Assembly: GCA_964035545.1 (NCBI GenBank) | Contig: OZ037766.1 | Location: 18,439,081-18,503,080 of the forward strand | Source of the DNA: Bugula neritina | Lineage: Eukaryota; Animalia; Bryozoa | Length of the DNA stretch: 64,000 bases | Direction of reading: 5' to 3' | Shown here: one piece after another, positions 1-64,000 of the stretch | How positions within the stretch are numbered: the first letter of the stretch is position 1 | Layout of the letters: each line of letters opens with the position of its first letter | Position numbers and translations under genes: made by a program | Notes under the pieces: model-generated | Told to the model about the DNA's origin: nothing | The model's database searches: none | The model's input: only the letters and a program-made list of their open reading frames with translations

Positions 1-3000
1 GTTGCAATGTATTTCAATATGTTACAGTGTATTTCAGTATGTTGCAATATGTTGCAGTGTATTTCGGTATGTTACAGTGTATTTCAGTAGTTTTCAGTAT
101 CTTGCAGTATATTTCAGTATGTTGCAGTATATTTCAGTGGGTTACAGTATATTCCAGTATCTTCCAGTATGTTGCAGTATGTTGCAGTATGTTGCAGTGT
201 ATTTCTGTATGTTACAGTGTATTTCAGTATGTTGCAGTGTATTTCAGTATGTTACAGTGTATTTCAGTATGTTGCAGTATTTTGCAATGCATTTCAGTAT
301 GTTACAGTGTATTTCAGTATGTTGCGGTATATTTCAGTATGTTACAATAAATTTCAGTATGTTACAGTACATTTCCATAAATTACACTATACTTCAGTAA
401 GTTGTAGTATATTTCAGTATCTTGCATTATATCTCAGTATGTTCCAGTATATTTCAGTATGTTACAGTATATTTCAGTATGTCACAGTGCATTTCCAGAT
501 ATTACACTATACTTCAGTGAGTTTTAGTGTCTTTCAGTATGTTGCAGTATGTTGCAGCGTATTTCAGTATGTTACAGTGTATTTCAGTAGGTTTCAGTGT
601 CTTGCAGTATATTTCAGCATGTTGCAGTATATTTCATTATGTTGCAGTATGTTGCAGTATGTTTCAGTAGTTTGCAACATATTTCAGTAGGTTAGTATAT
701 ATTTCGGTATGTTGCAGCATATTTCAATGTGTTGCAGCGTATTTCAATATGTTACAGTGCACTTCAGTATGTTGCAGTATGTTGCAGTATGCTGCAGTAT
801 GTTGCAGTGTATTTCTGTATGTTACAGTGTATTTCAGTATGTTGCAGTATATTTCAGTATGTTACAGTATATTTCAGTATGTTGCAGTATATTTCAGTGG
901 GTTATAGTATATTTCAGTATGATACAGCGTCTTTCAGTATGTTACAGTGTATTTCAGTATGTTGCAGTATTTTGCAATATGTTTCAGTATGTTACAGTGT
1001 ATTTCAGTATGTTGCAGTATAATTCAGTATGTTACAATAAATTTCAGTATGTTACAGTACATTTTTGTAAATTACACTATACTTCAGTGAGTTGTAGTAT
1101 ATTTCAGTATCTTGCAGTATATCTGAGTATGTTACAGTATATTTCAGTATGTTACAGTATATTCCACTGTGTTACAGTAAATTTCAATATGTTACAGTGC
1201 ATTTGCAGATATTGCACTATACTTCAGTGAGTTTTAGTGCCTTTCAGTATGTTACAGTGTATTTCAGTATGTTGCAGTATTTTGCAAAATATATCAGTAT
1301 GTTACAGTGTATTTCAGTATGTTGCAGTATATTTCAGTATGTTACAATAAATTTCAGCATGTTACAGTATATTTCCGTGAATTACACTATACTTCAGTGA
1401 GCTGTAGTATATTTCAGTATCTTGCAGTATATCTCAGTATGTTACAGTATATTTCAGTATGTTACAGTATATTTCAGTTTGTTACAGTAAATTTCAGTAT
1501 GTTACAGTGCATTTGCAGATATTACACTATACTTCAGTGAGTTTTAGTGTCTTTCAGTATGTTGCAGTATATTTCGGTATTTTGCAACATATTTCAATAT
1601 GTTGGAATGTATTTCAATATGTTACAGTGTATTTCAGTATGTTGCAGTATATTTCAGGATGTTGCAGTATATTTCAGTATGTTACAGTGTTTTGCAGTAT
1701 TTTGCAGTATATTTCAGTGTGTTACAGTATATTTCATTATGTTGCAGTATGTTGCAGTATATTTCAGTAGGTTACCATATATTTCGGTATGTTGCAGGAT
1801 CTTTCAAGGTGTTGCAGTGTATTTCAATATGTTACAGTGTATTTCAGTATGTTGCAGTATGTTGCATTATGCTGCAGTGTATTTCTGTATGTTACAGTGT
1901 ATTTCAGTATGTTGCAGTACATTTCAGTATGTTACAGTATATTTCAGGATGTTGCAGTATATTTCAGTGGGTTATAGCATATTTCAGTATGATACAGCGT
2001 ATTTCAGTATGTTACAGTGTACTTCAGTATGTTGCAGTATGCTGCAGTGTATTTCTGTATGTTACAGTGTATTTCAGTATGTTGCAGTATATTTCAGTAT
2101 GTTACAGTATGTTTCAGTATGTTGCAGTATATTTCCGTGGGTTATAGTATATTTCAGTATGATACAGCGTATTTCAGTATGTTACAGTGTATTTCAGTAT
2201 GTTGCAGTATTTTGCAATGCATTTCAGTATGTTACAGTGTATTTCAGTATGTTGCAGTATATTTCAGTATGTTACAATAAATTTCAGTATGTTACAGTAC
2301 TTTTCTGTAAATTACACTATACTTCAGTGAGTTGTAGTATATTTCAGTATCTTGCAGTATATCTCAGTATGTTACAGTATATTTCAGTATGTTACAGTAT
2401 ATTTCAGTGTGTTACAGTATGTTGCAGTATATTTCAGCAGTTTCCAACATATTTCAGTAGGTTACCATATATTTCGGTATGTTGCAGCACATTTCAATGT
2501 GTTGCAGAGTGTTTCAATACGTTACAGTGTATTTCAGTATGTTGAAGTATATTCCAGTGTGTTGCAAGATATTTCAGTGGGTTATAGTATATTTCAGTAT
2601 GATACAGCGTCTTTCAGTATGTTACAGTGTATTTCAGTATGTTGCAGTATTTTGCAATATGTTTCAGTATGTTACAGTGTATTTCAGTATGTTGCAGTAT
2701 AATTCAGTATGTTACAATAAATTTCAGTATGTTACAGTACATTTTCGTAAATTACACTATACTTCAGGGAGTTGTAGTATATTTCAGTATCTTGCAGTAT
2801 ATCTCAGTATGTTACAGTGCATTTTCAGATTTTTCACTATACTTCAGTGAGTTTTAGTGTCTTTCAGTATGTCGCAGTATTTTTCGGTATCTTGCAACTT
2901 ATTTCAATGTGTTGCAATGTATTTCAATATGTTACAGTGTATTTCAGTATGTTGCAATATGTTGCAGTGTATTTCAGTATGTTACAGTGTATTTCAGTAG

Positions 3001-6000
3001 TTTTCAGTATCTTGCAGTATATTTCAGTATGTTGCAGTATATTTCAGTGGGTTACAGTATATTCCAGTATCTTCCAGTATGTTGCAGTATGTTGCAGTAT
3101 GTTGCAGTGTATTTCTGTATGTTACAGTGTATTTCAGTATGTTGCAGTGTATTTCAGGATGTTACAGTGTATTTCAGTATGTTGCAGTATTTTGCAATGC
3201 ATTTCAGTATGTTACAGTGTATTTCAGTATGTTGCGGTATATTTCAGTATGTTACAATAAATTTCAGTGTGTTCCAGTACATTTCTGCAAATTACACTAT
3301 ACTTCAGTGAGTTGTAGTATATTTCAGTATCTTGCAGTATATCTCAGTATGTTACAGTTGATTTCAGTATGTTCCAGTATATTTCAGCGTGTTTCAGTAT
3401 ATTTCAGGATGCCACAGTGCATTTTCAAATTTTTCACTATACTTCAGTGAGTTTTAGTGTCTTTCAGTATGTTGCAGTATATTTCGGTATCTTGCAACTT
3501 ATTTCAATGTGTTGCAATGTAATTCAATATGTTACAGTGTATTTCAGTATGTTACAGTGTATTTCAGCATGTTGCAGTATATTTCATTATGTTGCAGTAT
3601 GTTGCAGTATGTTTCAGAAGTTTGCAACATATTTCAGTAGGTTAGTATATATTTCGGTATGTTGCAGCATATTTCAATGTGTTGCAGTGTATTTCAATAT
3701 GTTACAGTGTATTTCAGTATGTTGCAGTATGTTGTAGTATATTTCAGTATCTTGCAGTATATCTCAGTATGTTACAGTTTATTTCAGTATGTTCCAGTAT
3801 ATTTCAGCGTGTTTCAGTATATTTCAGTATGCCACAGTGCATTTTCAGATTTTTCACTATACTTCAGTGAGTTTTAGTGTCTTTCAGGATGTTGCAGTAT
3901 ATTTCGGTATCTTGCAACTTATTTCAATGTGTTGCATTGTATTTCAATATGTTACAGTGTATTTCAGTATGTTGCAGTATGTTGCAGTGTACTTCAGTAT
4001 GTTACGGTGTATTTCAGTAGGTTTCAGTATCTTGCAGTATATTTCAGTATGTTGCAGTATTTTTCAGTGGGTTACAGTATATTCCAGCATGTTCCAGTAT
4101 GTTGCAGTATATTTTAGTATGTTGCAGTGTATTTCAGTATGTTACAGTGTATTTCAGTAGTTTGCAACATATTTCAGTAGGTTACCATATATTTCCGTAT
4201 GTTGCAGCATATTTCAATGTGTTGCAGTGTATTTCAATATGTTACAGTGTATTTCAGTATGTTGCAGTATGTTGCAGTGTATTTCCAGATATTACACTAT
4301 ACTTCAGTGAGTTTTAGTGTCTTTCAGTATGTTGCAGTATGTTGCAGCGTATTTCAGTATGTTACAGTGTATTTCAGTAGGTTTCAGTGTCTTGCAGTAT
4401 ATTTCAGCATGTTGCAGTATATTTCATTATGTTGCAGTATGTTGCAGTATGTTTCAGTAGTTTGCAACATATTTCAGTAGGTTAGTATATATTTCGGTAT
4501 GTTGCAGCATATTTCAATGTGTTGCAGCGTATTTCAATATGTTACAGTGCATTTCAGTATGTTGCAGTATATTTCGGTATTTTGCAACATATTTCAATAT
4601 GTTGCAATGTATTTCAATATGTTACAGTGTATTTCAGTATGTTGCAGTATATTTCAGGATGTTGCAGTATATTTCAGTATGTTACAGTGTTTTGCCGTAT
4701 TTTGCAGTATATTTCAGTGTGTTACAGTATATTTCATTATGTTGCAGTATGTTGCAGTATATTTCAGTAGGTTACCATATATTTCGGTATGTTGCAGGAT
4801 CTTTCAAGGTGTTGCAGTGTATTTCAATATGTTACAGTGTATTTCAGTATGTTGCAGTATGTTGCATTATGCTGCAGTGTATTTCTGTATGTTACAGTGT
4901 ATTTCAGTATGTTGCAGTACATTTCAGTATGTTACAGTATATTTCAGTATGTTGCAGTATATTTCAGTGGGTTATAGCATATTTCAGTATGATACAGCGT
5001 ATTTCAGTATGTTACAGTGTACTTCAGTATGTTGCAGTATTTTGCAATATATTTCAGTATGTTACAGTGTATTTCAGTATGTTGCAGTATATTTCAGTAT
5101 GTTACATTAAATTTCAGTATGTTACAGTACATTTCCGTAAGTTACACTATACTTCAGGTAGTTGTAGCATATTTCAGTATCTTGCAGTATATCTCAGTAT
5201 GTTACAGCATATTTCATTGTGTTGCAGTGTATTTCAATATGTTACAGTGTATTTCAGTATGTTGCAGTATGTTGCAGTATGCTGCAGTATGTTGCAGTGT
5301 ATTTCTGTATGTTACAATAAATTTCAGTATGTTACAGCACATTTTCGTAAATTACATTATACTTCAGTATGTTGCAGTATATTTCAGTATGTTACAGTAT
5401 ATTTCAGTATGTTGCAGTATATTTCAGTGGGTTATAGTACATTTCCGTATGATACAGCGTCTTTCAGTATGTTACAGTGTATTTCAGTATGTTGCAGTAT
5501 TTTGCAATATGTTTCAGTATGTTCCAGTGTATTTCAGTATGTTGCAGTATAATTCTGTATGTTACAATAAATTTCAGTATGTTACAGCACATTTTCGTAA
5601 ATTACATTATACTTCAGTGAGTTGTAGTATATTTCAGTATCTTGCAGTATATCTCAGTATGTTACAGTATATTTCAGTATGTTACAGTATATTTCAGTGT
5701 GTAACAGTAAATTTCAATATGTTACAGTGCTTTTGCAGATATTACGCTATACTTCACTGAGTTTTAGTGCCTTTCAGTATGTTACAGTGTATTTCGGCAT
5801 GTTGCAGTATTTTGCAATATATATCAGTATGTTACAGTGTATTTCAGTATGTTGCAGTATATTTCAGTATGTTACATTAAATTTCAGTATGTTACAGTAT
5901 ATTTCCGTAAATTACACTATACTTCAGTGAGTTGTAGTATATTTCAGTATCTTGCAGTATATCTCAGTATGTTACAGTATATTTCAGTATGTTACAGTAT

Positions 6001-6289
6001 ATTTCAGTTTGTTACAGTAAATTTCAGTATGTTACAGTGCATTTGCAGATATTACACTATACTTCAGTGAGTTTTAGTGTCTTTCATTATGTTGCAGTAT
6101 ATTTCAGTATGTTGCAGTATTTTGCAATACATTTTATTATGTTACAGTGTATTTCAGTATGTTGCAGTATTTTGCAATATGTTTCAGTATGTTACAGTGT
6201 ATTTCAGTATGTTGCAGTATAATTCAGTATGTTACAATAAATTTCAGTATGTTACAGTACATTTTCGTAAATTACACTATACTTCAGGG

Positions 6290-9200
6290 AGTTGTAGTAT
6301 ATTTCAGTATCTTGCAGCATATCTCAGTATGTTACAGTGCATTTTCAGATTTTTCACTATACTTCAGTGAGTTTTAGTGTCTTTCAGTATGTTGCAGTAT
6401 TTTTCGGTATCTTGCAACTTATTTCAATGTGTTGCAATGTATTTCAATATGTTACAGTGTATTTCAGTATGTTGCAATATGTTGCAGTGTATTTCGGTAT
6501 GTTACAGTGTATTTCAGTAGTTTTCAGTATCTTGCAGTATATTTCAGTATGTTGCAGTATATTTCAGTGGGTTACAGTATATTCCAGTATCTTCCAGTAT
6601 GTTGCAGTATGTTGCAGTATGTTGCAGTGTATTTCTGTATGTTACAGTGTATTTCAGTATGTTGCAGTGTATTTCAGTATGTTACAGTGTATTTCAGTAT
6701 GTTGCAGTATTTTGCAATGCATTTCAGTATGTTACAGTGTATTTCAGTATGTTGCGGTATATTTCAGTATGTTACAATAAATTTCAGTATGTTACAGTAC
6801 ATTTCCATAAATTACACTATACTTCAGTAAGTTGTAGTATATTTCAGTATCTTGCATTATATCTCAGTATGTTCCAGTATATTTCAGTATGTTACAGTAT
6901 ATTTCAGTATGTCACAGTGCATTTCCAGATATTACACTATACTTCAGTGAGTTTTAGTGTCTTTCAGTATGTTGCAGTATGTTGCAGCGTATTTCAGTAT
7001 GTTACAGTGTATTTCAGTAGGTTTCAGTGTCTTGCAGTATATTTCAGCATGTTGCAGTATATTTCATTATGTTGCAGTATGTTGCAGTATGTTTCAGTAG
7101 TTTGCAACATATTTCAGTAGGTTAGTATATATTTCGGTATGTTGCAGCATATTTCAATGTGTTGCAGCGTATTTCAATATGTTACAGTGCATTTCAGTAT
7201 GTTGCAGTATGTTGCAGTATGCTGCAGTATGTTGCAGTGTATTTCTGTATGTTACAGTGTATTTCAGTATGTTGCAGTATATTTCAGTATGTTACAGTAT
7301 ATTTCAGTATGTTGCAGTATATTTCAGTGGGTTATAGTATATTTCAGTATGATACAGCGTCTTTCAGTATGTTACAGTGTATTTCAGTATGTTGCAGTAT
7401 TTTGCAATATGTTTCAGTATGTTACAGTGTATTTCAGTATGTTGCAGTATAATTCAGTATGTTACAATAAATTTCAGTATGTTACAGTACATTTTTGTAA
7501 ATTACACTATACTTCAGTGAGTTGTAGTATATTTCAGTATCTTGCAGTATATCTGAGTATGTTACAGTATATTTCAGTATGTTACAGTATATTCCACTGT
7601 GTTACAGTAAATTTCAATATGTTACAGTGCATTTGCAGATATTGCACTATACTTCAGTGAGTTTTAGTGCCTTTCAGTATGTTACAGTGTATTTCAGTAT
7701 GTTGCAGTATTTTGCAAAATATATCAGTATGTTACAGTGTATTTCAGTATGTTGCAGTATATTTCAGTATGTTACAATAAATTTCAGCATGTTACAGTAT
7801 ATTTCCGTGAATTACACTATACTTCAGTGAGCTGTAGTATATTTCAGTATCTTGCAGTATATCTCAGTATGTTACAGTATATTTCAGTATGTTACAGTAT
7901 ATTTCAGTTTGTTACAGTAAATTTCAGTATGTTACAGTGCATTTGCAGATATTACACTATACTTCAGTGAGTTTTAGTGTCTTTCAGTATGTTGCAGTAT
8001 ATTTCGGTATTTTGCAACATATTTCAATATGTTGCAATGTATTTCAATATGTTACAGTGTATTTCAGTATGTTGCAGTATATTTCAGGATGTTGCAGTAT
8101 ATTTCAGTATGTTACAGTGTTTTGCAGTATTTTGCAGTATATTTCAGTGTGTTACAGTATATTTCATTATGTTGCAGTATGTTGCAGTATATTTCAGTAG
8201 GTTACCATATATTTCGGTATGTTGCAGGATCTTTCAAGGTGTTGCAGTGTATTTCAATATGTTACAGTGTATTTCAGTATGTTGCAGTATGTTGCATTAT
8301 GCTGCAGTGTATTTCTGTATGTTACAGTGTATTTCAGTATGTTGCAGTACATTTCAGTATGTTACAGTATATTTCAGGATGTTGCAGTATATTTCAGTGG
8401 GTTATAGCATATTTCAGTATGATACAGCGTATTTCAGTATGTTACAGTGTACTTCAGTATGTTGTAGTATTTTGCAATATATTTCAGTATGTTACAGTGT
8501 ATTTCAGTATGTTGCAGTATATTTCAGTATGTTACATTAAATTTCAGTATGTTACAGTACATTTCCGTAAGTTACACTATACTTCAGGTAGTTGTAGCAT
8601 ATTTCAGTATCTTGCAGTATATCTCAGTATGTTACAGCATATTTCATTGTGTTGCAGTGTATTTCAATATGTTACAGTGTATTTCAGTATGTTGCAGTAT
8701 GTTGCAGTATGCTGCAGTATGTTGCAGTGTATTTCTGTATGTTACAGTGTATTTCAGTATGTTGCAGTATATTTCAGTATGTTACAGTATATTTCAGTAT
8801 GTTGCAGTATATTTCAGTGGGTTATAGTACATTTCCGTATGATACAGCGTCTTTCAGTATGTTACAGTGTATTTCAGTATGTTACAGTATTTTGCAATAT
8901 GTTTCAGTATGTTCCAGTGTATTTCAGTATGTTGCAGCATAATTCTGTATGTTACAATAAATTTCAGTATGTTACAGCACATTTTCGTAAATTACATTAT
9001 ACTTCAGTGAGTTGTAGTATATTTCAGTATCTTGCAGTATATCTCAGTATGTTACAGTATATTTCAGTATGTTACAGTATATTTCAGTGTGTAACAGTAA
9101 ATTTCAATATGTTACAGTGCTTTTGCAGATATTACACTATACTTCACTGAGTTTTAGTGCCTTTCAGTATGTTACAGTGTATTTCGGTATGTTGCAGTAT

Positions 9201-12200
9201 TTTGCAATATATATCAGTATGTTACAGTGTATTTCAGTATGTTGCAGTATATTTCAGTATGTTACATTAAATTTCAGTATGTTACAGTATATTTCCGTAA
9301 ATTACACTATACTTCAGTGAGTTGTAGTATATTTCAGTATCTTGCAGCATATCTCAGTATGTTACAGTGCATTTTCAGATTTTTCACTATACTTCAGTGA
9401 GTTTTAGTGTCTTTCAGTATGTTGCAGTATTTTTCGGTATCTTGCAACTTATTTCAATGTGTTGCAATGTATTTCAATATGTTACAGTGTATTTCAGTAT
9501 GTTGCAATATGTTGCAGTGTATTTCGGTATGTTACAGTGTATTTCAGTAGTTTTCAGTATCTTGCAGTATATTTCAGTATGTTGCAGTATATTTCAGTGG
9601 GTTACAGTATATTCCAGTATCTTCCAGTATGTTGCAGTATGTTGCAGTATGTTGCAGTGTATTTCTGTATGTTACAGTGTATTTCAGTATGTTGCAGTGT
9701 ATTTCAGTATGTTACAGTGTATTTCAGTATGTTGCAGTATTTTGCAATGCATTTCAGTATGTTACAGTGTATTTCAGTATGTTGCGGTATATTTCAGTAT
9801 GTTACAATAAATTTCAGTATGTTACAGTACATTTCCATAAATTACACTATACTTCAGTAAGTTGTAGTATATTTCAGTATCTTGCATTATATCTCAGTAT
9901 GTTCCAGTATATTTCAGTATGTTACAGTATATTTCAGTATGTCACAGTGCATTTCCAGATATTACACTATACTTCAGTGAGTTTTAGTGTCTTTCAGTAT
10001 GTTGCAGTATGTTGCAGCGTATTTCAGTATGTTACAGTGTATTTCAGTAGGTTTCAGTGTCTTGCAGTATATTTCAGCATGTTGCAGTATATTTCATTAT
10101 GTTGCAGTATGTTGCAGTATGTTTCAGTAGTTTGCAACATATTTCAGTAGGTTAGTATATATTTCGGTATGTTGCAGCATATTTCAATGTGTTGCAGCGT
10201 ATTTCAATATGTTACAGTGCATTTCAGTATGTTGCAGTATGTTGCAGTATGCTGCAGTATGTTGCAGTGTATTTCTGTATGTTACAGTGTATTTCAGTAT
10301 GTTGCAGTATATTTCAGTATGTTACAGTATATTTCAGTATGTTGCAGTATATTTCAGTGGGTTATAGTATATTTCAGTATGATACAGCGTCTTTCAGTAT
10401 GTTACAGTGTATTTCAGTATGTTGCAGTATTTTGCAATATGTTTCAGTATGTTACAGTGTATTTCAGTATGTTGCAGTATAATTCAGTATGTTACAATAA
10501 ATTTCAGTATGTTACAGTACATTTTTGTAAATTACACTATACTTCAGTGAGTTGTAGTATATTTCAGTATCTTGCAGTATATCTGAGTATGTTACAGTAT
10601 ATTTCAGTATGTTACAGTATATTCCACTGTGTTACAGTAAATTTCAATATGTTACAGTGCATTTGCAGATATTGCACTATACTTCAGTGAGTTTTAGTGC
10701 CTTTCAGTATGTTACAGTGTATTTCAGTATGTTGCAGTATTTTGCAAAATATATCAGTATGTTACAGTGTATTTCAGTATGTTGCAGTATATTTCAGTAT
10801 GTTACAATAAATTTCAGCATGTTACAGTATATTTCCGTGAATTACACTATACTTCAGTGAGCTGTAGTATATTTCAGTATCTTGCAGTATATCTCAGTAT
10901 GTTACAGTATATTTCAGTATGTTACAGTATATTTCAGTTTGTTACAGTAAATTTCAGTATGTTACAGTGCATTTGCAGATATTACACTATACTTCAGTGA
11001 GTTTTAGTGTCTTTCAGTATGTTGCAGTATATTTCGGTATTTTGCAACATATTTCAATATGTTGCAATGTATTTCAATATGTTACAGTGTATTTCAGTAT
11101 GTTGCAGTATATTTCAGGATGTTGCAGTATATTTCAGTATGTTACAGTGTTTTGCAGTATTTTGCAGTATATTTCAGTGTGTTACAGTATATTTCATTAT
11201 GTTGCAGTATGTTGCAGTATATTTCAGTAGGTTACCATATATTTCGGTATGTTGCAGGATCTTTCAAGGTGTTGCAGTGTATTTCAATATGTTACAGTGT
11301 ATTTCAGTATGTTGCAGTATGTTGCATTATGCTGCAGTGTATTTCTGTATGTTACAGTGTATTTCAGTATGTTGCAGTACATTTCAGTATGTTACAGTAT
11401 ATTTCAGGATGTTGCAGTATATTTCAGTGGGTTATAGCATATTTCAGTATGATACAGCGTATTTCAGTATGTTACAGTGTACTTCAGTATGTTGTAGTAT
11501 TTTGCAATATATTTCAGTATGTTACAGTGTATTTCAGTATGTTGCAGTATATTTCAGTATGTTACATTAAATTTCAGTATGTTACAGTACATTTCCGTAA
11601 GTTACACTATACTTCAGGTAGTTGTAGCATATTTCAGTATCTTGCAGTATATCTCAGTATGTTACAGCATATTTCATTGTGTTGCAGTGTATTTCAATAT
11701 GTTACAGTGTATTTCAGTATGTTGCAGTATGTTGCAGTATGCTGCAGTATGTTGCAGTGTATTTCTGTATGTTACAGTGTATTTCAGTATGTTGCAGTAT
11801 ATTTCAGTATGTTACAGTATATTTCAGTATGTTGCAGTATATTTCAGTGGGTTATAGTACATTTCCGTATGATACAGCGTCTTTCAGTATGTTACAGTGT
11901 ATTTCAGTATGTTACAGTATTTTGCAATATGTTTCAGTATGTTCCAGTGTATTTCAGTATGTTGCAGCATAATTCTGTATGTTACAATAAATTTCAGTAT
12001 GTTACAGCACATTTTCGTAAATTACATTATACTTCAGTGAGTTGTAGTATATTTCAGTATCTTGCAGTATATCTCAGTATGTTACAGTATATTTCAGTAT
12101 GTTACAGTATATTTCAGTGTGTAACAGTAAATTTCAATATGTTACAGTGCTTTTGCAGATATTACACTATACTTCACTGAGTTTTAGTGCCTTTCAGTAT

Positions 12201-12377
12201 GTTACAGTGTATTTCGGTATGTTGCAGTATTTTGCAATATATATCAGTATGTTACAGTGTATTTCAGTATGTTGCAGTATATTTCAGTATGTTACATTAA
12301 ATTTCAGTATGTTACAGTATATTTCCGTAAATTACACTATACTTCAGTGAGTTGTAGTATATTTCAGTATCTTGCAG
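6290..12377 (+). repeat. Tandem duplication, 2 x 3030 bp higher-order block
   Basis: Identical translated ORFs recur at +3030 (6337/9367, 6599/9629, 8029/11059, 9069/12099). Rare variants such as TTTGCAAAAT (7711/10741) and CTTTCAAGGT (8231/11261) recur at the same offset. Confidence 0.9.
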
Positions 12378-15300
12378 TATATCTCAGTATGTTACAGTAT
12401 ATTTCAGTATGTTACAGTATATTTCAGTTTGTTACAGTAAATTTCAGTATGTTACAGTGCATTTGCAGATATTACACTATACTTCAGTGAATTTTAGTGT
12501 CTTTCATTATGTTGCAGTATATTTCAGTATGTTGCAGTATTTTGCAATACATTTTATTATGTTACAGTGTATTTCAGTATGTTGCAGTATATTTCAGTTT
12601 GATACAATAAATTTCAGTATGTTACAGTACATTTCCGTAAATTACACTATACTTCAGTGAGTTGTAGTATATTTCAGTATCTTCAGTATATCTCAGTATG
12701 TTACAGTATATTTCAGCGTGTTTCAGTATATTTCAGTATGACACAGTGCATTTCCAGATATTACGCTATACTTCAGTGAGTTTTAGTGTCTTTCAGTATG
12801 TTGCAGTATATTTCGGTATTTTGCAACATATTTCAATATGTTGCAATGTATTTCAATATGTTACAGTGTATTTCAGTATCTTACAGTACATTTCCGTAAA
12901 TTACACTACACTTCAGTGAGTTGTAGTATATTTCAGTATCTTGCAGTATATCTCAGTATGTTACAGTATATTTCAGTATGTTACAGTATATTTCAGTGTG
13001 TTACAGTAAATTTCAGTATGTTACAGTGCATTTGCAGATATTACACTATACTTTAGTGAGTTTTAGTGTCTTTCAGTATCTTGCAGTATATTTCAGTATG
13101 TTGCAATATTTTGCAATATATTTTAGTATGTTACAGTGTATTTCAGTACCTTGCAGTATATTTCAGTATGATACAATAAATTTCAGTGTGTTACAGTACA
13201 TTTCTGCAAATTACACTATACTTCAGTGAGTTGTAGTATATTTCAGTATCTTGCAGTATATCTCAGTATGTTACAGTTGATTTCAGTATGTTCCAGTATA
13301 TTTCAGCGTGTTTCAGTATATTTCAGGATGCCACAGTGCATTTTCAGATTTTTCACTATACTTCAGTGAGTTTTAGTGTCTTTCAGTATGTTGCAGTATA
13401 TTTCGGTATCTTGCAACTTATTTCAATGTGTTGCAATGTAATTCAATATGTTACAGTGTATTTCAGTATGTTACAGTGCATTTCAGCATGTTGCAGTATA
13501 TTTCATTATGTTGCAGTATGTTGCAGTATGTTTCAGTAGTTTGCAACATATTTCAGTAGGTTAGTATATATTTCGGTATGTTGCAGCATATTTCAATGTG
13601 TTGCAGTGTATTTCAATATGTTACAGTGTATTTCAGTATGTTGCAGTATGTTGCAGTATGCTGCAGTATGTTGCAGTGTATTTCTGTATGTTACAGTGTA
13701 TTTCAGTATGTTGCAGTATATTTCAGTATGTTACAGTATATTTCAGTATGTTGCAGTATATTTCAGTGGGTTATAGTATATTTCAGTATGATACAGCGTC
13801 TTTCAGTATGTTACAGTGTATTTCAGTATGTTGCAGTATAATTCAGTATGTTACAATAAATTTCAGTATGTTACAGTGCATTTGCAGATATTACACTATA
13901 CTTCAGTGAGTTTTAGTGTCTTTCAGTATGTTGCAGTATATTTCGGTATTTTGCAACATATTTCAATATGTTGCAATGTATTTCAATATGTTACAGTGTA
14001 TTTCAGTATGTTGCAGTATGTTGCAATGTATTTCAGAATGTTACAGTGTATTTCAGTAGGTTTGAGTATCTTGCAGTATATTTCAGCATGTTGCAGTATA
14101 TTTCAGGATGTTGCAGTATATTTCAGTATGTTACGGTGTTTTGCAGTATTTTGCAGTATATTTCAGTGTGTTACAGTATATTTCATTATGTTGCAGTATG
14201 TTGCAGTATATTTCAGTATGTTACAGTATATTTCAGTTTGTTACAGTAAATTTCAGTATGTTACAGTGCATTTGCAGATATTACACTATACTTCAGTGAG
14301 TTTTAGTGTCTTTCATTATGTTGCAGTATATTTCAGTATGTTGCAGTATTTTGCAATGTATTTCAATATGTTACAGTGTATTTCAGTATGTTGCAGTATG
14401 TTGCAATGTATTTCAGTATGTTACAGTGTATTTCAGTATCTTACAGTACATTTCCGTAAATTACACTACACTTCAGTGAGTTGTAGTATATTTCAGTATC
14501 TTGCAGTATATCTCAGTATGTTACAGTATATTTCAGTATGTTACAGTGTATTTCAGTATGTTGCAGTATATTTCAGTATGTTACATTAAATTTCAGTATG
14601 TTACAGTATATTTCCGTAAATTACACTATACTTCAGTGAGTTGTAGTATATTTCAGTATCTTGCAGTATATCTCAGTATGTTACAGTATATTTCAGTATG
14701 TTACAGTATATTTCAGTTTGTTACAGTAAATTTCAGTATGTTACAGTGCATTTGCAGATATTACACTATACTTCAGTGAGTTTTAGTGTCTTTCATTATG
14801 TTGCAGTATATTTCAGTATGTTGCAGTAATTTGCAATACATTTTATTATGTTACAGTGTATTTCAGTATGTTGCAGTATATTTCAGTTTGATACAATAAA
14901 TTTCAGTATGTTACAGTACATTTCCGTAAATTACACTATACTTCAGTGAGTTGTGGTATATTTCAGTATCTTCAGTATATCTCAGTATGTTACAGTATAT
15001 TTCAGCGTGTTTCAGTATATTTCAGTATGACACAGTGCATTTCCAGATATTACGCTATACTTCAGTGAGTTTTAGTGTCTTTCAGTATGTTGCAGTATAT
15101 TTCGGTATTTTGCAACATATTTCAATATGTTGCAATGTATTTCAATATGTTACAGTGTATTTCAGTATCTTACAGTACATTTCCGTAAATTACACTACAC
15201 TTCAGTGAGTTGTAGTATATTTCAGTATCTTGCAGTATATCTCAGTATGTTACAGTATATTTCAGTATGTTACAGTATATTTCAGTGTGTTACAGTAAAT

Positions 15301-16160
15301 TTCAGTATGTTACAGTGCATTTGCAGATATTACACTATACTTTAGTGAGTTTTAGTGTCTTTCAGTATCTTGCAGTATATTTCAGTATGTTGCAATATTT
15401 TGCAATATATTTTAGTATGTTACAGTGTATTTCTGTACCTTGCAGTATATTTCAGTATGATACAATAAATTTCAGTGTGTTACAGTACATTTCTGCAAAT
15501 TACACTATACTTCAGTGAGTTGTAGTATATTTCAGTATCTTGCAGTATATCTCAGTATGTTACAGTTGATTTCAGTATGTTCCAGTATATTTCAGCGTGT
15601 TTCAGTATATTTCAGGATGCCACAGTGCATTTTCAGATTTTTCACTATACTTCAGTGAGTTTTAGTGTCTTTCAGTATGTTGCAGTATATTTCGGTATCT
15701 TGCAACTTATTTCAATGTGTTGCAATGTAATTCAATATGTTACAGTGTATTTCAGTATGTTACAGTGCATTTCAGCATGTTGCAGTATATTTCATTATGT
15801 TGCAGTATGTTGCAGTATGTTTCAGTAGTTTGCAACATATTTCAGTAGGTTAGTATATATTTCGGTATGTTGCAGCATATTTCAATGTGTTGCAGTGTAT
15901 TTCAATATGTTACAGTGTATTTCAGTATGTTGCAGTATGTTGCAGTATGCTGCAGTATGTTGCAGTGTATTTCTGTATGTTACAGTGTATTTCAGTATGT
16001 TGCAGTATATTTCAGTATGTTACAGTATATTTCAGTATGTTGCAGTATATTTCAGTGGGTTATAGTATATTTCAGTATGATACAGCGTCTTTCAGTATGT
16101 TACAGTGTATTTCAGTATGTTGCAGTATAATTCAGTATGTTACAATAAATTTCAGTATGT
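12260..16160 (+). repeat. Duplicated block at 2289-bp offset carrying a shared 1-bp deletion
   Basis: ORF pairs 12838/15127, 12978/15267, 13288/15577 and 13578/15867. Both copies carry TATCTT^CAGTAT (about 12684 and 14973). Boundaries are approximate. Confidence 0.8.
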
Positions 16161-19100
16161 TACAGTACATTTTCGTAAATTACACTATACTTCAGTGAGT
16201 TGTAGTATATTTCAGTATCTTGCAGTATATCTCAGTATGTTACAGTATATTTCAGTATGTTACAGTATATTTCACTGTGTTACAGTAAATTTCAATATGT
16301 TACAGTGCATTTGCAGATATTACACTATACTTCAGTGAGTTTTAGTGCCTTTCAGTATGTTACAGTGTATTTCAGTATGTTGCAGTATTTTGCAATATAT
16401 ATCAGTATGTTACAGTGTATTTCAGTATGTTGCAGTATATTTCAGTATGTTACAATAAATTTCAGTATGTTACAGCATATTTCCATGAATTACACTATAC
16501 TTCAGTGAGTTGTAGTATATTTCAGTATCTTGCAGTATATCTCAGTATGTTACAGTATATTTCAGTTTGTTACAGTAAATTTCAGTATGTTACAGTGCAT
16601 TTGCAGATATTACACTATACTTCAGTGAGTTTTAGTGTCTTTCAGTATGTTGCAGTATATTTCGGTATTTTGCAACATATTTCAATATGTTGCAATGTAT
16701 TTCAATATGTTACAGTGTATTTCAGTATGTTGCAGTATGTTGCAATGTATTTCAGAATGTTACAGTGTATTTCAGTAGGTTTGAGTATCTTGCAGTATAT
16801 TTCAGCATGTTGCAGTATATTTCAGGATGTTGCAGTATATTTCAGTATGTTACGGTGTTTTGCAGTATTTTGCAGTATATTTCAGTGTGTTACAGTATAT
16901 TTCATTATGTTGCAGTATGTTGCAGTATATTTCAGTATGTTACAGTATATTTCAGTTTGTTACAGTAAATTTCAGTATGTTACAGTGCATTTGCAGATAT
17001 TACACTATACTTCAGTGAGTTTTAGTGTCTTTCATTATGTTGCAGTATATTTCAGTATGTTGCAGTATTTTGCAATGTATTTCAATATGTTACAGTGTAT
17101 TTCAGTATGTTGCAGTATGTTGCAATGTATTTCAGTATGTTACAGTGTATTTCAGTATCTTACAGTACATTTCCGTAAATTACACTACACTTCAGTGAGT
17201 TGTAGTATATTTTAGTATCTTGCAGTATATCTCAGTATGTTACAGTATATTTCAGTATGTTACAGTATATTTCAGTGTGTTACAGTAAATTTCAGTATGT
17301 TACAGTGCATTTGCAGATATTACACTATACTTCAGTGAGTTTTAGTGTCTTTCAGTATCTTGCACTATATTTCAGTATGTTGCAATATTTTGCAATATAT
17401 TTTAGTATGTTATAGTGTATTTCAGTACGTTGCAGTATATTTCAGTATGATACAATAAATTTCAGTGTGTTACAGTACATTTCTGCAAATTACACTATAC
17501 TTCAGTGAGTTGTAGTATATTTCAGTATCTTGCAGTATATCTCAGTATGTTACAGTTGATTTCAGTATGTTCCAGTATATTTCAGCGTGTTTCAGTATAT
17601 TTCAGTATGCCACAGTGCATTTTCAGATTATTCACTATACTTCAGTGAGTTTTAGTGTCTTTCAGTATGTTGCAGTATATTTCGGTATCTTGCAACTTAT
17701 TTCAATGTGTTGCAATGTAATTCAATATGTTACAGTGTATTTCAGTTTGATACAATAAATTTCAGTATGTTACAGTACATTTCCGTAAATTACACTATAC
17801 TTCAGTGAGTTGTAGTATATTTCAGTATCTTGCAGTATGTCTCAGTATGTTACAGTATATTTCAGTATGTTGCAGTATATTTCAGCGTGTTTGAGTATAT
17901 TTCAGTATGACACAGTGCATTTCCAGATATTACGCTATACTTCAGTGAGTTTTAGTGACTTTCAGTATGTTGCAGTATATTTCGGTGTTTTGCAACATAT
18001 TTCAATATGTTGCAATGTATTTCAATATGTTACAGTGTATTTCAGTATGTTGCAGTATGTTGCAATGTATTTCAGTATGTTACAGTGTATTTCAGTAGGT
18101 TTCAGTATCTTGCAGTATATTTCAGCATGTTGCAGTATATTTCAGGATGTTGCAGTATATTTCAGTATGTTACAGTGTTTTGCAGTATTTTGCAGTATAT
18201 TTCAGTGTGTTACAGTATATTTCATTATGTTGCAGTATGTTGCAGTATATTTCAGTAGTTTGCAACATATTTCAGTAGGTTACCATATATTTCGGTATGT
18301 TGCAGCATATTTCAAGGTGTTGCAGTGTATTTCAATATGTTACAGTGTATTTCAGTCTGTTGCAGTATGTTCCATTATGCTGCAGTGTATTTCTGTATGT
18401 TACAGTGTATTTCAGTATGTTGCAGTACATTTCAGTATGTTACAGTATATTTCAGTATGTTGCAGTATATTTCAGTGGGTTATAGCATATTTCAGTATGA
18501 TACAGCGTATTTCAGTATGTTACAGTGTACTTCAGTATGTTGCAGTATTTTGCAATATATTTCAGTATGTTACAGTGTATTTCAGTATGTTGCAGTATAA
18601 TTCAGTATGTTACAATAAATTTCAGTGTGTTACAGTACATTTCCGTAAATTACACTATACTTCAGTGAGTTGTAGTATATTTCAGTATCTTGCAGTATAT
18701 CTCAGTATGTTACAATATATTTCAGTATCTTACAGTACATTTCCGTAAATTACACTACACTTCAGTGAGTTGTAGTATATTTCAGTATCTTGCAGTATAT
18801 CTCAGTATGTTACAGTATATTTCAGTATGTTACAGTATATTTTAGTGTGTTACAGTAAATTTCAGTATGTTACAGTGCATTTGCAGATATTACACTATAC
18901 TTTAGTGAGTTTTAGTGTCTTTCAGTATCTTGCAGTATATTTCAGTATGTTGCAGTATTTTGCAATATATTTTAGTATGTTACGGTGTATTTCAGTACGT
19001 TGCAGTATATTTCAGTATGATACAATAAGTTTCAGTGTGTTACAGTACATTTCTGCAAATTACACTATACTTCAGTGAGTTGTAGTATATTTCAGTATCT

Positions 19101-22100
19101 TGCAGTATATCTCAGTATGTTACACTTGATTTCAGTATGTTCCAGTATAGTTCAGCGTGTTTCAGTATATTTCAGTATGCCACAGTGCATTTTCAGATTT
19201 TTCACTATACTTCAGTGAGTTTTAGTGTCTTTCAGTATGTTGCAGTATATTTCGGTATCTTGCAACTTATTTCAATGTGTTGCAATGTAATTCCATATGT
19301 TGCAGTGTATTTCAGTATGTTGCAGTATGTTGCAGTGTATTTCAGTATGTTACAGTGTATTTCAGTAGGTTTCAGTATCTTGCAGTATATTTAAGTATGT
19401 TGCAGTATATTTCAGTGGGTTACAGTATATTCCAGTATGTTCCAGTATGTTGCAGTATATTTCAGGATGTTGCAGTGTATTTCATTATGTTACAGTGTAT
19501 TTCAGTGGTTTGCAACATATTTCAGTAGGTTACCATATATTTCGGTATGTTGCAGCATATTTCAATGCGTTGCAGTGTATTTCAATATGTTACAGTGTAT
19601 TTCAGTATGTTGCAGTATGTTGCAGTGTATTTCTGTATGTTACGGTGTAGTTCAGTATGTTGCAGTATATTTCAGTATGTTACAGTATGTTTCAGTATGT
19701 TGCAGTATATTTCGGTATCTTGCAACTTATTTCAATGTGTTGCAATGTAATTCAATATGTTACAGTGTATTTCAATATGTTGCAGTACATTTCAGTATGT
19801 TACAGTATATTTCAGTATGTTGCAGTATATTTCAGTGGGTTATAGCATATTTCAGTATGATACAGCGTATTTCAGTATGTTACAGTGTACTTAAGTATGT
19901 TGCAGTATTTTGCAATGTATTTCAGTATGTTACAGTGTATTTCAGTATGTTGCAGTATATTTCAGTATGTTACAATAAATTTCAGTATGTTACAGTACAT
20001 TTCCGTAAGTTACACTATACTTCAGGTAGTTGTAGTATATTTCAGTATCTTGCAGTCTATCTCAGTATGTTACAGCATATTTCATTGTGTTGCAGTGTAT
20101 TTCAATATGTTACAGTGTATTTCAGTATGTTGCAGTATGTTGCAGTATGCTGCAGTATGTTGCAGTGTATTTCTGTATTTTACAGTGTATTTCAGTATGT
20201 TGCAGTATATTTCAGCATGTTACAGTATATTTCAGTATGTTGCAGTATATTTCAGTGGGTTATAGTATATTTCAGTATGATACAGCGTATTTCGTTATGT
20301 TACAGTGTATGTCAGTATGTTGCAGTATTTTCCAATGTATTTCAGTATGTTACAGTGTATTTCAGTATGTTGCAGTATAATTCAGTATGTTACAATAAAT
20401 TTCAGTATGTTACAGTACATTTCCGTAAATTACACTATACTTCAGTGAGTTGTAGTATATTTCAGTTTCTTGCAGTATATCTCAGTATGTTACAGTATAT
20501 TTCAGTATGTTACAGTATGTTGCAATGTATTTCAGTATGTTACAGTGTAATTCAGTATCTTACAGTACATTTCCGTAAATTACACTACACTTCAGTGAGT
20601 TGTAGTATATTTCAGTATCTTGCAGTATATCTCAGTATGTTACAGTATATTTCAGTATGTTACAGTATATTTCAGTGTGTTACAGTAATTTTCAGTATGT
20701 TACAGTGCATTTGCAGATATTACACTATACTGCAGTGAGTTTTAGTGTCTTTCAGTATCTTGCAGTATATTTCAGTATGTTGCAATATTTTGCAATTTAT
20801 TTTAGTATGTTATAGTGTATTTCAGTACGTTGCAGTATATTTCAGTATGATACAATAAATTTCAGTGTGTTACAGTACATTTCTGCAAATTACACTATAC
20901 TTCAGTGAGTTGTAGTATATTTCAGTATCTTGCAGTATATCTCAGCATGTTACAGTTGATTTCAGTATGTTCCGGTATATTTCAGCGTGTTTCAGTATAT
21001 TTCAGTATGCCACAGTGCATTTTCAGATTATTCACTATACTTCAGTGAGTTTTAGTGTCTTTCAGTATGTTGCAGTATATTTCGGTATCTTGCAACTTAT
21101 TTCAATGTGTTGCAATGTAATTCAATATGTTACAGTGTATTTCAGTATGTTACAGTGTATTTCAGTATGTTGCAGTATTTTGCAATATATATCAGTATGT
21201 TACAGTGTATTTCAGTATTTTGCAGTATGTTTCAGTATGTTACAATAAATTTCAGTATGTTACAGTATATTTCCGTAAATTACACTATACTTCAGTGAGT
21301 TGTAGTATATTTCAGTATCTTGCAGTATATCTCAGTATGTTACAGTATATTTCAGTATGTTACAGTATATTTCAGTTTGTTACAGTAAATTTCAGTATGA
21401 TACAGTGCATTTGCAGATATTACACTATACTTCAGTGAGTTTTAGTGTCTTTCATTATGTTGCAGTATATTTCAGTATGTTGCAGTAATTTGCAATACAT
21501 TTTATTATGTTACAGTGTATTTCAGTATGTTGCAGTATATTTCAGTTTGATACAATAAATTTCAGTATGTTACAGTACATTTCCGTAAATTACACTATAC
21601 TTCAGTGAGTTGTAGTATATTTCAGTTTCTTGCAGTATATCTCAGTATGTTACAGTATATTTCAGTATGTTGCAGTATATTTCAGCGTGTTTGAGTATAT
21701 TTCAGTATGACACAGTGCATTTCCAGATATTACGCTATACTTCAGTGAGTTTTAGTGTCTTTCAGTATGTTGCAGTATATTTCGGTGTTTTGCAACATAT
21801 TTCAATATGTTGCAATGTATTTCAATATGTTACAGTGTATTTCAGTATGTTGCAGTATGTTGCAATGTATTTCAGTATGTTACAGTGTATTTCAGTAGGT
21901 TTCAGTATCTTGCAGTATATTTCAGCGTGTTTCAGTATATTTCAGTATGCCACAGTGCATTTTCAGATTATTCACTATACTTCAGTGAGTTTTAGTGTCT
22001 TTCAGTATGTTGCAGTATATTTCGGTATCTTGCAACTTATTTCAATGTGTTGCAATGTAATTCAATATGTTACAGTGTATTTCAGTATGTTGCAGTACAT

Positions 22101-23547
22101 TTCAGTATGTTACAGTATATTTCAGTATGTTGCAGTATATTTCAGTGGGTTTTAGCATATTTCAGTATGATACAGCGTATTTCAGTATGTTACAGTGTAC
22201 TTCAGTATGTTGCAGTATTTTGCAATATATTTCAGTATGTTACAGTGTATTTCAGTATGTTGCAGTATATTTCAGTATGTTACATTAAATTTCAGTATGT
22301 TACAGTACATTTCCGTAAGTTACACTATACTTCAGGTAGTTGTAGCATATTTCAGTATCTTGCAGTATATCTCAGTATGTTACAGCATATTTCATTGTGT
22401 TGCAGTGTATTTCAATATGTTACAGTGTATTTCAGTATGTTGCAGTATGTTGCAGTATGCTGCAGTATGTTGCAGTGTATTTCTGTATGTTACAGTGTAT
22501 TTCAGTATGTTGCAGTATATTTCAGTATGTTACAGTATATTTCAGTATGTTGCAGTATATTTCAGTGGGTTATAGTACATTTCCGTATGATACAGCGTCT
22601 TTCAGTATGTTACAGTGTATTTCAGTATGTTGCAGTATTTTGCAATATGTTTCAGTATGTTCCAGTGTATTTCAGTATGTTGCAGTATAATTCTGTATGT
22701 TACAATAAATTTCAGTATGTTACAGCACATTTTCGTAAATTACATTATACTTCAGTGAGTTGTAGTATATTTCAGTATCTTGCAGTATATCTCAGTATGT
22801 TACAGTATATTTCAGTATGTTACAGTATATTTCAGTGTGTAACAGTAAATTTCAATATGTTACAGTGCTTTTGCAGATATTACACTATACTTCACTGAGT
22901 TTTAGTGCCTTTCAGTATGTTACAGTGTATTTCGGTATGTTGCAGTATTTTGCAATATATATCAGTATGTTACAGTGTATTTCAGTATGTTGCAGTATAT
23001 TTCAGTATGTTACATTAAATTTCAGTATGTTACAGTATATTTCCGTAAATTACACTATACTTCAGTGAGTTGTAGTATATTTCAATATCTTGCAGTATAT
23101 CTCAGTATGTTACAGTATATTTCAGTATGTTACAGTATATTTCAGTTTGTTACAGTAAATTTCAGTATGTTACAGTGCATTTGCAGATATTACACTATAC
23201 TTCAGTGAGTTTTAGTGTCTTTCATTATGTTGCAGTATATTTCAGTATGTTGCAGTATTTTGCAATACATTTTATTATGTTACAGTGTATTTCAGTATGT
23301 TGCAGTATATTTCAGTTTGATACAATAAATTTCAGTATGTTACAGTACATTTCCGTAAATTACACTATACTTCAGTGAGTTGTAGTCTATTTCAGTATCT
23401 TCAGTATATCTCAGTATGTTACAGTATATTTCAGCGTGTTTCAGTATATTTCAGTATGACACAGTGCATTTCCAGATATTACGCTCTACTTCAGTGAGTT
23501 TTAGTGTCTTTCAGTATGTTGCAGTATATTTCGGTATTTTCAACATA

Positions 23548-23579
23548 TGTGATGGCTGCTGTCATTTTTGGTCTCTTGG
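23548..23579 (+). repeat. Left terminal inverted repeat TGTGATGGCTGCTGTCATTTTTGGTCTCTTGG
   Basis: Matches the reverse complement of 24455-24486 (TGTGATGGCTCCCGTCAGTTTTGGTCTCTTGG) except at TIR positions 11, 13 and 18. Confidence 0.93.
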
Positions 23580-24144
23580 GGGTCTGCTAACATTTTTACT
23601 TTTTAATGTGGATGAGTAGAGTAGGACTTTGTGATCACATTGCAATTTAAATTTTTAAAATCAGTCAAATAGAACCATAGATATGCCCGGTTATACACAC
23701 AGCGGTCCTCAACAAACGACTTCTATTATTGCGAGTAATTAACAGTCAAAGTTCGGCGACTTAGAATTATACTAAATTTGTTGATTATCTACCTAGCAAC
23801 AGTGTCTTCAATTAGCTCCATCAGCCCAACAGTTAGTTACCAGGGGCGGTTTTTTACGCTGATCATGAAAATATTAATTTAAAATTCATATCTGCAATAT
23901 CTTAATCAATATTTCAGAGTTGAGTTCAGTATAATGAGAACATTTTGATGATTATCCCAAGAGATTAATACTATAATGCCACGTGGTTTCATAATAAAAT
24001 CTAACTCTTTTGGATCACTGTTGCCACTAAGTTCATCATTACTATTATGACCACTACTCTTCAGTCCTTGTTCTTAATTTTCAATGTAGAAACATTCTTT
24101 TAAATTGGTAATATCTGTTATCTATTAACTTGCAGCGCGATCTA

Positions 24145-24346
24145 GTCGCCATGTTTATTATTAGTAACAATTCTCAGTCAAATTATACTTAACTACGTTA
24201 CGCTCTACGCTACGCCGCTATTTGAACTATTGTTAAAGGTCGCGCTATTATGCTCTAATCACGTGACCAGCTTGCCAACCATGGAATGGCTCATTAAAAC
24301 ACCAATCATTCATAAACCATAGCAAATATCACAAAACTGATTGGAC
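24145..24346 (-). promoter_or_regulatory. Putative TATA-less Pol II promoter remnant inside the transposon (two CCAAT boxes, USF-type E-box, YY1/Kozak-like ATG)
   Basis: CTGATTGG at 24337-24344, ACCAATCA at 24301-24308, TCACGTGACC at 24259-24268, a CpG-rich patch at about 24135-24245, and minus-strand AAACATGGCG with ATG at 24152-24150. Motif evidence only. Confidence 0.45.
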
Positions 24347-24454
24347 AGCTAGAAAGAGCACATGTTAATTGCCTATTATACACTAAAAGCTGAAATTGAC
24401 CTATTTATGACAACTATAGATAAAACCCCTTATAACTAACAATAGCGAATAATG

Positions 24455-24486
24455 CCAAGAGACCAAAACTGACGGGAGCCATCACA
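24455..24486 (-). repeat. Right terminal inverted repeat CCAAGAGACCAAAACTGACGGGAGCCATCACA
   Basis: Reverse complement of the left TIR at 29/32 identity; followed directly by the duplicated TA at 24487-24488. Confidence 0.93.
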
Positions 24487-26259
24487 TATTTCAATATGTT
24501 GCAATGTATTTCAATATGTTACAGTGTATTTCAGTATCTTACAGTACATTTCCGTAAATTACACTACACTTCAGTGAGTTGTAGTATATTTCAGTATCTT
24601 GCAGTATATCTCAGTATGTTACAGTATATTTCAGTATGTTACAGTATATTTCAGTGTGTTACAGTAAATTTCAGTATGTTACAGTGCATTTGCAGATATT
24701 ACACTATACTTTAGTGAGTTTTAGTGTCTTTCAGTATCTTGCAGTATATTTCAGTATGTTGCAATATTTTGCAATATATTTTAGTATGTTACAGTGTATT
24801 TCAGTACCTTGCAGTATATTTCAGTATGATACAATAAATTTCAGTGTGTTGCAGTATATTTCAGTGGGTTATAGCATATTTCAGTATGATACAGCGTATT
24901 TCAGTATGTTACAGTGTACTTCAGTATGTTGCAGTATTTTGCAATATATTTCAGTATGTTACAGTGTATTTCAGTATGTTGCAGTATATTTCAGTATGTT
25001 ACATTAAATTTCAGTATGTTACAGTACATTTCCGTAAGTTACACTATACTTCAGGTAGTTGTAGCATATTTCAGTATCTTGCAGTATATCTCAGTATGTT
25101 ACAGCATATTTCATTGTGTTGCAGTGTATTTCAATATGTTACAGTGTATTTCAGTATGTTGCAGTATGTTGCAGTATGCTGCAGTACGTTGCAGTGTATT
25201 TCTGTATGTTACAGTGTATTTCAGTATGTTGCAGTATATTTCAGTATGTTACAGTATATTTCAGTATGTTGCAGTATATTTCAGTGGGTTATAGTACATT
25301 TCCGTATGATACAGCGTCTTTCAGTATGTTACAGTGTATTTCAGTATGTTGCAGTATTTTGCAATATGTTTCAGTATGTTCCAGTGTATTTCAGTATGTT
25401 GCAGTATAATTCTGTATGTTACAATAAATTTCAGTATGTTACAGCACATTTTCGTAAATTACATTATACTTCAGTGAGTTGTAGTATATTTCAGTATCTT
25501 GCAGTATATCTCAGTATGTTACAGTATATTTCAGTATGTTACAGTATATTTCAGTGTGTAACAGTAAATTTCAATATGTTACAGTGCTTTTGCAGATATT
25601 ACACTATACTTCACTGAGTTTTAGTGCCTTTCAGTATGTTACAGTGTATTTCGGTATGTTGCAGTATTTTGCAATATATATCAGTATGTTACAGTGTATT
25701 TCAGTATGTTGCAGTATATTTCAGTATGTTACATTAAATTTCAGTATGTTACAGTATATTTCCGTAAATTACACTATACTTCAGTGAGTTGTAGTATATT
25801 TCAATATCTTGCAGTATATCTCAGTATGTTACAGTATATTTCAGTATGTTACAGTATATTTCAGTTTGTTACAGTAAATTTCAGTATGTTACAGTGCATT
25901 TGCAGATATTACACTATACTTCAGTGAGTTTTAGTGTCTTTCATTATGTTGCAGTATATTTCAGTATGTTGCAGTATTTTGCAATACATTTTATTATGTT
26001 ACAGTGTATTTCAGTATGTTGCAGTATATTTCAGTTTGATACAATAAATTTCAGTATGTTACAGTACATTTCCGTAAATTACACTATACTTCAGTGAGTT
26101 GTAGTATATTTCAGTATCTTCAGTATATCTCAGTATGTTACAGTATATTTCAGCGTGTTTCAGTATATTTCAGTATGACACAGTGCATTTCCAGATATTA
26201 CGCTATACTTCAGTGAGTTTTAGTGTGTTTCAGTATGTTGCAGTATATTTCGGTATTTT

Positions 26260-26272
26260 CAACATAATATTT
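26260..26272. other. Probable transposon excision footprint (CAACA-TA-A-TA-TTT, +3 bp versus the empty site)
   Basis: Lies at the position homologous to the insertion (offset 2719) in the neighbouring duplicate. It shares the private G deletion CGGTATTTT^CAAC with the occupied site and retains a duplicated TA separated by one A. Confidence 0.8.
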
Positions 26273-28929
26273 AAATATGTTGCAATGTATTTCAATATGT
26301 TACAGTGTATTTCAGTATCTTACAGTACATTTCCGTAAATTACACTACACTTCAGTGAGTTGTAGTATATTTCAGTATCTTGCAGTATATCTCAGTATGT
26401 TACAGTATATTTCAGTATGTTACAGTATATTTCAGTGTGTTACAGTAAATTTCAGTATGTTACAGTGCATTTGCAGATATTACACTATACTTTAGTGAGT
26501 TTTAGTGTCTTTCAGTATCTTGCAGTATATTTCAGTATGTTGCAATATTTTGCAATATATTTTAGTATCTTACAGTGTATTTCAGTACCTTGCAGTATAT
26601 TTCAGTATGATACAATAAATTTCAGTGTGTTACAGTACATTTCTGCAAATTACACTATACTTCAGTGAGTTGTAGTATATTTCAGTATCTTGCAGTATAT
26701 CTCAGTATGTTACAGTTGATTTCAGTATGTTCCAGTATATTTCAGCGTGTTTCAGTATATTTCAGGATGCCACAGTGCATTTTCAGATTTTTCACCATAC
26801 TTCAGTGAGTTTTAGTGTCTTTCAGTATGTTGCAGTATATTTCGGTATCTTGCAACTTATTTCAATGTGTTGCAATGTAATTCAATATGTTACAGTGTAT
26901 TTCAGTATGTTACAGTGTATTTCAGCATGTTGCAGTATATTTCATTATGTTGCAGTATGCTGCAGTATGTTTCAGTAGTTTGCAACATATTTCAGTAGGT
27001 TAGTATATATTTCGGTATGTTGCAGCATATTTCAATGTGTTGCAGTGTATTTCAATATGTTACAGTGTATTTCAGTATGTTGCAGTATGTTGCAGTATGC
27101 TGCAGTATGTTGCAGTGTATTTCTGTATGTTACAGTGTATTTCAGTATGTTGCAGTATATTTCAGTATGTTACAGTATATTTCAGTATGTTGCAGTATAT
27201 TTCAGTGGGTTATAGTCTATTTCAGTATGATACAGCGTCTTTCAGTATGTTACAGTGTATTTCAGTATGTTGCAGTATTTTGCAATATGTTTCAGTATGT
27301 TACAGTGTATTTCAGTATGTTCCAGTATAATTCAGTATGTTACAATAAATTTCAGTATGTTACAGTACATTTTCGTAAATTACACTATACTTCAGTGAGT
27401 TGTAGTATATTTCAGTATCTTGCAGTATATCTCAGTATGTTACAGTATATTTCAGTATGTTACAGTATATTTCACTGTGTTACAGTAAATTTCAATATGT
27501 TACAGTGCATTTGCAGATATTACACTATACTTCAGTGAGTTTTAGTGCCTTTCAGTATGTTACAGTGTATTTCAGTATGTTGCAGTATTTTGCAATATAT
27601 ATCAGTATGTTACAGTGTATTTCAGTATGTTGCAGTATATTTCAGTATGTTACAATAAATTTCAGTATGTTACAGCATATTTCCATGAATTACACTATAC
27701 TTCAGTGAGTTGTAGTATATTTCAGTATCTTGCAGTATATCTCAGTATGTTACAGTATATTTCAGTTTGTTACAGTAAATTTCAGTATGTCACAGTGCAT
27801 TTGCAGATATTACACTATACTTCAGTGAGTTTTAGTGTCTTTCTGTATGTTGCAGTATATTTCGGTATTTTGCAACATATTTCAATATGTTGCAATGTAT
27901 TTCAATATGTTACAGTGTATTTCAGTATGTTGCAGTATGTTGCAATGTATTTCAGAATGTTACAGTGTATTTCAGTAGGTTTCAGTATCTTGCAGTATAT
28001 TTCAGCATGTTGCAGTATATTTCGGGATGTTGCAGTATATTTCAGTATGTTACGGTGTTTTGCAGTATTTTGCAGTATATTTCAGTGTGTTACAGTATAT
28101 TTCATTATGTTGCAGTATGTTGCAGTATATTTCAGTATGTTACAGTATATTTCAGTTTGTTACAGTAAATTTCAGTATGTTACAGTGCATTTGCAGATAT
28201 TACACTATACTTCAGTGAGTTTTAGTGTCTTTCATTATGTTGCAGTATATTTCAGTATGTTGCAGTATTTTGCAATGTATTTCAATATGTTACAGTGTAT
28301 TTCAGTATGTTGCAGTATGTTGCAATGTATTTCAGTATGTTACAGTGTATTTCAGTATCTTACAGTACATTTCCGTAAATTACACTACACTTCAGTGAGT
28401 TGTAGTATATTTCAGTATGTTGCAGTATATCTCAGTATGTTACAGTATATTTCAGTATGTTACAGTATATTTCAGTGTGTTACAGTAAATTTCAGTATGT
28501 TACAGTGCATTTGCAGATATTACACTATACTTCAGTGAGTTTTAGTGTCTTTCAGTATCTTGCAGTATATTTCAGTATGTTGCAATATTTTGCAATATAT
28601 TTTAGTATGTTATAGTGTATTTCAGTACGTTGCAGTATATTTCAGTATGATACAATAAATTTCAGTGTGTTACAGTACATTTCTGCAAATTACACTATAC
28701 TTCAGTGAGTTGTAGTATATTTCAGTATCTTGTAGTATATCTCAGTATGTTACAGTATATTTCAGTATGTTGCAGTATATTTCAGCGTGTTTGAGTATAT
28801 TTCAGTATGACACAGTGCATTTCCAGATATTACGCTATACTTCCGTGAGTTTTAGTGTCTTTCAGTATGTTGCAGTATATTTCGGTGTTTTGCAACATAT
28901 TTCAATATGTTGCAATGTATTTCAATATG

Positions 28930-31900
28930 TTACAGTGTATTTCAGTATGTTGCAGTATGTTGCAATGTATTTCAGTATGTTACAGTGTATTTCAGTAGGT
29001 TTCAGTATCTTGCAGTATATTTCAGCATGTTGCAGTATATTTCAGGATGTTGCAGTATATTTCAGTATGTTACAGTGTTTTGCAGTATTTTGCAGTATAT
29101 TTCAGTGTGTTACAGTATATTTCATTATGTTGCAGTATGTTGCAGTATATTTCAGTAGTTTGCAACGTATTTCAGTAGGTTACCATATATTTCGGTATGT
29201 TGCAGCATATTTCAAGGTGTTGCAGTGTATTTCAATATGTTACAGTGTATTTCAGTCTGTTGCAGTATGTTCCATTATGCTGCAGTGTATTTCTGTATGT
29301 TACAGTGTATTTCAGTATGTTGCAGTACATTTCAGTATGTTACAGTATATTTCAGTATGTTGCAGTATATTTCAGTGGGTTATAGCATATTTCAGTATGA
29401 TACAGCGTATTTCAGTATGTTACAGTGTACTTCAGTATGTTGCAGTATTTTGCAATATATTTCAGTATGTTACAGTGTATTTCAGTATGTTGCAGTATAA
29501 TTCAGTATGTTACAATAAATTTCAGTGTGTTACAGTACATTTCCGTAAATTACACTATACTTCAGTGAGTTGTAGTATATTTCAGTATCTTGCAGTATAT
29601 CTCAGTATGTTACAATATATTTCAGTATCTTACAGTACATTTCCGTAAATTACACTACACTTCAGTGAGTTGTAGTATATTTCAGTATCTTGCAGTATAT
29701 CTCAGTATGTTACAGTATATTTCAGTATGTTACAGTATATTTCAGTGTGTTACAGTAAATTTCAGTATGTTACAGTGCATTTGCAGATATTACACTATAC
29801 TTTAGTGAGTTTTAGTGTCTTTCAGTATCTTGCAGTATATTTCAGTATGTTGCAGTATTTTGCAATATATTTTAGTATGTTACGGTGTATTTCAGTACGT
29901 TGCAGTATATTTCAGTATGATACAATAAGTTTCAGTGTGTTACAGTACATTTCTGCAAATTACACTATACTTCAGTGAGTTGTAGTATATTTCAGTATCT
30001 TGCAGTATATCTCAGTATGTTACAGTTGATTTCAGTATGTTCCAGTATATTTCAGCGTGTTTCAGTATATTTCAGTATGCCACAGTGCATTTTCAGATTT
30101 TTCACTAAACTTCAGTGAGTTTTAGTGTCTTTCAGTATGTTGCAGTATATTTCGGTATCTTGCAACTTATTTCAATGTGTTGCAATGTAATTCCATATGT
30201 TACAGTGTATTTCAGTATATTGCAGTATGTTGCAGTGTATTTCAGTATGTTACAGTGTATTTCAGTAGGTTTCAGTATCTTGCAGTATATTTCAGTATGT
30301 TGCAGTATATTTCAGTGGGTTACAGTATATTCCAGTATGTTCCAGTATGTTGCAGTATATTTCAGGATGTTGCAGTGTATTTCATTATGTTACAGTGTAT
30401 TTCAGTGGTTTGCAACATATTTCAGTAGGTTACCATATATTTCGGTATGTTGCAGCATATTTCAATGCGTTGCAGTGTATTTCAATATGTTACAGTGTAT
30501 TTCAGTATGTTGCAGTATGTTGCAGTGTATTTCTGTATGTTACGGTGTAGTTCAGTATGTTGCAGTATATTTCAGTATGTTACAGTATGTTTCAGTATGT
30601 TGCAGTATATTTCGGTATCTTGCAACTTATTTCAATGTGTTGCAATGTAATTCAATATGTTACAGTGTATTTCAATATGTTGCAGTACATTTCAGTATGT
30701 TACAGTATATTTCAGTATGTTGCAGTATATTTCAGTGGGTTATAGCATATTTCAGTATGATACAGCGTATTTCAGTATGTTACAGTGTACTTAAGTATGT
30801 TGCAGTATTTTGCAATATATTTCAGTATGTTACAGTGTATTTCAGTATGTTGCAGTATATTATAGTATGTTACAATAAATTTCAGTATGTTACAGTACAT
30901 TTCCGTAAGTTACACTATACTTCAGGTAGTTGTAGTATATTTCAGTATCTTGCAGTATATCTCAGTATGTTACAGCATATTTCATTGTGTTGCAGTGTAT
31001 TTCAATATGTTACAGTGTATTTCAGTATGTTGCAGTATGTTGCAGTATGCTGCAGTATGTTGCAGTGTATTTCTGTATTTTACAGTGTATTTCAGTATGT
31101 CGCAGTATATTTCAGCATGTTACAGTATATTTCAGTATGTTGCAGTATATTTCAGTGGGTTATAGTATATTTCAGTATGATACAGCGTATTTCGTTATGT
31201 TACAGTGTATGTCAGTATGTTGCAGTATTTTCCAATGTATTTCAGTATGTTACAGTGTATTTCAGTATGTTGCAGTATAATTCAGTATGTTACAATAAAT
31301 TTCAGTATGTTACAGTACATTTCCGTAAATTACACTATACTTCAGTGAGTTGTAGTATATTTCAGTATCTTGCAGTATATCTCAGTATGTTACAGTATAT
31401 TTCAGTATTTTACAGTATGTTGCAATGTATTTCAGTATGTTACAGTGTAATTCAGTATCTTACAGTACATTTCCGTAAATTACACTACACTTCAGTGAGT
31501 TGTAGTATATTTCAGTATCTTGCAGTATATCTCAGTATGTTACAGTATATTTCAGTATGTTACAGTATATTTCAGTGTGTTACAGTAATTTTCAGTATGT
31601 TACAGTGCATTTGCAGATATTACACTATACTTCAGTGAGTTTTAGTGTCTTTCAGTATCTTGCAGTATATTTCAGTATGTTGCAATATTTAGCAATATAT
31701 TTTAGTATGTTATAGTGTATTTCAGTACGTTGCAGTATATTTCAGTATGATACAATAAATTTCAGTGTGTTACAGTACATTTCTGCAAATTACACTATAC
31801 TTCAGTGAGTTGTAGTATATTTCAGTATCTTGCAGTATATCTCAGTATGTTACAGTTGATTTCAGTATGTTCCGGTATATTTCAGCGTGTTTCAGTATAT

Positions 31901-34900
31901 TTCAGTATGCCACAGTGCATTTTCAGATTATTCACTATACTTCAGTGAGTTTTAGTGTCTTTCAGTATGTTGCAGTATATTTCGGTATCTTGCAACTTAT
32001 TTCAATGTGTTGCAATGTAATTCAGTATGTTACAGTGTATTTCAGTATGTTACAGTGTATTTCAGTATGTTGCAGTATTTTGCAATATATATCAGTATGT
32101 TACAGTGCATTTCAGTATGTTGCAGTATGTTTCAGTATGTTACAATAAATTTCAGTTTGTTACAGTATATTTCCGTAAATTACACTATACTTCAGTGAGT
32201 TGTAGTATATTTCAGTATCTTGCAGTATATCTCAGTATGTTACAGTATATTTCAGTATGTTACAGTATATTTCAGTTTGTTACAGTAAATTTCAGTATGT
32301 TACAGTGCATTTGCAGATATTACACTATACTTCAGTGAGTTTTAGTGTCTTTCATTATGTTGCAGTATATTTCAGTATGTTGCAGTAATTTGCAATACAT
32401 TTTATTATGTTACAGTGTATTTCAGTATGTTGCAGTATGTTGCAATGTATTTCAGTATGTTACAGTGTATTTCAGTAGGTTTCAGTATCTTGCAGTATAT
32501 TTCAGCATGTTGCAGTATATTTCAGGATGTTGCAGTATATTTCAGTATGTTACAGTGTTTTGCAGTATTTTGCAGTATATTTCAGTGTGTTACAGTATAT
32601 TTCATTATGTTGCTGTATGTTGCAGTATATTTCAGTAGTTTGCAACATATTTCAGTAGGTTACCATATATTTCGGTATGTTGCAGCATATTTCAAGGTGT
32701 TGCAGTGTATTTCAATATGTTACAGTGTATTTCAGTCTGTTGCAGTATGTTCCATTATGCTGCAGTGTATTTCTGTATGTTACAGTGTATTTCAGTATGT
32801 TGCAGTACATTTCAGTATGTTACAGTATATTTCAGTATGTTGCAGTATATTTCAGTGGGTTATAGCATATTTCAGTATGATACAGCGTATTTCAGTATGT
32901 TACAGTGTACTTCAGTATGTTGCAGTATTTTGCAATGTATTTCAGTATGTTACAGTGTATTTCAGTATGTTGCAGTATAATTCAGTATGTTACAATAAAT
33001 TTCAGTGTGTTACAGTACATTTCCGTAAATTACACTATACTTCAGTGAGTTGTAGTATATTTCAGTATCTTGCAGTATATCTCAGTATGTTACAATATAT
33101 TTCAGTATCTTACAGTACATTTCCGTAAATTACACTACACTTCAGTGAGTTGTAGTATATTTCAGTATCTTGCAGTATATCTCAGTATGTTACAGTATAT
33201 TTCAGTATGTTACAGTATATTTCAGTGTGTTACAGTAAATTTCAGTATGTTACAGTGCATTTGCAGATATTACACTATACTTTAGTGAGTTTTAGTGTCT
33301 TTCAGTATCTTGCAGTATATTTCAGTATGTTGCAGTATTTTGCAATATATTTTAGTATGTTACGGTGTATTTCAGTACGTTGCAGTATATTTCAGTATGA
33401 TACAATAAGTTTCAGTGTGTTACAGTACATTTCTGCAAATTACACTATACTTCAGTGAGTTGTAGTATATTTCAGTATCTTGCAGTATATCTCAGTATGT
33501 TACAGTTGATTTCAGTATGTTCCAGTATATTTCAGCGTGTTTCTGTATATTTCAGTATGCCACAGTGCATTTTCAGATTTTTCACTAAACTTCAGTGAGT
33601 TTTAGTGTCTTTCAGTATGTTGCAGTATATTTCGGTATCTTGCAACTTATTTCAATGTGTTGCAATGTAATTCCATATGTTACAGTGTATTTCAGTATGT
33701 TGCAGTATGTTGCAGTGTATTTCAGTATGTTACAGTGTATTTCAGTAGGTTTCAGTATCTTGCAGTATATTTCGGTATGTTGCAGTATATTTCAGTGGGT
33801 TACAGTATATTCCAGTATGTTCCAGTATGTTGCAGTATATTTCAGGATGTTGCAGTGTATTTCATTATGTTACAGTGTATTTCAGTGGTTTGCAACATAT
33901 TTCAGTAGGTTACCATATATTTCGGTATGTTGCAGGATATTTCAATGCGTTGCAGTGTATTTCAATATGTTACAGTGTATTTCAGTATGTTGCAGTATGT
34001 TGCAGTGTATTTCTGTATGTTACGGTGTAGTTCAGTATGTTGCAGTATATTTCAGTATGTTACAGTATGTTGCAGTATGTTGCAGTATATTTCGGTATCT
34101 TGCAACTTATTTCAATGTGTTGCAATGTAATTCAATATGTTACAGTGTATTTCAATATGTTGCAGTACATTTCAGTATGTTACAGTATATTTCAGTATGT
34201 TGCAGTATATTTCAGTGGGTTATAGCATATTTCAGTATGATACAGCGTATTTCAGTATGTTACAGTGTACTTACGTATGTTGCAGTATTTTGCAATATAT
34301 TTCAGTATGTTACAGTGTATTTCAGTATGTTGCAGTATATTTCAGTATGTTACAATAAATTTCAGTATGTTACAGTACATTTCCGTAAGTTACACTATAC
34401 TTCAGGTAGTTGTAGTATATTTCAGTATCTTGCAGTATATCTCAGTATGTTACAGCATATTTCATTGTGTTGCAGTGTATTTCAATATGTTACAGTGTAT
34501 TTCAGTATGTTGCAGTATGTTGCAGTATGCTGCAGTATGTTGCAGTGTATTTCTGTATTTTACAGTGTATTTCAGTATGTTGCAGTATATTTCAGCATGT
34601 TACAGTATATTTCAGTATGTTGCAGTATATTTCAGTGGGTTATAGTATATTTCAGTATGATACAGCGTATTTCGTTATGTTACAGTGTATGTCAGTATGT
34701 TGCAGTATTTTCCAATGTATTTCAGTATGTTACAGTGTATTTCAGTATGTTGCAGTATAATTCAGTATGTTACAATAAATTTCAGTATGTTACAGTACAT
34801 TTCCGTAAATTACACTATACTTCAGTGAGTTGTAGTATATTTCAGTATCTTGCAGTATATCTCAGTATGTTACAGTATATTTCAGTATGTTACAGTATGT

Positions 34901-35900
34901 TGCAATGTATTTCAGTATGTTACAGTGTAATTCAGTATCTTACAGTACATTTCCGTAAATTACACTACACTTCAGTGAGTTGTAGTATATTTCAGTATCT
35001 TGCAGTATATCTCAGTATGTTACAGTATATTTCAGTATGTTACAGTATATTTCAGTGTGTTACAGTAATTTTCAGTATGTTACAGTGCATTTGCAGATAT
35101 TACACTATACTTCAGTGAGTTTTAGTGTCTTTCAGTATCTTGCAGTATATTTCAGTATGTTGCAATATTTTGCAATATATTTTAGTATGTTATAGTGTAT
35201 TTCAGTACGTTGCAGTATATTTCAGTATGATACAATAAATTTCAGTGTGTTACAGTACATTTCTGCAAATTACACTATACTTCAGTGAGTTGTAGTATAT
35301 TTCAGTATCTTGCAGTATATCTCAGTATGTTACAGTTGATTTCAGTATGTTCCGGTATATTTCAGCGTGTTTCAGTATATTTCAGTATGCCACAGTGCAT
35401 TTTCAGATTATTCACTATACTTCAGTGAGTTTTAGTGTCTTTCAGTATGTTGCAGTATATTTCGGTATCTTGCAACTTATTTCAATGTGTTGCAATGTAA
35501 TTCAATATGTTACAGTGTATTTCAGTATGTTACAGTGTATTTCAGTATGTTGCAGTATTTTGCAATATATATCAGTATGTTACAGTGTATTTCAGTATGT
35601 TGCAGTATGTTTCAGTATGTTACAATAAATTTCAGTATGTTACAGTATATTTCCGTAAATTACACTATACTTCAGTGAGTTGTAGTATATTTCAGTATCT
35701 TGCAGTATATCTCAGTATGTTACAGTATATTTCAGTATGTTACAGTATATTTCAGTTTGTTACAGTAAATTTCAGTATGTTACAGTGCATTTGCAGATAT
35801 TACACTATACTTCAGTGAGTTTTGGTGTCTTTCATTATGTTGCAGTATATTTCAGTATGTTGCAGTAATTTGCAATACATTTTATTATGTTACAGTGTAT
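28930..35900 (+). repeat. Tandem duplication, about 2 x 3480 bp
   Basis: ORF pairs 29197/32677, 29727/33207, 30115/33595 and 31867/35347. Boundaries are approximate. Confidence 0.8.
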
Positions 35901-37200
35901 TTCAGTATGTTGCAGTATATTTCAGTTTGATACAATAAATTTCAGTATGTTACAGTACATTTCCGTAAATTACACTATACTTCAGTGAGTTGTAGTATAT
36001 TTCAGTATCTTGCAGTATATCTCAGTATGTTACAGTATATTTCAGTATGTTACAGTATGTTGCAATGTATTTCAGTATGTTACAGTGTAATTCAGTATCT
36101 TACAGTACATTTCCGTAAATTACACTACACTTCAGTGAGTTGTAGTATATTTCAGTATCTTGCAGTATATCTCAGTATGTTACAGTATATTTCAGTATGT
36201 TACAGTATATTTCAGTGTGTTACAGTAATTTTCAGTATGTTACAGTGCATTTGCAGATATTACACTATACTTCAGTGAGTTTTAGTGTCTTTCAGTATCT
36301 TGCAGTATATTTCAGTATGTTGCAATATTTTGCAATATATTTTAGTATGTTATAGTGTATTTCAGTACGTTGCAGTATATTTCAGTATGATACAATAAAT
36401 TTCAGTGTGTTACAGTACATTTCTGCAAATTACACTATACTTCAGTGAGTTGTAGTATATTTCAGTATCTTGCAGTATATCTCAGTATGTTACAGTTGAT
36501 TTCAGTATGTTCCGGTATATTTCAGCGTGTTTCAGTATATTTCAGTATGCCACAGTGCATTTTCAGATTATTCACTATACTTCAGTGAGTTTTAGTGTCT
36601 TTCAGTATGTTGCAGTATATTTCGGTATCTTGCAACTTATTTCAATGTGTTGCAATGTAATTCAATATGTTACAGTGTATTTCAGTATGTTACAGTGTAT
36701 TTCAGTATGTTGTAGTATTTTGCAATATATATCAGTATGTTACAGTGTATTTCAGTATGTTGCAGTATGTTTCAGTATGTTACAATAAATTTCAGTATGT
36801 TACAGTATATTTCCGTAAATTACACTATACTTCAGTGAGTTGTAGTATATTTCAGTATCTTGCAGTATATCTCAGTATGTTACAGTATATTTCAGTATGT
36901 TACAGTATATTTCAGTTTGTTACAGTAAATTTCAGTATGTTACAGTGCATTTGCAGATATTACACTATACTTCAGTGAGTTTTAGTGTCTTTCATTATGT
37001 TGCAGTATATTTCAGTATGTTGCAGTAATTTGCAATACATTTTATTATGTTACAGTGTATTTCAGTATGTTGCAGTATATTTCAGTTTGATACAATAAAT
37101 TTCAGTATGTTACAGTACATTTCCGTAAATTACACTATACTTCAGTGAGTTGTAGTATATTTCAGTATCTTGCAGTATATCTCAGTATGTTACAGTATAT
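34800..37200 (+). repeat. Tandem duplication, about 2 x 1160 bp
   Basis: ORF pairs 35347/36507 and 35507/36667; rare variant TCCGGTATAT at 35351/36511. Confidence 0.75.
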
Positions 37201-39479
37201 TTCAGTATGTTGCAGTATATTTCAGCGTGTTGCAGTATATTTCAGGATGTTACGGTGTTTTGCAGTATTTTGCAGTATATTTCAGTGTGTTACAGTATAT
37301 TTCATTATGTTGCAGTATGTTGCAGTATATTTCAGTATGTTACAGTATATTTCAGTTTGTTACAGTAAATTTCAGTATGTTACAGTGCATTTGCAGATAT
37401 TACACTATACTTCAGTGAGTTTTAGTGTCTTTCATTATGTTGCAGTATATTTCAGTATGTTGCAGTATTTTGCAATGTATTTCAATATGTTACAGTGTAT
37501 TTCAGTATGTTGCAGTATGTTGCAATGTATTTCAGTATGTTACAGTGTATTTCAGTATCTTACAGTACATTTCCGTAAATTACACTACACTTCAGTGAGT
37601 TGTAGTATATTTCAGTATCTTGCAGTATATCTCAGTATGTTACAGTATATTTCAGTATGTTACAGTATATTTCAGTGTGTTACAGTAAATTTCAGTATGT
37701 TACAGTGCATTTGCAGATATTACACTATACTTCAGTGAGTTTTAGTGTCTTTCAGTATCTTGCAGTATATTTCAGTATGTTGCAGTATTTTGCAATGTAT
37801 TTCAATATGTTACAGTGTATTTCAGTATGTTGCAGTATGTTGCAATGTATTTCAGTATGTTACAGTGTATTTCAGTATCTTACAGTACATTTCCGTAAAT
37901 TACACTACACTTCAGTGAGTTGTAGTATATTTCAGTATCTTGCAGTATATCTCAGTATGTTACAGTATATTTCAGTATGTTACAGTATATTTCAGCGTGT
38001 TTCAGTATATTTCAGTATGCCACAGTGCATTTTCAGATTATTCACTATACTTCAGTGAGTTTTAGTGTCTTTCAGTATGTTGCATTATATTTCGGTATCT
38101 TGCAACTTATTTCAATGTGTTGCAATGTAATTCAATATGTTACAGTGTATTTCAGTATGTTACAGTGTATTTCAGTATGTTGCAGTATTTTGCAATATAT
38201 ATCAGTATGTTACAGTGTATTTCAGTATGTTGCAGTATGTTTCAGTATGTTACAATAAATTTCAGTATGTTACAGTATATTTCCGTAAATTACACTATAC
38301 TTCAGTGAGTTGTAGTATATTTCAGTATCTTGCAGTATATCTCAGTATGTTACAGTATATTTCAGTATGTTACAGTATATTTCAGTTTGTTACAGTAAAT
38401 TTCAGTATGTTACAGTGCATTTGCAGATATTACACTATACTTCAGTGAGTTTTAGTGTCTTTCATTATGTTGCAGTATATTTCAGTATGTTGCAGTAATT
38501 TGCAATACATTTTATTATGTTACAGTGTATTTCAGTATGTTGCAGTATATTTCAGTTTGATACAATAAATTTCAGTATGTTACAGTACATTTCCGTAAAT
38601 TACACTATACTTCAGTGAGTTGTAGTATATTTCAGTATCTTGCAGTATATCTCAGTATGTTACAGTATATTTCAGTATGTTGCAGTATATTTCAGCGTGT
38701 TTGAGTATATTTCAGTATGACACAGTGCATTTCCAGATATTACGCTATACTTCAGTGAGTTTTAGTGTCTTTCAGTATGTTGCAGTATATTTCGGTGTTT
38801 TGCAACATATTTCAATATGTTGCAATGTATTTCAATATGTTACAGTGTATTTCAGTATGTTGCAGTATGTTGCAATGTATTTCAGTATGTTACAATGTAT
38901 TTCAGTAGGTTTCAGTATCTTGCAGTATATTTCAGCGTGTTTCAGTATATTTCAGTATGCCACAGTGCATTTTCAGGTTATTCACTATACTTCAGTGAGT
39001 TTTAGTGTCTTTCAGTATGTTGCAGTATATTTCGGTATCTTGCAACTTATTTCAATGTGTTGCAATGTAATTCAATATGTTACAGTGTATTTCAGTATGT
39101 TGCAGTACATTTCAGTATGTTACAGTTTATTTCAGTATGTTGCAGTATATTTCAGTGGGTTATAGCATATTTCAGTATGATACAGCGTATTTCAGTATGT
39201 TACAGTGTACTTCAGTATGTTGCAGTATTTTGCAATATATTTCAGTATGTTACAGTGTATTTCAGTATGTTGCAGTATATTTCAGTATGTTACAATAAAT
39301 TTCAGTATGTTACAGTACATTTCCGTAAATTACACTATACTTCAGGTAGTTGTAGTATATTTCAGTATCTTGCAGTATATCTCAGTATGTTACAGCATAT
39401 TGCATTGTGTTGCAGTGTATTTCAATATGTTACAGTGTATTTCAGTATGTTGCAGTATGTTGCAGTATGCTGCAGTATG

Positions 39480-42400
39480 TTGCAGTGTATTTCTGTATTT
39501 TACAGTGTATTTCAGTATGTTGCAGTATATTTCAGCATGTTACAGTATATTTCAGTATGTTGCAGTATATTTCAGTGGGTTATAGTATATTTCAGTATGA
39601 TACAGCGTATTTCGTTATGTTACAGTGTATGTCAGTATGTTGCAGTATTTTCCAATGTATTTCAGTATGTTACAGTGTATTTCAGTATGTTGCAGTATAA
39701 TTCAGTATGTTACAATAAATTTCAGTATGTTACAGTACATTTCCGTAAATTACACTATATTTCAGTGAGTTGTAGTATATTTCAGTATCTTGCAGTATAT
39801 CTCAGTATGTTACAGTATATTTCAGTATCTTACAGTACATTTCCGTAAATTACACTACACTTCAGTGAGTTGTAGTATATTTCAGTATCTTGCAGTATAT
39901 CTCAGTATGTTACAGTATATTTCAGTATGTTACAGTATATTTCAGTGTGTTACAGTAAATTTCAGTATGTTACAGTGCTTTTGCAGATATCACACTATAC
40001 TTTAGTGAGTTTTAGTGCCTTTCAGTATGTTACAGTGTATTTCAGTATGTTGCAGTATTTTGCAATATATATCAGTATGTTACAGTGTATTTCAGTATGT
40101 TGCAGTATATTCCAGTATGTTCCAGTATGTTGCAGTGTATTTCATTATGTTACAGTGTATTTCAGTGGTTTGCAACATATTTCAGTAGGTTACCATATAT
40201 TTCGGTATGTTGCAGCATATTTCAATGCGTTGCAGTGTATTTCAATATGTTACAGTGTATTTCAGTATGTTGCAGTATGTTGCAGTGTATTTCTGTATGT
40301 TACGGTGTAGTTCAGTATGTTGCAGTATATTTCAGTATGTTACAGTATGTTTCAGTATGTTGCAGTATATTTCGGTATCTTGCAACTTATTTCAATGTGT
40401 TGCAATGTAATTCAATATGTTACAGTGTATTTCAATATGTTGCAGTACATTTCAGTATGTTACAGTGTATTTCAGCATGTTGCAGTATATTTCATTATGT
40501 TGCAGTATGTTGCAGTATGTTTCAGTAGTTTGCAACATATTTCAGTAGGTTAGTATATATTTCGGTATGTTGCAGCATATTTCAATGTGTTGCAGTGTAT
40601 TTCAATATGTTACAGTGTATTTCAGTATGTTGCAGTATGTTGCAGTATGCTGCAGTATGTTGCAGTGTATTTCTGTATGTTCCAGTATAATTCAGTATGT
40701 TACAATAAATTTCAGTATGTTACAGTACATTTTCGTAAATTACACTATACTTCAGTGAGTTGGAGTATATTTCAGTATCTTGCAGTATATCTCAGTATGT
40801 TACAGTATATTTCAGTATGTTACAGTATATTTCACTGTGTTACAGTAAATTTCAATATGTTACAGTGCATTTGCAGATATTACACTATACTTCAGTGAGT
40901 TTTAGTGCCTTTCAGTATGTTACAGTGTATTTCAGTATGTTGCAGTATTTTGCAATATATATCAGTATGTTACAGTGTATTTCAGTATGTTGCAGTATAT
41001 TTCAGTATGTTACAATAAAATTCAGTATGTTACAGCATATTTCCATGAATTACACTATACTTCAGTGAGTTGTAGTATATTTCAGTATCTTGCAGTATAT
41101 CTCAGTATGTTACAGTATATTTCAGTTTGTTACAGTAAATTTCAGTATGTTACAGTGCATTTGCAGATATTACACTATACTTCAGTGAGTTTTAGTGTCT
41201 TTCAGTATGTTGCAGTATATTTCGGTATTTTGCAACATATTTCAATATGTTGCAATGTATTTCAATATGTTACAGTGTATTTCAGTATGTTGCAGTATGT
41301 TGCAATGTATTTCAGAATGTTACAGTGTATTTCAGTAGGTTTCAGTATCTTGCAGTATATTTCAGCATGTTGCAGTATATTTCAGGATGTTGCAGTATAT
41401 TTCAGTATGTTACGGTGTTTTGCAGTATTTTGCAGTATATTTCAGTGTGTTACAGTATATTTCATTATGTTGCAGTATGTTGCAGTATATTTCAGTATGT
41501 TACAGTATATTTCAGTTTGTTACAGTAAATTTCAGTATGTTACAGTGCATTTGCAGATATTACACTATACTTCAGTGAGTTTTAGTGTCTTTCATTATGT
41601 TGCAGTATATTTCAGTATGTTGCAGTATTTTGCAATGTATTTCAATATGTTACAGTGTATTTCAGTATGTTGCAGTACATTTCAGTATGTTACAGTATAT
41701 TTCAGTATGTTGCAGTATATTTCAGTGGGTTATAGCATATTTCAGTATGATACAGCGTATTTCAGTATGTTACAGTGTACTTCAGTATGTTGCAGTATTT
41801 TGCAATATATTTCAGTATGTTACAGTGTATTTCAGTATCTTACAGTACATTTCCGTAAATTACACTACACTTCAGTGAGTTGTAGTATATTTCAGTATCT
41901 TGCAGTATATCTCAGTATGTTACAGTATATTTCAGTATGTTACAGTATATTTCAGTGTGTTACAGTAAATTTCAGTATGTTACAGTGCATTTGCAGATAT
42001 TACACTATACTTCAGTGAGTTTTAGTGTCTTTCAGTATCTTGCAGTATATTTCAGTATGTTGCAATATTTTGCAATATATTTTAGTATGTTATAGTGTAT
42101 TTCAGTACGTTGCAGTATATTTCAGTATGATACAATAAATTTCAGTGTGTTACAGTACATTTCTGCAAATTACACTATACTTCAGTGAGTTGTAGTATAT
42201 TTCAGTATGTTGCAGTATATCTCAGTATGTTACAGTTGATTTCAGTATGTTCCAGTATATTTCAGCGTGTTTCAGTATATCTCAGTATGCCACAGTGCAT
42301 TTTCAGATTTTTCACTAAACTTCAGTGAGTTTTAGTGTCTTTCAGTATGTTGCAGTATATTTCGGTATCTTGCAACTTATTTCAATGTGTTGCAATGTAA

Positions 42401-45400
42401 TTCCATATGTTACAGTGTATTTCAGTATGTTGCAGTATGTTGCAGTGTATTTCAGTATGTTACAGTGTATTTCAGTAGGTTTCAGTATCTTGCAGTATAT
42501 TTCAGTATGTTGCAGTATATTTCAGTGGGTTACAGTATATTCCAGTATGTTCCAGTATGTTGCAGTATATTTCAGGATGTTGCAGTGTATTTCATTATGT
42601 TACAGTGTATTTCAGTGGTTTGCAACATATTTCAGTAGGTTACCATATATTTCGGTATGTTGCAGCATATTTCAATGCGTTGCAGTGTATTTCAATATGT
42701 TACAGTGTATTTCAGTATGTTGCAGTATGTTGCAGTGTATTTCTGTATGTTACGGTGTAGTTCAGTATGTTGCAGTATATTTCAGTATGTTACAGTATGT
42801 TTCAGTATGTTGCAGTATATTTCGGTATCTTGCAACTTTTTTCAATGTGTTGCAATGTAATTCAATATGTTACAGTGTATTTCAATATGTTGCAGTACAT
42901 TTCAGTATGTTACAGTGTATTTCAGTATGTTGCAGTATATTTCAGTGGGTTATAGCATATTTCAGTATGATACAGCGTATTTCAGTATGTTACAGTGTAC
43001 TTAAGTATGTTGCAGTATTTTGCAATATATTTCAGTATGTTACAGTGTATTTCAGTATGTTGCAGTATATTTCAGTATGTTACAATAAATTTCAGTATGT
43101 TACAGTACATTTCCGTAAGTTACACTATACTTCAGGTAGTTGTAGTATATTTCAGTATCTTGCAGTATATCTCAGTATGTTACAGCATATTTCATTGTGT
43201 TGCAGTGTATTTCTGTATTTTACAGTGTATTTCAGTATGTTGCAGTATATTTCAGCATGTTACAGTATATTTCAGTATGTTGCAGTATATTTCAGTGGGT
43301 TATAGTATATTTCAGTATGATACAGCGTATTTCGTTATGTTACAGTGTATGTCAGTATGTTGCAGTATTTTCCAATGTATTTCAGTATGTTACAGTGTAT
43401 TTCAGTATGTTGCAGTATAATTCAGTATGTTACAATAAATTTCAGTATGTTACAGTACATTTCCGTAAATTACACTATATTTCAGTGAGTTGTAGTATAT
43501 TTCAGTATCTTGCAGTATATCTCAGTATGTTACAGTATATTTCAGTATCTTACAGTACATTTCCGTAAATTACACTACACTTCAGTGAGTTGTAGTATAT
43601 TTCAGTATCTTGCAGTATATCTCAGTATGTTACAGTATATTTCAGTATGTTACAGTATATTTCAGTGTGTTACAGTAAATTTCAGTATGTTACAGTGCTT
43701 TTGCAGATATCACACTATACTTTAGTGAGTTTTAGTGCCTTTCAGTATGTTACAGTGTATTTCAGTATGTTGCAGTATTTTGCAATATATATCAGTATGT
43801 TACAGTGTATTTCAGTATGTTGCAGTATATTCCAGTATGTTCCAGTATGTTGCAGTATATTTCAGGATGTTGCAGTGTATTTCATTATGTTACAGTGTAT
43901 TTCAGTGGTTTGCAACATATTTCAGTAGGTTACCATATATTTCGGTATGTTGCAGCATATTTCAATGCGTTGCAGTGTATTTCAATATGTTACAGTGTAT
44001 TTCAGTATGTTGCAGTATGTTGCAGTGTATTTCTGTATGTTACGGTGTAGTTCAGTATGTTGCAGTATATTTCAGTATGTTACAGTATGTTTCAGTATGT
44101 TGCAGTATATTTCGGTATCTTGCAACTTATTTCAATGTGTTGCAATGTAATTCAATATGTTACAGTGTATTTCAATATGTTGCAGTACATTTCAGTATGT
44201 TACAGTGTATTTCAGCATGTTGCAGTATATTTCATTATGTTGCAGTATGTTGCAGTATGTTTCAGTAGTTTGCAACATATTTCAGTAGGTTAGTATATAT
44301 TTCGGTATGTTGCAGCATATTTCAATGTGTTGCAGTGTATTTCAATATGTTACAGTGTATTTCAGTATGTTGCAGTATGTTGCAGTATGCTGCAGTATGT
44401 TGCAGTGTATTTCTGTATGTTCCAGTATAATTCAGTATGTTACAATAAATTTCAGTATGTTACAGTACATTTTCGTAAATTACACTATACTTCAGTGAGT
44501 TGGAGTATATTTCAGTATCTTGCAGTATATCTCAGTATGTTACAGTATATTTCAGTATGTTACAGTATATTTCACTGTGTTACAGTAAAATTCAATATGT
44601 TACAGTGCATTTGCAGATATTACACTATACTTCAGTGAGTTTTAGTGCCTTTCAGTATGTTACAGTGTATTTCAGTATGTTGCAGTATGTTGCAATGTAT
44701 TTCAGAATGTTACAGTGTATTTCAGTAGGTTTCAGTATCTTGCAGTATATTTCAGCATGTTGCAGTATATTTCAGGATGTTGCAGTATATTTCAGTATGT
44801 TACGGTGTTTTGCAGTATTTTGCAGTATATTTCAGTGTGTTACAGTATATTTCATTATGTTGCAGTATGTTGCAGTATATTTCAGTATGTTACAGTATAT
44901 TTCAGTTTGTTACAGTAAATTTCAGTATGTTACAGTGCATTTGCAGATATTACACTATACTTCAGTGAGTTTTAGTGTCTTTCATTATGTTGCAGTATAT
45001 TTCAGTATGTTGCAGTATTTTGCAATGTATTTATATATGTTACAGTGTATTTCAGTATGTTGCAGTACATTTCAGTATGTTACAGTATATTTCAGTATGT
45101 TGCAGTATATTTCAGTGGGTTATAGCATATTTCAGTATGATACAGCGTATTTCAGTATGTTACAGTGTACTTCAGTATGTTGCAGTATTTTGCAATATAT
45201 TTCAGTATGTTACAGTGTATTTCAGTATCTTACAGTACATTTCCGTAAATTACACTACACTTCAGTGAGTTGTAGTATATTTCAGTATCTTGCAGTATAT
45301 CTCAGTATGTTACAGTATATTTCAGTATGTTACAGTATATTTCAGTGTGTTACAGTAAATTTCAGTATGTTACAGTGCATTTGCAGATATTACACTATAC

Positions 45401-46900
45401 TTCAGTGAGTTTTAGTGTCTTTCAGTATCTTGCAGTATATTTCAGTATGTTGCAATATTTTGCAATATATTTTAGTATGTTATAGTGTATTTCAGTACGT
45501 TGCAGTATATTTCAGTATGATACAATAAATTTCAGTGTGTTACAGTACATTTCTGCAAATTACACTATACTTCAGTGAGTTGTAGTATATTTCAGTATCT
45601 TGCAGTATATCTCAGTATGTTACAGTTGATTTCAGTATGTTCCAGTATATTTCAGCGTGTTTCAGTATATTTCAGTATGCCACAGTGCATTTTCAGATTT
45701 TTCACTAAACTTCAGTGAGTTTTAGTGTCTTTCAGTATGTTGCAGTATATTTCGGTATCTTGCAACTTATTTCAATGTGTTGCAATGTAATTCCATATGT
45801 TACAGTGTATTTCAGTATGTTGCAGTATGTTGCAGTGTATTTCAGTATGTTACAGTGTATTTCAGTAGGTTTCAGTATCTGGCAGTATATTTCAGTATGT
45901 TGCAGTATATTTCAGTGGGTTACAGTATATTCCAGTATGTTCCAGTATGTTGCAGTATATTTCAGGATGTTGCAGTGTATTTCATTATGTTACAGTGTAT
46001 TTCAGTGGTTTGCAACATATTTCAGTAGGTTACCATATATTTCGGTATGTTGCAGCATATTTCAATGCGTTGCAGTGTATTTCAATATGTTACAGTGTAT
46101 TTCAGTATGTTGCAGTATGTTGCAGTGTATTTCTGTATGTTACGGTGTAGTTCAGTATGTTGCAGTATATTTCAGTATGTTACAGTATGTTTCAGTATGT
46201 TGCAGTATATTTCGGTATCTTGCAACTTTTTTCAATGTGTTGCAATGTAATTCAATATGTTACAGTGTATTTCAATATGTTGCAGTACATTTCAGTATGT
46301 TACAGTGTATTTCAGTATGTTGCAGTATATTTCAGTGGGTTATAGCATATTTCAGTATGATACAGCGTATTTCAGTATGTTACAGTGTACTTAAGTATGT
46401 TGCAGTATTTTGCAATATATTTCAGTATGTTACAGTGTATTTCAGTATGTTGCAGTATATTTCAGTATGTTACAATAAATTTCAGTATGTTACAGTACAT
46501 TTCCGTAAGTTACACTATACTTCAGGTAGTTGTAGTATATTTCAGTATCTTGCAGTATATCTCAGTATGTTACAGCATATTTCATTGTGTTGCAGTGTAT
46601 TTCTGTATTTTACAGTGTATTTCAGTATGTTGCAGTATATTTCAGCATGTTACAGTATATTTCAGTATGTTGCAGTATATTTCAGTGGGTTATAGTATAT
46701 TTCAGTATGATACAGCGTATTTCGTTATGTTACAGTGTATGTCAGTATGTTGCAGTATTTTCCAATGTATTTCAGTATGTTACAGTGTATTTCAGTATGT
46801 TGCAGTATAATTCAGTATGTTACAATAAATTTCAGTATTTTACAGTACATTTCCGTAAATTACACTATACTTCAGTGAGTTGTAGTATATTTCAGTATCT
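39480..46900 (+). repeat. Tandem duplication of about 3.4-3.7 kb with internal indels in multiples of 10 bp
   Basis: Offsets of 3720 (39790/43510), 3740 (40207/43947; TGGAGTATAT at 40761/44501) and 3390 (41387/44777, 42325/45715). Confidence 0.75.
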
Positions 46901-49900
46901 TGCAGTATATCTCAGTATGTTACAGTATATTTCAGTATGTTACAGTATGTTGCAATGTATTTCAGTATGTTACAGTGTAATTCAGTATCTTACAGTACAT
47001 TTCCGTAAATTAAAACTACACTTCAGTGAGTTGTAGTATATTTCAGTATCTTGCAGTATATCTCAGTATGTTACAGTATATTTCAGTATGTTACAGTATA
47101 TTTCAGTGTGTTACAGTAATTTTCATTATGTTACAGTGCATTTGCAGATATTACACTATACTTCAGTGAGTTTTAGTGTCTTTCAGTATCTTGCAGTATA
47201 TTTCAGTATGTTGCAATATTTTGCAATATATTTTAGTATGTTATAGTGTATTTCAGTACGTTGCAGTATATTTCAGTATGATACAATAAATTTCAGTGTG
47301 TTACAGTACATTTCTGCAAATTACACTATACTTCAGTGAGTTGTAGTATATTTCAGTATCTTGCAGTATATCTCAGTATGTTACAGTTGATTTCAGTATG
47401 TTCCGGTATATTTCAGCGTGTTTCAGTATATTTCAGTATGCCACAGTGCATTTTCAGATTATTCACTATACTTCAGTGAGTTTTAGTGTCTTTCAGTATG
47501 TTGCAGTATATTTCGGTATCTTGCAACTTATTTCAATGTGTTGCAATGTAATTCAATATGTTACAGTGTATTTCAGTATGTTACAGTGTATTTCAGTATG
47601 TTGCAGTATTTTGCAATATATATCAGTATGTTACAGTGTATTTCAGTATGTTGCAGTATGTTTCAGTATGTTACAATAAATTTCAGTATGTTACAGTATA
47701 TTTCCGTAAATTACACTATACTTCAGTGAGTTGTAGTATATTTCAGTATCTTGCAGTATATCTCAGTATGTTACAGTATATTTCAGTATGTTACAGTATA
47801 TTTCAGTTTGTTACAGTAAATTTCAGTATGTTACAGTGCATTTGCAGATATTACACTATACTTCAGTGAGTTTTAGTGTCTTTCATTATGTTGCAGTATA
47901 TTTCAGTATGTTGCAGTAATTTGCAATACATTTTATTATGTTACAGTGTATTTCAGTATGTTGCAGTATATTTCAGTTTGATACAATAAATTTCAGTATG
48001 TTACAGTACATTTCCGTAAATTACACTATACTTCAGTGAGTTGCAGTATATTTCAGTATCTTGCAGTATATCTCAGTATGTTACAGTATATTTCAGTATG
48101 TTGCAGTATATTTCAGCGTGTTTGAGTATATTTCAGTATGACACAGTGCATTTCCAGATATTACGCTATACTTCAGTGAGTTTTAGTGTCTTTGAGTATG
48201 TTGCAGTATATTTCGGTGTTTTGCAACATATTTCAATATGTTGCAATGTATTTCAATATGTTACAGTGTATTTCAGTATGTTGCAGTATGTTGCAATGTA
48301 TTTCAGTATGTTACAATGTATTTCAGTAGGTTTCAGTATCTTGCAGTATATTTCAGCGTGTTTCAGTATATTTCGGTATGCCACAGTGCATTTTCAGGTT
48401 ATTCACTATACTTCAGTGAGTTTTAGTGTCTTTCAGTATGTTGCAGTATATTTCGGTATCTTGCAACTTATTTCAATGTGTTGCAATGTAATTCAATATG
48501 TTACAGTGTATTTCAGTATGTTGCAGTACATTTCAGTATGTTACAGTATATTTCAGTATGTTGCAGTATATTTCAGTGGGTTATAGCATATTTCAGTATG
48601 ATACAGCGTATTTCAGTATGTTACAGTGTACTTCAGTATGTTGCAGTATTTTGCAATATATTTCAGTATGTTACAGTGTATTTCAGTATGTTACAGTATA
48701 TTTCAGTATGTTACAATAAATTTCAGTATGTTACAGTACATTTCCGTAAGTTACACTATACTTCAGGTAGTTGTAGTATATTTCAGTATCTTGCAGTATA
48801 TCTCAGTATGTTACAGCATATTGCATTGTGTTGCAGTGTATTTCAATATGTTACAGTGTATTTCAGTATGTTGCAGTATGTTGCAGTATGCTGCAGTATG
48901 TTGCAGTGTATTTCTGTATTTTACAGTGTATTTCAGTATGTTGCAGTATATTTCAGCATGTTACAGTATATTTCAGTATGTTGCAGTATATTTCAGTGGG
49001 TTATAGTATATTTCAGTATGATACAGCGTATTTCGTTATGTTACAGTGTATGTCAGTATGTTGCAGTATTTTCCAATGTATTTCAGTATGTTACAGTGTA
49101 TTTCAGTATGTTGCAGTATAATTCAGTATGTTACAATAAATTTCAGTATGTTACAGTACATTTTTGTAAATAACACTATACTTCAGTGAGTTGTAGTATA
49201 TTTCAGTATCTTGCAGTATATCTCAGTATGTTACGGTATATTTCAGTATCTTACAGTACATTTCCGTAAATTACACTACACTTCAGTGAGTTGTAGTATA
49301 TTTCAGTATCTTGCAGTATATCTCAGTATGTTACAGTATATTTCAGTATGTTACAGTATATTTCAGTGTGTTACAGTAAATTTCAGTATGTTACAGTGCT
49401 TTTGCAGATATCACACTATACTTTAGTGAGTTTTAGTGCCTTTCAGTATGTTACAGTGTATTTCAGTATGTTGCAGTATTTTGCAATATATATCAGTATG
49501 TTACAGTGTATTTCAGTATGTTGCAGTATATTCCAGTATGTTCCAGTATGTTGCAGTATATTTCAGGATGTTGCAGTGTATTTCATTATGTTACAGTGTA
49601 TTTCAGTGGTTTGCAACATATTTCAGTAGGTTACCATATATTTCGGTATGTTGCAGCATATTTCAATGCGTTGCAGTGTATTTCAATATGTTACAGTGTA
49701 TTTCAGTATGTTGCAGTATGTTGCAGTGTATTTCTGTATGTTACGGTGTAGTTCAGTATGTTGCAGTATATTTCAGTATGTTACAGTATGTTTCAGTATG
49801 TTGCAGTATATTTCGGTATCTTGCAACTTATTTCAATGTGTTGCAATGTAATTCAATATGTTACAGTGTATTTCAATATGTTGCAGTACATTTCAGTATG

Positions 49901-52900
49901 TTACAGTGTATTTCAGCATGTTGCAGTATATTTCATTATGTTGCAGTATGTTGCAGTATGTTTCAGTAGTTTGCAACATATTTCAGTAGGTTAGTATATA
50001 TTTCGGTATGTTGCAGCATATTTCAATGTGTTGCAGTGTATTTCAATATGTTACAGTGTATTTCAGTATGTTGCAGTATGTTGCAGTATGCTGCAGTATG
50101 TTGCAGTGTATTTCTGTATGTTACAGTGTATTTCAGTATGTTGCAGTATATTTCAGTATGTTACAGTATATTTCAGTATGTTGCAGTATATTTCAGTGGG
50201 TTATAGTATATTTCAGTATGATACAGCGTCTTTCAGTATGTTACAGTGTATTTCAGTATGTTGCAGTATTTTGCAATATGTTTCAGTATGTTACAGTGTA
50301 TTTCAGTATGTTCCAGTATAATTCAGTATGTTACAATAAATTTCAGTATGTTACAGTACATTTTCGTAAATTACACTATACTTCAGTGAGTTGTAGTATA
50401 TTTCAGTATCTTGCAGTATATCTCAGTATGTTACAGTATATTTCAGTATGTTACAGTATATTTCACTGTGTTACAGTAAATTTCAATATGTTACAGTGCA
50501 TTTGCAGATATTACACTATACTTCAGTGAGTTTTAGTGCCTTTCAGTATGTTACAGTGTATTTCTGTATGTTACAGTGTATTTCAGTATGTTGCAGTATA
50601 TTTCAGTATGTTACAGTATATTTCAGTATGTTGCAGTATATTTCAGTGGGTTATAGTATATTTCAGTATGATACAGCGTCTTTCAGTATGTTACAGTGTA
50701 TTTCAGTATGTTGCAGTATTTTGCAACATGTTTCAGTATGTTACAGTGTATTTCAGTATGTTCCAGTATAATTCAGTATGTTACAATAAATTTCAGTATG
50801 TTACAGTACATTTTCGTAAATTACACTATACTTCAGTGAGTTGTAGTATATTTCAGTATCTTGCAGTATATCTCAGTATGTTACAGTATATTTCAGTATG
50901 TTACAGTATATTTCACTGTGTTACAGTAAATTTCAATATGTTACAGTGCATTTGCAGATATTACACTATACTTCAGTGAGTTTTAGTGTCTTTCAGTATG
51001 TTGCAGTATATTTCGGTATTTTGCAACATATTTCAATATGTTGCAATGTATTTCAATATGTTACAGTGTATTTCAGTATGTTGCAGTATGTTGCAAAGTA
51101 TTTCAGAATGTTACAGTGTATTTCAGTAGGTTTCAGTATCTTGCAGTATATTTCAGTATGTTACGGTGTTTTGCAGTATTTTGCAGTATATTTCAGTGTG
51201 TTACAGTATATTTCATTATGTTGCAGTATGTTGCAGTATATTTCAGTATGTTACAGTATATTTCAGTTTGTTACAGTAAATTTCAGTATGTTACAGTGCA
51301 TTTGCAGATATTACACTATACTTTAGTGAGTTTTAGTGTCTTTCAGTATCTTGCAGTATATTTCAGTATGTTGCAATATTTTGCAATATATTTTAGTATC
51401 TTACAGTGTATTTCAGTACCTTGCAGTATATTTCAGTATGATACAATAAATTTCAGTGTGTTACAGTACATTTCTGCAAATTACACTATACTTCAGTGAG
51501 TTGTAGTATATTTCAGTATCTTGCAGTATATCTCAGTATGTTACAGTTGATTTCAGTATGTTCCAGTATATTTCAGCGTGTTTCAGTATATTTCAGGATG
51601 CCACAGTGCATTTTTAGATTTTTCACTATACTTCAGTGAGTTTTAGTGTCTTTCAGTATGTTGCAGTATATTTCGGGATCTTGCAACTTATTTCAATGTG
51701 TTGCAATGTAATTCAATATGTTACAGTGTATTTCAGTATGTTACAGTGTATTTCAGCATGTTGCAGTATATTTCATTATGTTGCAGTATGTTGCAGTATG
51801 TTTCAGTAGTTTGCAACATATTTCAGTAGGTTAGTATATATTTCGGTATGTTGCAGCATATTTCAATGTGTTGCAGTGTATTTCAATATGTTACAGTGTA
51901 TTTCAGTATGTTGCAGTATGTTGCAGTATGCTGCAGTATGTTGCAGTGTATTTCTGTATGTTACAGTGTATTTCAGTATGTTGCAGTATATTTCAGTATG
52001 TTACAGTATATTTCAGTATGTTGCAGTATATTTCAGTGGGTTATAGTATATTTCAGTATGATACAGCGTCTTTCAGTATGTTACAGTGTATTTCAGTATG
52101 TTGCAGTATTTTGCAATATGTTTCAGTATGTTACAGTGTATTTCAGTATGTTCCAGTATAATTCAGTATGTTACAATAAATTTCAGTATGTTACAGTACA
52201 TTTTCGTAAATTACACTATACTTCAGTGAGTTGTAGTATATTTCAGTATCTTGCAGTATATCTCAGTATGTTACAGTATATTTCAGTATGTTACAGTATA
52301 TTTCACTGTGTTACAGTAAATTTCAATATGTTACAGTGCATTTGCAGATATTACACTATACTTCAGTGAGTTTTAGTGCCTTTCAGTATGTTACAGTGTA
52401 TTTCAGTATGTTGCAGTATTTTGCAATATATATCAGTATGTTACAGTGTATTTCAGTATGTTGCAGTATATTTCAGTATGTTACAATAAATTTCAGTATG
52501 TTACAGCATATTTCCATGAATTACACTATACTTCAGTGAGTTGTAGTATATTTCAGTATCTTGCAGTATATCTCAGTATGTTACAGTATATTTCAGTTTG
52601 TTACAGTAAATTTCAGTATCTTACAGTGCATTTGCAGATATTACACTATACTTCAGTGAGTTTTAGTGTCTTTCAGTATGTTGCAGTATATTTCGGTATT
52701 TTGCAACATATTTCAATATGTTGCAATGTATTTCAATATGTTACAGTGTATTTCAGTATGTTGCAGTATGTTGCAATGTATTTCAGAATGTTACAGTGTA
52801 TTTCAGTAGGTTTCAGTATCTTGCAGTATATTTCAGCATGTTGCAGTATATTTCGGGATGTTGCAGTATATTTCAGTATGTTACGGTGTTTTGCAGTATT

Positions 52901-55399
52901 TTGCAGTATATTTCAGTGTGTTACAGTATATTTCATTATGTTGCAGTATGTTGCAGTATATTTCAGTATGTGACAGTATATTTCAGTTTGTTACAGTAAA
53001 TTTCAGTATGTTACAGTGCATTTGCAGATATTACACTATACTTCAGTGAGTTTTAGTGTCTTTCATTATGTTGCAGTATATTTCAGTATGTTGCAGTATT
53101 TTGCAATGTATTTCAATATGTTACAGTGTATTTCAGTATGTTGCAGTATGTTGCAATGTATTTCAGTATGTTACAGTGTATTTCAGTATCTTACAGTACA
53201 TTTCCGTAAATTACACTACACTTCAGTGAGTTGTAGTATATTTCAGTATCTTGCAGTATATCTCAGTATGTTACAGTATATTTCAGTATGTTACAGTATA
53301 TTTCAGTGTGTTACAGTAAATTTCAGTATGTTACAGTGCATTTGCAGATATTACACTATACTTCAGTGAGTTTTAGTGTCTTTCAGTATCTTGCAGTATA
53401 TTTCAGTATGTTGCAATATTTTGCAATATATTTTAGTATGTTATAGTGTATTTCAGTACGTTGCAGTATATTTCAGTATGATACAATAAATTTCAGTGTG
53501 TTACAGTACATTTCTGCAAATTACACTATACTTCAGTGAGTTGTAGTATATTTCAGTATCTTGCAGTATATCTCAGTATGTTACAGTTGATTTCAGTATG
53601 TTCCAGTATATTTCAGCGTGTTTCAGTATATTTCAGTATGCCACAGTGCATTTTCAGATTATTCACTATACTTCAGTGAGTTTTAGTGTCTTTCAGTATG
53701 TTGCAGTATATTTCGGTATCTTGCAACTTATTTCAATGTGTTGCAATGTAATTCAATATGTTACAGTGTATTTCAGTATGTTACAGTGTATTTCAGTATG
53801 TTGCAGTATTTTGCAATATATATCAGTATGTTACAGTGTATTTCAGTATGTTGCAGTATATTTCAGTATGTTACAATAAATTTCAGTATGTTACAGTATA
53901 TTTCCGCAAATTACACTATACTTCAGTGAGTTGTAGTATATTTCAGTATCTTGCAGTATATCTCAGTATGGTACAGTATATTTCAGTATGTTACAGTATA
54001 TTTCAGTTTGTTACAGTAAATTTCAGTATGTTACAGTGCATTTGCAGATATTACACTATACTTCAGTGAGTTTTAGTGTCTTTCATTATGTTGCAGTATA
54101 TTTCAGTATGTTGCAGTATTTTGCAATACATTTTATTATGTTACAGTGTATTTCAGTATGTTGCAGTATATTTCAGTTTGATACAATAAATTTCAGTATG
54201 TTACAGTACATTTCCGTAAATTACACTATACTTCAGTGAGTTGTAGTATATTTCAGTATCTTGCAGTATATCTCAGTATGTTACAGTATATTTCAGTATG
54301 TTGCAGTATATTTCAGCGTGTTTGAGTATATTTCAGTATGACACAGTGCATTTCCAGATATTACGCTATACTTCCGTGAGTTTTAGTGTCTTTCAGTATG
54401 TTGCAGTATATTTCGGTGTTTTGCAACATATTTCAATATGTTGCAATGTATTTCAATATGTTACAGTGTATTTCAGTATGTTGCAGTATGTTGCAATGTA
54501 TTTCAGTATGTTACAGTGTATTTCAGTAGGTTTCAGTATCTTGCAGTATATTTCAGCATGTTGCAGTATATTTCAGGATGTTGCAGTATATTTCAGTATG
54601 TTACAGTGTTTTGCAGTATTTTGCAGTATATTTCAGTGTGTTACAGTATATTTCATTATGTTGCAGCATGTTGCAGTATATTTCAGTAGTTTGCAACATA
54701 TTTCAGTAGGTTACCATATATTTCGGTATGTTGCAGCATATTTCAAGGTGTTGCAGTGTATTTCAATATGTTACAGTGTATTTCAGTCTGTTGCAGTATG
54801 TTCCATTATGCTGCAGTGTATTTCTGTATGTTACAGTGTATTTCAGTATGTTGCAGTACATTTCAGTATGTTACAGTATATTTCAGTATGTTGCAGTATA
54901 TTTCAGTGGGTTATAGCATATTTCAGTATGATACAGCGTATTTCAGTATGTTACAGTGTACTTCAGTATGTTGCAGTATTTTGCAATATATTTCAGTATG
55001 TTACAGTGTATTTCAGTATGTTGCAGTATAATTCAGTATGTTACAATAAATTTCAGTGTGTTACAGTACATTTCCGTAAATTACACTATACTTCAGTGAG
55101 TTGTAGTATATTTCAGTATCTTGCAGTATATCTCAGTATGTTACAATATATTTCAGTATCTTACAGTACATTTCCGTAAATTACACTACACTTCAGTGAG
55201 TTGTAGTATATTTCAGTATCTTGCAGTATATCTCAGTATGTTACAGTATATTTCAGGATGTTACAGTATATTTCAGTGTGTTACAGTAAATTTCAGTATG
55301 TTACAGTGCATTTGCAGATATTACACTATACTTTAGTGAGTTTTAGTGTCTTTCAGTATCTTGCAGTATATTTCAGTATGTTGCAGTATTTTGCAATAT

Positions 55400-58300
55400 A
55401 TTTTAGTATGTTACGGTGTATTTCAGTACGTTGCGGTATATTTCAGTATGATACAATAAGTTTCAGTGTGTTACAGTACATTTCTGCAAATTACACTATA
55501 CTTCAGTGAGTTGTAGTATATTTCAGTATCTTGCAGTATATCTCAGTATGTTACAGTTGATTTCAGTATGTTCCAGTATATTTCAGCGTGTTTCAGTATA
55601 TTTCAGTATGCCACAGTGCATTTTCAGATTTTTCACTAAACTTCAGTGAGTTTTAGTGTCTTTCAGTATGTTGCAGTATATTTCGGTATCTTGCAACTTA
55701 TTTCAATGTGTTGCAATGTAATTCCATATGTTACAGTGTATTTCAGTATGTTGCAGTATGTTGCAGTGTATTTCAGTATGTTACAGTGTATTTCAGTAGG
55801 TTTCAGTATCTTGCAGTATATTTCAGTATGTTGCGGTATATTTCAGTGGGTTACAGTATATTCCAGTATGTTCCAGTATGTTGCAGTATATTTCAGGATG
55901 TTGCAGTGTATTTCATTATGTTACAGTGTATTTCAGTGGTTTGCAACATATTTCAGTAGGTTACCATATATTTCGGTATGTTGCAGCATATTTCAATGCG
56001 TTGCAGTGTATTTCAATATGTTACAGTGTATTTCAGTATGTTGCAGTATGTTGCAGTGTATTTCTGTATGTTACGGTGTAGTTCAGTATGTTGCAGTATA
56101 TTTCAGTATGTTACAGTATGTTTCAGTATGTTGCAGCATATTTCGGTATCTTGCAACTTTTTTCAATGTGTTGCAATGTAATTCAATATGTTACAGTGTA
56201 TTTCAATATGTTGCAGTACATTTCAGTATGTTACAGTATATTTCAGTATGTTGCAGTATATTTCAGTGGGTTATAGCATATTTCAGTATGATACAGCGTA
56301 TTTCAGTATGTTACAGTGTACTTAAGTATGTTGCAGTATTTTGCAATATATTTCAGTATGTTACAGTGTATTTCAGTATGTTGCAGTATATTTCAGTATG
56401 TTACAATAAATTTCAGTATGTTACAGTACATTTCCGTAAGTTACACTATACTTCAGGTAGTTGTAGTATATTTCAGTATCTTGCAGTATATCTCAGTATG
56501 TTACAGCATATTTCATTGTGTTGCAGTGTATTTCAATATGTTACAGTGTATTTCAGTATGTTGCAGTATGTTGCAGTATGCTGCAGTATGTTGCAGTGTA
56601 TTTCTGTATTTTACAGTGTATTTCAGTATGTTGCAGTATATTTCAGCATGTTACAGTATATTTCAGTATGTTGCAGTATATTTCAGTGGGTTATAGTATA
56701 TTTCAGTATGATACAGCGTATTTCGTTATGTTACAGTGTATGTCAGTATGTTGCAGTATTTTCCAATGTATTTCAGTATGTTACAGTGTATTTCAGTATG
56801 TTGCAGTATAATTCAGTATGTTACAATAAATTTCAGTATGTTACAGTACATTTCCGTAAATCACACTATACTTCAGTGAGTTGTAGTATATTTCAGTATC
56901 TTGCAGTATATCTCAGTATGTTACAGTATATTTCAGTATGTTACAGTATGTTGCAATGTATTTCAGTATGTTACAGTGTAATTCAGTATCTTACAGTACA
57001 TTTCCGTAAATTACACTACACTTCAGTGAGTTGTAGTATATTTCAGTATCTTGCAGTATATCTCAGTATGTTACAGTATATTTCAGTATGTTACAGTATA
57101 TTTCAGTGTGTTACAGTAATTTTCAGTATGTTACAGTGCATTTGCAGATATTACACTATACTTCAGTGAGTTTTAGTGTCTTTCAGTATCTTGCAGTATA
57201 TTTCAGTATGTTGCAATATTTTGCAATATATTTTAGTATGTTATAGTGTATTTCAGTACGTTGCAGTATATTTCAGTATGATACAATAAATTTCAGTGTG
57301 TTACAGTACATTTCTGCAAATTACACTATACTTCAGTGAGTTGTAGTATATTTCAGTATCTTGCAGTATATCTCAGTATGTTACAGTTGATTTCAGTATG
57401 TTCCGGTATATTTCAGCGTGTTTCAGTATATTTCAGTATGCCACAGTGCATTTTCAGATTATTCACTATACTTCAGTGAGTTTTAGTGTCTTTCAGTATG
57501 TTGCAGTATATTTCGGTATCTTGCAACTTATTTCAATGTGTTGCAATGTAATTCAATATGTTACAGTGTATTTCAGTATGTTACAGTGTATTTCAGTATG
57601 TTGCAGTATTTTGCAATATATATCAGTATGTTACAGTGTATTTCAGTATGTTGCAGTATGTTTCAGTATGTTACAATAAATTTCAGTATGTTACAGTATA
57701 TTTCCGTAAATTACACTATACTTCAGTGAGTTGTAGTATATTTCAGTATCTTGCAGTATATCTCAGTATGTTACAGTATATTTCAGTATGTTACAGTATA
57801 TTTCAGTTTGTTACAGTAAATTTCAGTATGTTACAGTGCATTTGCAGATATTACACTATACTTCAGTGAGTTTTAGTGTCTTTCATTATGTTGCAGTATA
57901 TTTCAGTATGTTGCAGTAATTTGCAATACATTTTATTATGTTACAGTGTATTTCAGTATGTTGCAGTATATTTCAGTTTGATACAATAAATTTCAGTATG
58001 TTACAGTACATTTCCGTAAATTACACTATACTTCAGTGAGTTGTAGTATATTTCAGTATCTTCAGTATATCTCAGTATGTTACAGTATATTTCAGTATGT
58101 TGCAGTATATTTCAGCGTGTTTGAGTATATTTCAGTATGACACAGTGCATTTCCAGATATTACGCTATACTTCAGTGAGTTTTAGTGTCTTTCAGTATGT
58201 TGCAGTATATTTCGGTGTTTTGCAACATATTTCAATATGTTGCAATGTATTTCAATATGTTACAGTGTATTTCAGTATGTTGCAGTATGTTGCAATGTAT

Positions 58301-61300
58301 TTCAGTATGTTACAATGTATTTCAGTAGGTTTCAGTATCTTGCAGTATATTTCAGCGTGTTTCAGTATATTTCAGTATGCCACAGTGCATTTTCAGGTTA
58401 TTCACTATACTTCAGTGAGTTTTAGTGTCTTTCAGTATGTTGCAGTATATTTCGGTATCTTGCAACTTATTTCAATGTGTTGCAATGTAATTCAATATGT
58501 TACAGTGTATTTCAGTATGTTGCAGTACATTTCAGTATGTTACAGTATATTTCAGTATGTTGCAGTATATTTCAGTGGGTTATAGCATATTTCAGTATGA
58601 TACAGCGTATTTCAGTATGTTACAGTGTACTTCAGTATGTTGCAGTATTTTGCAATATATTTCAGTATGTTACGGTGTATTTCAGTATGTTGCAGTATAT
58701 TTCAGTATGTTACAATAAATTTCAGTATGTTACAGTACATTTCCGTAAGTTACACTATACTTCAGGTAGTTGTAGTATATTTCAGTATCTTGCAGTATAT
58801 CTCAGTATGTTACAGCATATCGCATTGTGTTGCAGTGTATTTCAATATGTTACAGTGTATTTCAGTATGTTGCAGTATGTTGCAGTATGCTGCAGTATGT
58901 TGCAGTGTATTTCTGTATTTTACAGTGTATTTCAGTATGTTGCAGTATATTTCAGCATGTTACAGTATATTTCAGTATGTTGCAGTATATTTCAGTGGGT
59001 TATAGTATATTTCAGTATGATACAGCGTATTTCGTTATGTTACAGTGTATGTCAGTATGTTGCAGTATTTTCCAATGTATTTCAGTATGTTACAGTGTAT
59101 TTCAGTATGTTGCAGTATAATTCAGTATGTTACAATAAATTTCAGTATGTTACAGTACATTTCCGTAAATTACACTATACTTCAGTGAGTTGTAGTATAT
59201 TTCAGTATCTTGCAGTATATCTCAGTATGTTACAGTATATTTCAGTATCTTACAGTACATTTCCGTAAATTACACTACACTTCAGTGAGTTGTAGTATAT
59301 TTCAGTATCTTGCAGTATATCTCAGTATGTTACAGTATATTTCAGTATGTTACAGTATATTTCAGTGTGTTACAGTAAATTTCAGTATGTTACAGTGCTT
59401 TTGCAGATATCACACTATACTTTAGTGAGTTTTAGTGCCTTTCAGTATGTTACAGTGTATTTCAGTATGTTGCAGTATTTTGCAATATATATCAGTATGT
59501 TACAGTGTATTTCAGTATGTTGCAGTATATTCCAGTATGTTCCAGTATGTTGCAGTATATTTCAGGATGTTGCAGTGTATTTCATTATGTTACAGTGTAT
59601 TTCAGTGGTTTGCAACATATTTCAGTAGGTTACCATATATTTCGGTATGTTGCAGCATATTTCAATGCGTTGCAGTGTATTTCAATATGTTACAGTGTAT
59701 TTCACTATGTTGCAGTATGTTGCAGTGTATTTCTGTATGTTACGGTGTATTTCAGTACGTTGCAGTATATTTCAGTATGATACAATAAGTTTCAGTGTGT
59801 TACAGTACATTTCTGCAAATTACACTATACTTCAGTGAGTTGTAGTATATTTCAGTATCTTGCAGTATATCTCAGTATGTTACAGTTGATTTCAGTATGT
59901 TCCAGTATATTTCAGCGTGTTTCAGTATATTTCAGTATGCCACAGTGCATTTTCAGATTTTTCACTAAACTTCAGTGAGTTTTAGTGTCTTTCAGTATGT
60001 TGCAGTATATTTCGGTATCTTGCAACTTATTTCAATGTGTTGCAATGTAATTCCATATGTTACAGTGTATTTCAGTATGTTGCAGTATGTTGCAGTGTAT
60101 TTCAGTATGTTACAGTGTATTTCAGTAGGTTTCAGTATCTTGCAGTATATTTCAGTATGTTGCAGTATATTTCAGTGGGTTACAGTATATTCCAGTATGT
60201 TCCAGTATGTTGCAGTATATTTCAGGATGTTGCGGTGTATTTCATTATGTTACAGTGTATTTCAGTGGTTTGCAACATATTTCAGTAGGTTACCATATAT
60301 TTCGGTATGTTGCAGCATATTTCATTGCGTTGCAGTGTATTTCAATATGTTACAGTGTATTTCAGTATGTTGCAGTATGTTGCAGTGTATTTCTGTATGT
60401 TACGGTGTAGTTCAGTATGTTGCAGTATATTTCAGTATGTTACAGTATGTTTCAGTATGTTGCAGTATATTTCGGTATCTTGCAACTTATTTCAATGTGT
60501 TGCAATGTAATTCAATATGTTACAGTGTATTTCAATATGTTGCAGCACATTTCAGTATGTTACAGTATATTTCAGTATGTTGCAGTATATTTCAGTGGGT
60601 TATAGCATATTTCAGTATGATACAGCGTATTTCAGTATGTTACAGTGTACTTAATTATGTTGCAGTATTTTGCAATATATTTCAGTATGTTACAGTGTAT
60701 TTCAGTATGTTGCAGTATATTTCAGTATGTTACAATAAATTTCAGTATGTTACAGTACATTTCCGTAAGTTACACTATACTTCAGGTAGTTGTAGTATAT
60801 TTCAGTATCTTGCAGTATATCTCAGTATGTTACAGCATATTTCATTGTGTTGCAGTGTATTTCAATATGTTACAGTGTATTTCAGTATGTTGCAGTATGT
60901 TGCAGTATGCTGCAGTATGTTGCAGTGTATTTCTGTATTTTACAGTGTATTTCAGTATGTTGCAGTATATTTCAGCATGTTACAGTATATTTCAGTATGT
61001 TGCAGTATATTTCAGTGGGTTATAGTATATTTCAGTATGATACAGCGTATTTCGTTATGTTACAGTGTATGTCAGTATGTTGCAGTATTTTCCAATGTAT
61101 TTCAGTATGTTACAGTGTATTTCAGTATGTTGCAGTATAATTCAGTATGTTACAATAAATTTCAGTATGTTACAGTACATTTCCGTAAATTACACTATAC
61201 TTCAGTGAGTTGTAGTATATTTCAGTATCTTGCAGTATATCTCAGTATGTTACAGTATATTTCAGTATGTTACAGTATGTTGCAATGTATTTCAGTATGT

Positions 61301-63550
61301 TACAGTGTAATTCAGTATCTTACAGTACATTTCCGTAAATTACACTACACTTCAGTGAGTTGTAGTATATTTCAGTATCTTGCAGTATATCTCAGTATGT
61401 TACAGTATATTTCAGTATGTTACAGTATATTTCAGTGTGTTACAGTAATTTTCAGTATGTTACAGTGCATTTGCAGATATTACACTATACTTCAGTGAGT
61501 TTTAGTGTCTTTCAGTATCTTGCAGTATATTTCAGTATGTTGCAATATTTTGCAATATATTTTAGTATGTTATAGTGTATTTCAGTACGTTGCAGTATAT
61601 TTCAGTATGATACAATAAATTTCAGTGTGTTACAGTACATTTCTGCAAATTACACTATACTTCAGTGAGTTGTAGTATATTTCAGTATCTTGCAGTATAT
61701 CTCAGTATGTTACAGTTGATTTCAGTATGTTCCGGTATATTTCAGCGTGTTTCAGTATATTTCAGTATGCCACAGTGCATTTTCAGATTATTCACTATAC
61801 TTCAGTCAGTTTTAGTGTCTTTCAGTATGTTGCAGTATATTTCGGTATCTTGCAACTTATTTCAATGTGTTGCAATGTAATTCAATATGTTACAGTGTAT
61901 TTCAGTATGTTACAGTGTATTTCAGTATGTTGCAGTATTTTGCAATATATATCAGTATGTTACAGTGTATTTCAGTATGTTGCAGTATGTTTCAGTATGT
62001 TTCAATAAATTTCAGTATGTTACAGTATATTTCCGTAAATTACACTATACTTCAGTGAGTTGTATATATTTCAGTATCTTGCAGTATATCTCAGTATGTT
62101 ACAGTATATTTCAGTATGTTACAGTATATTTCAGTTTGTTACAGTAAATTTCAGTATGTTACAGTGCATTTGCAGATATTACACTATACTTCAGTGAGTT
62201 TTAGTGTCTTTCATTATGTTGCAGTATATTTCAGTATGTTGCAGTAATTTGCAATACATTTTGTTATGTTACAGTGTATTTCAGTATGTTGCAGTATATT
62301 TCAGTTTGATACAATAAATTTCAGTATGTTACAGTACATTTCCGTAAATTACACTATACTTCAGTGAGTTGTAGTATATTTCAGTATCTTGCAGTATATC
62401 TCAGTATGTTACAGTATATTTCAGTATGTTGCAGTATATTTCAGCGTGTTTGAGTATATTTCAGTATGACACAGTGCATTTCCAGATATTACGCTATACT
62501 TCAGTGAGTTTTAGTGTCTTTCAGTATGTTGCAGTATATTTCGGTGTTTTGCAACATATTTCAATATGTTGCAATGTATTTCAATATGTTACAGTGTATT
62601 TCAGTATGTTGCAGTATGTTGCAATGTATTTCAGTATGTTACAATGTATTTCAGTAGGTTTCAGTATCTTGCAGTATATTTCAGCGTGTTTCAGTATATT
62701 TCAGTATGCCACAGTGCATTTTCAGGTTATTCACTATACTTCAGTGAGTTTTAGTGTCTTTCAGTATGTTGCAGTATATTTCGGTATCTTGCAACTTATT
62801 TCAATGTGTTGCAATGTAATTCAATATGTTACAGTGTATTTCAGTATGTTGCAGTACATTTCAGTATGTTACAGTATATTTCAGTATGTTGCAGTATATT
62901 TCAGTGGGTTATAGCATATTTCAGTATGATACAGCGTATTTCAGTATGTTACAGTGTACTTCAGTATGTTGCAGTATTTTGCAATATATTTCAGTATGTT
63001 ACAGTGTATTTCAGTATGTTGCAGTATATTTCAGTATGTTACAATAAATTTCAGTATGTTACAGTACATTTCCGTAAGTTACACTATACTTCAGGTAGTT
63101 GTAGTATATTTCAGTATCTTGCAGTATATCTCAGTATGTTACAGCATATTGCATTGTGTTGCAGTGTATTTCAATATGTTACAGTGTATTTCAGTATGTT
63201 GCAGTATGTTGCAGTATGCTGCAGTATGTTGCAGTGTATTTCAGTATTTTAGAGTGTATTTCAGTATGTTGCAGTATATTTCAGCATGTTACAGTATATT
63301 TCAGTATGTTGCAGTATATTTCAGTGGGTTATAGTATATTTCAGTATGATACAGCGTATTTCGTTATGTTACAGTGTATGTCAGTATGTTGCAGTATTTT
63401 CCAATGTATTTCAGTATGTTACAGTGTATTTCAGTATGTTGCAGTATAATTGAGTATGTTACAATAAATTTCAGTATGTTACAGTACATTTCCGTAAATT
63501 ACACTATACTTCAGTGAGTTGTAGTATATTTCAGTATCTTGCAGTATATC
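55400..63550 (+). repeat. Tandem duplication, about 2 x 4329 bp
   Basis: ORF pairs 55646/59975, 57398/61727 and 58097/62426. Boundaries are approximate. Confidence 0.8.
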
Positions 63551-64000
63551 TCAGTATGTTACAGTATATTTCAGTATGTTACAGTATGTTGCAATGTATT
63601 TCAGTATGTTACAGTGTAATTCAGTATCTTACAGTACATTTCCGTAAATTACACTACACTTCAGTGAGTTGTAGTATATTTCAGTATCTTGCAGTATATC
63701 TCAGTATGTTACAGTATATTTCAGTATGTTACAGTATATTTCAGTGTGTTACAGTAATTTTCAGTATGTTACAGTGCATTTGCAGATATTACACTATACT
63801 TCAGTGAGTTTTAGTGTCTTTCAGTATCTTGCAGTATATTTCAGTATGTTGCAATATTTTGCAATATATTTTAGTATGTTATAGTGTATTTCAGTACGTT
63901 GCAGTATATTTCAGTATGATACAATAAATTTCAGTGTGTTACAGTACATGTCTGCAAATTACACTATACTTCAGTGAGTTGTAGTATATTTCAGTATCTT

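Follow-up and report, generated by a model that had tools for sequence, protein, structure and literature searches.

The window analysed here is a 64,000-nt stretch of the Bugula neritina genome (GCA_964035545.1, OZ037766.1, positions 18,439,081-18,503,080, forward strand), and the satellite array around the site under study extends over more than 500 kb. The features of the locus are summarized in Table 1. The original prediction described one transposon site in three states, empty, occupied and extended by 3 bp, and every string was found at its position: the site is empty in copy C and in a more distant paralogue, it is occupied in block A, and it is extended in block B, where it is marked by the word CAACATAATATTTAAAT. 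The empty-site core of copy C, which is 99.3% identical to B, is CAACATATTTCAAT, and the pre-insertion state is thus on record. When folded as DNA, the empty site of C gave -9.5 kcal/mol (z -6.2).

Table 1. Positions of the satellite copies, site states and element features within the window
Feature	Position	Strand	Description
Copy C, single-unit paralogue	11410..13188	+	99.3% identity to B; collinear with the A+B flanks
Empty site in C, TTTTGCAACATATTTCAAT	12819..12837	.	TTTTG-CAACA-TA-TTTCAAT; inside an 11-bp perfect hairpin palindrome
Second empty site, more distant paralogue	15108..15126	.	TTTTG-CAACA-TA-TTTCAAT
Satellite block A, element-bearing	22128..24846	+	2719 bp
Occupied site, block A	23537-24495		TTTT-CAACA-TA 23537-23547; element 23548-24486; TA-TTTCAAT 24487-24495
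Left copy of duplicated TA	23546..23547	.	Readable also as ATA or ATAT (invariant preceding A + element's first T)
Left TIR	23548..23579	+	32 bp
Right TIR	24455..24486	-	32 bp; 29/32 complementary to left TIR
Right copy of duplicated TA	24487..24488	.	
Tandem duplication junction	24843..24850	.	C-right-end match joined to C-left-end match via TGTT microhomology
Satellite block B, element-free tandem sister of A	24847..26627	+	1781 bp
Block B site	26256-26276		TTTT-CAACA-TA-A-TA-TTTAAAT
Putative excision scar	26260..26276	.	CAACA-TA-A-TA-TTTAAAT; extra 3 bp within 26265-26269
B-private C-to-A substitution	26273		

Global alignment of blocks A and B gave seven substitutions and one 938-bp indel, and this sole indel falls exactly at the insertion site. 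Outside the insertion, seven of the roughly 1,778 positions that could be aligned differ between the two blocks, an identity of about 99.6%, and the tandem period is 2719 bp, in agreement with their earlier description as adjacent tandem copies separated by a handful of substitutions, and the flanks of C demonstrate that A and B together are a tandem duplication. The private G deletion and the TTCAATATCT variant reported to be common to A and B were also confirmed; within the window TTCAATATCT is confined to 23081 (A) and 25800 (B), and genome-wide the G deletion, 5 bp from the insertion site, occurs only in A and B. These shared characters establish the sister relation of A and B only, not an insertion before the duplication. 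Copy C, empty at 99.3% identity to B, places the insertion later than the split between C and the common ancestor of A and B. A genome-wide search for a pristine G-deleted empty site found none.

When the A/B differences were polarised with copy C and three outgroups, three of the seven substitutions were derived in A and four in B, with the insertion of ATA (+ATA) as an additional change on the B branch. The +ATA and the adjacent C-to-A substitution, which lie at most 7 bp apart, are both derived and private to B, the ancestral flank being retained by A, and the resulting B string has a single occurrence in the 216-Mb assembly. The C-to-A change turns the quasi-palindrome at the site into the perfect palindrome ATATTTAAATAT. 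The reverse polarity, with the B state ancestral and A derived, would require two exact reversions in A and was rejected.

The 939-bp element in block A is flanked by TA on each side, and its 32-bp TIRs match at 29 of 32 positions. It contains no ORF of at least 40 aa and needs a transposase acting in trans, as originally claimed. The genome holds about 24 full copies of this family (937-951 bp) and 58 TIR matches; the other copies are 91-98% identical to the block A copy, which has 13 private changes. The duplicated dinucleotide is TA in 18, TT in five and AA in one of the 24 copies, with both sides in agreement in all of them, and the target pattern of the family is strictly A-WW-T. Because the A at -1 and the T at +2 are invariant (24/24 copies), the length of the TSD is ambiguous and can be read as 2, 3 or 4 bp. 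L033, a longer and decayed relative, matches the element at positions 1-60, 288-395 and 413-842, having both ends in common with it, and carries about 2.7 kb of additional sequence with transposase fragments, while the 939-bp element retains a remnant of the 5' end of the transposase gene. Being non-coding, uniform in its copies and sharing both ends with the longer relative, the 939-bp element is a non-autonomous internal-deletion derivative of a DUF7869-transposase element.

The search for an autonomous element with the same TIRs, proposed together with the original prediction, found no intact one in the assembly, where each of the 58 TIR matches falls within the 939-bp family or among its decayed relatives. 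The 4.8-kb interruption in L031, considered as a candidate, has no ORF of at least 100 aa. Another DUF7869 family is young and possibly intact; its TIRs (TGAAGACCTC) are unrelated, and cross-mobilisation by this family is thus unlikely. The description of the 939-bp family as recently active is partly and weakly supported, with copies at 91-98% identity, 13 private changes in the block A copy and no intact partner.

The decayed relatives of the 939-bp element encode a DDE-type transposase of the DUF7869 kind: two autonomous remnants, L033 and L037, could be aligned with DUF7869 proteins, and DUF7869 was the only assignable family in a Pfam analysis of the transposase. In an alignment of 28 sequences, three aspartates (D348, D427 and D469) are invariant. 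The DUF7869 lineage is very widespread (more than 7000 protein clusters); we found no mention of it in the literature, and no named superfamily has been assigned to it in the papers or libraries searched. A sequence search of the PDB gave no match, a protein atlas look-up for a superfamily name returned nothing usable, and a Foldseek structure search recovered generic RNase-H-fold DDE cores only (TnsB, retroviral integrase and IstA).

Three superfamilies were considered for this family. L033 and L037 gave no match to the DDE_1, DDE_3 or Transposase_1 domains and thus lack a recognizable catalytic domain of Tc1/mariner or pogo, and the strict TA target of Tc1/mariner was seen in 18 of 24 copies only. 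With TT or AA in six of 24 copies and relatives that encode DUF7869, the family is not demonstrated to be Tc1/mariner. Zator has been linked to TP36 (PMC7386202). The transposase expected on that account (TP36/PF07592-type) was not recovered here, the lone match to PF07592 (one of three homologues, E 0.002, 17.5 bits) lying under the curated cut-off of 26.9 bits; note that the 3 bp of a Zator TSD (ATA/ATA) can be read here, as can two other lengths with equal validity. Bao, Jurka and Kapitonov are said to have described, in 2009, Sola with a DDD transposase and a 4-bp TSD, and Zator with a TP36/PF07592-related transposase and a 3-bp TSD. Judged by this description, the three invariant aspartates and the possible 4-bp TSD (AWWT) would be compatible with Sola.

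The best reading of the locus, to which our comparisons lead us to lean, is an insertion followed by duplication and then by excision from B. A 939-bp non-autonomous element, mobilised in trans by a DUF7869-type DDE/D transposase, would have entered a palindromic monomer at its ATAT, in the ancestor common to A and B and after the separation of that lineage from copy C. The block of about 2.7 kb would then have been duplicated in tandem through short homology, together with the element. Later the element would have been excised from B and the break rejoined without a template, keeping both target copies with a net gain of 3 bp (TA-A-TA or equally ATA-ATA); the C-to-A change, 4 bp rightward of the scar, was probably associated with the repair.

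Excision is favoured because A and B differ by seven substitutions and one indel, which falls exactly at the insertion site in a satellite that otherwise hardly gains indels, and because the G deletion, 5 bp away, is restricted to the two element-affected copies. The putative scar corresponds to an empty site plus the kept target duplication, exactly at the insertion point (26260-26272), and its homologous site still holds a TIR element with matching TA on both sides. The occurrence of two B-private changes within 7 bp fits a single complex repair event, and since the insertion post-dates the split from C, a transposase was present near that time. The course of events put forward in the original prediction is partly supported and stands as the best explanation of the lone A/B indel; that B was once occupied, that the insertion came before the duplication, and the route of repair are the parts that we infer.

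Several observations argue against excision. The scar carries no element-specific bases and is identical in sequence to a tandem duplication of ATA, a type of change that replication slippage produces too, and other arrays have gained this +ATA on their own, at the corresponding place in the monomer. No doubly occupied allele or paralogue is known from the one assembly, in which the element and the B string each have one occurrence at this locus. The absence from the assembly of an intact transposase source with these TIRs and the ambiguous TSD (2-4 bp) also count against it.

Other origins of the B sequence were examined and rejected. Had slippage between the 6-bp ACATAT direct repeats at either end removed the element, the exact empty site would have been restored, not +3 bp. 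Gene conversion from a +ATA monomer elsewhere does not fit, as the donors read CAG[T/C]ATAATATTTCAG and have neither the CAACA context nor TTTAAAT. For a templated insertion, the 9- and 10-mers spanning the inserted ATA (CATAATATT through AATATTTAA) are absent elsewhere in the window on both strands; the junction words that do recur come from the satellite monomer or from the palindrome matching itself. Nor is there support for the palindrome as a general indel hot spot, all other paralogous sites being in register. Two T-run deletions (C2:18407778 and C2:18412706) were the sole variants found nearby.

The weight of the +ATA depends on its background rate. Genome-wide, 21 of about 28,060 strict-consensus monomers carry it at this position of the monomer, and the unrelated copies that have it lie on C2, C4 and C6. 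The occurrence of this insertion in unrelated copies without the G deletion had been named beforehand as evidence against the excision; it does occur there, but in only about 0.075% of monomers. Within the window, B alone carries +ATA among 1070 ATATTT sites, and among the sites anchored on the right arm of the palindrome (n=125) only A and B are out of register. No indel was seen here at any of the 123 further exact palindromic sites of the genome, nor at about 120 related sites in the window. Among paralogues of at least 97% identity, the ratio of indels to substitutions is about 0.05, so that the 1781 bp of the B branch would be expected to have gained about 0.2 indels, and this 5-bp spot about 6e-4. 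The chance of +ATA at this one site is roughly 1e-3 or less, rare yet present in the background.

These figures bear on the possibility, unlikely in our view, that an empty block was duplicated, that the element entered A only, and that B separately gained ATA by slippage and a palindrome-correcting C-to-A. The +ATA is a perfect tandem duplication that recurs in unrelated arrays at the same monomer position; the 11-bp hairpin palindrome at the site is a structure favouring templated mutation, and the C-to-A change makes its centre perfectly palindromic. Correction of quasi-palindromes is a known spontaneous templated mutation that requires no break, and the G deletion, a second indel 5 bp away on the stem of A and B, hints at a local hot spot. 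However, the exact and related palindromic sites counted above are indel-free, and a change present in at most 0.1% of monomers over the whole age of the satellite would be required on a branch of four substitutions, with an estimated chance of about 6e-4 or lower.

An assembly artefact, either as consensus or polishing errors behind the +ATA and the C-to-A or as two alleles of one block, occupied and unoccupied, wrongly placed in tandem, appears improbable. A satellite array of this size (>500 kb) is fragile ground for assembly, and the A-B divergence of 0.39% is also within the range of allelic heterozygosity. However, the region has no Ns or gaps, and its consensus looks clean; a random 3-bp error is unlikely because indels hardly ever separate the near-identical paralogues of the window. 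The B string has no second copy in the genome and so could not be imported from mis-mapped reads of another monomer, and long reads do not typically err by a 3-bp insertion with a transversion. Were A and B alleles after all, the pairing of an occupied site with a scarred one would still indicate excision. It is very improbable that the duplication came first, with the element entering and leaving B and then reaching the homologous TA of A by a local hop or an independent insertion; cut-and-paste elements do tend toward nearby reinsertion and the family has a strict target, but a single site among the more than 1000 ATATTT sites of the window would have to be hit twice, and only one of 123 identical palindromic sites is occupied.

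If the scar is genuine, the states before, during and after one insertion are preserved within 15 kb and dated against a tandem duplication. It would then be shown directly that satellite arrays can shed insertions through excision by a transposase in addition to recombination, and a transposase lineage that is poorly described would have its first natural footprint. In a more speculative reading, which we regard as doubtful, the locus might be a natural record of the DUF7869 excision product, a clean cut leaving the duplicated A-WW-T intact, with the G deletion, the scar and the palindrome-completing C-to-A as traces of repair in a hairpin-forming monomer. Footprints and transposons carried in repeat duplications are textbook matters, and no principle is changed; an ordinary kind of event has been nicely preserved, and its value lies in being a clean worked example and in marking the array for surveys of populations.

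The site resembles the footprints of Tc1/Tc3, mariner/Mos1, Sleeping Beauty and Ac/Ds in that both flanks keep the target duplication, with a few bases at most extra or missing, a close homologue is still occupied, and the net gain is a few bp. Canonical Tc1/mariner scars have two or three element bases between the TAs, whereas this scar has a single base at most (TA-A-TA), and no such base when the TSD is taken as ATA. Those footprints also differ in their basis, experiments or alleles, whereas the present scar comes from a comparison of paralogues in which prior occupancy is presumed. The element is similar to MITE-like elements of the Tc1/mariner type in its TIRs, TG...CA termini, uniform size, mostly TA flanks, AT-rich palindromic target and lack of an ORF, and differs from them in the TT or AA flanks of six of 24 copies and in its DUF7869-encoding relatives. 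Its 939 bp and its remnant of the 5' end of the transposase gene mark it as a deletion derivative, not a classic MITE. Resemblances to Sola and Zator may lie in the three invariant aspartates, a TSD readable as ATA or AWWT and the weak match to PF07592, but that match (17.5 bits) is below 26.9 bits and the structural matches are to the generic RNase-H fold only. Finally, as with transposons co-duplicated with satellite higher-order repeats, the element is embedded in a tandemly duplicated block; unlike in those cases, only one of the two copies keeps it, so that its co-duplication is deduced, not seen.

The non-satellite DNA at the site shared by the tandem blocks A and B consists solely of a 939-bp element, in which no ORF of at least 40 aa was found. 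The strings that the original prediction had read as empty, occupied and excised states were all present, and a global alignment of A with B gave 7 substitutions and one indel, located at the insertion point; the three-state site is real and neatly preserved. Nowhere in the window does the TTCAATATCT variant occur outside A and B.

Positions of the blocks, the element and its sites, and of copies of a second transposon family
Feature	Position	Description
Block A	22128-24846	carries element; B adjoins directly
Element	23548-24486	939 bp; 32-bp terminal inverted repeats (TIRs) matching 29/32; TA both sides
Block B	24847-26627	no element
B site	26256-26276	TTTT-CAACA-TA-A-TA-TTTAAAT
Copy C	11410-13188	99.3% identical to B; holds first empty site
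Empty site	12819-12837 and 15108-15126	TTTTG-CAACA-TA-TTTCAAT
Young DUF7869 family (L052)	G000:C8:9471238-9474244
Young DUF7869 family (L053)	C1
Young DUF7869 family (L054)	C6

The left flank of copy C (from 11348) matches on into the sequence preceding A and its right flank (to 13839) into that following B, so that a single unit at the C locus corresponds to two at the A/B locus. A and B appear to be a tandem duplication, with only TGTT common to both parental contexts at the junction (24846/24847). Polarising the differences against C plus three copies that are more distant assigned, as derived changes, the element and 3 substitutions to the A lineage, the +ATA and 4 substitutions to the B lineage, and the G deletion and 1-4 substitutions to the AB stem. 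Since C is empty, the insertion post-dates the split between C and the AB lineage.

The original prediction held that the element, once duplicated with its block, was excised from B. Judged from the alignments, excision is probably the source of the extra 3 bp and the most likely reading, short of proof: the sole A-B indel lies at the site and +ATA is rare, but the scar is a plain ATA duplication. Such a transposon footprint is a type of event already well known. That the +ATA arose independently of the element seems rather unlikely, although the extra bases form a perfect tandem duplication with nothing element-specific, and the shared G deletion, put forward as the mark of an insertion lineage, proves no more than the sister relation of A and B. 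Moreover, the same +ATA in unrelated copies, named in the original prediction as refuting it, does occur at the same monomer position, in 21 strict-consensus monomers, grouped as higher-order-repeat copies (C2:18.75-18.89 Mb and C4:15.42 Mb), and, as a fixed variant, in an array on C6. However, this is 21 of about 28,060 monomers (0.075%) over the satellite's whole life, and in the window B is the only case among 1070 ATATTT sites. With the right arm of the palindrome as anchor, 125 sites were compared, and of these A and B alone are out of register; the palindromic empty site has 123 exact copies, every one of them intact. The indel rate is about 0.05 per substitution (paralogues at least 97% identical); with 4 B-branch substitutions, about 0.2 indels are therefore expected in 1781 bp or about 6e-4 at this position. 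Genome-wide the B string occurs only once, no pristine G-deleted empty site was found anywhere in the genome, and two B-private changes at most 7 bp apart look like a single complex event. Despite the weakening points, the counts favour a causal link between the element and the +ATA. A fault in the assembly, which would include two alleles, A and B, placed one after the other, is improbable, and an independent entry of an element into B, followed by its excision, would be a very long shot.

The sequence of the empty site makes up a perfect hairpin of 11 bp (TTGCAACATAT / ATATGTTGCAA; -9.5 kcal/mol, z -6.2), and the element is inserted in its left arm. One of B's four substitutions, C-to-A at 26273, lies 4 bp right of the scar and makes the centre a perfect palindrome, ATATTTAAATAT; either break repair or a spontaneous correction of the quasi-palindrome could account for it. 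The hairpin in B is weaker (-4.0 kcal/mol).

The entire 64-kb window (G000:C2:18439081-18503080, eukaryotic assembly of 216 Mb) consists of a single satellite whose monomer is 20 bp long and whose higher-order structure is irregular; genome-wide there are more than 28,000 monomers of the strict consensus. The other +ATA monomers, CAG[T/C]ATAATATTTCA (G000:C2:18745904-18886011, C4:15417830-15436171 and, at L044, C6:7327000-7336500), have spread as higher-order-repeat copies and could be old slippage events or old scars of ATAT-targeting elements. Stretches of 2-3 kb recur with 0-2 differences, the offsets being 3030, 6430 and 9460 bp (6289-9347 against 9319-12377; 1-2034 against 6431-8464 and 9461-11494), reflecting either very recent higher-order-repeat duplications or assembly collapse/expansion. 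A palindromic monomer variant, TTGCAACATATTTCAATATGTTGC, was found 123 times, on the forward strand every time (G000:C2:18369099 to about 18.66 Mb and beyond); the 100 matches listed all fall within this same C2 array, and the variant may be a local higher-order-repeat marker.

About 24 full-length copies of the element family, 91-98% identical to the copy in A, occur genome-wide, besides fragments, and all 58 TIR matches are this family or decayed relatives. Compared with the family consensus, the copy in A carries 36 differences, of which 13 are private. The flanking dinucleotide matches on both sides in every copy (TA 18, TT 5, AA 1), with A at -1 and T at +2 invariant (24/24). Because the element starts with T and ends with A, its target site duplication (TSD) can be read as 2 bp (TA; ends TG...CA; scar TA-A-TA), 3 bp (ATA; ends TGTG...CAC; scar exactly retaining both target copies) or 4 bp (AWWT; ends G...C; both copies retained minus one base), each giving a plausible footprint. 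The single extra A could be a palindromic nucleotide from a putative opened flank hairpin. Two family copies are interrupted near position 575-580 (L031, G000:C2:10085235-10090961; L028, L029 and L032, C3:15365120-15378994) by inserts of about 4.8 kb, AT-rich and without an ORF of at least 100 aa, and about 12.9 kb.

The search proposed originally for an autonomous element with the same TIRs yielded no intact copy in the assembly (58 TIR matches examined). Given this and the 91-98% identity, a "recently active" family, as first claimed, is supported to a limited extent: the insertion does post-date a split of about 0.7%. A separate, young 3.0-kb family encoding the DUF7869 domain may be currently mobile; it has three copies, 99.1-99.5% identical, and in every one an open frame of 448 aa covers the catalytic domain. 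Its TIRs begin TGAAGACCTC and are unrelated to those of the 939-bp element, while its flanking duplications are CA or TA with an invariant A before and T after (A|NN|T, as in the 939-bp family). A more distant DUF7869 gene copy (L040, G000:C3:22749144-22752350) combines an intact N-terminal ORF of 367 aa with downstream pieces of the catalytic domain in other frames, the breaks being due to either introns or decay; its protein has a 97%-identical counterpart in a JGI data set (P0001).

Longer relatives with common ends (L033, from C1:12519255, and L037) contain an additional 2.7 kb or so, in which a transposase gene lies in fragments on the opposite strand. These fragments can be aligned along the length of animal proteins of about 620 aa that are uncharacterised and carry Pfam DUF7869, a very large family (7128 clusters at E <=0.001) in which D348, D427 and D469 are invariant (28-sequence alignment). 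In a structure search, the AlphaFold model (mean pLDDT 82.7) matched generic RNase-H-fold transposase/integrase cores only (TnsB, retroviral integrases, IstA). One homologue gave a sub-threshold match to PF07592 (TP36/ISAzo13 family), described as the source of Zator (PMC7386202). Membership of Tc1/mariner is not demonstrated for the element family. Sola, as reportedly described by Bao, Jurka and Kapitonov in 2009, has a DDD triad and a 4-bp TSD, and Zator a 3-bp TSD. By these descriptions, Sola and Zator are the closest named superfamily candidates.
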